Origin: Pseudomonadales bacterium | GTDB lineage: Bacteria > Pseudomonadota > Gammaproteobacteria > Pseudomonadales > UBA7434 | DNA length: 64,000 nt | NCBI GenBank assembly: GCA_965659815.1 | Contig: CBFHXO010000004.1 | Span: 181-64,180, forward strand | Direction: 5' to 3' | Shown here: positions 1-64,000 of the stretch, piece by piece | Position numbering within the stretch: position 1 is the stretch's first letter | How the letters are laid out: every line of letters starts with the position of its first letter | Program-made: the position numbers and the translations under genes | The notes under the pieces: model-generated | Databases searched by the model: none | Told to the model about the DNA's origin: nothing | The model's input: only the letters and a program-made list of their open reading frames with translations

Positions 1-1
1 T

Positions 2-1849
2 GCCTTGCTGTTTTCCATCGCCAACACCATGGCCTATGAAGCACAGGGCAAGGGTCTCACGCTATTAACAGCATTTGACACCCTCAAAGATTGCCAGATA
101 GAAACCGATCCGCTACGACTACGACAGGTGATTTCTAACCTGCTGGTTAATGCTATTCGCTACACTGAATACGGGCATATTAGTATTGCCGCTAAATTTG
201 ATTTCGACAAGCAAGACAATAAGGCCTTGCTTATCGATATTGAGGATACCGGCATCGGCATTAGTAACGCACAGCGCGAAAGCATATTTACCGCATTTGT
301 CAGCCATGCAAACCCTGCCAGCAATGATCACCCTGAAGACCCACAACGCAACGCCCCCGATCAAAACCCCGGTTTGGGTTTGGGCTTGGGGCTATCAATT
401 GTAGCAACCATACTGCATAAACTGGGCGCCACACTGGAACTTGATAGCGAGCTAAATCGCGGCAGCTGTTTTCATATTCGCCTGCCGGTTAAACAGTCGT
501 CAGCCCCCCAAACAAAGGCGCACTGGGCCACTACCGATATACCGACAAACATACATATTGGGTCGGATTATCAAGCCACCGCAGACAACCTGGTCAAACG
601 ACTACAACCCTTTGGTGCCAGTTTTTCGGTCAGTGATATCGAAGGCCTGACTCGGCAACAATCAAGCAGTAATATCAACAACGAGAATAACCCCACAGAT
701 ATCACTGTAGCCTGTATTAACAGGCCCCAGCTTGAAGCCATTAACAGCGCCAGTGGGCCACTTTACACTGCGCTGGTGAAATCAACGAGGCAATGGGTGA
801 TTTATACGCCAATAGCACTGAGCCTTAGCGAGCAACAATTGCTTGCTAAACCTAATATCAAAGTAATTAACGGGCCGTTTTATATTGAGTCGTTATTTAA
901 GCGCAATAACAATCAGCAATCGCCGCCTTCCTCGCCTGAATCACTTGAAGCCGGGCTATCGCGCGCTGCGGCCAGCGAACACCTGACCGGCAAAAAGACA
1001 TTAATTGTTGACGATAACCCCAGCAATATTGAATTACTGGCAATGTTAATCAGCGGCTGCCAATGTGAAGTGGTAAGCGCGTTAAATGGTCAGGACGCGC
1101 TCGCAAAAGCCAGGCAAACGGCGTTCGACTGGCTTTTTCTCGATATTCGTATGCAGCCGATGGACGGCTTTACGCTACTAGAGCAAATTCGTCAATTACC
1201 ACAGTACCGGTCAACGCCAATTATCGCCTGCACCGCACATACCAGCCAACAAGAGTATCGCAAGCTACTAAAGGCCGGATTCAATAAAGTCATTTATAAG
1301 CCCGTAGAGCGCCAGCAGATAATGGCACTGGGTAACAGTTTATTTGGCTACAACGATGTTAAAAATACGGCCAAGAATACGACAAGCAATAACACGATAG
1401 GCAACAACAAGTCTAACAGAGAAGATTCTGTTGATAGCCAAAGCGATATGGATAACGTGGTTATTTTTGATTTAGAATACGCGCTTGATCGCGCCTCTGG
1501 TAAGCCCACAGTCGCCAAGCGTATATTTCAAATGTTGATTGAAGAACTACAACAGATAAATAACGAATTAACGCCAAGCAACACAGCTACTGACCTTAAC
1601 ACCCTTATTGATCACGTTCACCAGCTAAACGGTGCAGCCGCCATGACAGGTGCCAGGCGCTTAAAATACTGCCTAAATCGCTGCGAAAGCACGCTTAAGT
1701 TGATACAAAGTGAACGAACTGATAGTGCAAGCATCAACACCAACCAGCAAAGTAAGATTGACGCTAGCCTGACTCAGGTTCGTGAACAAATACAGGCACT
1801 GCTTGAATGGAGCCACCAGCACGACCTGGATATTATGTTTGCCGGCTAG
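2..1849 (+). CDS. hybrid sensor histidine kinase/response regulator, C-terminal part (5' end lies outside the window)
   Basis: The ORF is open to the window edge. HATPase motifs are present: N-box NLLVNAIRYT, G1 DTGIGI, G2 GLGLGLGLSIV. Receiver domain: LIVDDNPSN..FLDIRMQPMDG..YKPV. HPt motif: HQLNGAAAMTGA. Confidence 0.85.
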   Translation, partial: ALLFSIANTMAYEAQGKGLTLLTAFDTLKDCQIETDPLRLRQVISNLLVNAIRYTEYGHISIAAKFDFDKQDNKALLIDIEDTGIGISNAQRESIFTAFVSHANPASNDHPEDPQRNAPDQNPGLGLGLGLSIVATILHKLGATLELDSELNRGSCFHIRLPVKQSSAPQTKAHWATTDIPTNIHIGSDYQATADNLVKRLQPFGASFSVSDIEGLTRQQSSSNINNENNPTDITVACINRPQLEAINSASGPLYTALVKSTRQWVIYTPIALSLSEQQLLAKPNIKVINGPFYIESLFKRNNNQQSPPSSPESLEAGLSRAAASEHLTGKKTLIVDDNPSNIELLAMLISGCQCEVVSALNGQDALAKARQTAFDWLFLDIRMQPMDGFTLLEQIRQLPQYRSTPIIACTAHTSQQEYRKLLKAGFNKVIYKPVERQQIMALGNSLFGYNDVKNTAKNTTSNNTIGNNKSNREDSVDSQSDMDNVVIFDLEYALDRASGKPTVAKRIFQMLIEELQQINNELTPSNTATDLNTLIDHVHQLNGAAAMTGARRLKYCLNRCESTLKLIQSERTDSASINTNQQSKIDASLTQVREQIQALLEWSHQHDLDIMFAG

Positions 1850-1858
1850 AACACAGCG

Positions 1859-2653
1859 CTAAGAGCGCGCATAAAATTCGCGGCTTTTTAACGGTCGATC
1901 ACCCAAATGCGGTGCCAGCGCAATGCGGATAATTTTTTTTGCCAGTTTTCGTACCGCAGCATCACGGTAATCCTGCTGCTGCAATGCAATAATATGTGCA
2001 CCGGCCACAGTATCAATCATGTGACGCTGACGCGGTCGGTCCAAATCGCTACCCTGTCCTTCAGCATAGTCGTTAGCTTCACTGTTATTGCCGACATCCT
2101 CAGCTACGCAGGTAAACCCCGTTTCCGCCTGATACACATAATGCTTATTGCTCGCTATAGCCTCACCCGATAAGTTGTCGTGATGAAAATCGACTTCGAA
2201 CCCCAGCGTTGCCAATAAGCCAAATTCAAAACGCCGCAATGCTTGCTCGGTGGCCAACTGATTACCAGCCTCAACCCGAGTTAACTGTTCAATCGCGTGC
2301 TGGTATTCGTCAAACAGATCCATTTGCAGCTCGCCATGCTGAAACAACCGCATGAGTAATTCATTGAGGTAAAGCGCTGCATAGAGTTGATGTTGGGAGA
2401 ATTGTGGCGATGATCGTAACACTTCAGCACTGCGTAGCGATTTAAGCGCCGACTTACCCGACCAACTGATAGCAAGCCTGGCAAAGGGTTGTAATACGCT
2501 GCGCAGCCCCGCAGCTTTATTTCCTGAACTGCGAACACCTTTGCATACCAGGCTAACACGGCCTTCGGTTTGGGTGAGTAAATCGACAATAACACTGGTT
2601 TCGCGATAGGGTCGCTGGTGCAGTAAAAAGCAGTGGTGTAGTGGCGCGTTCAT
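1859..2653 (-). CDS. recO: DNA repair protein RecO
   Basis: 264 aa with a RecO-like N-terminus (LLHQRPYRETSVIVDLLT..GRVSLVCKGVRS). It sits in the conserved position downstream of era. Confidence 0.88.
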   Translation of the reverse strand: MNAPLHHCFLLHQRPYRETSVIVDLLTQTEGRVSLVCKGVRSSGNKAAGLRSVLQPFARLAISWSGKSALKSLRSAEVLRSSPQFSQHQLYAALYLNELLMRLFQHGELQMDLFDEYQHAIEQLTRVEAGNQLATEQALRRFEFGLLATLGFEVDFHHDNLSGEAIASNKHYVYQAETGFTCVAEDVGNNSEANDYAEGQGSDLDRPRQRHMIDTVAGAHIIALQQQDYRDAAVRKLAKKIIRIALAPHLGDRPLKSREFYARS

Positions 2654-2679
2654 GCAAATACCAGCCCGGACTTGCTTAG

Positions 2680-3579
2680 TTAATCTTCATAGCCCAGGCT
2701 TTTAAGCATACGCTCGTCGTCAGACCAGCTGCCCTTGACCTTAACCCACAGCTTTAGCATGACCTTTTGATCAGTCATAATTTCAATATCCTTACGCGCA
2801 TCGGTACCAATTCTTTTTATTTGCTCGCCGGATTTACCAATAATAATTTTTTTCTGGCCGTCGCGCTCAACCCAAATTAACGCATCGATATGAACCACGT
2901 TGTTAATCAATTTGTATTGCTCAATTTCAACGGCTACCTGATACGGCAGTTCATCACCGCATTGGCGCATTAACTTTTCACGAATCAACTCTGCCGCCAA
3001 AAAGCGCTCACTGCGATCGGTAATCTGATCTGCATCATAAAAGTGTTCGCGCTGCGGCAAACGCTTGTTAATTGCCGCGCGTAGTGAATCGACATTGTCA
3101 CCACTTTTTGCCGACAGTGGTATAACTTCAGCCCAGCTTAAATGGCTAGACAGCGTTTGGATATGCGGCAACAAGCGATTTTTTTCTACAATGCGGTCGA
3201 CCTTATTAATTACCAATATAATAGGCGCATCAGCATGCTTAAGGCTTTTAACCACCAGCTCGTCTTCTTCGGTCCAGTTCAGGCGATCGACAATAAAGAC
3301 TATAACGTCTACATCGTTAATGGTACTGGACGCCGCACGATTCATATAGCGATTCATGGCGTTGGTTTGGGTTTGATGAAGACCCGGGGTATCGACAAAA
3401 ATAGTTTGATATTCATCGCGAGTATCAATGCCAACGATGCGGTGACGGGTGGTTTGCGGCTTGCGTGAGGTAATACTGATTTTTTGCCCAAGCAGATGAT
3501 TTAATAATGTCGACTTGCCCACATTGGGCCTGCCCAGTAAGGCGACATAACCACAAAATTCAGATTCATTGGTCGTCAT
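2680..3579 (-). CDS. era: GTPase Era
   Basis: 299 aa. G1 [10 protein letters not shown]3 DTPG, G4 NKVD and a C-terminal KH domain. The start overlaps the rnc stop (ATGA). Confidence 0.95.
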
Positions 3580-4343
3580 GATTTTTTACGCGCAGCGTCT
3601 GCATCACCGGCTCGCTTTGATTTTGAACCACTGTCTTTGGTAATCACATCACCTTCGGTATAATTGAATTGCTTTAGTATTTTTAACGCTGCGTTTTGTT
3701 CCGCCACACGGCGACTAAACCCTTCACCCATTGCCGAGGCCGAATTTAATTCAACATTGCATTCAACCCGAAAGTACTGCTGGTGCCCTGGGCCTTCAAT
3801 GTCTCGCAACCGATAACTGGGCAGTGACAAATGCTTGGACTGCATTAATTCCTGTAGCAGGGTTTTGGCATCCTTATACTCTGGCACCAGTGATACTTGC
3901 TCTAAGTGCGCCGTCAAAAACTGCAACACAATACGCTGGCAGGTTTCGAAATCACTATCTACGTAAACTGCGCCTATTAATGCCTCAACGGCATCACCAA
4001 CAATAGAGTGCTTAACTGTAGGCGCATTTTTTCGCTCGCCCATACCCAGTATCATTAATTTGTCGAGCTCTAGCATGAAACCGATTTCAGCCAGGGTTTT
4101 ACCTTTGACAAGCTGCGAACGCGCTGTGGTCATAACGCCTTCAGGAACATCTTCAAACCGCGTGTAGAGTGCCTCTGCAGCAATAGCATTGAGCAGTGAG
4201 TCACCAAGAAACTCTAAACGCTCATTGTTAGGGGCCCCATTACTTTTATGTGTTAGAGCCAACTCCAACAGTTCAGTATCCTTAAACTGAAAGTCAATCG
4301 CATCCTGGAGCTTGCGCAATAATGTGGCTTTAATCTGGGACAT
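3576..4343 (-). CDS. rnc: ribonuclease III
   Basis: 255 aa with the RNase III signature ERLEFLGDS and a dsRBD. It has a short basic C-terminal extension. rnc-era-recO order. Confidence 0.95.
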
Positions 4344-4468
4344 TCAAAAGATCACTGGTCTCTTTTCGCATAAATGTTTTAGCGCATGAGTTTACTGCGC
4401 ATACTTTTTACCTGCCAAACCGTATCGCAACCAACTTAACTAACAGTCACTCTTAGCCACGCCCGCGC

Positions 4469-4897
4469 TTACCTGGCTGGCAGCATAACGCTGTTATTGA
4501 ATTTCATTACCACATCGATATTGGCCAGCAGAGCTTCACGCACTTCGTATTCGGCACTGATACTTAAACCATCGGCGGTTTTTTCCAATTCAAACTGCCT
4601 GCCATCTACCACCGAAATCTGGTTAATATTTAGGCGCTTGCTTAACAGGCTACGCACTTCGCTTTTGGTAAATGCCAGCGCTTTGCTTGTTTGTTCTTCC
4701 CGTATGCCGTCGAGGACCCCCTGCACGTTCCAGCTTTGAATATAAACCGGCAGCATTTTTAATACGCAGGTTAATAGTAACCCTGCGATGGCCATAATGA
4801 ATATCACACTGATTAATGACAGACCCTGCTGTCGGCGTGGCGATGCAAAAAAACGGTGCGCCCTCAGTCGCTGCTGACTCAATGCTCGATTGCTCAT
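4469..4897 (-). CDS. small membrane-anchored protein (DUF4845-like) between lepB and rnc
   Basis: 142 aa with a single N-terminal TM segment (LSLISVIFIMAIAGLLLTCVL). As I recall, this position between lepB and rnc is conserved in Pseudomonas-type genomes. Confidence 0.55.
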   Translation of the reverse strand: MSNRALSQQRLRAHRFFASPRRQQGLSLISVIFIMAIAGLLLTCVLKMLPVYIQSWNVQGVLDGIREEQTSKALAFTKSEVRSLLSKRLNINQISVVDGRQFELEKTADGLSISAEYEVREALLANIDVVMKFNNSVMLPAR

Positions 4898-4974
4898 CTT
4901 TTAACCTGCTTAATAACCCCATTGAACCTGGGCTTTATCGTTGTTTGCTTGGATAAAGTTTAGTTCAAATAGGG

Positions 4975-5721
4975 CTATTTAAATGAACCTGCGCGGGAAA
5001 AAGTCGGTATATTCCAGCCTGGCTCCTTATGCATCCAAATTGCCACAGCCTTGCCGACGATACGCTCTTCAGCCACCGAGCCCCAGGAGCGGCTGTCCTG
5101 GCTGTTATCGCGGTTATCACCCATCATGAAGTAATGACCGGCGGGCACACGCACCGAAATATCGTCATTGCGCTGGCTGGCCAAATTGACTTGAATTTCG
5201 TGCTCTATGTCACCCAATTGCTCCATGCTTTGGCTAAACAGCGAACGCTTTTTACCCGGCAGTGGTGTTTGCTGCTGTATCTCACCATTAATCGTGAGTA
5301 CCTTGTCTTTATACTGCACCAGGTCACCGGGAAGGCCAATCACGCGCTTGATATAGTATTGGTCTTTGTGCGGCGGAAAGAATACCATCACATCACCACG
5401 CTGCGGCTGGTTAATATCAAAAACCTTGGTTCGCCAAACCGGCAGCCGAATACCATAAGTGTATTTGTTTACTAGGATAAAATCACCGACCAGTAAAGTG
5501 CGCTCCATAGACCCCGAGGGAATCTGGAACGGCTCATACATAAACGAGCGAATCACAAATACCAGCGCCAGCACCGGTGTTAGCGACTTAGCATTTTCAA
5601 CTAATGCGGGTTCCTTTTGATCGGGTGCGCGCTGTTTGCTAAACCACAGCACATCCGCAATCCATATCGCGGCACCACCGCCCACCAAGCACATTAATAT
5701 GAGAGGAAAATTAATATCCAT
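4975..5721 (-). CDS. lepB: signal peptidase I
   Basis: 248 aa. Catalytic Ser box IPSGSMERTL and Lys box YIKRVIGLPGD. Downstream of lepA. Confidence 0.92.
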   Translation of the reverse strand: MDINFPLILMCLVGGGAAIWIADVLWFSKQRAPDQKEPALVENAKSLTPVLALVFVIRSFMYEPFQIPSGSMERTLLVGDFILVNKYTYGIRLPVWRTKVFDINQPQRGDVMVFFPPHKDQYYIKRVIGLPGDLVQYKDKVLTINGEIQQQTPLPGKKRSLFSQSMEQLGDIEHEIQVNLASQRNDDISVRVPAGHYFMMGDNRDNSQDSRSWGSVAEERIVGKAVAIWMHKEPGWNIPTFSRAGSFK

Positions 5722-5740
5722 GCATCACCAGTTTAACTAT

Positions 5741-7543
5741 TTAATTATCGACTTTAAGCACCGCTAAAAACGCAGACTGGGGAATTTCAACACTGCCCAC
5801 CTGCTTCATACGCTTTTTACCCGCTTTTTGTTTTTCTAGCAGTTTCTTTTTACGCGTCACATCACCACCGTAACACTTGGCGGTAACGTTTTTACGCAAC
5901 GCCTTAACCGTTTGCCGTGCAATAATGTGTCCACCGATGGCAGCCTGTATGGCAACATCAAACATCTGCCTTGGAATTAAGCTTTTCATTGCCTCAACCA
6001 ATGACCTACCACGCGACTCAGCCAGATCACGATGTACAATAATGGCCAGCGCATCAACGCGCTCGCTATTAATCAGTACATCGAGCCTAACCAACTTGGC
6101 TGGCGCAAAGCGCTCGAACTGATAGTCCAGTGATGCATAACCCTTGCTACACGACTTAAGCCGGTCAAAGAAATCGAGCACGACTTCATTCATCGGAATT
6201 TCATACACCAGCGATACCTGTTTACCCAAGAACTGCATATCCACCTGCACGCCGCGCTTCTCGACGCAAAGCGTAATCACATTACCCAGATAGTCTTGCG
6301 GCACCAGGATATTGGCGCGCACTATCGGTTCACGCATTTCGTCAATGGTGCCGACATCCGGTAATTTAGACGGATTATCTACCGACAGCGTTTCACCCTT
6401 ATTAGTCAGCACTTCATACACCACGGTCGGCGCTGTGGTAATCAAGTCAAGATTGTACTCTCGCTCCAGTCGCTCTTGAATAATCTCCATATGCAGCATA
6501 CCGAGAAAGCCGCAGCGAAAACCAAAACCCAGTGCGTCCGAAACCTCTGGCTCATAAAACAGTGAGGCATCGTTTAAGGTCAGTTTGGCCAAAGCTTCAC
6601 GAAAAGCTTCGTAATCATCGGAGCTTACCGTAAACATACCGGCATAGACTTTTGGCTGCACAGTTTTAAAACCCGGCAAAGCTGCGACATCTTCACTTTT
6701 GGCGTGGGTGAAGGTATCACCCACAGGTGCACCGTGGATATCTTTAATACCGGCGACCATAAAGCCCACCTCACCGGCGGAGAGTGATTTCATCGGTACG
6801 CGCTTGGGCGTAAATACACCGACCTGGTCGACTATTTGCGTACGCCCCTGCGATTTGGCAATCACTTTGTCGCGAACATTGAGTGTACCCTGCACCACTT
6901 TAATTAGTGATACCACACCCAGGTAATTATCAAACCAGGAGTCGATAATAAGCGCTTGCAACGGTGCTTCGGGGTCACCAATGGGCGGCGGCACTGATGC
7001 CACAATACGCTCTAGCACTTCTCGAACGCCCTCGCCTGACTTGGCACTGACGCGGCAAGCATCGGTGGCATCAATACCAATAATATCTTCGATTTCCTGT
7101 GCTACGCGCTCTGGCTCAACTTGTGGCAAGTCCATTTTATTGAGCACCGGAACCACTTCCAGCCCCATATCAATAGCGGTGTAACAGTTGGCAACCGACT
7201 GAGCCTCAACCCCTTGAGCGGCGTCAACAATTAGCAGCGCGCCTTCGCAAGCGGCTAATGAGCGCGATACTTCGTAGGAAAAGTCAACGTGGCCCGGTGT
7301 ATCAATTAAATTCAGCTGGTAGGTTTCACCGTCATCAGCCAAATAGTCGAGTGTGACGCTTTGCGCTTTAATGGTGATACCACGCTCTCGCTCGATATCC
7401 ATGGAATCAAGCACTTGCTCGGCCATTTCTCGCGCTTCGAGACCACCGCAGGTCTGGATAAAACGGTCGGCCAGCGTAGATTTGCCATGATCAATATGGG
7501 CAATAATTGAAAAGTTGCGGATATGTTCTATTGCTTTGGTCAT
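5741..7543 (-). CDS. lepA: translation elongation factor 4 (LepA)
   Basis: 600 aa. GTPase motifs [14 protein letters not shown] and NKMD, with the LepA-specific C-terminal domain. Confidence 0.97.
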
Positions 7544-7802
7544 CTAATTCTCTGGTTAACCGCTGGTGTCACCCGCCATGGATCAATGCGATTTCTGTCA
7601 CTATAAAATCCGGTCTATATCGGCTAGCCGTCATACTGGTCAATAGCCCAATGAAATGGTGCGAGTCAATGGCCCGAATAAAAGGCGCGAATTGTATAAC
7701 AAGCGTTAGATTGAAGCGATGCAGTTATGCGCTAATGAAGGGTAAATATCTGATAGAAAAGGGGGTAAAAGGACTATGATGCAGTCTGTGCAAAGCGCCG
7801 GC

Positions 7803-8312
7803 TTACCCTTTTGCCAGACCCAGCAAACGCGGTTGAGCGCTACGAGCGTCGATAGTCAACAGCTCGTACCAGCGTGCCAGCACCAGACCTGCGGTAAAGC
7901 CTGCAATACCGCCCATTATTGCCGCCAGGTCGCCGGCAAACAGCGCCTGCCCGGCCGCCGCGCCCATGATCATTGCCACCAAAGGCATTATATACATCAG
8001 TAGCGAAGCTTTAACGACCAGGCCATCGGGCACACCAATTTCGACCCACTGGCCCACGGTAAATAAATCGGCCTGGCCTTTATCGCAAAGCACTCGAATA
8101 CAGTGCGAACCGCGACCCAACCAGCGACCCAGCACACCCTGGCCACAGCTGGCCTTGGCTTCACAGCTACCACAGGTCGACTGCTGAAAAGTTTCTACCC
8201 ATAGCGCACAGCTGTCCGTGCTGTCGGTATCTTCAACAGCAATAACCCGGGCACGCTCTACCGACATATCGGCAGGGGTGTTTACGCCAAAACTTTTGAT
8301 CTGGTTTGTCAT
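7803..8312 (-). CDS. rseC: sigma-E regulatory protein RseC/MucC family
   Basis: I take the start at the internal ATG (MTNQIKS...), which is preceded by GGAGGG. Cys motif CGSCEAKASCG and two C-terminal TM segments. It follows rseB. Confidence 0.75.
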   Translation of the reverse strand: MTNQIKSFGVNTPADMSVERARVIAVEDTDSTDSCALWVETFQQSTCGSCEAKASCGQGVLGRWLGRGSHCIRVLCDKGQADLFTVGQWVEIGVPDGLVVKASLLMYIMPLVAMIMGAAAGQALFAGDLAAIMGGIAGFTAGLVLARWYELLTIDARSAQPRLLGLAKG

Positions 8313-8470
8313 TTCGCCCTCCTGCGAACGTCGATTGTAACCTTTTTGTACGCCATCAACCGCACAAAAGATTAATGCTGGACACGCTGTCAGCGCGCAC
8401 AAACCGTCGCAGAACGTGACTGCCCCTTTAGAAGCAACGGTTGTAGGATTACGAAGACAGCGAAACGGAG

Positions 8471-9589
8471 CTATTGATCGAGTTTTCGGGTGACTGAACT
8501 GGCAATATTTTTGGCTGCCAACCGCGGTATTTCGCCCACTACGGTAACCGAATATACCCCTTGGCGATCTTTTTTAACGGCTGTATACGCTGTGGTAGCA
8601 CCGCTCTGCACTGCGATTTTACTCATATCAACATCAGGTGCGATAAACACACTAAAGGCCGTTAAACCATCGGAGTACATGAGGCTATCACGCTGCTTAT
8701 TGGCGGCTGCACCGGCTTCGGGGTCACGCCGCGCCGATGACATGGCAAAGCCCGCAGGCAACCAGCCCACCTGCCAGTTTTTGCTCGAGTTTTCGTCGGG
8801 GGCAGTTACAGCCTTGGCTCCGGCAGGTCCTATTCTCTGGCCGGTATTTGCATCAAACAACGACAGCTGCTCACGCTTGCTATCAACCTGGGGGAGTAAT
8901 TGCTGGTCGGTGATCGGCCCGCCAAATTTAATTTCGGTATATTCAAACCGTTCTAACACCTTGCCTTTGCCATTGACCATTAATGATTGCAATAGCAAGC
9001 CAGTTTCTTTGTCCAGAGCCAACCGATAGCCATAGCGATACGCATCTTTTGGCTGCACCGCCAGCAATGCCACGTCACGACCTGCAACACGCCCCTGACC
9101 CGCCAGCTGCACCGAATAAGGCTCGTTTACCGAACTTAACTGGGCCTTGTAATTACGTGCAAATGGCCCGGCAGGCACGGTATTGTTCAGCTCAACAACG
9201 CCGTTTTTGGGATGAACACAAATAACTTTGTCACCACGACGCAAAATCTCCCGCGGCATACCGGTTAAATGTACAAGTCGTTCAAACTGCTTGCCATCTT
9301 TTAGCTTATGAAACAATTTTAGGGTTTCCATATGCCGACCCTGAGCGTAAACCAGCGTACCCTGGTAAGTTAGCGCCCGGGTATTGCGTTCCATCTTCAT
9401 TAATAATTCATCGGCCGTAAGGCTGCCGCCCACATGAATGACGTCGACCTCATCGGCATAGACTTTGACAGAGTAGAGATTAACAACCAGCAGGTTAACA
9501 ATAAGCGTAACCGCAAGCAGTAATCGCTTGCGCAGCGCATACCCGCCAGCACAGCTCAAATCAGTTATCGCTATCATTAGACGGCTCAA
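8471..9589 (-). CDS. rseB: sigma-E factor regulatory protein RseB/MucB
   Basis: 372 aa periplasmic protein with an N-terminal signal/TM. It lies in the rpoE-rseA-rseB order, 11 nt after the rseA stop. Confidence 0.85.
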   Translation of the reverse strand: MSRLMIAITDLSCAGGYALRKRLLLAVTLIVNLLVVNLYSVKVYADEVDVIHVGGSLTADELLMKMERNTRALTYQGTLVYAQGRHMETLKLFHKLKDGKQFERLVHLTGMPREILRRGDKVICVHPKNGVVELNNTVPAGPFARNYKAQLSSVNEPYSVQLAGQGRVAGRDVALLAVQPKDAYRYGYRLALDKETGLLLQSLMVNGKGKVLERFEYTEIKFGGPITDQQLLPQVDSKREQLSLFDANTGQRIGPAGAKAVTAPDENSSKNWQVGWLPAGFAMSSARRDPEAGAAANKQRDSLMYSDGLTAFSVFIAPDVDMSKIAVQSGATTAYTAVKKDRQGVYSVTVVGEIPRLAAKNIASSVTRKLDQ

Positions 9590-9600
9590 TTACTCTTGTT

Positions 9601-10269
9601 CTACTCTTCTTCGAAATTGGCAAGACGCGCAAATGGAATCATGCCCTGGCCACTTTGCTGCGCAGCATGACTGGTATGCTGCAATAAGTATTCATTAAGG
9701 CGCCGCTGCGCTTCTGCTGTTTCAAGCCGAGTCGATTCGCTACCGACAGCCGCTGCTTGCAACTGCTCAGCATCAGTGAAGGTCGTTGCAGAAGCTAATT
9801 GGGCGCCGCTTTCAACCATGGCTTTATTCGCTACCGGGCGCTCAGCAGCAGGATTGAAATCCGCCGCTGGCTTGGTTTCGGCAACGAAATTTGCCGGCCC
9901 ACCGTCAATACCGCCAACACCACCAAACTCCTGCACACCGACCACAACAGCAAGCGCTACTGTCGCGGCAACGGCAAAGCGCCGCCAAATCGGTACTGGT
10001 TTAACCTCAGCGTTGCCGGCCGAATACCCTGACTCATTGGCGATTGCCGCACTGACACCGGCGGCAAAACCTGGTGCCGCCATCACAGCCGGCTGCTCAC
10101 CACGAATATTGGCACCAATGATCTGATAGCGCTCCCATTGTGACATTAGCGCTTGTACTTCGGCATCTGAACCGGCCTCATCCAGCGCCTTAAGCATACG
10201 CCGCACTTCAAGATCATCGGTTTGCCCATCGACCATCGCCGAGATTGACTCATTAATCTGATCATTCAT
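9601..10269 (-). CDS. rseA: anti-sigma-E factor RseA/MucA
   Basis: 222 aa. N-terminal anti-sigma domain (ISAMVDGQTDD), a central TM (FAVAATVALAVVVGV) and a periplasmic C-terminal domain. Downstream of rpoE. Confidence 0.78.
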   Translation of the reverse strand: MNDQINESISAMVDGQTDDLEVRRMLKALDEAGSDAEVQALMSQWERYQIIGANIRGEQPAVMAAPGFAAGVSAAIANESGYSAGNAEVKPVPIWRRFAVAATVALAVVVGVQEFGGVGGIDGGPANFVAETKPAADFNPAAERPVANKAMVESGAQLASATTFTDAEQLQAAAVGSESTRLETAEAQRRLNEYLLQHTSHAAQQSGQGMIPFARLANFEEE

Positions 10270-10361
10270 ATCTGTTTGTCGCCACCTTAATTTTTAAGCC
10301 GTGTTGCAAGTAACTGTTTCAAATACGCTGTGTCAAATAAGCACTGTCTTACCCTTAACTT

Positions 10362-10390
10362 ACATTCCAGGTCAGCACATTCCAGGTCAG
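10362..10390. repeat. perfect tandem duplication of a 15-bp unit (ACATTCCAGGTCAGC x2) in the rpoE-rseA spacer
   Basis: Read directly from the sequence: acattccaggtcagc acattccaggtcag. Confidence 0.9.
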
Positions 10391-10424
10391 GGTTTGCTAA
10401 TTAGCTGTTGACTCCACCGTTGGT

Positions 10425-11006
10425 TTAACTCCAAGATTTATCCAATGTCGGCCTGACCTGTTTATCAATCGCCTCGCGCGCCCTGAATATTCGCGAACGT
10501 ACAGTACCCACCGGACAAGCCATCACGTCGGCGATATCCTCGTAGCTCAGACCATCAAACTCGCGCAAAGTTACCGCTGTACGCAAATCTTCTGGCAAAG
10601 TATCCAGGGCTTTATTCACCACCTCGGCAACCTCATCACCGTGCAGCAGGTTTTCTGGTGTATCGATATCCTGTAACACATTAGAACCCGAGTATTCGTC
10701 CGATTCATCCACATCGACATCCGTACTGGGTGGCCGCCTAGAGCGGGAAACCAGGTGGTTTTTCGCGGTATTAATCGCAATGCGATACATCCAAGTATAA
10801 AACGCACTCTCAGAACGAAAGTTATTAATAGCCCGATAAGCCTTTATAAAAGCCTCCTGGGCGACATCCTGCACTTCGGCACGATCATGCACATAGCGTG
10901 AGATCAGGCTGTGGATTTTATGCTGGTATTTTAATACCAGTAAATCAAAAGCCCGCTTATCGCCTTGCTGTACCCGCGCAACCAATTGCGCATCCGCATC
11001 ACTCAT
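10425..11006 (-). CDS. rpoE: RNA polymerase sigma-24 factor RpoE/AlgU
   Basis: 193 aa. ECF sigma regions 2 and 4 (DVAQEAFIKAYRA; LSYEDIADVMACPVGTVRSRIFRAR). Confidence 0.96.
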   Translation of the reverse strand: MSDADAQLVARVQQGDKRAFDLLVLKYQHKIHSLISRYVHDRAEVQDVAQEAFIKAYRAINNFRSESAFYTWMYRIAINTAKNHLVSRSRRPPSTDVDVDESDEYSGSNVLQDIDTPENLLHGDEVAEVVNKALDTLPEDLRTAVTLREFDGLSYEDIADVMACPVGTVRSRIFRAREAIDKQVRPTLDKSWS

Positions 11007-11274
11007 TTATGCGTCAACACCCTTGCCAGCATCAATTACCGTCATGGGTGTTGCCCAAAGGCGCAAAATTAACCATTTTGTAACAATGTCAAGGCTGGAA
11101 CCTAATTTTGTCAGCATCGGTTGATATCCCCATTTAAAGCCAGCCCGCAGGGGCTGAATAGCTTGTTTTTTACCGCGCTGTTTGCACAGCATTTTTGATT
11201 CCGTTTTGATGTAATAGTCAGCCGTTTATTGGCGCTTTATTTTGTCTACCAAGGGTCATGAGCCTGCTCGTACT

Positions 11275-11309
11275 ATTGCCTGTCATAGCATTGCCTGTCA
11301 TAGCATTGC
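11275..11309. repeat. tandem 15-bp repeat (ATTGCCTGTCATAGC x2.3)
   Basis: Read directly in the rpoE/nadB divergent spacer. Confidence 0.9.
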
Positions 11310-11474
11310 AGCTACTCGCAATAATTGCTCTGCTCTTAATCATTTATCCGCTCGCCAGACGGTTGACTCATTTACGGTGATTTCCCGCTCAAATCCAGAT
11401 TCAACGCGTTGGCGCAACGGTGCTGCGCCCAAAACCAATAGTTTGTGAGTTTTTAAGCAGTTGAGTCGAACAAT

Positions 11475-11502
11475 TCAGACCGCTACCATAGCATGAAAGT
11501 TC
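11475..11502 (-). promoter_or_regulatory. putative sigma-E/AlgU-dependent promoter of the rpoE operon
   Basis: The minus strand reads GAACTT-(17 nt)-TCTGA. This matches the recalled AlgU/sigma-E consensus GAACTT-N16/17-TCTGA. It lies about 470 nt upstream of the rpoE ATG. Confidence 0.5.
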
Positions 11503-11672
11503 AAAATCCAGCAGCAGGACCAATACGTAATTAGGGACGACCACGTATTTTAACCAGCATTTTTGCAGTCTAACGGTCACTACGACAGTTCTACAGGTAG
11601 GCGTTTATCCCGGTAGGTGCCCGCAATGGCCAGTACCAGCACCACTGGCAATACAATCAATCGAGTTTATTT

Positions 11673-13358
11673 ATGAGTAATGACAACCAATTTGACGTTG
11701 TGGTAATTGGCAGCGGCGCAGCAGGCCTGACACTGGCACTGGCACTGGCCGAAAAAGCTCGGGTGGCCATCATATCTAAGTCAGAACTTAGCGAGGGCTC
11801 AACCTACTATGCCCAGGGCGGCATCGCTGCAGTGCTGGATGCTGCCGATAGCGTTGATGCACATTGTGCGGATACGCTGGTTGCAGGCGCCGGCCTCTGC
11901 CATGAAGACGCTGTACGCTTTACCGTTGAGCGCAGTCGCAATGCCATTGAGTGGCTTATTAGCCAGGGCGTGGCATTTACCCGCGATGCCAACAGCAATA
12001 AACACGCTGATAGCAAAGACAAGAAAGGTGCCAATAGCAAAAGCGATGCCGCAAGTAATAAAAGTGGCGAATTGGATGAAGCCGATTACCATTTGGCACG
12101 CGAGGGTGGCCATAGCAGCAGGCGCATTATTCACGCCGCCGATGCCACCGGCAAAGCCGTATCCGACACCCTAGTCGACCGGCTGCAAGAACATCCGGCA
12201 ATAAAAACCTTTGAGCATCATGTGGCTATCGATATTATTGTCGAACGCGATAAGCCAACCCCGGTGTGCAGCGGTGTTTACCTGTTCGACTGCAAAACCA
12301 GCCAGGTTAAGGCCTTTCAGGCACGCTTTGTGGTGCTAGCTACCGGTGGTGCCAGCAAAGCTTATTTGTATACCAGCAACCCCGATGGCGCCAGTGGCGA
12401 TGGCATTGCCATGGCATGGCGCGCTGGCTGTCGCATTGCCAACATGGAATTTAACCAGTTTCACCCCACCTGTTTATATCACCCGCAGGCCAAATCGTTT
12501 TTGATTACCGAAGCTGTGCGCGGCGAGGGCGGTAAACTGTTATTACCCGATGGCCAACCGTTTATGCACAATTTTGATACGCGGCTGGAGCTGGCGCCGC
12601 GCGATGTCGTGGCCCGGGCCATTGACCACGAAATGAAACGCCTGGGTAGCGATTGCGTCTACCTCGATATTAGTCATCGCGAGCCTGAGTTTATCCGCTC
12701 GCACTTTCCCACCATTTACCAGCGCTGCCTCGACCTGGGCATTGATATGTGCAAGCAACCCATACCGGTAGTACCCGCCGCGCACTATACCTGCGGCGGC
12801 ATTATGGTTGATAACCGCAGCGCTACCGATATTACTCATCTCTATGCGATTGGCGAAACCAGCTTTACCGGCCTGCATGGTGCCAACCGTATGGCGAGCA
12901 ATTCATTACTGGAATGCATTGTTTACGCACAGGCCGCAGCAGACTCCATTCTTGAACAACTCGACCATGCCGAGTGGCAAGCCCCACCGCAGTTATGGGA
13001 TGAAACCCAGGTAACCGACTCGGATGAAGATGTGGTGATATCGCATAACTGGGATGAATTGCGCCGCTTTATGTGGGATTACGTAGGCATTGTCCGAACG
13101 ACCAAGCGTCTTGAGCGCGCCCAGCACCGGGTACAATTGCTGCGCGGCGAAATTGCCGACTACTACCGCAATTACAAGGTATCTAACGATTTAATTGAGC
13201 TGCGAAACCTGGCCCTGGTGGCCGAAATTATTATTGAGTCAGCGCTACGCCGTAAAGAGAGTCGCGGTTTGCATTACACGCTGGATTTTCCCAATGAGAA
13301 ACGCCACCCCCACGATACGATTTTGTATCCGCCGAAGTATGTTAGCGAAAGTTTATAG
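11673..13358 (+). CDS. nadB: L-aspartate oxidase
   Basis: 561 aa. FAD motif [20 protein letters not shown] and RMASNSLLE. It carries a low-complexity K/S/N-rich insertion of about 30 aa. Confidence 0.95.
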
Positions 13359-13778
13359 CGACAGGTAAACCCGCAGTAATTGCCATTGCTGGGCGTCGAG
13401 CATATCGCGCCAGATAACCAGCACCCGCGACCTACCCTGCGGGTAGTCAATGATTTTAACCGCCAGCAAGCACGGCAATTGATAATACATTTGTACCTCA
13501 CCTACGGCGCACCATTCATCGGCAAGCTTAATACGCCAGGCTTGATTTAAGCGCTGGCCAGCGCCCGATGGTTCGCAGGCAATGCCTGAGCAGCGCCAGG
13601 CAGTGGCTGAAAACTGCCACCGCCACTCAAGCCAAAACACAATAAATAACGGGGTGATAAACCATAATGCATACGGCGTTGCATCGCGCAACACAAAGCC
13701 AAGTGCGGCCAGATAAATCATTACCAGGTAGAGACGACCCCAGTGGGTGGGCTTAAATTGTATTTGTAATGCGTCCAT
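13353..13778 (-). CDS. YgfX/CptA-like inner membrane protein (partner of SdhE)
   Basis: 141 aa with two TM segments and a C-terminal W/R-rich domain. It lies immediately downstream of sdhE, as in the E. coli ygfY-ygfX pair. The 3' end overlaps the nadB stop by 6 bp (convergent). Confidence 0.55.
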
Positions 13779-13824
13779 GCATATTTTCCAGTTAAATGAA
13801 TAAAGCGTAAAAAAACCTGTCCAA

Positions 13825-14109
13825 CTAGCTACCGGCGATGCGCTGCCGATTAAAGTCGAGAATTAGCTCAACTATGGTCGCAAGCTCGGCATCATCGACC
13901 GTGGCCTTTTTTAAAAACCAGTTAAATAAATCTTGGTCTTCACTCGTGAGCAAGCGCCGATAACCCGCTCGTTGCGCCTCATCGAGATTAAGGTAGTGGT
14001 TTTTCACAAAGGGCTCGAGCACTATATCTAGCTCTAACATACCGCGTCGGCTATGCCAGATAACACGATTGTACTCGGCCCGTTCAATATCAGTTAATGT
14101 AGGGTTCAT
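13825..14109 (-). CDS. sdhE: FAD assembly factor SdhE (YgfY/CptB family)
   Basis: 94 aa. SdhE core motif RRGMLELD, and DQDLFNW. Confidence 0.85.
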   Translation of the reverse strand: MNPTLTDIERAEYNRVIWHSRRGMLELDIVLEPFVKNHYLNLDEAQRAGYRRLLTSEDQDLFNWFLKKATVDDAELATIVELILDFNRQRIAGS

Positions 14110-14164
14110 AGCGCGTAATGATACCTTATACGCAGTGATAACTTAAACCAATCGCGGCTTCCCA

Positions 14165-14196
14165 CAGCACTATCAAAACAGCGCTATCAAAACAGC
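14165..14196. repeat. tandem 14-bp repeat (CAGCRCTATCAAAA x2.3) upstream of ygfZ
   Basis: Read directly; there is one mismatch between the copies. Confidence 0.85.
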
Positions 14197-14339
14197 CTAG
14201 CCGGTATTTGCCAAAGCATGCCTTTATCCACGACAATAGTCTTGTCTACAATAGTCCTTTCCAGAATAGCATTGACTACAATACCGTTGACGGCACTATC
14301 AGGCGAATAACCCCAGTTTGCTCAACCCAGGATTTATCC

Positions 14340-15512
14340 ATGCCCAGCACACCAACCCCCGCACCCACCACAGCGACACAAGGCCTCGAGCCACTCGACG
14401 AATGGTGGCTAACACGGCTGGCCGAATTGCCCGGGCTTGAGTATCGTGATAACGAAAGTGTTTGCCAGCGCCCAAGGGATACAGACGCTGCGCTGTACCC
14501 TTTGCATAACTACAGTTTAATCAGTGCCAGTGGCGCCGATGCCAGCCAATTCTTACAGGGCCAGCTCAGCGCCGATATTGAGGCACTCGAGCGCGGCCAA
14601 ACCGTATTGGCCGCCCACTGCGACCCCAAGGGCAGGATGCACGCCAATTTTTATTTGCACTGCGTCGATAACAATCACTACCTGTTATTGCTGGCACGGG
14701 ATATCGTCACCAGCGCACTCGCAGCTTTAAAAAAATATGCGGTATTTTCAAAAGTTAGCATTGAGGATATCTCTGCGCAGTATGCCTTGATTGCCGCCAG
14801 CCATTTGCCAGCCATACCTAGCGCCGACTACTGTATTGCACTGGATAGCGACCTGTTTAGCGATGCCAGCCATAGCAGCAACAATAGCAGCAACAATAGC
14901 AGCAACAATAGCAGCAACGATGGCAACAAGCCCGCCCTATACCTGATAGCCAGCAGCAGGGAGAATTTCCCTGCCACTCTTGCGGCCATCACCAGCCACT
15001 ACCAAACGGCGACCAATACCGCTTTGCACTGGCGCGGCTCAGCAGACTGGGAGACCTTATTGGTGAAGGCCGGTATTGCTTTCGTCCACGCCCAGACCGT
15101 GGGGGAGTTTATTCCGCAAATGCTGAATTTTGACCTGATTGGCGGCATCAGTTTTACCAAAGGCTGCTACACCGGCCAGGAAATCATTGCCAGAATGAAA
15201 TACCGCGGCAAGGTTAAACGACGCTGTATTGGCTTTACATGCCCAGCAACTGAGCGACCGGCGCCCGGCACACCGGTGTTTGTCGTGGGCGAACAACCGC
15301 TAGATGGCAGCGAACAGCCTGTTGGTATGGTGGTTAATGCAATTGCTGCGCAAAACCCGATCAGTGACCATCTCTACTTAGGCCAGGCGGTGATTAAAAC
15401 AGCAGTGCTAAAAAATCCCGAAAAAGCCAGCCTGGGCCTCAATTTAGCCGGCTCAACGGCCAAAATTACGCTAACAATGCCCCCTTATGCTATACCTAAA
15501 GATGAGGACTAA
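14340..15512 (+). CDS. ygfZ: folate-binding Fe-S cluster repair / tRNA-modification protein YgfZ
   Basis: GcvT-like fold with the YgfZ signature KGCYTGQEIIARMKYRG. I take the start at the ATG preceded by AGGA; the track ORF starts further upstream at 14208. It contains an SSNN repeat insertion. Confidence 0.8.
   Translation: MPSTPTPAPTTATQGLEPLDEWWLTRLAELPGLEYRDNESVCQRPRDTDAALYPLHNYSLISASGADASQFLQGQLSADIEALERGQTVLAAHCDPKGRMHANFYLHCVDNNHYLLLLARDIVTSALAALKKYAVFSKVSIEDISAQYALIAASHLPAIPSADYCIALDSDLFSDASHSSNNSSNNSSNNSSNDGNKPALYLIASSRENFPATLAAITSHYQTATNTALHWRGSADWETLLVKAGIAFVHAQTVGEFIPQMLNFDLIGGISFTKGCYTGQEIIARMKYRGKVKRRCIGFTCPATERPAPGTPVFVVGEQPLDGSEQPVGMVVNAIAAQNPISDHLYLGQAVIKTAVLKNPEKASLGLNLAGSTAKITLTMPPYAIPKDED
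14874..14921 (+). repeat. in-frame 12-bp tandem repeat (AGCAGCAACAAT x4) encoding (SSNN)3-SSND inside ygfZ
   Basis: Read directly from both DNA and translation. Confidence 0.9.
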
Positions 15513-15642
15513 AAGCCCGAATGATTAATATCGCGAGTATTTATAGATTTAATAATTGACGAGTTAGCCAGGTGCCATTCAAGCGCCACCCAAGGTCAAT
15601 GGGCAAATCGCATACACCTTAATAACCAATAAGGTTCCAATA

Positions 15643-16512
15643 ATGCCCGCAGGAAAAAGAGCCCCGGCAATGTCTACAATAATTGAACAGGTTCGCACCA
15701 AGCTGATTGACGCAATTGATAGCGATCAACTCACCCTGCCAACACTACCCGAAGTCGCCTTGCATGTGCGCGAAGCCGCACAGGACCCCAATGTCAGTGT
15801 CGCCTCACTATCTGCGGTGATTGCACGCGATGCTGCGATTACTGCCCGGGTCATTAAAGTGTCTAACAGCCCGCTGTTTCGCGGCAGCAGCGCCATTGAA
15901 AACTTAAGAATGGCCACCACCCGACTGGGTATCAATTACACCTGCAATCTCGCTACCGGCGTGGCGATGAAACAAATGTTCCAGGCCACCACTGATATTG
16001 TCGATACGATGTTGCGTGAAACCTGGGCCCATAGCACCGATATTGCCGGTATCGCACACGCGCTGGCCAAAGGCTGCCCGCGGCTGCAAGCCGACCAGGC
16101 CAGTCTGGCCGGCCTGACCCACCGCATTGGTGTGCTGCCCATACTAACCTTCGCCGAGGAGCACCGAAAACTACTGGCAAACGTCGATATTCTCAACGAA
16201 GTGATTGAAGCAATTCACCCCGAAATTGGTACGCGTATTTTGCAGGCCTGGAATTTCCCTGAAGAGCTGGTCAATGTGCCCAAACAATACCAGGACTTTA
16301 GCCGCGAAATACCTGCACCCGATTACGCTGACCTGGTCACTGTCGCCAGCCTGCAATGCGCCCAGGGCTGCGATCACCCGCTGGCCGGTATCGATTTATC
16401 AACGGTAAACGCCTTTGGGCGACTAGGCCTAAGCCAACCGGTAGACGAAGAACAGGAAGAAAGTAAACAGTTTATCGAACATATTGAACTGGCCGTTGCC
16501 GCTTACAACTAG
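15643..16512 (+). CDS. HDOD domain-containing signalling protein
   Basis: 289 aa. HDOD-like N-terminal pattern (LPTLPEVALHVREA...VIKVSNSPLF) and later H..IG motifs. An alternative start is the ATG at 15670. Confidence 0.75.
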   Translation: MPAGKRAPAMSTIIEQVRTKLIDAIDSDQLTLPTLPEVALHVREAAQDPNVSVASLSAVIARDAAITARVIKVSNSPLFRGSSAIENLRMATTRLGINYTCNLATGVAMKQMFQATTDIVDTMLRETWAHSTDIAGIAHALAKGCPRLQADQASLAGLTHRIGVLPILTFAEEHRKLLANVDILNEVIEAIHPEIGTRILQAWNFPEELVNVPKQYQDFSREIPAPDYADLVTVASLQCAQGCDHPLAGIDLSTVNAFGRLGLSQPVDEEQEESKQFIEHIELAVAAYN

Positions 16513-16686
16513 CCACCGGCATTTGAACCGTCAACGGTATCCCACCATCCACTAACACTTTCCGCAAGTGATTGATTGCAACAGCAATTGCGCTATTCAG
16601 CAGCCGTTCAGCTTAACTCATGATAATGACCTTGTCACAAGCACTTACGCTTGGTCACAGCCACTGACGATTGCGAGGTAATTATT

Positions 16687-17277
16687 ATGAAGGTAACCAC
16701 TGGCTTAACAATCGCAGCCCTGGCAGGCTGTTTAACCCTAACCGCATCAGCCAATGCACGCAGCAGTATTTCAATTGCCCATAGCAACTACGATGGGCTG
16801 ATACTGGCCGTGCACTATAACGACCGCCACCACAGCCACAAAAATCACCACAAGCACCATCATGGCTACTACTGTGATGAGCGACGCCACCATAAAAAGC
16901 ATGCCAAGCGGCATCGACATTATCACGATCATATTTACAACGGCTATCGCAATGTTTATCGCCATAGTTATGGTAGATATAAGTACAGTCATCACGGACA
17001 TAACCATCGACATTACGATGGCCATAAGCACTATCGTAAACAGCACGGCAAATACCATCGCTCACATAGAGGCGATTACCGCTACGGGTATCATTATCAC
17101 TCTCGTCCGTATCATCGCTCACAGGCCAGGAACATTCAAAGCCTGCACTTTTATCAAGACCTGGGCCTAAATAAGCACCAACACAAGCACAATAATAGCA
17201 AGCACGACAAGCAACATAACCGTCACCGCGATCATGAACGCGGGAAAAAACGCAAACATGAAACACCGCACCACTAA
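16687..17277 (+). CDS. secreted histidine/tyrosine/arginine/lysine-rich low-complexity protein
   Basis: GAGGT lies 8 nt before the ATG. Signal peptide MKVTTGLTIAALAGCLTLTASANA. By my manual count the mature part has about 42 His and about 20 Tyr in about 170 residues. A weak terminator follows. Confidence 0.7.
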   Translation: MKVTTGLTIAALAGCLTLTASANARSSISIAHSNYDGLILAVHYNDRHHSHKNHHKHHHGYYCDERRHHKKHAKRHRHYHDHIYNGYRNVYRHSYGRYKYSHHGHNHRHYDGHKHYRKQHGKYHRSHRGDYRYGYHYHSRPYHRSQARNIQSLHFYQDLGLNKHQHKHNNSKHDKQHNRHRDHERGKKRKHETPHH

Positions 17278-17304
17278 CACCAGCCTTAGTAAACGTTAAG
17301 ATCT

Positions 17305-17329
17305 GGCCAAGGATGGCCCTTTGTTTTTT
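17305..17329 (+). terminator. weak Rho-independent terminator after the His-rich gene
   Basis: GGCCA-agga-TGGCC followed by CTTTGTTTTTT. The stem is only 5 bp. Confidence 0.35.
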
Positions 17330-17354
17330 AGCTGCTTACCACTTAAGCGCCCAT

Positions 17355-17384
17355 TTATTTACACACTCCTTATTTACACACTCC
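17355..17384. repeat. perfect tandem 15-bp duplication (TTATTTACACACTCC x2)
   Basis: Read directly in the spacer upstream of the GDPD gene. Confidence 0.9.
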
Positions 17385-17447
17385 GTATGACGCTAAAACC
17401 GTTATCATTGTAGAATCTACGGTAGAGAATCAGCGGTAAACGCTGCT

Positions 17448-18191
17448 GTGAGGATTAAGGTTGTGCAAATATTTGGACACAGGGGAGCGGCGGGCGAGGC
17501 ACCAGAAAACACCATTGCCGGCGCCAGGCATGCGATTAGTCGCGGCACCCGCTACGTTGAAATTGACCTGCGTTTATCCGCCGATAAGCAGCTGGTCATT
17601 GTGCACGACAATTCCACCGAGCGAACCTGTGGAATAAAACGACAAATCACGCGCACCACAGCCAAACAGCTTGCCCAGCTTGATGCCAGGTCATTTGGCC
17701 CACCTTGGCCACGCAAAGCGCAGTGCGGCATACCAACGCTAAAACAATATCTGCACAGCACCCCCGAGTTAAAGCGTTATCAACTCGAGGTGAAGTCTGA
17801 TCGCAGCACCGATAAAGACCAGGTTATTGCACAGTTGGGAACACTGTTTCCCGATCGTGTTGCGGCAAAAAAGGTGGTAATCACTTCGTTCGACTACGAA
17901 TTGCTTGCCATGCTAAACGAGCGACTACCTTATTTGCGTTTTGGTGCCATCAGCTATAAAACGGCCGCGTTAAGCACTGCGAAAAAGCTGGGATGCGATT
18001 ACTTTTGTTGTTACGAATCAATAGCTACAGAAAAATTCATTCGCAAGCTGCGCCAAACCGATATGCACTTATCCGTTTGGACAGTCAACAACCCTGAATC
18101 TATTAAGCGACTCTACGCGCTTGGGGTTGATAGCATCATCACCGACTACCCCTCCATGGCCATCCCGCTGGTTAATAGCCTAATGCGTTAA
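17448..18191 (+). CDS. glycerophosphodiester phosphodiesterase family protein
   Basis: GDPD motifs FGHRGAAGEAPENT, EIDLRLSAD and VHD. The start is GTG at 17448, or more likely GTG at 17463, which has GAGG 9 nt upstream. Confidence 0.85.
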   Translation: MRIKVVQIFGHRGAAGEAPENTIAGARHAISRGTRYVEIDLRLSADKQLVIVHDNSTERTCGIKRQITRTTAKQLAQLDARSFGPPWPRKAQCGIPTLKQYLHSTPELKRYQLEVKSDRSTDKDQVIAQLGTLFPDRVAAKKVVITSFDYELLAMLNERLPYLRFGAISYKTAALSTAKKLGCDYFCCYESIATEKFIRKLRQTDMHLSVWTVNNPESIKRLYALGVDSIITDYPSMAIPLVNSLMR

Positions 18192-18318
18192 ACCTTAACG
18201 TATATCAATGGTCTGTCGACCAGCGTTCCGGGATAATCGCATGCTTTGCAGATATTGCATTTCACAATTAATAAGCGCAATTTGTAACAATCGCAACTTG
18301 CGCGGGAGCAAACCCGTT

Positions 18319-19341
18319 ATGGCAAATCAACAATGGTTATTGGCAAAGCGCCCCATAGGTATGGTGAGTGTCGACGACTTTACACTGGCGTCAGCCCCCA
18401 TGCCCACGCCGGATACGGGTGCTGGCGAAGTATTGATTAAAACGCTGATGCTTAGTTTTGACCCGGCCATGCGTGGCTGGATGGATGACAAGCCCAGCTA
18501 CTTACCGCCTGTGGCCATCGGCGAACCCATGCGAGCCTCCGGTATTGGTCAGGTTATAGAGTCAGAAAACCCTGAACTGCCAGTGGGTACATTAGTACAA
18601 GGCCTGATAGGCTGGCAGGAATTTCTGGTAGCCGGCCCAAATAGCCTGTTTCCGCCGACCGCTCTACCCGCCGGAACACCACCGAATATTGCTTTAAGTA
18701 TTATGGGCGCAACCTCACTAACCGCTTACTTTGGCTTGCTACGTATTGGCGAGCCCCAACCTGGTGAAACCGTGGTTGTATCCGGTGCCGCCGGTGCCAC
18801 CGGCTCGGCCGCGGCACAAATTGCAAAAATTAAAGGTTGCAAGGTCATTGGCATTGCAGGTGGAAAAGAAAAATGTGACTGGCTGTTAAATGCGGCAGGT
18901 ATAGACGCCGTCATCGATTATAAAAACCAGTCAATTAACGATGAACTTGCCCGCCTTTGCCCTGATGGCATTAACGTATTTTTCGATAATGTCGGTGGTG
19001 AGACCTTAGAGGCTGCAATTGAAAATGCTGCCGATTACGCGCGCTTTGTGTTGTGCGGGTCAATTTCCAATTACAACGACGACACCCCAAAACCCGGCCC
19101 AGCCAATATGTTTAGCCTGATATCCAAGCGCATCAAGATGCAAGGCTTTATTATGTTTGACTACATGGAAGAAGTAGATGCAGCAATGGCCGACCTGGTG
19201 CAGTGGCTTACTGATGGAAAACTGCAATGGCGGGAGGATATACAAGAAGGCTTTGACAATATTCCCAAAACTTTTTTACGTCTTTTTGAGGGTAGTAACC
19301 AGGGTAAGCAATTATTAAAACTCGCAGACCCTGAAGGATAA
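18319..19341 (+). CDS. NADP-dependent oxidoreductase (medium-chain dehydrogenase, YncB/leukotriene-B4 12-hydroxydehydrogenase-like)
   Basis: Start at the ATG preceded by GGGAG. Nucleotide-binding motif VSGAAGATGSAAAQIAKIKGCKVIGIAG. Confidence 0.85.
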   Translation: MANQQWLLAKRPIGMVSVDDFTLASAPMPTPDTGAGEVLIKTLMLSFDPAMRGWMDDKPSYLPPVAIGEPMRASGIGQVIESENPELPVGTLVQGLIGWQEFLVAGPNSLFPPTALPAGTPPNIALSIMGATSLTAYFGLLRIGEPQPGETVVVSGAAGATGSAAAQIAKIKGCKVIGIAGGKEKCDWLLNAAGIDAVIDYKNQSINDELARLCPDGINVFFDNVGGETLEAAIENAADYARFVLCGSISNYNDDTPKPGPANMFSLISKRIKMQGFIMFDYMEEVDAAMADLVQWLTDGKLQWREDIQEGFDNIPKTFLRLFEGSNQGKQLLKLADPEG

Positions 19342-19461
19342 GCAGGCTCTAAAAAAATCTGACCATGAAAGCTAATTCGAAACTGAAGAAACAAGCCCCA
19401 AAAAATTACCGGGGCATGACCTTATTCACTCAGCACTTTAAACATCAAAGTGCTAAGCCGA

Positions 19462-20148
19462 CTAGAGCTTAAATTCAATACTCGCAGAAATTTCTTTTAC
19501 CTCAATCTCGTCGCGATCAAATAATTCCATATATTCTGTATTGATATAAACTCGATCATTGATTTTAAAATTAATGCCAGCACCATAAGAAGCATTACGC
19601 AGTTTTGCACCGGCCGTACCGCCTGCCTCTGTTACATCAAAGTTACCGCGTGAATGACCCCAAATAACATACGGTGAGGCAAACCAGTTTTCAAAATCAC
19701 CACCTATACGAATATATCCGCCTATGTAGCTTTCCAAATTCAATTCGGCGTCTACCGGCGTGGTAAGAATTTCGAGTCGACGCACGCCCGCAATCTGGAC
19801 AAAATCGGTAACGATTTCTTCGCCGTAATCTTCTAGAGTAATAGTGCTAACACCATAACCACCGCGAACCTCAATGGCGAAATATCGATTCAGCTGGTAG
19901 CCAAATTTTACTTTCAAGCCTTCGAGATCATCATCGATATCGGAAAAACGCTCAGGACGCACACCACCATCGAGCTGCTCGATAATTACATTGGGGTCGG
20001 TAGAGTTCTCTTGCGTCGCACTCTCAACATTAGGTTGTTCATAGCCCATCGACATATAGCCTAAACCGATATACCCGCCAGCTGACGCAAACATCGATGC
20101 ACTACCTAGCACTATCGCGAGACCGGCTGCTTTCAACTTATTCATCAT
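19462..20148 (-). CDS. small outer-membrane beta-barrel (porin-family) protein
   Basis: 228 aa. Signal peptide ...ASMFASA, alternating aromatic/hydrophobic beta-strand pattern, and C-terminal ...SIEFKL. Confidence 0.65.
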   Translation of the reverse strand: MMNKLKAAGLAIVLGSASMFASAGGYIGLGYMSMGYEQPNVESATQENSTDPNVIIEQLDGGVRPERFSDIDDDLEGLKVKFGYQLNRYFAIEVRGGYGVSTITLEDYGEEIVTDFVQIAGVRRLEILTTPVDAELNLESYIGGYIRIGGDFENWFASPYVIWGHSRGNFDVTEAGGTAGAKLRNASYGAGINFKINDRVYINTEYMELFDRDEIEVKEISASIEFKL

Positions 20149-20260
20149 GATTGATATTCCAAACAGTAAAAATCAGTAATTTGTCCAAACTATTTGCTAA
20201 CTCAAACGCCTCTAGACAAAAAACTATTTAACAAGAAAAGACAAATGCTCTTATACGCTT

Positions 20261-23110
20261 TTATTCCCACTCAAAAATAACATCGACACCAAAGGTTCGC
20301 GGCATACCGTATGCCGCAATATCGTAAACGGTGGCATTTAGCTCAAACCGCTGGGTCTGGTATTGGTTATCAAACAGGTTTTGCGACCACAGCGCCGTAC
20401 GCACCACACCGTAGTCCAGAACAAACTCGGCTTGCACACGCAGATCCCAAAGATGGCGCGCATCAACTTTTAAGGTGTCGTTAACAAAGAAGGGATCTTT
20501 GTAGTTATAGCCTAAGTGAAAAAACAGCTCACCAAAATCGGTAGGTAGTCGATAATCTAACGCTGTTGTCCATGAACTCTCTGGCGCACCAAAGTTACTC
20601 TTGCGCTCAGTACAACGACCGCGGTCAAGATCTAAACGTCGCAAACCACCGGTACAACGGCGGGTTAATTCACCCAACTGCACTTCCAGCACAGGATCAC
20701 CCAATGCCGTTGCCGGGTCAAAACCACGACCAAAGTCAGGCACAAACGGCGTGGTGTATTCATCGGAACCCGAGCGCAATAAAGCATAGTTTGCGGTTAG
20801 CGTTAACTCATCAGTCAGGTTCCAGCGAGTATCTAGCTCAAGCCCATACGCATAGCCATCGGCATTCACCACCGCACGCGAAATTGGCGAGGTAGGGAAA
20901 ACCACGGTTTCCTGCCCATCGTCAATATCGGAATAGTAAGACGCCAGTTCAAATTCAGCCAGGCCGTTCCATAATGCGCCCTTCATACCAAACTCATAGG
21001 CAATCTGCGACTCACCCTCAAACTTGAGATCACTGCCTGTTGAACCTTGCAAAGAGCCCTCAACCACCGGCAACTGTCTTGCCTCAACATTAAAGTTACC
21101 GGAGCGAAAGCCACTGGCCACACTAAAGTAGGCCGTAACCTCTTCCGATACATCGTAAGCCAACTTGATTTTAGGGTCGAACGACTCCCAAACATCGGAC
21201 TCTGTCTCAACATCTCCTCTTATATCGAGACTAAAAGCATACAACCCCTGGCGCTTAAGCTCTCTTTCGTCACGGGTATAACGGCCGGCAAGCGTAATCG
21301 TTAAGCGCTCATCCAGCCAGAGCGGCGTGTAATCAAATGATGAGTACAGACCAAGAACGTCACTATTTAGCCGGTTAAGGCTGACAAAACTAAAACCAAA
21401 CCCATCGGTTTCACCTCGCGACGGACGACCGAAATCGAGCAAGTCAATAACGTCGAGGTAAAGTTCGTTTTCTCCATCAAGCTGACGACCATTACCGGTT
21501 CGCTCATTGAAGTAATACACACCTGCTACATAGGACAGCCTGTCATCTAGGAAATAGCCACTTTGTTTCAGCTCAAGACTCCATTGCTTGTGATCGCGTA
21601 GCGAAGCAACACCCCCTGGTGGGCTGGAAAATACCGAAGTCAGCATATTCCTCAGCTGAAAGTTCGAAAATGTAGTGGATGATGCGATCTGATTGATTGG
21701 ATCAAAGCCTGGCGGAGCGGTTGGTGGTAATGACGTTGGTGTCAAACCACAGTTAATTGGCCCAGAGCCTGAATAGGGCTCACAACCCAGATAACCCAAT
21801 AACGTATTGCCCAATGCACTGCCTGAATTTGCGGCAATACCGAAGGGTGACAGGTTCTCAAACCCAGGTGCTGAATACTCATAAGGTATTTGCGTGTATT
21901 CTCGCCCTTCGATTATATCAAATATAAGGCTTCGGGGACTTTGTGCAATCGACTCTGACAGTAACGATTGGGAGGCGACATTCGGAAAAAAGTAAAAGGT
22001 ACCATTAACATCAGATGTACGATGCGTACCAACAAAACTCAACGTATGCGCCTCAGACCAGGCCCATTCAAAGTTCAAACCGTGGCCATCGGCTGCTGTT
22101 GTACTGTTTTCAATTTCCCGAATGGTTGCAGTGGTTTCGTCTAATCGACGGGATCCCAGTGGATCTAGAAAAATCTCCTGTGGGCCAAAATCATCCGAAA
22201 ATGCATCTTCCTGGAAAATAGCAATATTAGCTGGCGCATTGCCTCTGCGTCGGTAGTCGGCCCGGTTAAATTCCGTCTTGCCCTCTAACAGCAGTGGCTG
22301 GTAATAAATCGGCTGGGTAATAAAGTCAGAGTTGTCGTAGCTGTAGTCGAGCGTTATATTTTCTGAGGCATGCCAGCGAAAGGTAAAGCGATAACCTTCG
22401 CGATCGTAGCCATTAAAGTCGACACCCAAACCTTTATTCTCTACCCAGCCCTCTGCCGTATTCTTAAAACCGCCCATACGCACGGCCAAGTTATCGGTAA
22501 TGGGTAGGTTCAGGATACCCGTTACATTGCGTCGTTCGAAATTACCCACTTTGGTTTCAAGCCGACCATAAATGCCTTCGACATCGGCTTTGGCAGTAAT
22601 CAGGTTGATAGTGCCACCAATGGCATTACGGCCAAAGGTAAACCCCTGTGGACCTTTAAGCACTTCGACGCGCTCAAGGTCAATAATATCAAATACCAGG
22701 CCGCTGGCTCGGCCCAAAAATGCACCGTCGACGTAAAGACCTACTTTACTCTCAACACCTAACTGCGAATCACGTGCGCCGATACCACGCAGGGTAAAAC
22801 GCAAACCTTGTGCACCTGACGGCGATGACGTTAGACCGGGAACCGCGTTAGAAATATCAGCAAAACCTTTAATCTGCTGGGTTTCAAGATCCTCCAAATC
22901 AAATGCGTCAATCGATTCGGTTAAATCCAGCGTGTTATCATCTTGCCTTTCGGCTTCGATAATCACCTCTTCCATGGTTTGCGCATTGAGCCTTGCCGGC
23001 AATAACAACGCCACTGACATTAATATCAACAACATTAAAGCCAACGAAACATGGGAATAACGATCCGGCATTGAAAAGGAATTGATTTTTTGACTGATTA
23101 CAGCTCGCAT
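20261..23110 (-). CDS. TonB-dependent receptor
   Basis: 949 aa. Signal peptide; plug domain (LEVLKGPQGFTFGRNAIGGTINL); long barrel ending in a C-terminal aromatic residue (...VIFEWE). The real start may be the internal ATG at 23071. Confidence 0.9.
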   Translation of the reverse strand: MRAVISQKINSFSMPDRYSHVSLALMLLILMSVALLLPARLNAQTMEEVIIEAERQDDNTLDLTESIDAFDLEDLETQQIKGFADISNAVPGLTSSPSGAQGLRFTLRGIGARDSQLGVESKVGLYVDGAFLGRASGLVFDIIDLERVEVLKGPQGFTFGRNAIGGTINLITAKADVEGIYGRLETKVGNFERRNVTGILNLPITDNLAVRMGGFKNTAEGWVENKGLGVDFNGYDREGYRFTFRWHASENITLDYSYDNSDFITQPIYYQPLLLEGKTEFNRADYRRRGNAPANIAIFQEDAFSDDFGPQEIFLDPLGSRRLDETTATIREIENSTTAADGHGLNFEWAWSEAHTLSFVGTHRTSDVNGTFYFFPNVASQSLLSESIAQSPRSLIFDIIEGREYTQIPYEYSAPGFENLSPFGIAANSGSALGNTLLGYLGCEPYSGSGPINCGLTPTSLPPTAPPGFDPINQIASSTTFSNFQLRNMLTSVFSSPPGGVASLRDHKQWSLELKQSGYFLDDRLSYVAGVYYFNERTGNGRQLDGENELYLDVIDLLDFGRPSRGETDGFGFSFVSLNRLNSDVLGLYSSFDYTPLWLDERLTITLAGRYTRDERELKRQGLYAFSLDIRGDVETESDVWESFDPKIKLAYDVSEEVTAYFSVASGFRSGNFNVEARQLPVVEGSLQGSTGSDLKFEGESQIAYEFGMKGALWNGLAEFELASYYSDIDDGQETVVFPTSPISRAVVNADGYAYGLELDTRWNLTDELTLTANYALLRSGSDEYTTPFVPDFGRGFDPATALGDPVLEVQLGELTRRCTGGLRRLDLDRGRCTERKSNFGAPESSWTTALDYRLPTDFGELFFHLGYNYKDPFFVNDTLKVDARHLWDLRVQAEFVLDYGVVRTALWSQNLFDNQYQTQRFELNATVYDIAAYGMPRTFGVDVIFEWE

Positions 23111-23254
23111 CGATGCAAACCCTTATTGTTTAATTATGACTCGCCCAGTGGATTGGGGTAATGTATTATCTGATCCATAGCAACTTTGTAAGCGTAATTA
23201 GATATAACCAAGTTCCACTACGTGGTTCCAATTCGAATACAAAAATGGATGTTT

Positions 23255-23270
23255 GCAAAAACGTTTTTGC
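23255..23270. promoter_or_regulatory. perfect 16-bp palindrome GCAAAAACGTTTTTGC upstream of the TonB-dependent receptor (LacI-family-operator-like)
   Basis: The palindrome is read directly and lies about 150 bp upstream of the receptor start. The resemblance to TGCAAACGTTTGCA-type LacI operators is from recall. Confidence 0.35.
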
Positions 23271-24043
23271 GTACTTATTATCGTATTGATACTCGCATTT
23301 ACCTGTTCGACCTTATTGCTTAAATCAGTTGGCCAACTCAGTTGATGAGACCAGCTAATCGTTTCAGCGTTGATTTACTTAACGAAAACACGCTTGTCAC
23401 GCCAACCCTGACCAACATGCTCACTGCTTGCAGACTGACCTTACTGCAATAAGTGAAATCATCGAGCATCACATGCTGGGTTATAGAGCGGGAGACGCGC
23501 TTGATCTCCGTCGAAGCAACCTGCCATATGCATTAATCGAGTTCATTGATCGATTATCTCTTAACGCTATTACTAATTGGTTTGCAAAACTAAAAAAAAT
23601 TAAATGGCACTAGTTGATGGCAAAACAATTAAGCTAAAGCATTTATCGTTGGCTGTCGAACGCGAACAAATTCTACACCAACAACAAACACATGCAACCG
23701 TTATTTGGTGTCAGAAAAAGCCAAAGCCAATGCAATTAATATCATTAAAACGCATTTCAATGCGACGACGGCACAAACAAAACGAAGGGTTATTAAAACG
23801 GGTAGAATTTAAACGAATCGTTGCTATGAAGGCCATTTTGTTATCGCTATTACAGGCAGCAACCCCTCCGTAATTGTGAGTATTATAGAGTAACTTGGTT
23901 CATGTATCGGACCAATAAAAACCCGGCTTACGATAAAAAGCGCCCCAGTCTGGCACCTTTGATTGCCGCCTATGTTGGCAGCAAATAAATTTTAGTGCGC
24001 CAGCTTGCCTGACGCTACAACTAGCAAAGCAAAATCAACAGGC

Positions 24044-24077
24044 AAAAAAAACCCGCCAATGAAGGCGGGTTTTTTTA
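24044..24077. terminator. bidirectional Rho-independent terminator
   Basis: A-run, then ACCCGCC-aatgaa-GGCGGGT, then a T-run. It lies directly downstream of the minus-strand gene that ends at 24095. Confidence 0.8.
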
Positions 24078-24094
24078 CATCAACGAATTAGCAA

Positions 24095-25282
24095 TTAAGA
24101 AACTCGACGACGCAGACGGACAGCGACTGCAACCAAGCCACCGAACAGAGCGGCTAAGCCAAACGCGCCCATTGCTGGAACGTTTTTGCTGGTATTTTGC
24201 TCCAGTGAACGCTGCTTGCTTACGCGCGGGAAATCGAACGTAGTAAAAGACTGTGCCTTACCTACGTTAATTCCATCTAGAGTATCAAACGCGATGTCAG
24301 TAATGTGCTGATATCCACCGCCTGTTGCTACGAAGTCACCACCGTTAAGAGTACCAGTGTGAGTAATTTCGAAGTAACCGCCTGAGCGTCGGCCTTGGAA
24401 GTCATGCAGAACTTCACCGTTTGCATTTTGCGTAGCATCACCAGAAACAAACACTACTGGGTTCGCACCTTGAAGATTGTATGGAGTACCGGGTGCTGTG
24501 AAAGTCCAGATATTGCCATCGCCTTCACAGGTTGCCTGATCAGGAGTACCGTTTGGAGCAAAGGTAGTGCCATCTATGCAGAACTCAACTTTGCCTGCAT
24601 CACCTTCTTGCCATGCCAAAGTTGGGAAGCTATTCAGGCCACCCCAGTTAGCAGTGTAACGTGCGTTTTGAGGGATAGTAGGAATTGGCGCACCAACTAC
24701 CGCTACCTGACTGCCTGCACCCCAACCACGTGAACAACCATTTGTGGTGCTGGCAGTGGGATCAAAGGTACCACAAAGGTATCCTGCATCTCTCAAATCA
24801 GCCCATTCTACGCCAATCGCAGTCGTGGGAGCTGGAAGGTTCTCGCAGCGGAAAATACCGTCACCATCATTAGCGTCGTTAGTAACTGTACATCCAAAAT
24901 CTTTACCTGGGGTGTAAGTACGCCCAGAAGGACGGATGTCATGCTGGAGACCATTCGCGCTGAAATATGCAGATTGAGTGCTAGTTAAGGTGTAATCAAG
25001 TACGTCACCGGTTAACTCATCAATGACTACACGAATAGTTGAAGCCCAGCCGTCACCGTCGCCTGCACCTGCGTTAGCCGCAATACGTGGCATTTGATAT
25101 ACAGCAGGAACGTTAGAGATTGAAGGTGGATTTGGAGCTGGTAAGTTTTGAATATTGGTTAACTGAGCTACTGCGCGGCCTTGCATGTTGATCTCGATGG
25201 TACCTGCGTTCACGACAGAGCTTCCGCCCGCAAGTACGATCGCAGCCATCAGCGGCGATACAGCGTGGTTTAATTTTTTCAT
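24095..25282 (-). CDS. secreted protein with a C-terminal PEP-CTERM-like / IPTLxxWG-like sorting signal (putative exosortase substrate)
   Basis: 395 aa. Signal peptide ...SSVVNA; three spaced Cys pairs; G/T/N-rich. The C-terminus is NVPAMGAFG-LAALFGGLVAVAV-RLRRRVS (motif, TM helix, Arg cluster). Confidence 0.75.
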   Translation of the reverse strand: MKKLNHAVSPLMAAIVLAGGSSVVNAGTIEINMQGRAVAQLTNIQNLPAPNPPSISNVPAVYQMPRIAANAGAGDGDGWASTIRVVIDELTGDVLDYTLTSTQSAYFSANGLQHDIRPSGRTYTPGKDFGCTVTNDANDGDGIFRCENLPAPTTAIGVEWADLRDAGYLCGTFDPTASTTNGCSRGWGAGSQVAVVGAPIPTIPQNARYTANWGGLNSFPTLAWQEGDAGKVEFCIDGTTFAPNGTPDQATCEGDGNIWTFTAPGTPYNLQGANPVVFVSGDATQNANGEVLHDFQGRRSGGYFEITHTGTLNGGDFVATGGGYQHITDIAFDTLDGINVGKAQSFTTFDFPRVSKQRSLEQNTSKNVPAMGAFGLAALFGGLVAVAVRLRRRVS

Positions 25283-25756
25283 TCTAATTCTCCGAAATAC
25301 AAATTATATGAGTTATTTTGAGTATCAAACGAACATTAATTGTCGTTGATAAGCCATCGTTATTATCTTGGGCTCTCGCCCTGGGCAGTTGTCCCTAACA
25401 ATTATCCTTAGCTAATCTCATGACACGCAAAAGCCTTGCCTGAAATAGAACAAAAACCACGCTAAGCGTGTTTTTGAGGATTCCAATTTTATCAGCGTAG
25501 ACCCTTATTCAATGGCTATCAAATCGTTAATGTCCGTCGGGCTAAGATATAACCATACTATTGCTCATTATTTATTAACACAAAAGTGCATCGTAAGGGC
25601 ATCTGATATCCCCTAAAACACAGATTTCAGCCTTTATATTTTTTTTGTTATATTAATCAAGGTCTTAGCTATGCAGGTAGATTCAGCTCAAGTTTCAGTG
25701 CATTGACATAAATCGGTCAAATATTGATTCGCACAGTCAAATGTTTCTTTTTCCGT

Positions 25757-26494
25757 TTATTTGCCAGCCGTCTTAGCTAAGCCGCTGGGAGATGTAATCT
25801 CAGAAAAATTCATAACTTTAAAAATTTCATCAGGCTTGCAATCAGGTGAGCACACGTATCCAAAAGCCCTATATGCGCGGTGATCAAGCCCTATAGCTGG
25901 CTCGCCAAGGCTAGCAATAATCATTTTTTGCTCGATCTCGTCTTGATTAACGCTCACCAGCTCAAGGACTCTCTCCACGGGTAGCTCGTCGGGATTTGGA
26001 AGCCCAACAGATCGCGGCACGTCGGCAAGAGCATCAACTATTGCCTGCTCGTTAAGCCACTTATAGCTAACCGAAGTAAAGTGTACAGCGTGCCCAACTG
26101 TATTATCCCGGTCTGCCAAATTATCAATAACTTGCGCGTTCAGAGCTTGGAAAACAGGTACAACAGCAAACCCATAGGCATCAAATCTAGTCACCCAGGC
26201 CTCGCCCTCTAAGCTTTGTAATCGGTGACCATGGTCATAACACGCAATAGACAATATTGTTTTTAATTCAGCAGACAAGTCCTCCGCTTTGATCGCCCGC
26301 TCGGGTGCGCCCGCACAATCCATGACCTCACTGCGCTTATTGATGATTTTCTGCTTAGCCTTCAATTGCTCGACATATTGCTCCGCGGCGCTTAACGGCA
26401 TCGGCTCGACAGTTTCTTCTTGTCGATAACTTGACCGCTCCCAAATGAAACCGATAATGATTACTGGAATTAATATAAGAATTATTTTTTTCAT
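25757..26494 (-). CDS. hypothetical membrane-anchored protein
   Basis: 245 aa. N-terminal TM MKKIILILIPVIIIGFIW followed by an acidic soluble domain. I recognise no family. Confidence 0.6.
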   Translation of the reverse strand: MKKIILILIPVIIIGFIWERSSYRQEETVEPMPLSAAEQYVEQLKAKQKIINKRSEVMDCAGAPERAIKAEDLSAELKTILSIACYDHGHRLQSLEGEAWVTRFDAYGFAVVPVFQALNAQVIDNLADRDNTVGHAVHFTSVSYKWLNEQAIVDALADVPRSVGLPNPDELPVERVLELVSVNQDEIEQKMIIASLGEPAIGLDHRAYRAFGYVCSPDCKPDEIFKVMNFSEITSPSGLAKTAGK

Positions 26495-26882
26495 GATTAC
26501 ACCTCAAACGCTGCCATTCTGCCGAGTGCTACTCACTCAGATCAAATAAATCGTGAAATGATTTTCCTAAAGCTCTGCAACAAAGCATAATGTGGAATTC
26601 ATCTTCGCAAGATTTAAGTATAATTCTAGATAGATACTTAATTCAAAATCTTTACAAAAACACATAATTCCCATACTCGCCAGCACAGCACACGCAGCCT
26701 TTCAAAGAGTATATCTTCGATTGCAATGCCTCATTCTAAAGTGTAGCTGTGCACACGAAATAATCGAACTGTTATAACAGTATTGCTAAGCGGCTATGCG
26801 ATAAATATAATACTCAAGACCCCATCCTCCGGTTACAGCGTTTCAATCGGAGCAAAAAAATCAAGCTGCTAAAGGGCGCACC

Positions 26883-27434
26883 ATGCGACTCAGCGACAAT
26901 CAATACGCGAAGAAGTTTGTAGACAAGTATCCGATCATTACCGTCCGAATACCCGGTTGGGAAAGCTTAAATCCACTATTAGAGCAAGGTATAAGAGCTT
27001 CTGGCGACAAACAAAGCCACACCACAAACGTCAAAGCCGATATGACCGACTTCCAAATGTGGGAGCAGGACAAACCTGCCTACCAGCAGTTCCAAGTTAT
27101 CTGCAAACATGCGGTTCAGCTAGCATTTGACAATGCTCCTGCGCAAAGTAAACCACACTTCAACCCGGTCATTACCGAGATATGGGGGGCGATTTATCGA
27201 AAAAGTGAACACACCATATTACATGATCACTGGCCGTCGACGTGGAGTTTTACCTATTATGTAAATGTATCGGATGACTGCTCTCCAATTGTTTTTCCAG
27301 ATGCAAACATCTCACTGAAACCAAAAAATGGAATGATGTGTATGTTTCCAGGGTGGGTAGCCCACAAAGTACCCAAACAAAAAACAAATTATGAACGCGT
27401 GATGGTAGCTGGTAACATTAGCGACAAACCATAA
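26883..27434 (+). CDS. putative 2OG-Fe(II) oxygenase (small ~200-aa family)
   Basis: 183 aa with the pattern H-D-H...YYVN...P..G....FPGWVAH.V......ERV..AGN. This is typical of the small putative 2OG-Fe(II) oxygenase family, assigned from recall. Confidence 0.55.
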   Translation: MRLSDNQYAKKFVDKYPIITVRIPGWESLNPLLEQGIRASGDKQSHTTNVKADMTDFQMWEQDKPAYQQFQVICKHAVQLAFDNAPAQSKPHFNPVITEIWGAIYRKSEHTILHDHWPSTWSFTYYVNVSDDCSPIVFPDANISLKPKNGMMCMFPGWVAHKVPKQKTNYERVMVAGNISDKP

Positions 27435-27502
27435 GACACACCATAAGACAAAGCATGAAATGATGCATGGAATTTAACAGTATATGTATGCGCTAGCGGC
27501 AG

Positions 27503-28066
27503 CTAACTATGCTGTCGCTGATGCCGCTCAATCTTACTTCCCCAATAATAAAAATAAACCACTGCGATAATCCACAAACCCGCTGGTAAGATAGTGTGGT
27601 GAAAAATATCAAACACGTCGGTATGGTGAACATCAACCCAGAGTAACATGCTGATGCGAACCACATTAAACAAAAACATCAACCCAATACCAAAGAGTAT
27701 GCCAAGGACTTTTTGCCTAATACTACCCTCGTAGGCAATAATCGCCGCTGCCAACACACTGTAAATCCTTAATGCATCACAGCCCTCAACCACGGTTACC
27801 GAAGGGCCAGCGGCACTGGTAATGGTGCGGGCTAACAAGGTCACCTCCTCGCCAATCAGATTTAATAAGCCCGCCGATAACTCGGCGCAAAAACCCAGGT
27901 AGGCAAGAAACGGTAACGAGTCGATAAATAGCTGAAAATAAATAATTTGGAAAATTGCAAACACCATGGCGGCAACCGCAATAAAGTGAATGGCTTCGCC
28001 GTATTCTTCAATAAGAGCATCCAGTGACGAACGCTGATCCGGTGTATCTTCATTTTCATTAGTCAA
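27503..28066 (-). CDS. exosortase/archaeosortase-family protein (small, XrtH-like)
   Basis: 187 aa with about 5 TM segments. The Cys-Arg-His signature is in the expected order and context: VTVVEGCDALRIY, FNVVRISMLLW, DIFHHTILP. Confidence 0.65.
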   Translation of the reverse strand: MTNENEDTPDQRSSLDALIEEYGEAIHFIAVAAMVFAIFQIIYFQLFIDSLPFLAYLGFCAELSAGLLNLIGEEVTLLARTITSAAGPSVTVVEGCDALRIYSVLAAAIIAYEGSIRQKVLGILFGIGLMFLFNVVRISMLLWVDVHHTDVFDIFHHTILPAGLWIIAVVYFYYWGSKIERHQRQHS

Positions 28067-28275
28067 ACTTGGGCCCTGCCTGCGTTATTAAGGTTATAAG
28101 GATTATAGTAATAGGGGCTAGATAAAGTAATAGAGACTAGCCGATCGGTGTTCAGCTGCCTATCGCGGCTCACATTTCACCCTCGCCGCGCGGCCAGAGT
28201 ATAATTAAAGTTGCCCAACTCGGCTACTGCCAACCCGAATCACCAAGCTGATTGCAGCAAGTGGCACATATCACT

Positions 28276-28321
28276 CTCAACAGGTATAGCTCAACACATG
28301 TATAGCTCAACACAGGTGTAG
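28276..28321. repeat. three tandem copies of a ~16-bp unit (CTCAACACAKGTRTAG)
   Basis: Read directly in the divergent spacer between the exosortase-like gene and the yebC-family gene. Confidence 0.85.
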
Positions 28322-28612
28322 CACTATAATACTAGCTCCCTATCCTGCCGCTGTCGCTTTTTTGATAGATATCAGCTATTTATCAAGCCGCAAAACGCGC
28401 ATAAAGCGAGCCTGCAAACAACTCGTCAGGGCAATTTTTCCAATGGCAAGCTGTTGAGAAGAATTTTAATTCCAGTAAACTGCTCGCCCATTATCGCAGA
28501 CATTAGACATAGTCTAAAATTCAAACGCTGGCACAGCCAAACGAACAAGCCAAAACCACCGTCGACAAAACCGACCAACACGACCAATAAAGTAACCAGG
28601 AGCACCCGGATA

Positions 28613-29329
28613 ATGGGCAGAGCGTATCAAAACCGTAAAGAGTCCATGGCAAAAACCTCAGATGCAAAAGCCAGGGTCTACAGTAAGTATGCGCGCGAAA
28701 TCTATGTCTGCGCAAAAGCTAGTGGTATCGACCCAGACGGCAACCTGTCGTTGCGTGGTTTAATTGAGCGCGCCAAAAAAGACCAGGTGCCCACACACGT
28801 TATTGATAAAGCGATAGATAAAGCCAAAGGTGGTGGCGGTGAAGATTTTGAAACTGCGCGCTACGAAGGCTTTGGTCCTGGCGGCTGCATGGTGATCGTC
28901 GACTGTTTAACTGACAACGCGACGCGCACATTTAATGATGTCCGACTTTGCTTTACTAAAACCAACTGTAAAATCGGTACTCAGGGCAGTGTAAGCCATA
29001 TGTTTGACCATGCATTGATACTGGCCTTTAAAGGTGATGATGAAGACGCCACACTTGAAGCTTTAATGGAAGAAGATGTCGATGTCAGCGATATTGAATC
29101 TGAAAATGGCAACATCACTATCTTTGCGCCACACACCGACTATGGTAAAGCCAAGCAAGCGCTGCTTAACAGCTTTGGCGATCTCGACTTTGAAGTGGAT
29201 GAAATTCAGTTTTTACCGCAGAACACCACTCCGGTTAACCCTGACGATATCCCAATGTTTGAAAAATTTATGGATATGCTTAACGAGCTGGATGATGTGC
29301 AAAATGTTTATCATAATGCAGAGCTTTAG
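28613..29329 (+). CDS. YebC/PmpR-family DNA-binding transcriptional regulator
   Basis: Start at ATG 28613, preceded by [20 protein letters not shown]..., YEGFGPGG, and the C-terminal DDVQNVYHN motif. Confidence 0.9.
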
Positions 29330-29375
29330 CATCCGCGTCACTCAGACACACCGCGTGCAGTAAATAGGGCCGCTG

Positions 29376-31028
29376 ATGTCAGCCGTTAAACGAAACGACC
29401 CCTGCCCTTGCGGCAGTGGCAAAAAATATAAAAAATGCTGCCTGCTTAACGAGGGCCAGCCAAGCGCCAATGGTTCAAAATCAAACCTGGGGCAATCCAC
29501 TGTCGATATTCGCCAACTGCGCAACACAGCCATTGGCTTTCACCGCCAGGGCAACTTCGCTTCTGCAGTCGCCTTGTATCGCCAGGTTATTGAACACAAC
29601 AATGACGATGTCGACGTTCTGTTTGAACTAGGTCGCCTGCAAGGCATGCTAAACGAGGTCAACTCACAAGGGCTGCAAGAAGGCATTGACTGCCTGACAA
29701 CATCCGTGCGGCTAAGACCTCAAGACCTTGAATCGCATATTGAGCTGGCCAAAGTCTTAAATAAAAACTTTTCTGCGCAGGCCGTGCTTGAGCACACCGA
29801 CGTCGCACTAAAACGCTTTCCGGATAATCTAGCGCTTATCTCCCAGCGCGCCACGGCGCTCATTCAACTGAACCATCTTGAGGCGGCTAAAACACTGCTT
29901 GAGCATGCCCAGCAACTCAGCCCAAACAGGGCCGATATTGTGCTATCGCTGGCAAAAACCTTAACGGGCCTTAAATTGTTTGATGCCGCGTATGAAAAAT
30001 TACAGGCGCTACTCGAACACGATAAAACAACAGCGGCAGATAAAATATTTATTTACTATGCGCTTGGCGCCGTTGAAGATAAACGCAAAAACTACCCACA
30101 GGCCTTTGATAATTTTAGCCGAGCAGGACAATACCAGCTAGCGTCACCGGAGTGCCAACATTGGTCGGCCGCGTCTGACATTAAGACCATTGAGCAGTTT
30201 AGTGACACGTTTGCGGCCACGAAACCGGCCACAGCAAGCACTGAAAACCCCAACAGCTGCGCATTGGTTTTTTTAATTGGCTTTCCGCGTTCAGGTACAA
30301 CGCTAACCGAGCAGGCGCTGGCCGCGCACAGTAAAATCAACACCTCAGAAGAACGCCCTATTCTTGGCAATGCGATTGGCAGCGTATTTGCGCGCCATAA
30401 TGCCAGCTACGAAAACAATGCGCTGGGTATATTTAATCGATTAACCCAAAACGATATTGCCTTGGTGAGAGAAAATTATTGGCAGCAGGTCGATAGCAAT
30501 CACCGCGGCGAAGGCTCGGTTTATATTGATAAGCTGCCGCTTAATATTAATCATATTGCCTGGATACAGGCAGTTTTTCCCGAGGCGCGTATTATTCTCG
30601 CGCTACGCGACCCAAGAGATGCCTGCCTCAGCTGCTTTTTTCAGCACTTTGCCCCCAACACTGCCATGAACCATTTTCTTAGCTGGCCCGGCACGACAGG
30701 CTATTACGCCAAAGTGATGTCACAATGGCTAGTAGCAAAACCGGTGCTGACAAATCAATGGATAGAAACGCGCTATGAAGACACGGTAGAAGACGCAACC
30801 GCGCAATTGAAAAAACTGATCGAATTTATGTCGCTGGAATGGGAACCCGACATGATGAATTACCGCGACCAATTGGCTGACCGGTCGATTCCCACACCCA
30901 GTAATGCCGCTATCCGCCAACCCATTAATCGCCAAGCCCTGGCACGCTGGAAAAATTACCCCGAAGCCACCACTGCGGCGCGGCAAGATCTTGAACCGCT
31001 GGTCACCGCCTTTGGTTACCAGTGGTAA
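29376..31028 (+). CDS. SEC-C motif / TPR-repeat / sulfotransferase fusion protein
   Basis: 550 aa. N-terminal DPCPCGSGKKYKKCC (SEC-C zinc motif), central TPR-like repeats, and C-terminal sulfotransferase motifs GFPRSGTTL (5'-PSB) and LRDPRDACLSCF (3'-PB-like). Confidence 0.8.
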   Translation: MSAVKRNDPCPCGSGKKYKKCCLLNEGQPSANGSKSNLGQSTVDIRQLRNTAIGFHRQGNFASAVALYRQVIEHNNDDVDVLFELGRLQGMLNEVNSQGLQEGIDCLTTSVRLRPQDLESHIELAKVLNKNFSAQAVLEHTDVALKRFPDNLALISQRATALIQLNHLEAAKTLLEHAQQLSPNRADIVLSLAKTLTGLKLFDAAYEKLQALLEHDKTTAADKIFIYYALGAVEDKRKNYPQAFDNFSRAGQYQLASPECQHWSAASDIKTIEQFSDTFAATKPATASTENPNSCALVFLIGFPRSGTTLTEQALAAHSKINTSEERPILGNAIGSVFARHNASYENNALGIFNRLTQNDIALVRENYWQQVDSNHRGEGSVYIDKLPLNINHIAWIQAVFPEARIILALRDPRDACLSCFFQHFAPNTAMNHFLSWPGTTGYYAKVMSQWLVAKPVLTNQWIETRYEDTVEDATAQLKKLIEFMSLEWEPDMMNYRDQLADRSIPTPSNAAIRQPINRQALARWKNYPEATTAARQDLEPLVTAFGYQW

Positions 31029-31057
31029 TTACGGCCGGGTAATAGTCATGGCGTTCG

Positions 31058-32524
31058 TTATTGCTCGCCGTAGTCGAACCAACGTCGGCGATCGTTAGCC
31101 AATAAATCTACCGACTCAGAAGGCCCCCAACTACCCGCGCTATAGCGCGTTATCGATTGCCCGGTTTTATTCCAGCCATCGATAATGCCATCGACCCAAT
31201 CCCAGGCAGCGCGCAACTCATCCGAACGCATAAATAGCGTTTGGTCGGAACGAATAACATCGAGCAACAGGCGCTCATACGCGCTGGGTGAGCGATGCTC
31301 GTCAAATACTGCATCAAACGATAAATCTAAACCCACGCTTTGCAAACGCGTTTGTTCGGTTAGCCCCGGCACCTTATTCACCAGCTTCATTTCAATACCT
31401 TCGTTAGGCTGCAGGCGAATAATAAGCTGGTTGTCGGCAAGACGGCCACTGCTGGCGTCAAACAAGCGGTGCACCACCGGTTTAAACTGAATAACAATTT
31501 CGGAGTAACGTTCACGCAAACGCTTACCGGTACGCAAATAAAACGGCACACCCTGCCAGCGCGAATTTTCAATTTCGGCTTTAATAGCAACAAACGATTC
31601 AGTTGACGACTTTTCTTGACTGGCATCGTCTTCTTGTAAATAACCTACGACGTCTTGCTGATTGATTGCGCCGGACACGTATTGTCCCTTCACCGTGACA
31701 TGATCAACATCATGTCTAGCAATAGGCTTAAGACAGCGTAGGACTTTGAGTTTTTCATCGCGCACAAAATCGGGCAGGTTTTTGGCTGGCGGCTCCATAC
31801 TCACCAGGCAAAGCAATTGCAGTAAATGGTTTTGCACCATATCGCGCAGTGCACCGGCCTGGTCGTAGAACTTCCAGCGACCGCCAGCACCGACCGTTTC
31901 GGCCACGGTAATTTGCACGTGGTCAATAAAATTCCGATTCCATAGCGGCTCAAATAAAACATTCGCAAAACGTAGCGCCAATAAGTTCTGGACTGTCTCC
32001 TTACCCAGGTAGTGATCAATTCGGTAAATTTGCTCTTCCTTAAATACTGCACGCACGTGATCATTGATTTGGTCAAAACTTTCGCGCGACTCACCCAGTG
32101 GTTTTTCAACCACAATGCGCGTGTCATCGCGAACCAGTTTAGCGGTGTCGAGCGCTTGGCATATCGGCGAAAAAATCGATGGTGGGGTAGACAGGTATAT
32201 CACAAACTCTTCATTACTGAGCTGCTGCTTGAGCTCCGTATACGAGTTGGGGTCGGTAGCGTCGCCAACAAAGTGAATCACCCGCTCACTAAAACGTTGC
32301 CAGATGTCCTCCTGGACATTCTGGGTATATTCGCTTTTTTCAATCCAGCTGCGCATATTGGCGAGAAACTCCTGATCGGAGAATTTGCCACGACAAAAGC
32401 TAATCACTTTGGTGCTGGGTGATAACAGGTTTTCGCAATCGAGCGTAAATAAAGCAGGAAAAAGTTTGCGAAACGCCAAATCACCTTCGCCACCAATAAT
32501 GATGACATCGCAATGGATATTCAT
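31058..32524 (-). CDS. zwf: glucose-6-phosphate 1-dehydrogenase
   Basis: 488 aa. GGEGDLAFRKL (NADP site) and RIDHYLGKE (active-site signature). Confidence 0.96.
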   Translation of the reverse strand: MNIHCDVIIIGGEGDLAFRKLFPALFTLDCENLLSPSTKVISFCRGKFSDQEFLANMRSWIEKSEYTQNVQEDIWQRFSERVIHFVGDATDPNSYTELKQQLSNEEFVIYLSTPPSIFSPICQALDTAKLVRDDTRIVVEKPLGESRESFDQINDHVRAVFKEEQIYRIDHYLGKETVQNLLALRFANVLFEPLWNRNFIDHVQITVAETVGAGGRWKFYDQAGALRDMVQNHLLQLLCLVSMEPPAKNLPDFVRDEKLKVLRCLKPIARHDVDHVTVKGQYVSGAINQQDVVGYLQEDDASQEKSSTESFVAIKAEIENSRWQGVPFYLRTGKRLRERYSEIVIQFKPVVHRLFDASSGRLADNQLIIRLQPNEGIEMKLVNKVPGLTEQTRLQSVGLDLSFDAVFDEHRSPSAYERLLLDVIRSDQTLFMRSDELRAAWDWVDGIIDGWNKTGQSITRYSAGSWGPSESVDLLANDRRRWFDYGEQ

Positions 32525-32738
32525 TGTTTGTTGTTCTCAAATGTTCGTGAAAAAAATGTGTGTGAAAAAGCCAATTGCAGCCGCGCAGCCAAAGCACTGA
32601 TAATCACTTTTCATCAGTATTGCAAAGGACGGGATTATAAGGGAATTTTGTGCGGCGAAGCGGCCAATTTCGAGGTCAAATTACCTAATGGGTAGTCTGG
32701 GCCAGCCGCAAATTTGGCTTACAGAACAACCGCTCCAC

Positions 32739-33503
32739 CTAGATTGTTAAACCACCATCAACCACTATGCACTCGCCATTGGTATAGCTAGCAGCATCCG
32801 ATACCAGGTACAGCACCGTACCGGCCATTTCAGCTGGCTCGGCATGCCGATTCATTGGGACTCCCTGTATAGCCGAAGCGTAAATGTCTTTATTATCAAA
32901 TAGCGCACCGGCAAATTTAGTTTTGGTAATGCCCGGCAACAAGGCATTCACACGAATACCGTGTTGCGCACACTCCTTGGCAAAAGACTTGGTCATATTG
33001 ACAACAGCGGCTTTGGTGATTGAATAAATACCTTGCGCCAAACCCGGCTGCAAAGCATTGACCGAAGCCGTATTGACGATGCTACCACCGCCGTGTTCAC
33101 GCATTAAACGCCCGGCCTCAACCGACATAAAGAAGTAACCGCGGATATTCACATCAACCGTTTTGTTATACGCACCCAGGTCAGTATCGAGAATATCGCC
33201 AAAGTAAGGGTTGGCCGCGGCGTTATTAACCAAAATATCGAGCCGACCGTGCTGCTGTTTAATATGCTGAAAAATATTACTGATATCGTCCATAGTGCCA
33301 ACATGACAGGCAAAGGCTTCGGCGCTACCGCCAGCCTCGGTAATTTTCGCGGCCACCGCTTTGCAACCATCAATTTTTCTGCTGGAAACAATCACATGCG
33401 CGCCTTGCTCTGCCAGCAATTTAGCAATCTCTTCGCCAATGCCACGGCTAGCACCAGTGACCAGTGCAATTTTTCCTGTCAGGTCGAACAAATCAGTACT
33501 CAC
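32739..33503 (-). CDS. SDR-family oxidoreductase
   Basis: TGASRGIG, NNAA and YSITKAA motifs. The likely start is GTG at 33503, with GGAG 8 nt upstream; the track ORF extends to 33524. Confidence 0.85.
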   Translation of the reverse strand: MSTDLFDLTGKIALVTGASRGIGEEIAKLLAEQGAHVIVSSRKIDGCKAVAAKITEAGGSAEAFACHVGTMDDISNIFQHIKQQHGRLDILVNNAAANPYFGDILDTDLGAYNKTVDVNIRGYFFMSVEAGRLMREHGGGSIVNTASVNALQPGLAQGIYSITKAAVVNMTKSFAKECAQHGIRVNALLPGITKTKFAGALFDNKDIYASAIQGVPMNRHAEPAEMAGTVLYLVSDAASYTNGECIVVDGGLTI

Positions 33504-33760
33504 TCGGTAAACTCCACATGACATTTAGCTAGATATTCAGCTAGCCATTTAGTTAAACAATAAAAACACAAAAGTCGGCATTGTTTCATACAAAGCCGTC
33601 ACAGGGTAATTTTAATTGAGAATTAGCCAGCTGTAGTAAGAATGATAGTTGTGCAAAAAAATGTATTGGCCATGCGCGCGCCACCGTGAAGCAATACATA
33701 AGTCGTCATTGTATTATCTCAACGTTCTTTTACTGTCTATTTACCGCTTATGGACGGACA

Positions 33761-35674
33761 TTAAGGCTTGTACCCTATGGCCGAGGTTACCGCCCGCTCT
33801 TGTAAATAGTTAGGCTCTGGTGCTACTAAGCCTAAGGCTTTGGCATCGTAAGTTGACCAACGCGGGGTAGGAATTTCAATCACCCGAGCGTAGTAAAAAG
33901 CCGCTTGTGCGGGGTTAAATTCGGGATCCTGCCAAACCGCTGCCAATTGTACTGAGCCAATACTGTTTTCATAGCTGGCGTTAGCAACATCAACCGTATT
34001 ACCCACCGATGGCAGCTTGCCGTTGTTGTCTGGCGCCCGCTCACCGGCCCAGGCTATATCGAATACGCGCTCCTGCGAAATACCCTTGCTGTTAACCCAG
34101 CCCTTAACAATTTGAATGCGGTCGAGGTTGGCACCGTCGGGATCGCGACTGGCAAAAACAACAAAGCGCGGCGAGGCTTGAGCTGCAGCTTCAGGTAGAT
34201 CACTTGCTTGACTATCAATACTCGGTAGTTCACCGCCCATGGCCACCCCCCCTGCTTGCGCCTTAGCAAGCCAATCAGGCTCATCAAGCAGTTGAGCGCT
34301 GTACTGCCAACCGCCATAAAAACGCACGGCAATACGTGGCCCTGAGGTTGAATATGTTTCCTTGCGCCGCATAGCGTCGAACAATGCATCACGGGTATTC
34401 TCTTCAGCCCATACTGCGGCGAGGCCCGCAGCACTCCAAGGCTTACCACCAGGCATATCTTCTGGTAAATACACGCTGGTACGCAAACGAATACCGGCAC
34501 TGCCATCGAGCAATGGCAGCTTGCCATGGTAGCTATCCTCCTCCACTGGCGAGCTGGCATTATGACCGTCAGAGCTGCCGATCACACCAAAACGATAAGG
34601 ATTAAAACCTTCGCTATGCGACATTTCAATGCCTGTCCGTAATGCATCGCGAATATAACTGCCCTCTGGTTGCGATGCTTTACCATCGCGCGATAATTTA
34701 GTTGCGTAAAGTTCAAAGCCAGCAAACTCATCGTCTGGCGACAGTGCAGGATGCGTTTCAGACGAGCCTTTGACCTGGTAAATTTCGCTAATAGGCTCGT
34801 TTAACATTCGGCGCTGCGCATAATTGCTATTCATTGCCTCGCCATCAAACATCACACTGTCATACATCACACCGTCACTCACATTGCCATTATGCGGAAT
34901 AGCAAAATTGTCCATGCCCTGCTCGCGCTGTGATTCCAGCGCAGCCCATAAATCGCGCGGGTCTTCTGAATTTACAGAGCTATAAGGAATTTCAGGAACC
35001 TGAATACCACGATAAATAACATTGCGGTGCAGGTTGCGCCCCTGCGGCATTGAACTCCACTCGTAAGCGACAAAGGTGGTAAAGCGACCGGGGGAATTAT
35101 GCCGTTCGGCGGCATCCACCATTTCGCGCCAGGCGGCACTGGTATGCTGCCGCCAATTACTGGCGTCGACATTTTCCAGGCTAAAGGTCAATGTTGAGCG
35201 CAGCATGGTAAAGGTATTAGACAGCGGCCCATCATTGTTTAAACGCGTTTTAAAACTGCGCTTATTCAGTGGCAAATCAGGCTGGGTTGCGCGCAATAAC
35301 CCCAGATATTCTGAATGATCAGTCACCGCAGCAAAATCCAGCGGTCGCTTGAGTTGAATACCATAACCTCCGGCATGTTCTATTTCACCACCGCGAGTAA
35401 AAGTATACGCATCGTCCGGTGTCGCCCGCACACCCATGGTGTATGCATCGGTCGAGTAACTGGTGTGAATATGCAGGTCGCCCCAGTAAACATTACGCTG
35501 CGGGTTAAATTCACTCACAGGTTTGTCCGGAATAGCTGTGGCGGTTGCTGGGTTAAACGCGGGCGACAAGCTGGGGTCTTCAACCGGCCCACAAGCCTGT
35601 AGGCTTAGTACGCTTAGAAACAAAACGACTTTAATGGTATTAGAAAATAACTTAGGCAGCTGCAATATCATCAT
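33761..35674 (-). CDS. DUF3604-family (PHP-like metal-dependent) lipoprotein
   Basis: 637 aa. Lipobox LSLQAC and N-terminal YWGDLHIHTSYSTDAY metal-binding motif, assigned to DUF3604 from recall. Confidence 0.7.
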   Translation of the reverse strand: MMILQLPKLFSNTIKVVLFLSVLSLQACGPVEDPSLSPAFNPATATAIPDKPVSEFNPQRNVYWGDLHIHTSYSTDAYTMGVRATPDDAYTFTRGGEIEHAGGYGIQLKRPLDFAAVTDHSEYLGLLRATQPDLPLNKRSFKTRLNNDGPLSNTFTMLRSTLTFSLENVDASNWRQHTSAAWREMVDAAERHNSPGRFTTFVAYEWSSMPQGRNLHRNVIYRGIQVPEIPYSSVNSEDPRDLWAALESQREQGMDNFAIPHNGNVSDGVMYDSVMFDGEAMNSNYAQRRMLNEPISEIYQVKGSSETHPALSPDDEFAGFELYATKLSRDGKASQPEGSYIRDALRTGIEMSHSEGFNPYRFGVIGSSDGHNASSPVEEDSYHGKLPLLDGSAGIRLRTSVYLPEDMPGGKPWSAAGLAAVWAEENTRDALFDAMRRKETYSTSGPRIAVRFYGGWQYSAQLLDEPDWLAKAQAGGVAMGGELPSIDSQASDLPEAAAQASPRFVVFASRDPDGANLDRIQIVKGWVNSKGISQERVFDIAWAGERAPDNNGKLPSVGNTVDVANASYENSIGSVQLAAVWQDPEFNPAQAAFYYARVIEIPTPRWSTYDAKALGLVAPEPNYLQERAVTSAIGYKP

Positions 35675-35803
35675 TTAACTTCCATTAACTATTATTGTGG
35701 TTTTACTTCTATCTTTAACGCAAAGCGCAAAGCATACGCCAAAGTGTTTGTAAGGATTATTAACATGCTGATAAAAGCAAAGCCCGCACCGCAGGTTTAG
35801 CAA

Positions 35804-36658
35804 TCAGTACATCGAACGTGCTACCCAAAGCAATAGAAAGGTGCCGATATACATGGTAAGACCATACACCCCGGCCGCAGTGGCAAAGGCTGGTGTGTTT
35901 AAAAACGTTACCGCAATAAGAATGGCGGTTGACACATTTTGAATACCCACCTCAATACTTAATGTCACGCCATCGCGTGCAGAAAGTTTAAAGCCATAAG
36001 CAAGTGCCACACCCACTGCAATTGCTACCAGGTTTAACGCCAGTGTCGCAGCAAACATTTGCGAAAATGACGAGACCAGGATATCCCGCTCCTGAATGAG
36101 TATGGCAATAATCATTAACAACATAAAACCCGCCGAAAAGCGCTGGAAAAAGGCCTCACTACGAATCGAAGGTTCGGGGAATTTGCTGCGCACGGCAACC
36201 CCGAGCACTACAGGTACAACCGTTACCGCAAACAAACTGGCCGAAGTTGCCAATAACGAAAATGACGTATTACCTTGCTCTCCGAACGCGTCAATGGCAA
36301 ATTGAATAACCAACGGTGTGGTAAAGATACAAATAACGGTAGTCACTGCTGTTAAGCTCACCGACAAAGCCAGGTTTGCCCTGGCTAAATGGCTAATAAT
36401 ATTGGATACCGTGCCACCCGGACACGCAGACATAATCATTAACCCGATGGCTAAATGACTCGATAAATCAAAGGCGATCGCAATGCCATAGGCGATGAGT
36501 GGCAAGCACAACAACTGACCCAATAAACCGACAAATATCGGTCGTGGCATTTTAAATAGCCGAACAAAATCAGCAATAGTTAGGCTTAAACCCATACCAA
36601 ACATAATTAGCGCAAGCAATGCAGGCAAAAGAATTGAAGTGAGAAAAGAAGCTTCCAT
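35804..36658 (-). CDS. bile acid:sodium symporter (BASS) family transporter
   Basis: 284 aa polytopic protein. Motifs MSACPGGTVSN and IEVGIQN are typical of the BASS/SBF family. Confidence 0.85.
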   Translation of the reverse strand: MEASFLTSILLPALLALIMFGMGLSLTIADFVRLFKMPRPIFVGLLGQLLCLPLIAYGIAIAFDLSSHLAIGLMIMSACPGGTVSNIISHLARANLALSVSLTAVTTVICIFTTPLVIQFAIDAFGEQGNTSFSLLATSASLFAVTVVPVVLGVAVRSKFPEPSIRSEAFFQRFSAGFMLLMIIAILIQERDILVSSFSQMFAATLALNLVAIAVGVALAYGFKLSARDGVTLSIEVGIQNVSTAILIAVTFLNTPAFATAAGVYGLTMYIGTFLLLWVARSMY

Positions 36659-36683
36659 AGAATCGTGTTATATAGAATATGGG

Positions 36684-37760
36684 TTACAAAGGCTCAGCAA
36701 CGGCAGCGATATCGCCGGTTTTAACCAAGTTCAAAAACGCCAAACCCAGAGCTTCGCTTTTTTCTTTGGCAATGGTCCAGCGCCTTATGCGCTCATTATC
36801 ATTATCGCTAAAGCGATAAAAATCATTTCTATCGGGAATTTCACCACCGGGCAAAGATGCAACAAATTCAGCGCTTGGGCTCACCAACACCACGTTATCC
36901 AACTGCTCGGCGGCAACTTTGCGCCAGGGAAAAAACTTATCGAACCAGCTCTCTTTTAAATAACGATAAAAATGTGGATACAACACCAGGCCTTGCCTGG
37001 TATCGATCACATTGGCTGGCACAGCGTGGTAATCCAATAAGCCGCCATCGCGGTAGATACCCGTGGGTGCCCCGGCAATGGCTGCTATCCCCGGCATAAT
37101 CACCGGAATCGAGCCCGACGATAATACGGCGGCAGTTAAGTTTTCTTTATCCAGTGCAATGGCATGCGTTTTAAAGCCATCACCACCAAAGCGATTATTC
37201 CAACCCGCCGCTAAACCCGAATAAAACACGGCTCGCTCTAGTGAGCCACGCAAATAGTGCCGACCCAGCAGTGCCTGCAAAAATGCCTTTACCATGGCCA
37301 GCTTTTGCGAGGTTTCTTTATCGCTGGCTAACCCGCCCAGACAGCGTACGCTGCCGCAACAATAGTTAAACCGTTCGCTCGTTAAAATTTCACCAATGCC
37401 CTGCTCGGTTAAAAACGCATCGAGAATAGCCAGGGTTTCACGATTGACCTTGGCGGGGTTAATTTCACCGTTGTACTGCTGGTTAATATAGGCATTGGCT
37501 AAGCGCGTAAGCGCAGTGGCGGGGTCGGACTGGGCGGCCGCTGCCAATTTAAATGCCCCCACTGACGTACCAAATAAATCGATTTTATGCTCGGCATTGA
37601 CCAACCATTGCGAGAATATTGCTTTATCGAGCCCGTAGATGGTTAACCATTTCGCCGCACCAGAGGCGCCAAAAACGGCAGCAATATCTTGCGCTGACAG
37701 GCCATTGGCTCGAATCTGCTGTAGCGCTTCGCTCCCTGCTAATATTTTTAATTCAGCCAT
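36684..37760 (-). CDS. patatin-like phospholipase family protein
   Basis: 358 aa. Oxyanion-like GASGAAKW, nucleophile elbow GTSVGAF (GxSxG), and a later DGG motif (YRDGGLLD). Confidence 0.7.
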   Translation of the reverse strand: MAELKILAGSEALQQIRANGLSAQDIAAVFGASGAAKWLTIYGLDKAIFSQWLVNAEHKIDLFGTSVGAFKLAAAAQSDPATALTRLANAYINQQYNGEINPAKVNRETLAILDAFLTEQGIGEILTSERFNYCCGSVRCLGGLASDKETSQKLAMVKAFLQALLGRHYLRGSLERAVFYSGLAAGWNNRFGGDGFKTHAIALDKENLTAAVLSSGSIPVIMPGIAAIAGAPTGIYRDGGLLDYHAVPANVIDTRQGLVLYPHFYRYLKESWFDKFFPWRKVAAEQLDNVVLVSPSAEFVASLPGGEIPDRNDFYRFSDNDNERIRRWTIAKEKSEALGLAFLNLVKTGDIAAVAEPL

Positions 37761-37845
37761 ACACTATTATTTTTACAAGCCCTTAAATTGCAGTTATTTC
37801 AGGGCATTCGCACAATCGCGAATACCCTAAAACAAAACAGCAAGT

Positions 37846-38394
37846 CTACGCCTGCTGGCTTAAATAATCGAGCATGGTGTCTGCATCACTCACCGTAAAA
37901 GGATCTTCAGGGCAATTATCCATCAACCCTGGCTCAACAAACTGTGCCTTAATAACACCATCAACCACATGCATAGAATAACGCCAGGAGCGATCACCAA
38001 AGCCAAGGTTGTCTTTTTTAACTAACATTCCCATTAAGCGGCTAAATTCGCAGTTGCCATCGGGCAGCATTTTTACTTTCTCAATACCCAACTGCTTGGC
38101 CCACTGATACATTGAAAAAGCATCATTCACACTCAGGCAATAAACCTCATCTACCCCCATGCTTTTAAATTGCTCATAGTTTTTTTCATACCCCGGTAAA
38201 TGCGTGCTCGAACAAGTGGGCGTAAACGCGCCTGGCAGCGCAAGCAAGACAATACTTTTGCCGCCAAAAATATCCGCCGAACTCACATCCTGCCAGCGAA
38301 ACGGATTTTCATGATCGATACTCTCATCGCGAATTCGGGTTTTAAAAACCACATCAGGTACCCGCGGGTGACTGTGCTGTGTCGATGCTTGCAT
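37846..38394 (-). CDS. peroxiredoxin (Prx5/PrxD type)
   Basis: PGAFTPTCS peroxidatic Cys motif. Start at the ATG preceded by GGAGG; the track ORF extends to 38478. Confidence 0.85.
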   Translation of the reverse strand: MQASTQHSHPRVPDVVFKTRIRDESIDHENPFRWQDVSSADIFGGKSIVLLALPGAFTPTCSSTHLPGYEKNYEQFKSMGVDEVYCLSVNDAFSMYQWAKQLGIEKVKMLPDGNCEFSRLMGMLVKKDNLGFGDRSWRYSMHVVDGVIKAQFVEPGLMDNCPEDPFTVSDADTMLDYLSQQA

Positions 38395-38657
38395 AAGGTT
38401 TTCCTCCATATCAATGTCAACTTGCTGCTGGCCGGTCGCAAGTTGCGATGACCTGGCAGCGAATAAGTGAATTATCAACGCCGATTTACAATAGGTAAAA
38501 TATATTTAATAAATTATAACGATAGCAATTAGCTATATTTGGCTATTCAGCAAAGAAATGGGCGCAAGGGATGATTCTTGGCCAACAGCTGCATAGAATG
38601 GTGCAGCGAATAACGCCTCATTGGGCGCAAGCACACAAACAAAGGTATACACCAATA

Positions 38658-39443
38658 ATGACTGATTTTAAAACACTGGAATTTCGCAGCGAAAACGGCA
38701 TTGCCACTATCACACTTAACCGCCCCGATGCGGCCAATGGACTTAACCCCGAGTTAGGCGCTGAACTTATCGAGTCTGCCAACCTTTGTGACAACGACCC
38801 TAGCGTTCGCGCTGTGGTGCTCTCAGCCAATGGTCGGTTCTTTTCTGTCGGTGGCGATATCAAAGCCATGGCGGGTTTTGGCGATGATGTAGGTAAGGGA
38901 ATTAAAGCGTTGGCCGATGGTTTGCATCGTGCGATCTCTACCTTTGCACGTATGAAAGCGCCATTAATTGTGGCAGTCAATGGTATGGCTGCAGGTGCAG
39001 GCTTTAGTATTGCCATTGCTGCCGACTACGTAATCGCCTCGGATGCTGCTGCGTTTACCATGGCCTATTCCAAGGCCGGTTTAAGCCCTGATGGTAGCTC
39101 ATCGTATTACTTACCCAGGCTTATAGGCCTACGCCGGGCGCAGGAACTGATGTTAACCAATCGTGTACTCAGTGCCGCTGAAGCACAGGACTGGGGTTTA
39201 ATTAACGCCGTGGTACCGGCCGATGAACTTGCTGCAGAAGCGGATAAAATAGCGCAAACCATCATTGCGGCATCGCCCGAATCTAACCACTGCATTAAAC
39301 AGTTATTACTCGCGAGCTTTGATAACGGCCCCGAAACGCAAATGGAACTGGAAGGACGCTTTATTGCCGCCTGTGCCGCATCGGATAATGGCCGTGAGGG
39401 TGTGGCAGCATTTTTAGATAAGCGCAAGCCAGAGTTTAAATAG
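38658..39443 (+). CDS. enoyl-CoA hydratase/isomerase family protein
   Basis: Crotonase-fold motifs FFSVGGDIK and VNGMAAGAGFSIA. The start is at an internal ATG (MTDFKTLEF). Confidence 0.85.
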   Translation: MTDFKTLEFRSENGIATITLNRPDAANGLNPELGAELIESANLCDNDPSVRAVVLSANGRFFSVGGDIKAMAGFGDDVGKGIKALADGLHRAISTFARMKAPLIVAVNGMAAGAGFSIAIAADYVIASDAAAFTMAYSKAGLSPDGSSSYYLPRLIGLRRAQELMLTNRVLSAAEAQDWGLINAVVPADELAAEADKIAQTIIAASPESNHCIKQLLLASFDNGPETQMELEGRFIAACAASDNGREGVAAFLDKRKPEFK

Positions 39444-39635
39444 ATTTCTATTTGGTGTTTTTCTTTACTTGCTGCCCAGCCGAACACTAACTAACAGTTT
39501 GTTAATCGCAATACTTGAAAATTGCGGCGATTTGACTCCAATTATACAAACACGGCTACGACCCAGACTCCGGGTCGCATCGATTTACTGATAGCATAGT
39601 CATCCCCTAATAAGAAAACACTGGAGATAACTATC

Positions 39636-39925
39636 ATGTTAATCAGCACTCGAATTTATTCTCGTCTATTCACTTTACTACTATCATTTGCATTTGCCCA
39701 ATTCACGGCGGCAGACTTGATAACTGATATCAACTGGTTTTCTGGCGTGGCATAAGTGGCGGTAATGAGCCGGAATTTGCCTACGCGCATCATTATATTT
39801 TTCATATTGATGTCCCCGATGGCATAACCTCATTCACTCTGCGTCAACCCCACATTGCCAACCCAGTACAATTACCTGCAGCAGCATAATTGTTTATCAG
39901 TCAGCTTGAACTGGCTAAACGCAAC
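39636..39925 (+). pseudogene. possible decayed small secreted protein with a PEP-CTERM/VPLPA-like tail
   Basis: A 39-codon ORF with GGAG and a signal peptide (MLISTRIYSRLFTLLLSFAFAQFTAA) stops at 39753. A shifted frame continues ...FTLRQPHIANPVQLPAAA-TAA-LFISQLELAKRN, which resembles VPLPAAAWLF...RR. Confidence 0.25.
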
Positions 39926-39989
39926 TGCCAGTGCCACCTTCCAGCAGCTATGTTTAAGGAGCCCCTGGCAAAGGAGATTCTCGCTTTCG

Positions 39990-40433
39990 CTAACTAAACT
40001 CCTCAGCTGAACCCTGTGCCATTATTTCGATAAACCACCCGGGAAACTGCCCGACAAATTTAGTTACGTCCCAAAAATCGCTCCAGCGATAGACCTTGCC
40101 ATCTTTCATTTCATGCATGGTAACAAAACGGTGCTCGGCGGTTTCGCCGGTATTAAAGGTCCATTTCTCGGTATGATCGATAAAAACCATATCGCCATCG
40201 GCAGCAATATGATGCGTAATTTGCTCTTGTTTATCTAAATGATCGAAAGCCATGCGCAAGCGTTTAACGGTATTCTCTGGCCCGCGCGCGCCAGGGTCGT
40301 CAGTCGGTATATCCTGGTAAAAAATCTCTTCGTGCATACAGCTTTGCATGGTTTGCCAGTCCATTGCGGCTAATGCCTGCCACATAGTCTCAACCGTTTT
40401 TTTATTTACTTCAGAACTCATAACACCACTCAA
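39990..40433 (-). CDS. NTF2-like (SnoaL / limonene-1,2-epoxide hydrolase-like) protein
   Basis: 147 aa. Size and pattern (..YQDIP.....G......L.......I..H.IAADGDMVF..H.E.W.....) fit the NTF2-fold family. Confidence 0.55.
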   Translation of the reverse strand: MSGVMSSEVNKKTVETMWQALAAMDWQTMQSCMHEEIFYQDIPTDDPGARGPENTVKRLRMAFDHLDKQEQITHHIAADGDMVFIDHTEKWTFNTGETAEHRFVTMHEMKDGKVYRWSDFWDVTKFVGQFPGWFIEIMAQGSAEEFS

Positions 40434-40523
40434 TTATTGTCAATCATCATTTAATACGAGCAGCGAGTGTAAAACAAAGCGCCACTACCGTCGCTTACGA
40501 GCTGGTAAATATCCGAACACCAC

Positions 40524-41240
40524 TTAATCGCAGCGATGCTTAAACTGACAGCGCAGCTGGAGAAAAATGGCCGCGCTTAAACCCGACCCGGCAAATAGCA
40601 TAGCCATAACCACAATTTGGTAACGCGCGGCTATCAATGGCGAAACACCCGAAAGAATTTGCCCGGTCATCATACCCGGCAAGGCAACCAACCCCACCGC
40701 GAACATGGTATTGATCACCGGAATCATACCGGTTTGAAAAGCAATGCGTTTGGCCTCATCGGCGCAACGCGCATTAGCTATTTCGGATTCAAAACGCTCA
40801 GCAGCAATACTCACCGTATTCATTGAATTGGCGAAAATCATTCCGGCTAACGGAATCATATAGCGAGGGTCGTACCAGGGATTTAAATGCAGCACGCCGA
40901 CCGTAATGGTAAACAAGGTAATACCACCACCAATAGTTAAGGCCACCAACACCAAGGGATAAAGCGTACCTCGCGAATCACTGACTGGCATTAATGCAAT
41001 CCAGCTGGCAACCGTTAGCATAACCAGCAACACCAGCGAGATAACCCAGGCCTCGGTGGCCTCGAAAATAAATACCAAAAAATAGCCAATTACGATTAGC
41101 TGAATCAGCATTCGCGCAACCGAATAGCTCGCTGTTCGCCCTTTATCGGACCAGCGAAACATAAGCGCCAACACCAGCAGCATAGGTAGCATGGCAATAG
41201 CAATTTCAAACCACTGGATTTGAACAACGCTGTCATTCAT
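40524..41240 (-). CDS. UPF0014 (YbbM/FetB-like) ABC-type permease
   Basis: 238 aa with about 7 TM segments. RMLIQLIVIGYFLVFIF resembles the FetB motif RAIIQLIIVGYVL. Confidence 0.65.
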   Translation of the reverse strand: MNDSVVQIQWFEIAIAMLPMLLVLALMFRWSDKGRTASYSVARMLIQLIVIGYFLVFIFEATEAWVISLVLLVMLTVASWIALMPVSDSRGTLYPLVLVALTIGGGITLFTITVGVLHLNPWYDPRYMIPLAGMIFANSMNTVSIAAERFESEIANARCADEAKRIAFQTGMIPVINTMFAVGLVALPGMMTGQILSGVSPLIAARYQIVVMAMLFAGSGLSAAIFLQLRCQFKHRCD

Positions 41241-41302
41241 ACAAACGAGCCCTGGGCTTGGAATCGATTATGCTCGGTGTAAAACCGCTACGTGTTAAAC
41301 GC

Positions 41303-42025
41303 TTAGGCATTAAAAAAGGTATCAAAGGCCTGCCGTACTTCGGCTTTTGCATTCGATTCGAGAAAAGTACCGTGGGCCGCCAGCAACTGTTCAAACTCCA
41401 ATTGCATCAAACGTTCAAACTCCGCTTTCATTCCCAGTTGGTCGGTGATTAAGAGTTTCATCCACATTGGGCCAATTAAGGTTTTTTTAGGAAAGCCAAT
41501 ACGTAGCATTAATAAACGGGTTAGCCAATTGGTATGCGGTGTATGCGGTGGCGTGGCATAGCTTTGAATAGCATCGCAGGTTAACAAAATGCCCGGCCCC
41601 TGCTGCAACAAAATGGCCCCCTCGGTTTCTTTCATATACTTAAACGCAAACACGCGGGCATTTGCAAACGGTAGTGCCCCGCCCTCGCTTAAAGGTTTGC
41701 TGATTGCAGGAGTGGTATAAGTTTTGCCACCTTCAAATGCCCAGAACTCGGTCTGATAGCGGTCGACATAAAAAGCGTCATCCATACCATGCATAGGCCC
41801 AAGGCGCAAAACATGAGCAACATCGCCGAGTGATTCTAGCGCTTTAAGGCCTGCCTCATCCATACGCACTGGGTTAATCAGCGTTAGCTGACCATTATTG
41901 CGAACTACCGCCATATTGCGAGTAAAGCGCACCACCGCTGCGGGCTTTACACAGCCGTGGACAACAAATAAATCATCGGCGATTTGCTTGGGTAAATCGT
42001 GGGGTAAAACGTCAGGGTAATCCAT
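41303..42025 (-). CDS. hypothetical protein (possibly a metallo-beta-lactamase-fold-like, DUF4336-like protein)
   Basis: 240 aa. GGAG lies 7 nt before the ATG at 42025. There is no canonical HxHxDH motif, so the fold assignment is weak. Confidence 0.5.
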   Translation of the reverse strand: MDYPDVLPHDLPKQIADDLFVVHGCVKPAAVVRFTRNMAVVRNNGQLTLINPVRMDEAGLKALESLGDVAHVLRLGPMHGMDDAFYVDRYQTEFWAFEGGKTYTTPAISKPLSEGGALPFANARVFAFKYMKETEGAILLQQGPGILLTCDAIQSYATPPHTPHTNWLTRLLMLRIGFPKKTLIGPMWMKLLITDQLGMKAEFERLMQLEFEQLLAAHGTFLESNAKAEVRQAFDTFFNA

Positions 42026-42051
42026 CAATGGACTCCGGCATCGCGCATCGA

Positions 42052-42079
42052 CTATCGGCTATCGGCTATCGGCTATCGG
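42052..42079. repeat. heptamer CTATCGG x4 (perfect) in the 5' leader of the gene starting at 42025
   Basis: Read directly; it lies 27 nt upstream of the ATG. Confidence 0.9.
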
Positions 42080-42482
42080 CCATGCGCGCATTCTCTAGCA
42101 AAGCGTTCGCAGAGATGATATTTCAAAATAGCGTTAGAGTCTTGCCCCCTAACCCTGCGGCTCTGATCTCGCTTATATTCAATCAGAGGTTAATCGGCGC
42201 CTGCTTTACTTCAATATTTCAGCCGCAAAACCTAAAACTTATGTATCTTCAATTGATATTATCATTGAAAGATGGCATTGCCATTGCCAATATCCCCTAG
42301 ATAGTCTGTTGGTTTTCGTGGCTGATGTCGCAATTGGTCTAAGGCAACGTTTTTGGCATTACGAAATAAATAGGATTTGGGCTGCGCGCTACGCGCTTGT
42401 TGCTGATTGCTGCGCAATCGGTGAACCTGGTATACGCTCGGCGATGCCTCGCTAACGAACAAACTCGCTGTCGCGGACAAAT

Positions 42483-42520
42483 AAAAAAGGCCCTCCCATA
42501 AACACGGGTGGGCCTTTTTT
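42483..42520. terminator. bidirectional Rho-independent terminator downstream of tRNA-Pro
   Basis: AAAAAA-GGCCCTCCC-loop-GGGTGGGCC-TTTTTT. Confidence 0.75.
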
Positions 42521-42523
42521 ATT

Positions 42524-42600
42524 TGGTCGGGACGGCAGGATTTGAACCTGCGACCACCACACCCCCAGTGTGGTGCGCTACCAGACTGCGCTACGCCCCG
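42524..42600 (-). tRNA. tRNA-Pro (anticodon GGG)
   Basis: The reverse complement folds as a cloverleaf: CGGGGCG TA GCGC AGTCTGGTA GCGC A CCACA CTGGGGG TGTGG TGGTC GCAGG TTCAAAT CCTGC CGTCCCG A CCA. Confidence 0.95.
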
Positions 42601-42728
42601 ATTAACTTTTAACTGTTCTATTATCTCCGAGCTGGGTGTGGTGGTCTCCCACTCACTACGGCCGCTCATGCTGTGAAGCCGCGCGATTATAGCTTTTGTT
42701 AAACCGTAAATCACCGGTTTTTTAACGT

Positions 42729-44273
42729 TTAATCCAATAATAATCCCGCATCTTGCAACTTTCGTATCGCCGGCATCAATAACTTACGATACGGCTTCCA
42801 ACGCTTAACCGACGAACCGTAAACCGGCTGCCGAATCTGCAACCGACTTACCGTATTCACCGCCTTTTCACTGCGGTAAAAATCCAACATGCCCGAATCC
42901 CAGGGCAATTCACAAAACACACAAAGCCGCTTTAACTCCACTTCAGGCTCAGCAACCAGTTGCTCGTATTGCATAGTAATAAACCCACTACCAAACTGCT
43001 CACCCCAGTGCGCAATTAAGCGACGATAAGCAATGTAATAATCTGCTAATGCCTCAAGATCACTGGTATAAGCCAGGTCATTAAAGGAGTTTTGATAACA
43101 ACTTAATATCGTATCCAGCGGGTTCCGCTCCAAGACGACAACCTTGGCATTGGCAAATAACGATAAAATTAAACCGATAATACGATAGTTGTCTAACGAC
43201 TTGTCTACATAGACCGGTGTCGATACCATACCGCCAATATAATCCTGATAGGCACGCATAAACTGCACTACCGACGCATTATTCAGCTCTGGCAACAGCG
43301 CAGGTCGTATTGGCCCATAACCCATGCGCGAATCAGTCACCGATAAACAGCGCTCCAATAAACAACTCTCGCCGGTCGCAGTAACCTCAGCATGCTGCGC
43401 TAACATTTGCTCTAGCATCGTTGAACCACTGCGCGGCATACCAACAATAAATATCGGCATTGGCGAATCAACAGCACAATACTCAGCATAGCGATTTAAA
43501 TAACCTTCAAAATACCCAGCATCAAATTGCTGTATCGTTTGAGCAATAACACGTTGGTTATGCAGCGTATCAAAAGGTTTAACCCTTTGTTGCTGATCAT
43601 TGGCACGCTTTAAACTTTGCATTTCGCGCGGCAGCTCTCCTAACTGACGCCAATAAGCCGCAATGGCAAAACCCAACTGCGCCGCATCAGTGGCAGATGT
43701 GCTTTTTTTCTTAAGCAATAACTGCATTTTATCAAGGTCTTTACGACTAAACTGCGTAATACCAATGAGCTGAAACCAGGCCGCAGCACACTGCTTGTTT
43801 TTCTTTATTACCTCTCTAAAAGCAAGCGCTGCTCGCTCTGTATCGCCACTTTCAACCAAACTTAAACCCAGCGAGAAATGCAATTCCCAGCTGTTGGGGT
43901 GTAACGCAATACCCCCATCAAGATGATTAATCGCTTGATCATGCCGCTCTAGCTTGCGCAGCAAATCACCTTTCATTAATAAAAAATTCTGATGCTGCGA
44001 ATCCAGCGCCAGCGCTGAATCGCAAAGCTGTAACCTCACATTTAAATCAACGCCTTGTAAATCGAGAATATAGGCTTTCATCCATAACAGCGGTAAGTAC
44101 TGCGGCTGCTGGTCTAATAGCTGGTCGGTAATCGTTAAAGCCTGCGGCAATTGACCCGCGCTAATAAGATCAGCAATGGTTTGGTAAGCCTGGGCTAAAG
44201 ATAAGCTGCTGGGGGAAGTGAAGGCCGTTGCCCGAAAGGTCACTACGGTAGCATTCGGATCGATAGTATTCAT
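42729..44273 (-). CDS. TPR-repeat sulfotransferase family protein
   Basis: 514 aa. N-terminal TPR-like repeats. Sulfotransferase motifs GMPRSGSTML and LERNPLDTILSCY. It is a paralogue of the 29376-31028 protein but lacks the SEC-C motif. Confidence 0.8.
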   Translation of the reverse strand: MNTIDPNATVVTFRATAFTSPSSLSLAQAYQTIADLISAGQLPQALTITDQLLDQQPQYLPLLWMKAYILDLQGVDLNVRLQLCDSALALDSQHQNFLLMKGDLLRKLERHDQAINHLDGGIALHPNSWELHFSLGLSLVESGDTERAALAFREVIKKNKQCAAAWFQLIGITQFSRKDLDKMQLLLKKKSTSATDAAQLGFAIAAYWRQLGELPREMQSLKRANDQQQRVKPFDTLHNQRVIAQTIQQFDAGYFEGYLNRYAEYCAVDSPMPIFIVGMPRSGSTMLEQMLAQHAEVTATGESCLLERCLSVTDSRMGYGPIRPALLPELNNASVVQFMRAYQDYIGGMVSTPVYVDKSLDNYRIIGLILSLFANAKVVVLERNPLDTILSCYQNSFNDLAYTSDLEALADYYIAYRRLIAHWGEQFGSGFITMQYEQLVAEPEVELKRLCVFCELPWDSGMLDFYRSEKAVNTVSRLQIRQPVYGSSVKRWKPYRKLLMPAIRKLQDAGLLLD

Positions 44274-44362
44274 CTACTTATACTTTGATCAATGACTGCG
44301 GTGATTATCCCTACTTTAATCGCTGTTATAACCGCGGCGGGCAACTTTTGATGGGTAAATTT

Positions 44363-44419
44363 CTATTGGTAACTTGTTATTGGTAACTTGTTATTGGTAA
44401 CTTTGCTATCGGTAACTTT
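44363..44419. repeat. 14-bp tandem repeat (TTATTGGTAACTTG; two perfect and two degenerate copies)
   Basis: Read directly; it lies 90-146 nt upstream of the sulfotransferase start. Confidence 0.85.
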
Positions 44420-44494
44420 ATAATTTGTTAAACAAGGGTATTGTCGGTAAAAAAACCAGAAGCTCGTGCGAAACAGCAAAGCATAGCAATATCG

Positions 44495-44851
44495 CTATGC
44501 TCGCAACACATCCAGTACGTCTTCGAGCTCACCAATCATCTGGCGCAGCAACTGCTGCGATTGCGTACCATCATCTTTGGCTTTTTCACCGTTTAACTGA
44601 AGGCGGGCGCCCCCAATGGTATAACCCTGATCGTATAATAGACTACGAATCTGACGAATCATAATCACATCTTGACGCTGGTAGTAACGACGGTTACCAC
44701 GGCGCTTAACAGGCTTAAGCTGCGGAAATTCCTGCTCCCAGTAACGCAGTACGTGCGGCTTTACAGCGCACAAGTCACTGACTTCACCAATGGTAAAATA
44801 ACGCTTTCCGGGTATGACCGGGAGCTCTTCGTTATTGCTCGGTTCCAGCAT
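44495..44851 (-). CDS. MerR-family transcriptional regulator
   Basis: 118 aa with [28 protein letters not shown]. It overlaps the ihfA 3' end. As I recall, it is a conserved partner downstream of pheT-ihfA. Confidence 0.85.
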
Positions 44852-45131
44852 AGGTTTCTACTTGTTGTTTCAGTTTTTGTCCGGGTTTGAATGTTACCAC
44901 GCGACGCGCTGAAATTGGAATTTCTTCACCCGTTTTCGGGTTTCTTCCGGGACGCTGTTTTTTATCACGTAAATCAAAGTTGCCAAAACCCGACAGCTTT
45001 ACGTTTTCATTGGATTCAAGCGCCGCTCGAATTTCTTCAAAAAATAATTCTACAATTTCTTTCGCTTCGCGCTTATTTAATCCCAGCTCATCAAATAACC
45101 GCTCGGCCATTTCTGCCTTGGTTAGAGCCAT
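44832..45131 (-). CDS. ihfA: integration host factor subunit alpha
   Basis: 99 aa. [24 protein letters not shown]. Confidence 0.96.
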
Positions 45132-45137
45132 AATTAA

Positions 45138-47558
45138 TCACCTCAAGGATGCATTAAACCGTTGTTTTAACGACGTCACCACGCCATCAGTCAACGTGTT
45201 AACCTCGTCCTCGTTTAACGTGCGCTCCCGATGCTGCCACGTTAGTGCCAAACCAATACTTTGCTTACCTTCCTCAATGCCAGCACCACTGTATTGGTCA
45301 AAGACAACCAGTGAAACAAGATGCGCTGTTGCCGCTTCTTTCGCACAACCAACTACGTCAGCCGCGCTCACACTGCTGTCTACAACTACCGCCAGATCCC
45401 TTCTCACTTCAGGAAACTTCGATAATTCTTTGAATTCTGGCACTTTTTTGGCAGAAATCAAGTTTAATTGCAGCTCAAAAACCCAAACTTCTTGGTCAAT
45501 ATCCAACTTTTTCGACAATTCAGGGTGTAATAGACCCAGATAGCCTACTGCTTGATCAGCTAAATACACTACCGCTCCCTGCCCCGGATGCAAGGCAGCC
45601 ACTGGGCTGGCGTCGGAAATGGGCACAAAACGTACCGCACTTTGCACCCCAGTTTCGCCACTCAGTGCCAGCAGCGCCTCAACATCGGCCTTAAGATCAT
45701 AATAATCAAATAAATCAGCGCTTTGTGATTTTGGTCCGGTTGATTCACGACTGCTAAGCCACGATTCCGGTGATCGCGTACCACAAAGCAAACCCGCTAA
45801 TAGCGGCATTTGGTCTAAAGTTTCACCCTGCGGCCTAAAACCCAAACCGGTTTCAAAGAGCTTTAACCGCGTTTGCTGGCGGTTCAGATTGTACTTGGCA
45901 GCCGACACAATACCCGGCAGGATACTGGTGCGCATAGTGGCCATATCGCTGGCGATCGGGTTAAGTAACTCAACTGCTTTGGCATACGGGTTGAATAACT
46001 GCTGCAACTCCGGGTCGATAAAACTGTAAGTAATGGTTTCGCGATAACCGCTGGCAATTAACTGACGACGAAATGCTGCTGTCGATAGTTGCGCCTCTGA
46101 GCGCTCACTAAAGGTAAGCCTGGCAACAGGCGGCTCTACCGGCAACTGCTCATAACCGTAAATACGCGCAAGCTCTTCGAGTAAGTCGGCCTCTGTTGCA
46201 ATATCAAATCGATGCGAAGGCACCGTCACCTGCCAACCACCTTCTACCTGTGCTGGCGATAGGTCTAGTCGCGTTAAAATACCCTCAACCCGCTCGGCAG
46301 GAATAGCAAAACCCAACACCCGTTTAATTTGCTGTTCACGTAATAATACCGTAGCAGGTGCCGCCGCCGCATTGGCATCAACCAGCGTGACAGGCCCGGC
46401 CGAACCACCCACAATAGCCAGTAGTAATTCAGTGGCGCGCTCAATGGCTCGCTGTTGCAAACCCGAATCTACGCCGCGTTCATAACGATGCGAAGCATCG
46501 GTGTGCAAACCCAGCTTGCGTGCTTTACCTGCGTGTTGCTCGGGCACAAAAAATGCCGACTCTAAAAATACATTGCACGTACCGGCTGAAACACCCGATG
46601 CGTCGCCGCCCATAATGCCTGCCAGTGCCAATGCCTGTTTCTGGTCGGCAATCACCAACATATCTTCGTCCAGCTCTACTTCTTTTTCGTCGAGCAGCAC
46701 CAGTTTTTCACCCGGGTTTGCGCGACGCACGTTAATACCACCTTCGAGCTTGTCCAGATCAAAAGCATGCAGCGGCTGACCCAACTCCATCATTACGTAA
46801 TTGGTGACATCGACCACCGGGTCGATAGAGCGCATATCGGCACGGCGGAGTTTTTCACGCATCCATAGCGGTGTTTCAGCGCCAAGATCAATATCGCGAA
46901 TGACCCTGCCCGCATAGCGAGGGCAATAGTCTTCTGCACTCAATGTAATAGGAAAGCTATCGTCAATGCTCGCGGCAACCGCTGTTACGCCGTGGGCCGT
47001 GACATCGGTTGTGGTTAACACCCCGGTTTCACGTGCCACACCGTTAATCGACAGACAATCGCCACGGTTAGGGGTTAAATCGACTTCAATCACCGGATCA
47101 TCAAGATCCAGGTATTCACGCAGGTTTTGTCCCACAGTCGCATCGTTAGGCAATACCAGCAAACCGTCGACAACATCCTCAAGACCCAGCTCAGACGCAC
47201 CACACAACATCCCCGACGAGGCCACGCCGCGTAACTCAGCCTGGTTAATTGTCATATCACCAGGCAACACTGCACCAACCTGGGCAAAGGGAACTTTTAA
47301 ACCAACCGCAGCATTTTTGGCGCCGCAAACCACCTGGCTCTCACTACTGCCATTGCTGACCTGACAAACCCGCAGCTTTTTAGCATCGGGGTGTGGCTCA
47401 ATAGCCATAATTTCGCCGACGACCACACCGGTAAATGCGGGGGCTGCGGACTCTACACCATCGACCTCGAGGCCCGCCATAGTTAACAGGTGAATTAATT
47501 GTTCGGTTTTAACGTCGGGGTTAACCCACTCGCGCAACCAGGATTCACTGACTTTCAT
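45138..47558 (-). CDS. pheT: phenylalanine--tRNA ligase beta subunit
   Basis: 806 aa. MKVSESWLREWV N-terminus with tRNA-binding, B3/4, B5 and FDX-ACB domains. Confidence 0.97.
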   Translation of the reverse strand: MKVSESWLREWVNPDVKTEQLIHLLTMAGLEVDGVESAAPAFTGVVVGEIMAIEPHPDAKKLRVCQVSNGSSESQVVCGAKNAAVGLKVPFAQVGAVLPGDMTINQAELRGVASSGMLCGASELGLEDVVDGLLVLPNDATVGQNLREYLDLDDPVIEVDLTPNRGDCLSINGVARETGVLTTTDVTAHGVTAVAASIDDSFPITLSAEDYCPRYAGRVIRDIDLGAETPLWMREKLRRADMRSIDPVVDVTNYVMMELGQPLHAFDLDKLEGGINVRRANPGEKLVLLDEKEVELDEDMLVIADQKQALALAGIMGGDASGVSAGTCNVFLESAFFVPEQHAGKARKLGLHTDASHRYERGVDSGLQQRAIERATELLLAIVGGSAGPVTLVDANAAAAPATVLLREQQIKRVLGFAIPAERVEGILTRLDLSPAQVEGGWQVTVPSHRFDIATEADLLEELARIYGYEQLPVEPPVARLTFSERSEAQLSTAAFRRQLIASGYRETITYSFIDPELQQLFNPYAKAVELLNPIASDMATMRTSILPGIVSAAKYNLNRQQTRLKLFETGLGFRPQGETLDQMPLLAGLLCGTRSPESWLSSRESTGPKSQSADLFDYYDLKADVEALLALSGETGVQSAVRFVPISDASPVAALHPGQGAVVYLADQAVGYLGLLHPELSKKLDIDQEVWVFELQLNLISAKKVPEFKELSKFPEVRRDLAVVVDSSVSAADVVGCAKEAATAHLVSLVVFDQYSGAGIEEGKQSIGLALTWQHRERTLNEDEVNTLTDGVVTSLKQRFNASLR

Positions 47559-47620
47559 GTTTATATCCTAAACTCGAACCACTTGTTATTGATTTTTCAA
47601 TTTGCGCTGCACCATTTTGC

Positions 47621-48810
<1,190 letters not shown>

Positions 48811-48879
48811 TTAACGTCGATCAAACCGGGGCGTTCAACATTACCCCATACCGCGCGCAAATATTGCGAGCGGCAAAGT

Positions 48880-49236
48880 CTAGGCGAGTGCCGACTTGGC
48901 CGTCTCGACGACTTTGGTAAACGCCGCTTTGTCGTGCACAGCCAAATCGGCGAGTACGCGACGATCAAGCATAACATCGGCTTTTTTCAAACCCGCAATT
49001 AAACGGCTGTAGTTTAAGCCGTTAGCGCGCGATGCCGCATTGATACGGGTAATCCAAAGTGCTCTGAACTGGCGCTTGCGCTGGCGACGGTCGCGGTAAG
49101 CGTATTGCGCCGCTTTGGTCACCGCCTGTTTGGCAACGCGAAATACGCGCGAACGCGCACCGTAGTAGCCTTTGGCTTGCTTCAGAATTTTTTTGTGGCG
49201 ACGACGTGCAACCACTCCACGTTTGACTCGAGGCAT
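48880..49236 (-). CDS. rplT: 50S ribosomal protein L20
   Basis: 118 aa. [30 protein letters not shown]. Confidence 0.97.
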
Positions 49237-49271
49237 TATCTTCTCCTAAAAATAGTAGCGTTTAAAATCAG

Positions 49272-49466
49272 TTAGTTGTTGCGCATCATCTTATCGATTA
49301 ACGGCTTGTCGGCCGCGTCGATAATTGAAGTGCCGCGTAACTGACGCTTACGCTTGGTGGTCATTTTAGTGAGGATATGGCTTTTATTAGCGCTTTTACG
49401 CTTATAACCAGCCCCGGTTTTTTTAAAGCGCTTAGCAGCGCCGCTGTGTACTTTTGCTTTTGGCAT
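49272..49466 (-). CDS. rpmI: 50S ribosomal protein L35
   Basis: 64 aa. [18 protein letters not shown]. Confidence 0.95.
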
Positions 49467-49583
49467 TTTAAAACTCGCATTGTTTAAGTAATAAATGACG
49501 GCCCTGTGCGTTGAGTTCGCTAAAGTGCGACACTAAACACGGTGAGCTCTCGCCGTAAAATCAAGCAGGCTGTATAAATCTAC

Positions 49584-50108
49584 CTACTTGTGCTTTTTAG
49601 GGGCAATGACCATAGTCATTTGACGGCCTTCCATTTTTGGAAACTGTTCGACCGTACCCAGTTCAGCGAGGTCAGCTTCGACCCGTTTGAGTAGCTCCAC
49701 TCCGAGCTCCTGGTGAGCCATTTCACGACCGCGAAACCGCAGCGTAACCTTGGCTTTATCCCCTGCTTCGAGGAAACGTGTCAGGTTGCGTAGTTTGACC
49801 TGATAGTCTCCGTCTTCCGTCCCAGGACGAAATTTCATTTCCTTGATTTGCGTTTGCTTTTGCTTCTTCTTTGAGGCCGCTTTTTTCTTTTTGATATCAA
49901 ACAAATGTTTGCCGTAGTCCATGATCTTGCAGACCACAGGGTCGCTATCTCCGGCAATTTGAACCAAATCGAGCGAGGCCTCCTGTGCCATGGCCAGCGC
50001 CTCGGCAGTAGGCACAACACCTACCTGCTCTCCATCGGCTCCTATTAATCGAACCTGTGGCGCTTCAACGGCTTCATTTATGATGGCGCGTTTATCTTTT
50101 CCTTTCAC
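49584..50108 (-). CDS. infC: translation initiation factor IF-3
   Basis: 174 aa. The start codon is GTG with GAGGT upstream. It aligns with the position of the E. coli non-AUG (AUU) start. Confidence 0.95.
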
Positions 50109-50209
50109 GCTGTCTTACCTCGATTGCTAAGACCTGCTTCACCAACTTGAACAGCCATTTGTATTTGCTTAATAATCAAATCTCCAGTAATTAATAAATC
50201 ACTTTAATA

Positions 50210-52135
50210 TCAATCGCTTGATTGCGTCCGACCCCTGAGTTCAACATCGCTTGCCAGACGTTGGGCAAAGGCCTCAACCGGCATACTGCCCAGATCTTCA
50301 CCTGACAGCGTACGCACCGCCACCGAACCCGTTTCGACTTCTTTGTCGCCAACAACCAGCAGGTACGGAGTCTTGCTTAAAGTGTGGGCGCGGATTTTAA
50401 AGCCGATCTTCTCATTTCTCAAGTCTGTTTCGGCCCGAAAACCTTGTTTAATCAGGGTTTCTTGCACATTATTGGCAAATTCGGCCTGATTGTCGGTGAT
50501 ATTCATAATGACCGCTTGCACCGGTGCCAGCCAGACCGGGAATTTGCCTTCGTAGTGCTCAATAAGCATACCGATAAAACGCTCAAATGAGCCCAAAATC
50601 GCCCGATGCAGCATGACCGGCACCAATCGGCTGCCATCTTCCGCCACATATTGAGCCTCCAGTCGGCCCGGCATAGAGAAATCGACCTGAATCGTGCCGC
50701 ATTGCCAAACCCGGCCAATACAGTCGCGCAGCGAAAACTCGATTTTTGGCCCGTAAAAAGCACCCTCACCGGGCAGTAAATCCCAGGCCAGCCCTTTGTT
50801 GTTAAGCGCCAGCTCCAGCGCCTGCTCGGCTTTATCCCAAATCTCGTCAGAACCCACCCGCTGTTCCGGGCGGGTTGATAACTTCACCAACACATCGTCA
50901 AAGCCAAAGTCCTTGTACACCGAGTAAAGCAAATCGATAAATACCGAGACCTCTTCCTGAATCGCGTCTTCGGCACAAAAGATATGCGCATCGTCTTGCA
51001 CAAAACCACGCACCCGCATTAAGCCCTGCAAGGTACCCGAGGCTTCGTTGCGATGGCAGGAGCCAAACTCAGCCAGTCGTAACGGCAGGTCGCGATAGCT
51101 TTTTAAGCCCTGGTTAAACACCTGTACGTGACAGGGGCAGTTCATCGGCTTCACTGCATAGTCGCGCGATTCCGATTCGATAGTAAACATATTGTCGGCA
51201 AACTTGTCCCAGTGGCCAGACTTTTCCCACAGCGTACGATCAACCACCTGCGGGGTTTTGATTTCCTGGTAGCCATTGGCGTTTTGCACATCGCGCATGT
51301 ATTGCTCAATCACCTGATACAAGGTCCAGCCGCGCGGATGCCAGAACACCATACCTGGCGCTTCTTCTTGCAAATGAAACAGGTCGAGCTTTTTGCCGAT
51401 TTTGCGATGGTCGCGTTTTTCGGCCTCTTCCATACGGGTGATATAGGCCTTTAAGCCTTTTTTATCGGCCCAGGCGGTACCGTAAACGCGTTGCAGCATT
51501 TCATTACTGCTATCGCCACGCCAGTAGGCACCGGCTAACTTGGTGAGCTTAAAGTGCTTTAAAAAACGGGTATTCGGCACATGCGGGCCGCGGCACATGT
51601 CCATATAGTCCTGATGATAGTAAAGCCCCATCGCCGTTTCGTCGGGCATATCATCAACCAAACGCAGCTTGTACTCTTCACCGCGATTAGTAAATTCTTT
51701 AATAACTTCATCGCGCGGCGTCATTTTTTTAATAACGTCGTAGTCTTGCGCAATCAACTCTTTCATGCGCGCTTCTATCGCATCGACATCTTCGGGCGTG
51801 AACGGTTTTTCCGTTGCGATATCGTAGTAAAAGCCCTCTTCAATCACCGGGCCAATCACCATTTTGGCATCGGGGTAAAGCTGCTTCACCGCATGGCCAA
51901 TTAAATGGGCGCAAGAGTGGCGAATAATTTCAACACCCTCTTCATCGCGGGCGGTGATAATACGCAGGCTGGCATCGGCGTCGATTAAATCGCTGGCATC
52001 GCGCAGCTGACCATCGACTTCGCCGGCGATAGTGGCCTTGGCCAAACCGGGGCCGATATCTTCGGCAACTTGCATAATAGTGACAGCATTATCGAAAGCC
52101 CGCTGGCTTCCATCGGGAAGGGTAATAACTGGCAT
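50210..52135 (-). CDS. thrS: threonine--tRNA ligase
   Basis: 641 aa with TGS, editing, class II core and anticodon-binding domains. [13 protein letters not shown]-terminus. Confidence 0.97.
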
Positions 52136-52235
52136 AGTTGGTTCCTTTCTCAGTGGTGACCGCTACCAATGGCCACTTGGATCATTTCAATCGTTTTACT
52201 TAATGTTAGCGTTATCGAGCACCGGTGTTGTCACA

Positions 52236-52260
52236 AAAGTACTGTTATAAAGTACTGTTA
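52236..52260. repeat. tandem 13-bp duplication (AAAGTACTGTTAW x2) in the thrS leader / grxD 3' spacer
   Basis: Read directly. Confidence 0.85.
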
Positions 52261-52319
52261 AAAAAGTGATTCTCAACCTTGTTATCGCAACAGCGCTTTC
52301 TTAACAATACAGAAGATTT

Positions 52320-52655
52320 TTACTGCGCTGCCTCATCGGGCACAGCGCCAGCTATCACTTCCTGCAGCTCACCATTTTGGTACATCTCGGTGATAATATC
52401 GCAACCACCAATCAGCTCACCGCCCACCCACAGTTGCGGAAAGGTCGGCCAGTTAGCGTACTTGGGCAAGTTGGCGCGAATATCGGGGTTAGACAAAATA
52501 TCAACATAGGCAAAGCGCTTGCCGCAGCCCATAAGCGCTTCGGTGGCACGTGCCGAAAAACCGCATTGCGGTTGGTCGGGCGAGCCTTTCATATAGAGAA
52601 TAACCGGGTTGTTCTCGATCTGGTCTTTAATAGTATCCATGATATCCATGGGCAA
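52320..52655 (-). CDS. grxD: monothiol glutaredoxin (Grx4 family)
   Basis: 111 aa with the CGFS active site (PQCGFS). Confidence 0.93.
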   Translation of the reverse strand: MPMDIMDTIKDQIENNPVILYMKGSPDQPQCGFSARATEALMGCGKRFAYVDILSNPDIRANLPKYANWPTFPQLWVGGELIGGCDIITEMYQNGELQEVIAGAVPDEAAQ

Positions 52656-52967
52656 CAGTTGAACCTCTTTTAATTGCCTTGCCGCTGTTATCTGCCAGTC
52701 TTGCTACAACTTTATTGCAACAAGTGTTTTTGCAATACCTATTGCTGCAATAGCTTAACTTGCAGTAAAAGCGGTGGCTGGTAATTGTCGGCCACTACCA
52801 TGGCCGTCGGAAACCCTGCATTGTAGCCAGCTACTTAATCATTGGCTATGCCCTACCCCTGCAATTTCCCCGTATCTGCGTCAGATTGCAGCTATTTAGC
52901 GGTGCAGTAGTGACATATTCCCCCTTTACTCACTCGCAACGGATAAGCTAGTATTTGGCCCTGCATA

Positions 52968-52995
52968 GGCAGCTTTCGCTGCCTTTTTGCGTTTT
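52968..52995 (+). terminator. orphan plus-strand Rho-independent terminator in the grxD-argD spacer
   Basis: GGCAGC-tttc-GCTGCC followed by TTTTTGCGTTTT. No plus-strand ORF lies upstream of it. Confidence 0.5.
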
Positions 52996-53144
52996 GGGGC
53001 AGCGAGTCTCCCCAACATACACCTGTGGCAAAAAGCGATACACACGCGTTAGCCAGCTGTACAACGCCTTAATAGCTACTCAAGACAATAGCTATTCCAA
53101 ACAATTGCCATAAATGCGAGTCTCAACACGATAGAAGCAGGTCC

Positions 53145-53260
53145 TGAAGTGACTTGTTGGAAAACTATTTTTTTATTGAATGACACTCTATTGAGTGACT
53201 CTTTGTTGAATGACCCATTGTTAAATGACGTACTGAAATTATTAAATGACGCACTGAAGA
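53145..53260 (+). promoter_or_regulatory. array of direct TTRAATGAC-type motifs upstream of argD
   Basis: TTGAATGAC at 53176, TTGAGTGAC at 53191, TTGAATGAC at 53206, TTAAATGAC at 53221 and TTAAATGAC at 53242. Spacings are 15, 15, 15 and 21 bp. The array ends about 40 nt before the argD ATG. Confidence 0.4.
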
Positions 53261-53296
53261 ACATTACTGAAACGCACTTAAAACGAATCATCGATT

Positions 53297-54478
53297 ATGA
53301 GCCAATCTGCCGTAATGAACACCTACCAACGACTACCCGTGACTTTTCATCACGGCGACGGTAATTACCTGTTCGATACCCACGGTAAACGCTATCTCGA
53401 TGCCTTGTGCGGCATTAGCGTCACCAACCTGGGCCATAATCACCCGGCAGTAACCCGAGCTATCAAGCACCAGGCTGAATCGCTGCTGCACACCTCCAAT
53501 CTTTACCACATTGAGCCGCAGCAAAAACTGGCCGAAACACTTTGTGCGCTAAGCGCTATGGATAATGTGTTTTTTAGCAACTCTGGCGCCGAAGCCAACG
53601 AAGCCGCGATTAAACTGGCCAGGCTTTATGCGCATAACGCCGGCAATAGCAATCCCATGATCATGACCATGAGCAATAGCTTTCATGGCCGAACGCTAGC
53701 AACGCTAACCGCCACCGGTAACGAGAAAATCAAAGCCGGCTTTGGCCCTCTACCACCCGGTTTTATTAGCGCCGAGTACAATAATATCGATTCAGCCAAA
53801 CAGTTATTTGATCAATACAAAGACAGCATTGCTGCGGTATTAATCGAACCTGTACAGGGCGAAGGCGGCATCAACCCTGCCAATCACGAATACCTGCAAC
53901 AATTGCAGCAACTGTGTCAGCAGCACCATGCGCTGTTTATGCTTGATGAAATCCAAACCGGCAACGGCCGCTGCGGCCGTTACTTTGCCTATCAGGCCAT
54001 TGGACTTAAACCCGACGTAGTAACCACTGCTAAGGGGCTGGGCAATGGCGTACCCATTGGCGCCTGCCTGGCAAGCGGCAAAGCTGCGCAGACTTTGGTA
54101 CCCGGCACCCATGGCTCTACTTTTGGCGGCAACCCATTAGCGACTGCAGCTGCACTTGCCGTGGTTGAAACTATTGAAGCTGAACAACTTGATGCGCGTG
54201 CCGCCGCACTGGGTGAATCAATCATCGACGGACTCAAACAGGCGCTGGGCGGCAACGCGGCCGTTATCGATATTCGCGGCATGGGTTTAATGTTAGGCAT
54301 TCAACTCGATAGGCCTTGCGGGCAACTGGTTACCGATGCGCTGAACGCAGGTGTGCTCATCAATGTCACTGCAGGCTCCGTCGTCAGACTATTACCGCCG
54401 CTAACACTGAGCGATAGTGAGGCCAAGCAATTGGTTGTCACCGTATCTGAACTGATTAATCAATTGACCACTGCCTAG
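53297..54478 (+). CDS. argD: acetylornithine (succinylornithine) aminotransferase
   Basis: 393 aa class-III aminotransferase. SGAEANEAAIKLAR, DEIQTGNGR and TTAKGLGNG (PLP Lys). Confidence 0.9.
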   Translation: MSQSAVMNTYQRLPVTFHHGDGNYLFDTHGKRYLDALCGISVTNLGHNHPAVTRAIKHQAESLLHTSNLYHIEPQQKLAETLCALSAMDNVFFSNSGAEANEAAIKLARLYAHNAGNSNPMIMTMSNSFHGRTLATLTATGNEKIKAGFGPLPPGFISAEYNNIDSAKQLFDQYKDSIAAVLIEPVQGEGGINPANHEYLQQLQQLCQQHHALFMLDEIQTGNGRCGRYFAYQAIGLKPDVVTTAKGLGNGVPIGACLASGKAAQTLVPGTHGSTFGGNPLATAAALAVVETIEAEQLDARAAALGESIIDGLKQALGGNAAVIDIRGMGLMLGIQLDRPCGQLVTDALNAGVLINVTAGSVVRLLPPLTLSDSEAKQLVVTVSELINQLTTA

Positions 54479-54520
54479 CGGCTAAACGAACAAACCAAAA
54501 GTACAAATAGCGAGTTAACT

Positions 54521-55429
54521 ATGGCTATTCGACATTTCTTATCATTGCTGGATTTAAACCCGGAAGAACTGGACGGTATTATCCAACGTGCCATTGAGCT
54601 AAAAAAAACGCCGATAAGCGATTCCTTTAGCGGTAAGGTGCTGGCAATGGTTTTTGAAAAATCGTCTACCCGGACGCGCCTGTCTTTTGAAACCGGCATG
54701 GCACAAATGGGCGGTCACGCTATATTTTTGTCACCCAGAGATACCCAGCTGGGTCGCGGTGAACCTATACAAGACAGTTCGCGGGTAATCTCTTCGATGG
54801 TCGATATCGTGATGATCAGAACCTTTGCCCATGCGAATATCGAGCTGTTTGCCAAGCACTCCAGCGTGCCAGTGATTAACGCCTTAACCGATGACCTGCA
54901 CCCCTGCCAGCTACTGGCCGATATGCAAACCTTTGTTGAGCAACGTGGCAGTATCAAAGGTAAAACCGTCGCATGGATTGGCGATGGCAACAACATGTGC
55001 CAGTCGTACATTAATGCGGCCAGGCAGTTTGATTTTAAATTGCAAATCGCCTGTCCAGTGGGTTTTGAGCCTGACAGCGCCATGGTCAAAGCCAATGCCG
55101 ATCGGGTATCAGTGACTAATGACCCAGTAGCCGCCGTTAATGGTGCGCATTTAGTGGTGACCGATGTCTGGGCATCTATGGGTCAGGAGCAAGAGCAAAC
55201 CGAGCGCGAAAAACAGTTTGCCAACTTTCAGGTAAACCACGACTTAATTCAGTATGCAGCGAGCGATGTATTATTTATGCACTGTCTTCCTGCACACCGC
55301 GGCGAAGAGGTAAGCGAAGCCTTGCTAGAAGATGCCAACTACTCCGTTGTCTGGGATGAAGCCGAAAATCGCCTGCATGCGCAAAAAGCGCTAATGGAGT
55401 TTTTACTGGCCAATAGCACGACGGCTTAG
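54521..55429 (+). CDS. argF: ornithine carbamoyltransferase
   Basis: 302 aa. STRTR, HPCQ, DVWASMG and HCLP motifs. Confidence 0.93.
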
Positions 55430-55432
55430 CAG

Positions 55433-56938
55433 CTACCCCTCCAGCAAACTATTTACCGCCTTGCTCCAGCCCGCATACAAGCCATCGGCGTCAGCGGCTG
55501 CCATGCTTGCCTGGTAGTCGTGCTCGCAGCACCAAATGTCGGCAATATCATCAAGACCGGCAAACACTCCAGCCCCAATACCAGCCAAACTTGCCGCCCC
55601 CCAGGCGGTTGCTTCGGCAACTGCCGGCACCTGAATTTGCGTTTGCAAGATATCGGCTAAAAACTGGCAAACCATACGATTGGCAACCAGGCCGCCATCG
55701 GCGCGCAACACACCAGAGCTTTGCGCCATATCAATAGTTTCAATATCGGCCATCATAGCGGCAACCAGGTCGCGGGTTTGATAAGCCTGCGCCTCCAGCG
55801 CCGCCCTGGCAATATGCGCCGATGTAGTATCGCGCCCCAGACCAACAATAGCGCCACGCACATCAGGGCGCCAGTAAGGCGCGCCCAGGCCGGTTAAGGC
55901 CGGCACAAAATAAACCCCTTCATTATTTGTCAGACTATTAGCCAGCGCCTCACTTTCTTTTGCCTCGCGAAACATGTTAAGCCCATCGCGCAACCACTGC
56001 ACAGCAGCACCGGCAATAAAAATAGAGCCCTCTAAGGCGTAATGACGCTGGCCATCAAGTTGATAGGCAACCGTGGTTATCAGCCGGTGCGCAGAAGTCA
56101 CTGGCTGCGCGCCCAGATTCAACAACATAAAACAACCGGTGCCATAGGTCGACTTAATCATGCCCTGTTCAAAGCAGGCCTGACCCACCAGCGCAGACTG
56201 CTGGTCGCCTATCATCGCGGTAATAGGCAGGTCTTTGCCCAGTAGCTGCGCTGCCGCCATACCAAATTCGCTAACGTTATCGCAAACCCTGGGCAACATA
56301 CTGGGCGGAATATTAAAGACCTGCAGCAATTTATCATCCCAGCTACCGGTGGCAATATTGAGCAATAGTGTTCGGGATGCATTTGTGGCATCGGTGGCAT
56401 GCACCCGACCTTCGGTTAATCGCCACAGTAAAAAACAATCGATCGTGCCAAATAGCAGCTCCCCTGCCTCGGCTCTTTGACGGGCGCCCTCGACATTATC
56501 GAGAATCCAGGCAATTTTGGTGGCCGAAAAATACGGATCCAACAGCAAACCAGTTGTTTCCTGAACCAGCGCTTCGTGGCCCTGGCCTTTCAACACCTCA
56601 CAATAGTCTGCAGTGCGACGATCTTGCCATACAATAGCGTTGTAAACCGGCTCCCCTGTTTGCCTGTCCCATACCACCGTCGTCTCTCGTTGGTTGGTAA
56701 TGCCGATCGCAACCGTGCGATTCAGGGCATCCGGGGCCGACAACACTGCGCGGCAGGTTGCCAGAGTATCGCGCCAGATTTCTTCCGCATCTTGCTCAAC
56801 CCAACCCGAATGTGGATAGGTCAGCGCCAGCTCCTGTTGCTCAACCGCACTGATACTGCCCTGAGCATCAAATAAAATCGCTCTTGAGCTGGTGGTGCCC
56901 TGGTCTATTGCTAGCAGTAATGGTTGTTGGATTGTCAT
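55433..56938 (-). CDS. glpK: glycerol kinase
   Basis: 501 aa. AIDQGTTSSR and GITNQRETTVVWD. Confidence 0.97.
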   Translation of the reverse strand: MTIQQPLLLAIDQGTTSSRAILFDAQGSISAVEQQELALTYPHSGWVEQDAEEIWRDTLATCRAVLSAPDALNRTVAIGITNQRETTVVWDRQTGEPVYNAIVWQDRRTADYCEVLKGQGHEALVQETTGLLLDPYFSATKIAWILDNVEGARQRAEAGELLFGTIDCFLLWRLTEGRVHATDATNASRTLLLNIATGSWDDKLLQVFNIPPSMLPRVCDNVSEFGMAAAQLLGKDLPITAMIGDQQSALVGQACFEQGMIKSTYGTGCFMLLNLGAQPVTSAHRLITTVAYQLDGQRHYALEGSIFIAGAAVQWLRDGLNMFREAKESEALANSLTNNEGVYFVPALTGLGAPYWRPDVRGAIVGLGRDTTSAHIARAALEAQAYQTRDLVAAMMADIETIDMAQSSGVLRADGGLVANRMVCQFLADILQTQIQVPAVAEATAWGAASLAGIGAGVFAGLDDIADIWCCEHDYQASMAAADADGLYAGWSKAVNSLLEG

Positions 56939-56940
56939 GG

Positions 56941-57020
56941 CTTATCCTGATTCTTATCCTATTTATCGTACTATGTCCGAGTACTAGTTCGAGTACTAGT
57001 TCGCGTACTATTTCCCGTAC
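56941..57020. promoter_or_regulatory. 12-bp-periodic tandem motif array immediately upstream of glpK
   Basis: CTTATCCT x2, then CGTACTATGTC, CGAGTACTAGTT x2 (perfect), CGCGTACTATTT and CCCGTAC. All are in 12-bp register, starting 3 nt from the ATG. Confidence 0.4.
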
Positions 57021-57271
57021 AAATTAATGCAGCCTATTAGTGCATGTACGAGAATAAAAATCGATTCGCTGGCCAATTTTTTTCCTGATGATCTAAGCCC
57101 TCTATCAGCGACCAAATGAGAGCACCCGCGCTTAAACAAAAATGTAATAAAAAAAATTTTTTTAATGCAAAAATAATTTTAACCCTTTTTTTTCAATCAC
57201 CTGAAGCGATTACCCAGGCATGCTCCGTGTTAAGTCTTCCCGTTGGCGTAAGTAGCCACAAACAAGCCAAG

Positions 57272-57280
57272 TTATCCACA
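57272..57280 (+). promoter_or_regulatory. consensus DnaA box TTATCCACA upstream of nrdA
   Basis: A perfect 9-mer is read directly. A degenerate second copy, AAATCCACA, lies at 57283-57291. Confidence 0.5.
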
Positions 57281-57313
57281 GAAAATCCACAGCAAACACC
57301 AAGAGTTTTGCCC

Positions 57314-57342
57314 TTGCATAATGGTCGCTACCGCACTATCTT
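57314..57342 (+). promoter_or_regulatory. candidate sigma-70 promoter of nrdAB
   Basis: TTGCAT-17 nt-TATCTT. The -10 element overlaps the first putative NrdR box. Confidence 0.35.
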
Positions 57343-57378
57343 GTACCCCGTGCCGATGCCAACCCCAAGATATAGGGT
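57331..57378 (+). promoter_or_regulatory. putative tandem NrdR boxes
   Basis: ccgCACTATCTTGTac (about 10/16 matches) and cccCAAGATATAGGGt (about 12/16 matches) to the recalled consensus acaCwAtATaTwGtgt. Centres are 32 bp apart. Confidence 0.5.
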
Positions 57379-57824
57379 TTTATCACCTCATATTTCGATT
57401 TAACCTCTGATTTGGTCATGGGTTCAATCAAGACCGCTTTGGCACGACCGAGGAAGTACGTATCTTATTCACTTAGAACGAATAACGTACAAATTGAACG
57501 GGCTCTATAAGCACAACCGCAGGCGGTTAAACCTATCAATATGTACCCATCTGACACGCAAACGCTGCCAAAGATGTTCTCTTCGTTGGCAGAAAGCGAG
57601 ATTTTTAGTTTATCGGGTGCTTGTGGACAAAGCGGGTATAGCGAGTAAGGCCATTGCATGGCGGGCTAATTTTTAAACAGACTAGTCAATATTTTGACAA
57701 GCAAAACTGTAATCCCCGAAAAAGGCAGAAATTAGGCAGAAACAGAGCAGCAAGTACAAGACCAATACAAGTAGTAAACACCATAACAACAAAACTGAAT
57801 AAAAGATCAGACTGAGGAGTCAAC

Positions 57825-60764
57825 ATGCAACAAACAGAGGCCAACGTTACCAGTAACAGCCCTGAGCAAACTAACAGCCCTGAGCGCACTAACAGCCCTG
57901 AGGAAAGTAAAAGCATAAACCCTGCTGCGAACAACCCAGCCGCAGCCCCGCTTAACTCCGACACCATTGATATGACGGCGACGGCACCAGGACAAGTCCG
58001 GGTTATCAAGCGTAATGGCACAGTAGTAACCTACGACCCCAGCAAAATCAGCGTCGCAATTACCAAAGCCTTTTTAGCAGTAGAAGGTGGCACAGCAGCG
58101 GCATCAAGCCGTATTCACGAAACCGTGGCTCAACTCACCGAACAGATCAGCGCAATATTCAAGCGTCGCATGCCATCAGGCGGCACGATTCATATCGAAG
58201 ATATCCAGGATCAGGTAGAGCTGGCCCTGATGCGCAGCGGCGAGCAAAAAGTCGCCCGCGACTATGTCCTGTACCGAGAGCAGCGCGCTCAGCTGCGCGC
58301 CGAGAAACAACAGGCAGCAGCCCTGCCCGAGAGCACAATTAACGTAGTGCTCGACGATGGCAGTAAGCAACCACTCGATATGCAACGGCTTAACACCATT
58401 GTCAACGAAGCCTGCCAGGGCCTTGACGATGTTAGCGCCAGCGAGATTCTTGAAGAAGCACTGAAAAACCTTTACGACGGTGTATCACACAGCGAAGTCA
58501 ATACTTCGCTGGTAATGACCGCACGCACCATGGTCGAAAAAGACCCTAACTACAGCTACGTGACTGCACGCTTGCTGCTCGACACCATTCGCGCCGAAGC
58601 GCTACAGTTTTTAGAAGTTGCCAATGAGGCAACGCAAAGTGAAATGTCGGCCTTATACGGCAAAGCCCTAAGCCAATATATTGCTAAAGGTATCGAGTTT
58701 GAATTGTTGTCACCCGAACTTGCCAGCTATGACCTGGAACAACTGGGCAAGGCGCTAAACGCTGAACGCGATTTGCAATTTAGCTATCTTGGCCTGCAAA
58801 CGCTTTACGACCGCTACTTTATTCATAAAGATGAAGTGCGCTTTGAGCTGCCACAAATCTTCTTTATGCGTGTCGCTATGGGTCTCGCAACGCAAGAAGA
58901 TGATAAAAACGCTCGCGCGATCGAGTTTTATAATCTGCTGTCGTCGTTCGATTATATGAGCTCCACGCCAACCCTGTTTAACTCAGGCACACTGCGCCCG
59001 CAATTATCATCTTGCTATTTAACCACTGTACCCGACAACCTCGACGGTATTTACAGCGCCATTCACGATAATGCCATGCTATCAAAATGGGCTGGCGGCC
59101 TGGGTAATGACTGGACACCAGTGCGAGCATTGGGTGCGTATATCAAAGGCACCAATGGCAAGTCACAAGGTGTGGTACCGTTTTTGAAAGTGGTTAATGA
59201 TACCGCTGTCGCCGTTAACCAAGGTGGCAAACGCAAAGGTGCGGTTTGTGCTTACCTGGAAACCTGGCACCTGGATATAGAGGAATTTTTAGAGCTGCGC
59301 AAAAACACCGGTGACGATCGCCGCCGTACCCACGATATGAATACTGCCAACTGGGTACCTGACTTGTTTATGAAGCGCGTATTCGAAGACAAGCAATGGA
59401 CCTTATTTACGCCAAATGATACGCCAGATTTGCACGACTTGTACGGTGCGGCCTTTGAGGCCCGCTACGAAGAGTACGAGCAAATGGCCGATGAAGGAAA
59501 AATTTCGGTGTTCCGCCGCGTGCAGGCGCAAGACCTATGGCGCAAAATGCTCGGCATGCTGTTTGAAACCGGCCACCCCTGGATCACCTTTAAAGACCCT
59601 TGCAACCTGCGCTCTCCGCAGCAGCACACTGGTGTGGTTCACTCATCTAATCTGTGTACCGAAATTACGCTTAACACCAATAAAGATGAAATTGCCGTGT
59701 GCAACCTGGGCTCGGTTAACCTGCCGCAGCATATAGGCGAAAACGGCCTGGACATCGACAAGCTGAAAAAGACTGTCGACACTGCTGTGCGTATGCTCGA
59801 TAACGTTATTGATATCAACTACTACTCGGTACCGCAGGCACGTACATCCAACCTGCGTCACCGCCCGGTGGGTATGGGCATTATGGGTTTTCAGGACGCC
59901 CTTTATAAACAGCATATTGCCTACGGCTCTGACGATGCGGTTGAATTTGCCGATCGCTCGATGGAAGCGGTTAGCTATTTTGCCATTCGAGCATCCAGCA
60001 ATCTGGCACTGGAGCGCGGCAGCTACTCAAGCTTTGAAGGTTCGCTTTGGAGCAATGGTGTTTTGCCTATCGACTCATTAAAAACGCTGGTAGAGCAACG
60101 CGGCGAAAACTTTATTGAAGTCGATAACAGCCAAACGCTTGATTGGAATGCACTGCGTGAAAAGGTCAAAGCCGATGGCATGCGTAACTCTAATGTTATG
60201 GCCATAGCGCCAACAGCCACCATTGCCAATATTACTGGTGTCTCTCAATCGATCGAACCGACGTATCAAAACCTGTATGTGAAATCGAACTTGTCGGGTG
60301 AATTCACAGTGATTAACCCCTACCTGGTGCGTGACTTAAAAACTCGCAAGCTCTGGGATAGCGTGATGGTTAACGATTTAAAACACTACGAAGGTAGCGT
60401 TCAGCAAATCGACCGCATTCCTGGCGACTTAAAGCAAATTTACGCTACCGCGTTTGAAGTTGAGCCACGCTGGATTGTCGATGCAGCCAGCCGTCGCCAA
60501 AAGTGGATTGACCAGGCCCAGTCACTTAACCTCTATATCAACAATGCCAGCGGCAAAAAACTCGATATTACTTATCGCATGGCCTGGTATCGCGGTTTAA
60601 AGACCACTTACTATCTCCGCTCACTGGCGGCAACCGGCACCGAGAAGTCAACCATTGAGTCGGACAAGCTCAACGCTGTTTCTTCGGGCAATGAACCCGT
60701 GCAGGCTGCACCGGTGCCCAAGGCTTGTTCAATCGATGACCCCGATTGTGAGGCTTGTCAGTAA
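57825..60764 (+). CDS. nrdA: ribonucleoside-diphosphate reductase class Ia alpha subunit
   Basis: 979 aa with duplicated ATP-cone regions. Active-site NLCTEI, and C-terminal Cys pair ...DPDCEACQ. GGAG lies upstream of the ATG. Confidence 0.97.
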   Translation: MQQTEANVTSNSPEQTNSPERTNSPEESKSINPAANNPAAAPLNSDTIDMTATAPGQVRVIKRNGTVVTYDPSKISVAITKAFLAVEGGTAAASSRIHETVAQLTEQISAIFKRRMPSGGTIHIEDIQDQVELALMRSGEQKVARDYVLYREQRAQLRAEKQQAAALPESTINVVLDDGSKQPLDMQRLNTIVNEACQGLDDVSASEILEEALKNLYDGVSHSEVNTSLVMTARTMVEKDPNYSYVTARLLLDTIRAEALQFLEVANEATQSEMSALYGKALSQYIAKGIEFELLSPELASYDLEQLGKALNAERDLQFSYLGLQTLYDRYFIHKDEVRFELPQIFFMRVAMGLATQEDDKNARAIEFYNLLSSFDYMSSTPTLFNSGTLRPQLSSCYLTTVPDNLDGIYSAIHDNAMLSKWAGGLGNDWTPVRALGAYIKGTNGKSQGVVPFLKVVNDTAVAVNQGGKRKGAVCAYLETWHLDIEEFLELRKNTGDDRRRTHDMNTANWVPDLFMKRVFEDKQWTLFTPNDTPDLHDLYGAAFEARYEEYEQMADEGKISVFRRVQAQDLWRKMLGMLFETGHPWITFKDPCNLRSPQQHTGVVHSSNLCTEITLNTNKDEIAVCNLGSVNLPQHIGENGLDIDKLKKTVDTAVRMLDNVIDINYYSVPQARTSNLRHRPVGMGIMGFQDALYKQHIAYGSDDAVEFADRSMEAVSYFAIRASSNLALERGSYSSFEGSLWSNGVLPIDSLKTLVEQRGENFIEVDNSQTLDWNALREKVKADGMRNSNVMAIAPTATIANITGVSQSIEPTYQNLYVKSNLSGEFTVINPYLVRDLKTRKLWDSVMVNDLKHYEGSVQQIDRIPGDLKQIYATAFEVEPRWIVDAASRRQKWIDQAQSLNLYINNASGKKLDITYRMAWYRGLKTTYYLRSLAATGTEKSTIESDKLNAVSSGNEPVQAAPVPKACSIDDPDCEACQ
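57854..57905 (+). repeat. in-frame 18-bp tandem repeat (TAACAGCCCTGAGCRMAC x2.9) encoding NSPEQT-NSPERT-NSPEES at the NrdA N-terminus
   Basis: Read directly from both DNA and translation. Confidence 0.9.
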
Positions 60765-60836
60765 GAGAATAAAAAACGGTTGAAATATTAGTAAACCATA
60801 ACAGCAAATTTATACCAAATAGATAGAGGATACCCC

Positions 60837-62198
60837 ATGATAAGTTGGGATGATTACCAAGAAGAAAGCACCGTAAGTCAAACGCCAGCAGCCAAAGCTG
60901 CCGCTATCGAAGCCAATACCCAACTGCTCGATGCAGCCCAGGCTGATATTGCCGTTAATACTGAAATGACTGAAAAAGTGGTTGATCAAGCCATGCAGGC
61001 TACAGCAACCGATGTAGAAGCACCGACTGCCGCAACACCACCAAACGATACACTTGATCGTGAAGCGCTGAACAAAGAGCCCAATCAAAACGCTGAGGCC
61101 GTTGAAAAAATTGCCGCTGCGGCAGAAGTTGTGGCCAATATGGATATCACACCGGGACTGGAAGAACTTGAAATGGGTGCTCAACGTGTGCAGGTTGACC
61201 AAAAACGCATGATTAACTGCCGCGCCGACCTCAACCAGCTGGTGCCGTTTAAATACGACTGGGCCTGGCAAAAATACCTCGATGGCTGCGCCAACCACTG
61301 GATGCCGCAAGAGGTGAATATGAATGCCGATATCGCGCTATGGAAAAGCGATGACGGTTTAAGTGAAGACGAGCGACTGATTGTCATGCGCTCGCTGGGT
61401 TACTTCTCTACTGCCGACTCACTGGTTGCCAATAACCTGGCGCTGGCGATTTATCGCCTGGTTACCAACCCTGAATGTCGCCAGTATATTTTGCGCCAGG
61501 CCTTTGAGGAAGCGATTCACACTCACGCTTACCAATACTGCATTGAATCGCTGGGCATGGATGAAGGTGAAGTCTTTAATATGTATCGCGAAGTGCCCTC
61601 GGTGGCCAAAAAAGCCTCGTGGAGCTTAAGCCATACCCATGCGCTAAGCGACCCAACCTTTACCACTGGCACCCCCGAAACCGACCAGGAGCTACTACGC
61701 AATCTGGTAGGCTTTTACGCGGTCACCGAAGGTATTTTCTTCTACTGCGGCTTCACCCAAATCCTCTCTATGGGTCGCCGTAATAAAATGACTGGCGTTG
61801 CCGAGCAGTTCCAGTACATTTTGCGTGACGAATCGATGCACCTTAACTTCGGCATTGATGTGATTAACCAGATCAAGTTGTACAACCCCCATCTCTGGAC
61901 CACCGAGTTCCAGGAATAAGTGATTCAAATTATTCTTGAAGGTACGCAAATTGAAATTGAATATGCACGTGACACCATGCCTCGCGGTGTATTGGGCATG
62001 AATGCGCAAATGATGGAAGGCTACTTACAGTTTATTGCCAACCGTCGGCTGGCGCAGCTGGGCTTGCCAGAGCAGTACCCCGGTGCTCAAAACCCCTTCC
62101 CGTGGATGTCTGAAATTATGGATCTGCGCAAAGAAAAGAACTTCTTTGAAACCCGGGTTATCGAGTATCAAACCGGTGGTGCGCTTAGCTGGGATTAA
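60837..62198 (+). pseudogene. nrdB: ribonucleotide reductase class Ia beta subunit (NrdB) interrupted by one in-frame TAA at 61917-61919 (segments 60837-61919 and 61920-62198, same frame)
   Basis: Both segments are in one frame. The N-terminal part holds the di-iron helices ([18 protein letters not shown]). The C-terminal part holds ...FPWMSE...NFFETRVIEYQTGGALSWD, the R1-binding tail. The TAA is followed directly by GTG. Confidence 0.8.
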
Positions 62199-62232
62199 GC
62201 CTTTAGCACTAAATAAGCCCTTAGGCAGAAAT

Positions 62233-62262
62233 AAAAAAGGACAGCCAAAGCTGTCCTTTTTT
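62233..62262. terminator. bidirectional Rho-independent terminator between nrdB and the convergent lipoprotein gene
   Basis: AAAAAA-GGACAGC-caaa-GCTGTCC-TTTTTT. Confidence 0.8.
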
Positions 62263-62287
62263 AATGCCTTGCGAAAAGCCAGACAAT

Positions 62288-62797
62288 CTATTTGAATTTA
62301 ATACCAGTTGACCTTGACACGCTCTCGCCGCCTCCCATCGTATGGGTCAAGCCCGAATTATAAATAAACCAGCCATCCTGAACCCGGTCATAGCTCACAT
62401 TAACTCTAAGATGCATAGTTTCATCGGATTGATACCCAAATACAGACCGAAAAGTAAAGGGCCCTTTACAACTCACAAGAATCAATGAGTTAGTCTGTGA
62501 CAGAATCGAAATCTCATCGCACTGACCATTTTTAAGTCCACGGTAAGATGACGTGACCGTCAACTTGTGCCAACCTTTGGTCGTATCAATCGTTCTTTTC
62601 GCCTGACTCGAAAAATATTGTCTCACATCATCCAGGCTTTCACTTTTTTGTGAGGCTTCCATATAGTCGAGAAACACATCCATACCAGGATGTTGGCGAT
62701 GCTCCTGATTTGCAAATCGAGTATCGACGCTGGCGCAGGATGCCAGCAATAGCGTTACGGCAATCAGCAAACTAAATCTTCGCAAGCAACTAATCAT
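62288..62797 (-). CDS. hypothetical lipoprotein
   Basis: 169 aa with lipobox LLLASC after a signal peptide. I recognise no family. Confidence 0.6.
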   Translation of the reverse strand: MISCLRRFSLLIAVTLLLASCASVDTRFANQEHRQHPGMDVFLDYMEASQKSESLDDVRQYFSSQAKRTIDTTKGWHKLTVTSSYRGLKNGQCDEISILSQTNSLILVSCKGPFTFRSVFGYQSDETMHLRVNVSYDRVQDGWFIYNSGLTHTMGGGESVSRSTGIKFK

Positions 62798-62923
62798 TTT
62801 TACAAGCTCTCTTATTTATCTATTAACAAATCGTTTTTAACACGCGACATTTAACTCTAGTCAACATGGCTGAATCAATCTGGCCGGCTAGCACTGCCTT
62901 GCTGTGCACATGGTACAGCTCCG

Positions 62924-63634
62924 TCACGATACGCCAGCCCTGTTAGGAGCCAAATGCATCGTAATGGGAAACCCTACTCTCTCTGACCCCACAACGGCAG
63001 ACCAACTGACCAGGGAATACTTCACGCCTTTTTCAATGGGCACAGACTCATGAAGGTAAAGGTGATCCGAAGGAAAAAAAACCAGATCGCCAGCCTTGGG
63101 TTGATAAGTATAGTTCAAGTGGCCAAACCTTAGCCCACCACCTTTAAATTTATCGTTAAGATAAACCAGAATACTCACATCACGGTCAAAAACCTTATAC
63201 CACTGCTTATTTTCATTTAACTCTTCACTGTCTGAGTGGCTTTTATACAAACCACCCACGTTATACCGCATTAATTTGGGCGGCTCAAAAAACTCAATCT
63301 GTTGACCAATCACCGGCTCAACGCAGCTGACAATCGCACGGTTAATCCACGCGTTTAAAAGATCCTGATGAGCCCGCATGTCGATTCCGCGAGCGACCCT
63401 AGCAGGGTCGCGCTTTTGCACATTTCTACCTTCAGCTAACGACCGCTCCTCATCTTTTAAAGTCAACCAGTTCGAACGTTGCTGATCGGCTAAGCGGATA
63501 AGTTTTTTACACTCTGTTTTAGAAAATAAACCAGAATAGATATGCAAACCAACAGGCGGTGGCCGGTTGGGAGACGGGTTGCCGCAACACTCAAGAAATG
63601 CTTTTCCACTTCGGCAATAACACGGTCCGCTCAA
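62924..63634 (-). CDS. SEC-C motif protein fused to a prolyl-4-hydroxylase-like 2OG-Fe(II) oxygenase domain
   Basis: 236 aa. N-terminal GPCYCRSGKAFLECCG, H-x-D (HSDSE), a distal His (LYLHES) and a basic residue (KYSLVSW). Confidence 0.72.
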   Translation of the reverse strand: MSGPCYCRSGKAFLECCGNPSPNRPPPVGLHIYSGLFSKTECKKLIRLADQQRSNWLTLKDEERSLAEGRNVQKRDPARVARGIDMRAHQDLLNAWINRAIVSCVEPVIGQQIEFFEPPKLMRYNVGGLYKSHSDSEELNENKQWYKVFDRDVSILVYLNDKFKGGGLRFGHLNYTYQPKAGDLVFFPSDHLYLHESVPIEKGVKYSLVSWSAVVGSERVGFPITMHLAPNRAGVS

Positions 63635-63730
63635 AACTTCGCTCTCTACTTTTTGCCAATTAACTTATTTAGTAAGTTATTTATTCAGTTAGCGATGGGT
63701 GCTTTAACTCCGTTAAACCACCACTATCGA

Positions 63731-64000
63731 CTAACGATAAAAGGTTTTTATGCAGTCACAAATATAGTCGATAGTATTGTCAGTCAATTGCGCTGCCGAT
63801 GGCAACCATACACCCCGCGCACCGACATCGTTAGATACTGTATGCTCGCCCTCAAGCTGGTATGCTGGCTGCTTATTGATGGGTGGGTACATAACCCGCG
63901 TACCAATTTGCTGCTGTTTTAAAAATTGCATAAGTTCGTCGCGCGACTGGGCCATTGCATCGATAAACCAGGGCGTAGTGTTAACTAAATCCTGATCAAA
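63731..64000 (-). CDS. DegT/DnrJ/EryC1/StrS-family sugar aminotransferase, C-terminal part (5' end lies beyond the window)
   Basis: The frame is open to the window edge (FDQDLVNTTPWFIDAMAQSRDELMQFLKQQQIGTRVMYPPINKQPAY...). This is the typical DegT C-terminal pattern. Confidence 0.8.
   Translation of the reverse strand, partial: FDQDLVNTTPWFIDAMAQSRDELMQFLKQQQIGTRVMYPPINKQPAYQLEGEHTVSNDVGARGVWLPSAAQLTDNTIDYICDCIKTFYR

Follow-up and report, generated by a model that had tools for sequence, protein, structure and literature searches.

Gene content of the locus

The window, by which we mean the whole 64-kb stretch of DNA analysed, contains a cassette of genes around a small exosortase-like enzyme. 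A first-pass annotation had described four open reading frames here (187 aa, minus strand; 183 aa, plus; 245 aa, minus; 395 aa, minus), all of which we recovered at the same coordinates and on the same strands. It stopped at 24095, and a downstream unit of a TonB-dependent receptor (TBDR) and a small outer-membrane barrel lay outside its view. The features are:

27503-28066, minus strand: mini-exosortase, 187 aa, TTG start
26883-27434, plus strand: 2OG-Fe(II)-oxygenase-like protein, 183 aa, PF13759; convergent with the enzyme gene
25757-26494, minus strand: conserved envelope protein, family unassigned, 245 aa, one N-terminal hydrophobic signal anchor
24095-25282, minus strand: candidate substrate, 395 aa, with a Sec signal peptide (about residues 1-26), a beta-rich passenger and a C-terminal sorting tail
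about 24098-24187, minus strand: sorting tail, 30 residues (366-395 of the 395-aa substrate)
24034-24060, minus strand: intrinsic terminator, a 10-pair stem then a T-run, directly after the substrate stop codon
20261-23110, minus strand: TBDR, 949 aa, downstream partner of the substrate gene
19462-20148, minus strand: small outer-membrane beta-barrel protein, 228 aa; the cassette ends with this gene

As the first-pass annotation had remarked, there are no EPS-biosynthesis genes among the window ORFs scanned, and those ORFs are housekeeping genes.

A minimal exosortase

The 187-aa protein had been placed in the exosortase family on the strength of three motifs in the right order, VVEGCDALR (Cys96), NVVRISML (Arg137) and FHHTILP (His156/157), and this placement holds. 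The protein passes the exosortase/archaeosortase signature TIGR04178 (52.9 bits, E 3.3e-14, cutoff 23), so the order of its Cys/Arg/His motifs is not due to chance. A Cys/Arg/His triad defines the class (10.1101/2023.06.07.544157), and the putative triad here, Cys96, Arg137 and His156, is invariant in 27 of 27 aligned homologues. Enzyme identity among homologues falls to 46-52%, and public data contain a called product identical to the enzyme (P0001).

Every named exosortase subtype model was missed, including XrtX (64.3 bits against a cutoff of 170), XrtM (64.6 against 125), XrtH (59 against 86) and XrtF (43.2 against 90). Scores on the remaining subtype models were below those of these four, and neither XrtA nor XrtB was matched at E<=1. 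Precomputed PF09721 matches are present in 23 of 33 enzyme homologues, and Pfam hmmscan of the window's own protein returned no PF09721 match at E<=1.

The AF2 model (pLDDT 91.3, pTM 0.81) contains five long helices, with a small beta-sheet (residues 75-91) leading into Cys96, and hydrophobic stretches along the protein suggest that it is polytopic and membrane-embedded. Its unusually small size, already pointed out in the first-pass annotation, is borne out by the length of 187 aa and by the model, where five predicted helices compared with at least eight in classical XrtA would amount to the conserved core only. A literature and structure search found no solved structure for any exosortase. 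By sequence comparison, the enzyme appears nearest to XrtH, XrtM and XrtX, and is best described as a previously unclassified minimal exosortase.

The substrate and its sorting tail

The 395-aa protein carries an N-terminal hydrophobic signal at residues 7-27 and ends in NVPAMGAFGLAALFGGLVAVAVRLRRRVS, in which KNVPAMGAFG is followed by LAALFGGLVAVAV and then by RLRRRVS and the stop codon. Substrates of exosortases and archaeosortases are defined by a tripartite tail in which the motif abuts the helix without a spacer (10.1101/2023.06.07.544157). The full signal, comprising a motif abutting the helix, a basic cluster at the extreme C-terminus and an N-terminal signal peptide, is conserved in all 30 of 30 family members. 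The description of this protein as a cognate-looking substrate gains weight from a tripartite tail that is present and almost invariant in every orthologue. Mean pairwise identity is 92.8% in the tail and 38.6% in the mature domain, and whereas passengers diverge to about 30% identity, tails remain more than 90% identical. Among orthologues, 13-20 of the 30 tail codons differ synonymously and 0-2 non-synonymously; because synonymous sites are saturated, selection acts on the peptide and not on the DNA, indicating protein-level purifying selection on the tail.

The same tail is found on four passenger families, of which A, B and D are remotely related and C is unrelated to the other three. In the window it occurs on a single ORF, the 395-aa protein, 2.2 kb from the enzyme. 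Cysteines 131, 148, 170 and 183 are conserved in the substrate passenger. The AF2 model of the substrate has a pTM of 0.68, and PDB comparison of the passenger fold gave no match, which leaves a ligand-binding role as a guess.

The tail falls short of every curated CTERM model. The nearest, IPTL_CTERM, scores 12.6 bits against a cutoff of 20.5 and aligns over positions 1-26 of 27, and there is a weak alignment to the 'midcut-by-XrtH' model as well; variant-2 tails score 10.7-14 bits on IPTL-CTERM TIGR04174. PEP is absent from the tail, and the PEP-CTERM models (Pfam, NCBIfam) gave no match at E<=1 for the full protein or at E<=10 for the tail. As a positive control of the CTERM models, VPLPA-CTERM passes on L051:310-1065 (26.4 against 25.35). 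In the profile check proposed in the first-pass annotation, the family signature is passed and all subtype and CTERM models are missed.

A variant KNVPAMG tail was also seen in another organism, on adhesin-like proteins without a TBDR link.

Genes between enzyme and substrate

The 245-aa protein was matched by no family in Pfam and NCBIfam searches, and its single N-terminal hydrophobic anchor agrees with its earlier description as membrane-anchored. Residues invariant in its family are Cys60, Cys85, Cys215, Cys219, His90, His135 and His138. Orthologues are present at the related loci L001, L002, L005, L012/L055, L013, L014, L021, L056 and L057, and a lipobox in those of L056, L021 and L057 indicates a lipoprotein there, as opposed to the signal anchor in the window. 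No orthologue was found in the type-D cassettes examined. This protein is a conserved member of the enzyme-adjacent cassette.

The 183-aa protein passes PF13759 (2OG-FeII_Oxy_5; 46.9 bits, cutoff 27), which upholds its reading as a putative 2OG-Fe(II) oxygenase, and falls below threshold on TIGR02466 (44.3 against 62.5). H114, H116 and H161 are invariant among oxygenase homologues, at a mean column identity of 69%. No hydrophobic signal was found in this protein, which is predicted to be cytoplasmic and, having no signal peptide, could act only before export. Its gene adjoins the enzyme gene in the window, L001, L002, L005 and L012, and lies nearby in L013/L014; it is absent from L056, L057 and L026, where the tail motif is unchanged. 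Thus, the oxygenase is an optional accessory.

Linkage of enzyme, substrate and TonB-dependent receptor

Enzyme and substrate genes lie 0.6-6.2 kb apart in the window, L001, L002, L012/L055, L013, L014/L023, L026, L056 and L057, and enzyme-tail adjacency is seen in at least nine loci. The four-gene linkage anticipated earlier stands for the enzyme, the ~250-aa protein and the substrate, which are linked in at least seven distinct lineages, and does not extend to the oxygenase, given its absence from L056, L057 and L026. All three checks that could have refuted the first-pass reading (family HMM, tail in orthologues, gene linkage) turned out in its favour.

Downstream of the substrate gene, the window TBDR matches TonB-dependent receptor models weakly and below threshold (best TIGR01783, 146.5 bits, cutoff 223.5), and its orthologues carry Plug and TonB_dep_Rec_b-barrel Pfam matches. 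Such orthologues (50-74% identity) follow the substrate in L001, L002, L013, L014/L023, L021, L055, L056 and L057. Of 25 informative tail genes, 23 have a TBDR on the same strand within 2.5 kb downstream, and the remaining two occupy upstream positions in a tandem array that is itself followed by a TBDR. Orthologues of the small outer-membrane barrel with a PF13505 OMP_b-brl match come after the TBDR in L001, L002, L013, L014, L055, L056 and L057, and type B and D cassettes contain analogous Porin_7 or OMP-like genes. Hence at every informative locus, the window included, a canonical-tail gene lies immediately upstream of a TBDR gene, and a gene for a small outer-membrane barrel is usually close by. 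The TBDR link is seen for passenger types A, B, C and D, which perhaps represent only two independent evolutionary associations, one of the A/B/D superfamily with related TBDRs (37-41% identity) and one of type C.

The substrate gene has its own terminator, a hairpin and T-run that recurs in L001, and in the window a gap of ~1 kb separates it from the TBDR gene; thus, substrate and TBDR are not obligatorily co-transcribed. The unit of substrate, TBDR and small outer-membrane barrel is the strongest clue to function.

Both enzyme and tail are rare. The enzyme family was found in 10 of 185,579 species genomes and the tail in 29 of 1.84 billion representative proteins, and both are confined to the same clade of uncultured marine Cellvibrionales/Pseudomonadales, with sources that are MAGs or metagenomes of one order.

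Comparison with known sorting systems

XrtH (TIGR04177) and the IPTL-CTERM tail (TIGR04174) offer points of likeness on both sides of the system: XrtH is a small exosortase of about 160-190 aa, comprising the conserved core only and without an EPS locus, and IPTL-CTERM has the same register, [IV]-P-x-[LM]-x-x-[WF]-G followed by a helix and an Arg cluster. However, both cutoffs are missed here (enzyme 59 against 86 bits, tail 12.6 against 20.5), the motif is KNVPAMGAFG and not IPTLxxWG, and the helix is invariant in sequence along its whole length. Genomes with IPTL-CTERM proteins, mainly those of Betaproteobacteria, encode many of them, whereas the clients here are few and TBDR-linked. Almost no published work on XrtH was found. 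Among the subtypes, the enzyme scores highest on XrtM (TIGR04300) and XrtX (NF046081), at 64.6 and 64.3 bits; both align over nearly the full length and are of similar size, although the scores lie far below their cutoffs (125 and 170) and the comparison is by enzyme only. XrtM is paired with a single large MSEP-CTERM protein.

With XrtA/XrtB and PEP-CTERM, the system shares the enzyme superfamily, the Cys/Arg/His triad, the tripartite signal logic and a diderm host. Classical exosortases have at least eight TM helices, EPS loci and many Ser/Thr-rich clients tied to floc or biofilm formation (10.1101/2023.06.07.544157), in contrast to the five predicted helices, lack of EPS genes, handful of clients, different motif and absent PEP-CTERM match here. 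A precedent is ZepA, an Anabaena PEP-CTERM zinc-scavenging exoprotein that has a Sec signal, loses its C-terminal tail by cleavage and is released into the medium; its proposed role is to pass zinc to a receptor in the outer membrane, and TBDT genes occur in its neighbourhood (PMC10957091). ZepA thus resembles the present substrate as an exosortase-type client with TBDT gene neighbours and a proposed role in nutrient supply to an outer-membrane receptor. It differs in carrying a standard VPEP motif, which a classical cyanobacterial exosortase presumably recognizes, and in a TBDT linkage that is occasional where ours is strict; no sequence relationship was seen.

C-terminal helix removal coupled to lipid attachment is experimentally supported for ArtA/PGF-CTERM (Haloferax) and rhombosortase/GlyGly-CTERM (Vibrio) (10.1101/2023.06.07.544157). 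The likeness to both is mechanistic only, as ArtA belongs to an archaeal system, rhombosortase is an unrelated rhomboid-family enzyme, and their motifs differ from ours. SusC/SusD and TbpA/TbpB resemble the locus in gene organisation only, a TonB-dependent transporter gene adjoining a gene for an accessory protein exposed at the surface; their partners are N-terminally lipidated lipoproteins without a C-terminal sorting enzyme, and no sequence or fold similarity was detected (Pfam, PDB comparison).

Proposed function and alternatives

We consider it probable that the locus encodes a previously unclassified minimal exosortase system of uncultured marine Cellvibrionales/Pseudomonadales, and that its clients are the partners of TonB-dependent transporters in the outer membrane. 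The analysis establishes that the enzyme belongs to the exosortase family and that its catalytic residues are conserved, that the tail is under protein-level purifying selection, and that the substrate gene is linked to the enzyme gene and tail genes to TBDR genes; from these findings we infer cleavage, an attached moiety and a ligand. Judging from sequence architecture, the 395-aa protein would be exported by Sec and remain anchored in the inner membrane through the C-terminal helix, so that RLRRR lies in the cytoplasm and KNVPAMGAFG faces the periplasm. That the helix is nearly invariant suggests that it docks to the five-helix enzyme by a helix-helix interface of small residues (Gly/Ala) that is specific to the sequence. 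On the model of ArtA/PGF-CTERM and rhombosortase/GlyGly-CTERM, Cys96, helped by Arg137 and His156, may then cleave in or next to KNVPAMG, and the new C-terminus would probably be joined to an acceptor, for instance a lipid head group. Strict gene linkage suggests that the protein, once matured, reaches the outer membrane and works there with the adjacent TBDR and small barrel, most plausibly as a ligand-capture or accessory subunit of the TBDR. One enzyme would serve every tail-bearing protein of the genome, with the Cys/His-rich 245-aa envelope protein as an accessory of the enzyme-adjacent cassette and the cytoplasmic oxygenase as a lineage-specific extra.

The first-pass annotation had instead proposed a dedicated sorting-and-modification module, in which the enzyme processes the adjacent 395-aa protein only and the oxygenase and 245-aa protein modify it. 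The single tail-bearing ORF of the window fits this, as do the tight oxygenase linkage in several lineages, one complete MAG whose only recovered tail proteins are four tandem paralogues adjoining the enzyme, and the additional candidate modifiers of L055 (TauD, GT41, a P4H-like oxygenase and sulfotransferases). However, L015, L058 and L059 keep the enzyme at the same chromosomal site with its triad intact and the adjacent cassette missing, and genes with the identical tail on unrelated or remotely related passengers have no enzyme within their fetched 8-10 kb flanks. Both patterns point to a trans-acting sorter for a few TBDR partner proteins, not a single-substrate module. An oxygenase confined to pre-export action, and absent from three loci whose tail motif is unchanged, adds to the case, and we regard the dedicated module as improbable.

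We give similarly little credence to the tail being a permanent, uncleaved inner-membrane anchor on a tethered periplasmic component of TonB-dependent uptake, with the exosortase-like neighbour having another role or substrate. Conservation of the whole helix beyond the short motif would be expected if it were a transmembrane domain with an interaction function, the tail passes none of the curated CTERM models, and its cleavage is argued by analogy. Yet a motif, helix and Arg cluster placed at the C-terminal end without a spacer is the defining substrate architecture, the tail aligns end to end, below threshold, with IPTL-CTERM, enzyme and tail share a narrow taxonomic range and are repeatedly adjacent, and the invariant triad implies catalysis. 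That adjacency is merely inherited synteny of close relatives, devoid of functional significance, with tail similarity from recent paralogue gene conversion, is highly improbable. Housekeeping flanks common to most loci (YebC, G6PD, ADH, GDPD) do indicate one clade, as does the origin of all sources in one order, but the linkage survives rearrangement, being kept in L012/L055, where the YebC flank is absent and the housekeeping flank different, and in L056 and L057, where gene order differs from the window. Additionally, the enzyme (46-52%) and passenger (about 30%) diverge far more than the tail (>90%), the synonymous codon differences exclude recent DNA-level conversion, and type C passengers are unrelated and bear the same tail. 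Codon data and type C passengers have largely refuted this reading.

Returning to the minimal exosortase system, a stronger version is possible but doubtful: a distinct exosortase class that recognizes the whole 30-residue tail, including the TM helix, as lock and key, and by which oligotrophic marine Gammaproteobacteria fix ligand-capture proteins, processed at the C-terminus and possibly anchored by lipid, to specific TonB-dependent transporters. If true, such a class would be the functional equivalent, in Proteobacteria, of SusC/SusD in Bacteroidota, with different anchoring chemistry. A further possibility is that cytoplasmic 2OG oxygenases linked to the system act on the motif ahead of export and hydroxylate its invariant Lys-Asn-Val-Pro. 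The pattern of tail genes beside TBDR genes points to a previously undescribed way of equipping outer-membrane nutrient importers with partner proteins.

Results

The first-pass annotation, made from sequence alone, had described a dedicated single-substrate exosortase module of four genes lacking EPS-biosynthesis genes. All four open reading frames were found at the same positions and no EPS genes occurred among the surrounding window genes scanned, where the neighbours are housekeeping genes (YebC, G6PD, ADH, GDPD, GCV_T, LepA, tRNA synthetases and ribonucleotide reductase). That description left out two downstream genes, for a TonB-dependent receptor (TBDR) and an outer-membrane barrel, and the locus comprises:

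27503-28066, minus strand: exosortase-family enzyme, 187 aa
26883-27434, plus strand: PF13759 2OG-Fe(II) oxygenase, 183 aa
25757-26494, minus strand: conserved envelope protein, 245 aa
24095-25282, minus strand: substrate with C-terminal sorting tail, 395 aa
20261-23110, minus strand: TBDR, 949 aa, directly downstream of the substrate gene
19462-20148, minus strand: outer-membrane beta-barrel protein, 228 aa, downstream of the substrate gene

As the first-pass annotation had supposed, the enzyme is a true member of the exosortase/archaeosortase family, cut down to its conserved core and outside every curated subtype. It passed the family signature TIGR04178 (52.9 bits, E 3.3e-14, cutoff 23); it fell below the cutoffs of all named exosortase subtypes (score/cutoff: XrtX 64.3/170, XrtM 64.6/125, XrtH 59/86, XrtF 43.2/90, the rest lower). 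Its homologues (n=33 at the 90%-cluster level) are 177-223 aa long and 48-68% identical to the window enzyme, and carry PF09721 in most cases; NCBI names the enzyme's relatives only as 'archaeosortase/exosortase family protein'. Among the 27 homologues aligned, Cys96 (EGCDALR), Arg137 (N..RIS) and His156 (FHH) do not vary. A confident AlphaFold2 model (pLDDT 91.3, pTM 0.81) has five long helices, with a short predicted beta-sheet (residues 75-91) leading directly into Cys96 at the beginning of helix 3, Arg137 within helix 4 and His156 close to the start of helix 5. In comparisons with the PDB, no solved structure matched the enzyme by sequence or by fold, and sequence profiles of the enzyme, 245-aa protein and oxygenase against PDB chains gave nothing informative. 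The enzyme was found in 10 of 185,579 species genomes scanned, all uncultured marine Cellvibrionales/Pseudomonadales.

The substrate carries a predicted Sec-type signal at its N terminus and, at the other end, the tail K-N-V-P-A-M-G-A-F-G / L-A-A-L-F-G-G-L-V-A-V-A-V / R-L-R-R-R-V-S, in which the helix follows the motif immediately. It is the only protein in the 64 kb ending in a hydrophobic helix and basic cluster. Motif, helix and basic cluster without a spacer is the defined architecture of exosortase, archaeosortase and rhombosortase clients (10.1101/2023.06.07.544157). None of the curated CTERM models accepts the tail. IPTL-CTERM aligns best, over its whole length (positions 1-26 of 27), but its 12.6 bits fall short of the 20.5-bit cutoff; the 'midcut-by-XrtH' model matched weakly. 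Domains this short are within reach of the model library, in which VPLPA-CTERM passes on a control protein. The string VPAMG is absent from the searchable literature, which also has essentially nothing on XrtH or IPTL-CTERM.

About 50 proteins share this tail, and an exhaustive HMMER scan found it in only 29 of 1.84 billion representative proteins (a word-indexed search with the tail profile, which the exhaustive scan replaced, gave four short fragments only). Across a 30-member family alignment, mean pairwise identity is 92.8% in the tail (residues 366-395) and 91.3% in the helix core alone, against 38.6% in the mature domain and 40.9% in the signal peptide; the enzyme family, for comparison, averages 57.2%. 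A recently copied DNA segment, a DNA-level cassette or gene conversion could each produce such identity, but the tail codons of orthologues at eight loci differ synonymously at 13-20 of 30 positions, which excludes these explanations, and non-synonymously at 0-2. Because synonymous differences are many and non-synonymous ones few, the identity reflects peptide-level selection.

Another tail form, itself internally conserved, KNVPAMG[GS]IGLLALGLSMLGLGAVRMRRK, is found in a different marine organism (loci L046-L054) on large adhesin-like proteins that bear TSP3, RCC1 or pentapeptide repeats, several per contig (for example L051:1776-3080, L051:5624-7177 and L050:312-2570). These genes lack TBDR linkage, no cognate enzyme was seen in the fetched loci, and the organism encodes VPLPA-CTERM proteins alongside the variant-tail carriers. 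Thus, KNVPAMG motifs as a class extend beyond the TBDR-partner role seen in the window's clade.

Trimming the tail leaves four passenger families by profile comparison: A of about 395 aa (the window type), B of about 358, C of about 262 and D of about 340-400. Remote homology links passengers A, B and D (hhalign probability 97-99%); C is unrelated to them. An AlphaFold2 model of the 395-aa substrate (pTM 0.68) had no match in the PDB (best E 0.035, TM 0.2 or less). The fetched type B, C and D loci have no enzyme gene in their 8-10 kb flanks. Conversely, in three enzyme lineages the enzyme stands alone between YebC and GDPD-GCV_T-Sdh5 (L015:10001-12882, L058:10001-12771, L059:10001-12841). In the window, L055 and L057, this very site on the chromosome is where the unknown/substrate/TBDR/OMP(/ADH) cassette lies; flank orthology was checked for L015, and the L058 and L059 flanks are of the same gene families. 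The cassette was either lost from this site or inserted elsewhere, the enzyme being retained. These lone enzymes keep their catalytic residues and are therefore maintained for substrates encoded elsewhere. The single-substrate reading thus fails, as four passenger families share the tail and the enzyme is also kept without an adjacent cassette.

The tail is tied to TonB-dependent receptors. There are 32 distinct canonical-tail genes, 25 with enough downstream sequence to judge. In 23 of these 25, a TBDR gene of the same orientation follows within 2.5 kb; the remaining two are the leading genes of the L055 tandem array, and a TBDR follows that array as well. The cassettes are arranged as follows:

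Type A: substrate, TBDR, OMP barrel
Type B: substrate, TBDR (11-bp gap in locus L018), Porin_7
Type C: GDSL lipase, substrate, TBDR
Type D: OMP-like gene (divergent), substrate, TBDR

Identity among the TBDRs of cassettes A, B and D is 37-41%, whereas the type-C TBDR has the plug region alone in common with them, so the independent tail-TBDR associations number perhaps only two. Both have been kept through deep divergence. Receptor subfamily models gave only weak, sub-threshold matches to the window TBDR and so point to no ligand. At type-C loci (L016:7947-8942, L029-L045) a GDSL-family lipase/esterase gene always immediately precedes the genes for the 262-aa tail protein and TBDR, a neighbour which hints at an ester or lipid as the transported substrate.

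In the window a strong intrinsic terminator (24034-24060, minus strand) follows the substrate gene, as in the related locus L001, and a non-coding gap of about 1 kb (23111-24094), similar in length in L001, precedes the TBDR gene. The gap contains a few short conserved blocks; Rfam searches for a riboswitch or leader there gave sub-threshold, terminator-driven matches only. Across the window, only a single tRNA gene (42527-42600, minus strand) exceeds the Rfam gathering score. A promoter scan found 17 promoter-like sites against 16.2 expected from shuffled sequence, no difference, and we therefore make no promoter claims.

Linkage of enzyme and substrate recurs in relatives, the two lying within 0.6-6.2 kb of each other in the window, L001, L002-4, L012/L055, L013, L014/L023, L026, L056 and L057, with variable gene order:

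Window type: enzyme, oxygenase (opposite strand), 245-aa protein, substrate
L056: enzyme, substrate, 231-aa homologue of the 245-aa protein
L057: enzyme, 265-aa homologue of the 245-aa protein, substrate
L055: four substrate paralogues in tandem, YebC flank missing

Every lineage with this linkage has a 245-aa protein homologue except the short contig L026, where none lies between enzyme and substrate. Its invariant residues are Cys60/85/215/219 and His90/135/138. The family is a lipoprotein in L056:12475-13170, L057:8597-9394 and L021:887-1582 (LIAC|S, LSAC|S), and has a signal anchor without Cys, apparently uncleaved, in the window and L001; tethering therefore differs between lineages. Proteins of about 255 aa at type-D loci were considered as homologues and ruled out by BLAST and HMM; they resemble outer-membrane barrels. 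The oxygenase, which has no signal peptide, had also been counted as a module member; some lineages keep it tightly linked, but L056, L057 and L026 lack it.

Two TPR-sulfotransferase genes lie in the window (29376-31028, plus strand; 42729-44273, minus strand), the former encoding an N-terminal SecA-type SEC-C metal-binding motif (residues 4-22), TPR repeats and a NoeE-like sulfotransferase domain. In L013, L014, L023, L055 and L057, homologues lie between or beside enzyme and oxygenase. We leave their membership of the module as unproven, given that the second window copy is 14 kb off and L001 and L002 have none; the family being multi-copy, the linkage may be incidental. At L055:132-11812, in the 3.4 Mb MAG OZ244196, the stretch between enzyme and TBDR is crowded: around the four tandem substrate paralogues lie genes for a sulfotransferase, a TPR-GT41 glycosyltransferase, a TauD dioxygenase and a P4H-like 2OG-FeII_Oxy_3 protein, all candidate modification enzymes.

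Discussion

By analogy, this system appears to work like an exosortase/CTERM system. Sec would export the tail-bearing protein, whose tail helix would tether it in the inner membrane with the Arg cluster cytoplasmic. The five-helix enzyme would dock the invariant Gly/Ala-rich helix, and Cys96, with Arg137 and His156, would attack at the KNVPAMG motif on the periplasmic side, freeing the helix. The new C terminus would probably be passed to an acceptor, as in ArtA/PGF-CTERM and rhombosortase/GlyGly-CTERM. The matured protein would then reach the outer membrane and partner the TBDR and small barrel encoded beside it. Exosortase clients in nutrient uptake have a precedent in ZepA, a PEP-CTERM exoprotein proposed to hand zinc to an outer-membrane receptor (PMC10957091).

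Tested against the defining cutoffs, the sequences scored below them: the enzyme falls outside XrtH, XrtM, XrtX and all other curated subtypes, and the tail outside IPTL-CTERM and PEP-CTERM. What distinguishes the system is a minimal enzyme, a 30-residue tail conserved above the enzyme itself, few clients, and strict pairing with TBDRs rather than an EPS context.

Exosortases are widespread, and to our knowledge almost nothing is known of their roles outside EPS and floc formation or of what their clients are attached to. With a 187-residue enzyme and apparently one to few clients per genome, this small system offers simpler genetics and biochemistry. The near-invariant 30-residue tail is a defined recognition element, making the helix-level specificity of an intramembrane cysteine protease/transpeptidase directly testable, and the tie between client and TonB-dependent transporter (TBDT) provides a concrete physiological read-out. 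TBDTs are the principal high-affinity uptake route in marine heterotrophs; their accessory surface proteins are well understood in Bacteroidota and, as far as we know, hardly at all in Gammaproteobacteria. Using the recognisable tail, metagenomes and metaproteomes could be searched for a new class of TBDT partners.

Follow-up and report, generated by a model that had tools for sequence, protein, structure and literature searches.

The closest described counterpart of the gene considered here is the ordinary, Pseudomonas-type class Ia NrdB (NCBIfam NF005550), a beta subunit of ribonucleotide reductase (RNR). In that family, as in the window (the whole 64,000-nucleotide stretch of DNA that was analysed), nrdA lies directly upstream of nrdB, and NrdB begins with a long N-terminal extension rich in Ala and Glu. 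The likeness extends to a colinear HMM match, six metal ligands, Tyr232, Tyr444 and the C-terminal tail. The closest solved structure is PDB 6y2n, which was used together with the Chlamydia R2 structures 1syy and 2ani. The record of the window alone, however, has a TAA at codon 361 and altered residues at 349 and 365.

An RNR encoded by two adjacent reading frames, as nrdB appears to be in the window, is found in Pseudomonas aeruginosa, where NrdJa and NrdJb make up a split class II enzyme (PMC4520616). The split in the window differs in that it is private to one sequence record and falls, according to a structure model, inside a core helix. A third point of comparison is provided by short-read miscalls and 8-oxoguanine artefacts (PMC4787001; PMC3141275), which the private bases of the window resemble in being dominated by G>T, clustered and confined to one record. 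They depart from those artefacts in including one A>C, and the known error motifs (GGC, and 3-mers ending in GG) are absent beside the four positions concerned.

Read directly from the sequence, nrdB of the window begins on the forward strand with an ATG at 60837, preceded by GAGGA at 60826-60830, and continues through 360 sense codons to an in-frame TAA at 61917-61919 (first piece, 60837-61919). The stop abuts a GTG at 61920, from which 92 further codons are read in the same frame to a second TAA at 62196-62198 (second piece, 61920-62198, also on the forward strand). The first-pass annotation had described such a split, with 360 and 92 codons around a TAA-GTG junction, and its coordinates are exact. 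An AGGA at 61912-61915 on the forward strand, 4 nt upstream of the GTG, is a possible but weak ribosome-binding site. The preceding nrdA (57825-60764, forward strand) encodes an intact class Ia alpha subunit of 979 aa, with two ATP-cone stretches, matches to PF02867, PF03477 and PF00317 and a score of 1781 bits against NF005544; it is the sole RNR alpha-type gene of the assembly. The terminator reported after the second segment is also readable directly from the sequence, as a two-way intrinsic terminator at 62233-62262 of the form A6-GGACAGC-CAAA-GCTGTCC-T6. It was not listed by a consensus terminator scan, a likely cause being that pairing of the A and T runs can lengthen the stem.

The two pieces are colinear parts of one protein. 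Both Pfam PF00268 and the NrdB equivalog NF005550 run colinearly across the stop, with the first piece matching NF005550 positions 11-290 at 511.7 bits, above the equivalog cut-off of 309, and the second matching positions 293-383 at 164 bits. Since the match to the first piece stops at model position 290 and that to the second resumes at 293 with its residue 2, a single codon has been replaced with no insertion or deletion, in agreement with the earlier view that the gene holds no frameshift. The first piece carries all six metal ligands (D194, E225, H228, E298, E332 and H335) and the radical-bearing Tyr232. These were assigned by alignment to PDB 6y2n, 2ani and 1syy and from columns that are invariant in 33 diverse homologues, which bears out the conserved ligands noted at first. 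The radical tyrosine sits four residues past the first His ligand, as class Ia NrdB requires.

Helix 356-380 is completed in the second piece, which also contains the last core helix and the C-terminal tail; Tyr444 and the end that binds the alpha subunit belong to this tail. Therefore, Tyr444 and the alpha-binding tail are not on the chain of the metal site in the window, while they are on that same chain in all conspecific contigs. In the R2 protein of Escherichia coli, Y356 and the C-terminal peptide are needed for radical transfer to, and binding of, the alpha subunit. By analogy, the N-terminal piece alone would be unable to bind NrdA or to pass the radical on. In a structure model built on the 33-sequence alignment, of low overall confidence (pLDDT 58.7) but with about 90 for residues 351-370, residue 361 falls five residues into core helix 356-380, and helix 321-349 ends with E349.

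The codon replaced by the stop can be read from relatives. Forty related genomes were searched, and codon 361 was read in 29 fetched loci, 15 of them congeneric and 14 belonging to other families within the order. The codon is GAA or GAG in 27 of them, AAG in one and GAC in one, and a stop in none; the suggestion that orthologues might share the split, which would have made it a conserved feature, thus fails in all 29. The following codon encodes Val in most relatives and is often GTG, so that the GTG of the window is the ancestral codon for Val362. Two further oddities are private to this genome when it is compared with the relatives, KLENP to KLYNP and QMIL to QIIL. The residues affected, E349 and M365, are like E361 invariant in the 33 diverse homologues, and neither Tyr349 nor Ile365 occurs in any relative. 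Within the genus, nrdB of this genome has five unique substitutions, a number that is not higher than in other species.

Two nrdB matches were found in each of two genus members, G014 (contigs C11 and C17) and G006 (C441 and C66). The copies of G014 score equally and are on different contigs, while the second copy of G006 is only 48% identical.

Copies of the gene from the same species are more informative still. An uninterrupted NrdB of 453 aa, P0001, is encoded on 15 contigs in a set of 5.8 billion proteins. It is identical to the protein of the window at 450 of 453 positions and differs only at 349 (Glu in P0001, Tyr in the window), 361 (Glu, stop) and 365 (Met, Ile). The exact 360-aa and 92-aa products, by comparison, occur in a collection of 15 billion proteins on this contig only. 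Ten of the P0001 contigs (L113-L122), each from a metagenome sample of its own (Tara Oceans, further marine assemblies in ENA, and one Logan run), were compared as DNA with positions 55837-64000 of the window. Gene order is the same, and identity is 99.81-99.93% over 5-8 kb.

The differences in nrdB are restricted to a private stretch of 51 nt at 61881-61931 on the forward strand, in which the window and the other copies read, respectively, T and G at 61881, C and A at 61883, T and G at 61917, and T and G at 61931. The first two changes together convert Glu349 to Tyr (GAA>TAC), the third converts Glu361 (GAA) to the stop (TAA) and the fourth converts Met365 to Ile (ATG>ATT). All four are transversions on one strand, three G>T and one A>C, and none is synonymous. 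Codon 361 is GAA in every conspecific contig, one of the sense codons that had been proposed as lying one substitution away. The gene was not, as had been supposed, intact apart from the stop, given that the private Glu349Tyr and Met365Ile changes flank it at invariant residues. Elsewhere in the 8.1 kb, only position 58392 differs from most of the ten contigs, and nrdB of the window is identical at 1358 of 1362 bases to L113, L117-L119, L121 and L122, with the four differences accounting for the remainder. An eleventh contig, L127, was recovered from a JGI metagenome collection by a pattern scan in which the four bases were left free. It reads G, A, G and G at these positions, and its nrdB is uninterrupted. 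The AGGA upstream of the GTG is unchanged in the intact conspecific genes, as in L127, which reads ttccaggaagaagtg.

In short, the split occurs in none of the 29 relatives and in none of the 11 conspecific contigs compared as DNA. It is neither conserved nor evolved, and is found in one record only, where two other damaging changes accompany it within 51 bases. As judged from the sequences, nrdB of the species is an ordinary single gene of 453 codons.

Two other origins for the changes were considered and rejected. A decaying pseudogene would show scattered lesions, and here all four differences lie within 51 nt and unique substitutions are not raised. Gene conversion from a diverged nrdB would have brought accompanying synonymous differences, of which there are none, and the Tyr349 and Ile365 variants are found in no relative.

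Some conspecific NrdB proteins (P0004, P0005 and P0122) are 457 aa long, with a four-residue duplication that gives KVVDKVVE in place of KVVD. The site is in the low-complexity N-terminal extension, at about residues 45-52 (window 60960-60990).

The quality of the rest of the record was assessed by counting private positions, defined as those at which three or more independent conspecific contigs all disagree with this genome, at four other places on contigs C1, C2 and C3. Six other private positions, of mixed types, were found in the 54.1 kb checked, with no cluster of three or more. The background rate of private positions is thus 1.1e-4 per base, at which four in a given stretch of 51 bases have a probability of about 4e-11; after correction for all windows, the probability of the nrdB cluster is about 2e-6. 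The record is clean overall, and the burst in nrdB is a solitary local event. A private pair 3 nt apart at positions 74206 and 74209 of contig C1 (genome G000), where only 3 conspecific contigs are available, is the sole other close pair in the 54 kb. The assembly consists of 213 contigs and contains gaps of about 10 N, which suggests a scaffolded short-read draft. A genome-wide census of same-frame ORF pairs parted by one stop gave 279 candidates, a count that is unspecific without homology data.

The stop is probably a private, local defect of one sequence record rather than a property of the gene of the organism. The four-base burst would most likely be technical in origin, and could represent miscalls in a cluster, or a template molecule with oxidative damage that entered the consensus at thin coverage. 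In the living population, NrdB would then be made as one chain and act as a normal class Ia beta subunit. Schirmer et al. found clustering of Illumina substitution errors, with T as the usual misreading of G (PMC4787001). In the same study A>C is not among the favoured miscalls, which weighs against a technical origin. In the lagging-phase error described by Nakamura et al., the wrong call repeats the one or two bases before it (PMC3141275). With reads in the forward direction, this pattern matches only two of the four positions, and the GGC expected upstream is absent, such that this sequence-specific error was rejected as the source.

Further points weigh against a fault of the record. A consensus normally outvotes random errors, so that very thin coverage or a single dominant template is needed. 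The rest of the 54 kb is clean, and therefore the record is not generally error-prone. Finally, 8-oxoguanine formed in vivo yields both G>T and A>C, and so the same changes are also expected from real oxidative damage.

That last point leads to the strongest rival, namely that the burst is a real mutation cluster of very recent date, in the cell or sub-population that was sampled, such as a patch of oxidative damage or of error-prone repair on one strand, which left nrdB null. We consider this unlikely, yet clearly ahead of the readings that follow. Strand-coordinated G>T and A>C changes are a signature of 8-oxoguanine, and the otherwise good quality of the record, with its 6 private positions in 54 kb, speaks for a genuine event. 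The allele is, however, absent from the 15 contigs that encode the intact protein and from the further JGI contig, and four changes in 51 nt, against a rate of about 1e-4 per nt elsewhere, require a single rare event. A lineage with such a burst would have no future, unless it were sustained by something not seen in the assembly.

Whether the cell could lose NrdB bears directly on this rival. A first-pass suggestion was that a recent inactivating mutation would be tolerated only if an RNR of another class were present, and that nrdJ or nrdDG should be sought in the genome. With models for NrdJ (TIGR02504), NrdD (PF13597), PF02867 and PF00268, only this nrdAB pair was found in the assembly, which is 94.6% complete. 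The counts are one nrdA, one nrdB, no nrdJ above the cut-off and no nrdD; the other class on which tolerance had been made to depend is thus missing from the assembly, which counts against a real mutation, although a second RNR could be absent from an assembly of this completeness. Because the assembly holds no other RNR, a true nrdB null would probably be lethal, as the only known route to dNTPs would be removed. The N-terminal piece, lacking Tyr444 and the alpha-binding tail, would not restore radical transfer to NrdA.

A further rival takes NrdB to be made as two polypeptides, with translation stopping at the TAA and restarting at the abutting GTG by means of the AGGA, such that 360-aa and 92-aa chains assemble and Tyr349 and Ile365 compensate for the cut. 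We regard this as very unlikely. In its favour, TAA and GTG are adjacent, with AGGA at 61912-61915, and the changed residues all cluster around the break, where helix 321-349 ends and helix 356-380 begins. A split RNR is also known in nature in the form of NrdJa and NrdJb of P. aeruginosa (PMC4520616). Yet the split is in none of the 29 relatives or the conspecific copies that were checked, and both the GTG and the AGGA predate the stop, having been inherited rather than evolved alongside it. The break falls about 5 residues inside a core helix of the model rather than at a domain border. Nor could a lethal nonsense change await compensation, and nothing else has diverged in the genome.

To our knowledge, no natural split NrdB has been described, and none was found among about 8,000 homologues scored. 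The more specific form of the proposal, in which the allele is real and a strain lives with a two-piece NrdB through TAA/GTG restart, with Tyr349 and Ile365 stabilising the cut helix, is a shade more doubtful again. The four options that had been left unranked at first can now be ordered, such that a sequencing or assembly fault or a recent private lesion is favoured, while termination and reinitiation at the GTG loses its ground, as the split is absent from relatives and conspecifics and the restart elements predate it.

Readthrough of the TAA, by a suppressor tRNA or a programmed mechanism that would yield full-length NrdB, is scarcely credible: the frame is open and conserved past the stop, but the stop is private to the record and in no relative, no UUA anticodon was found by ARAGORN among the 33 tRNAs and the tmRNA of the whole assembly (a set from which tRNA-Glu, tRNA-Ile and tRNA-Trp are missing), TAA also ends nrdA and the second piece of nrdB and is thus an ordinary stop here, and of the stop codons in bacteria TAA is the one least often read through.

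Under the favoured reading, in which the record and not the organism is at fault, the locus serves as a quality flag, given that a public draft genome presents a broken copy of an essential gene that is intact in the species. Automated annotation is expected to call nrdB of the window as two genes or as a pseudogene. The comparison also provides a cheap test that needs no reads, since conspecific metagenome contigs at about 99.9% identity reveal the changes that are private to one record. Were the variant real, a strand-coordinated burst of mutation would have been caught in a wild marine bacterium, a rare view. A less likely outcome, a natural two-piece NrdB, would be the first natural split of a class I radical-generating subunit.

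The four changes share one further property, in that all raise the local self-complementarity of the sequence (window 61877-61886 and 61911-61938) and convert two imperfect inverted repeats to perfect ones. At 61877-61886, GTTGGAAAAC becomes the perfect 10-base palindrome GTTGTACAAC. In the second repeat, GAAGAA..TGATTC becomes GAATAA..TTATTC, with a stem of 6 bp and a loop of 10 nt, or a stem of 9 bp if one G-T pair is included. When random sets of four substitutions were simulated post hoc, 33 of 20,000 did as well (chance about 0.002). The changes bring no improvement in the predicted DNA folding energy (-8.0 kcal/mol, against -8.3; rank 48 of 81). An origin by quasi-palindrome correction or template switching was rejected, given that the changes are on both arms, with no clean templated correction of one arm, and that there is no gain in folding energy. 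The pattern may reflect a polymerase or sequencing process linked to hairpins, or chance.

Repeats elsewhere in the window vary within the species. The copy number of a repeat array in the pheS-pheT spacer (window 47559-47670) differs between conspecific contigs, with L123 (9880-9960) holding one CTGCATAAAACATGT unit more than the window and L125 an N-filled gap at that place. In an intergenic stretch at window 44362-44405, a 14-nt tandem unit, TATTGGTAACTTGT, is present in two copies more than in the conspecific L123, and constitutes a small variable-number repeat.
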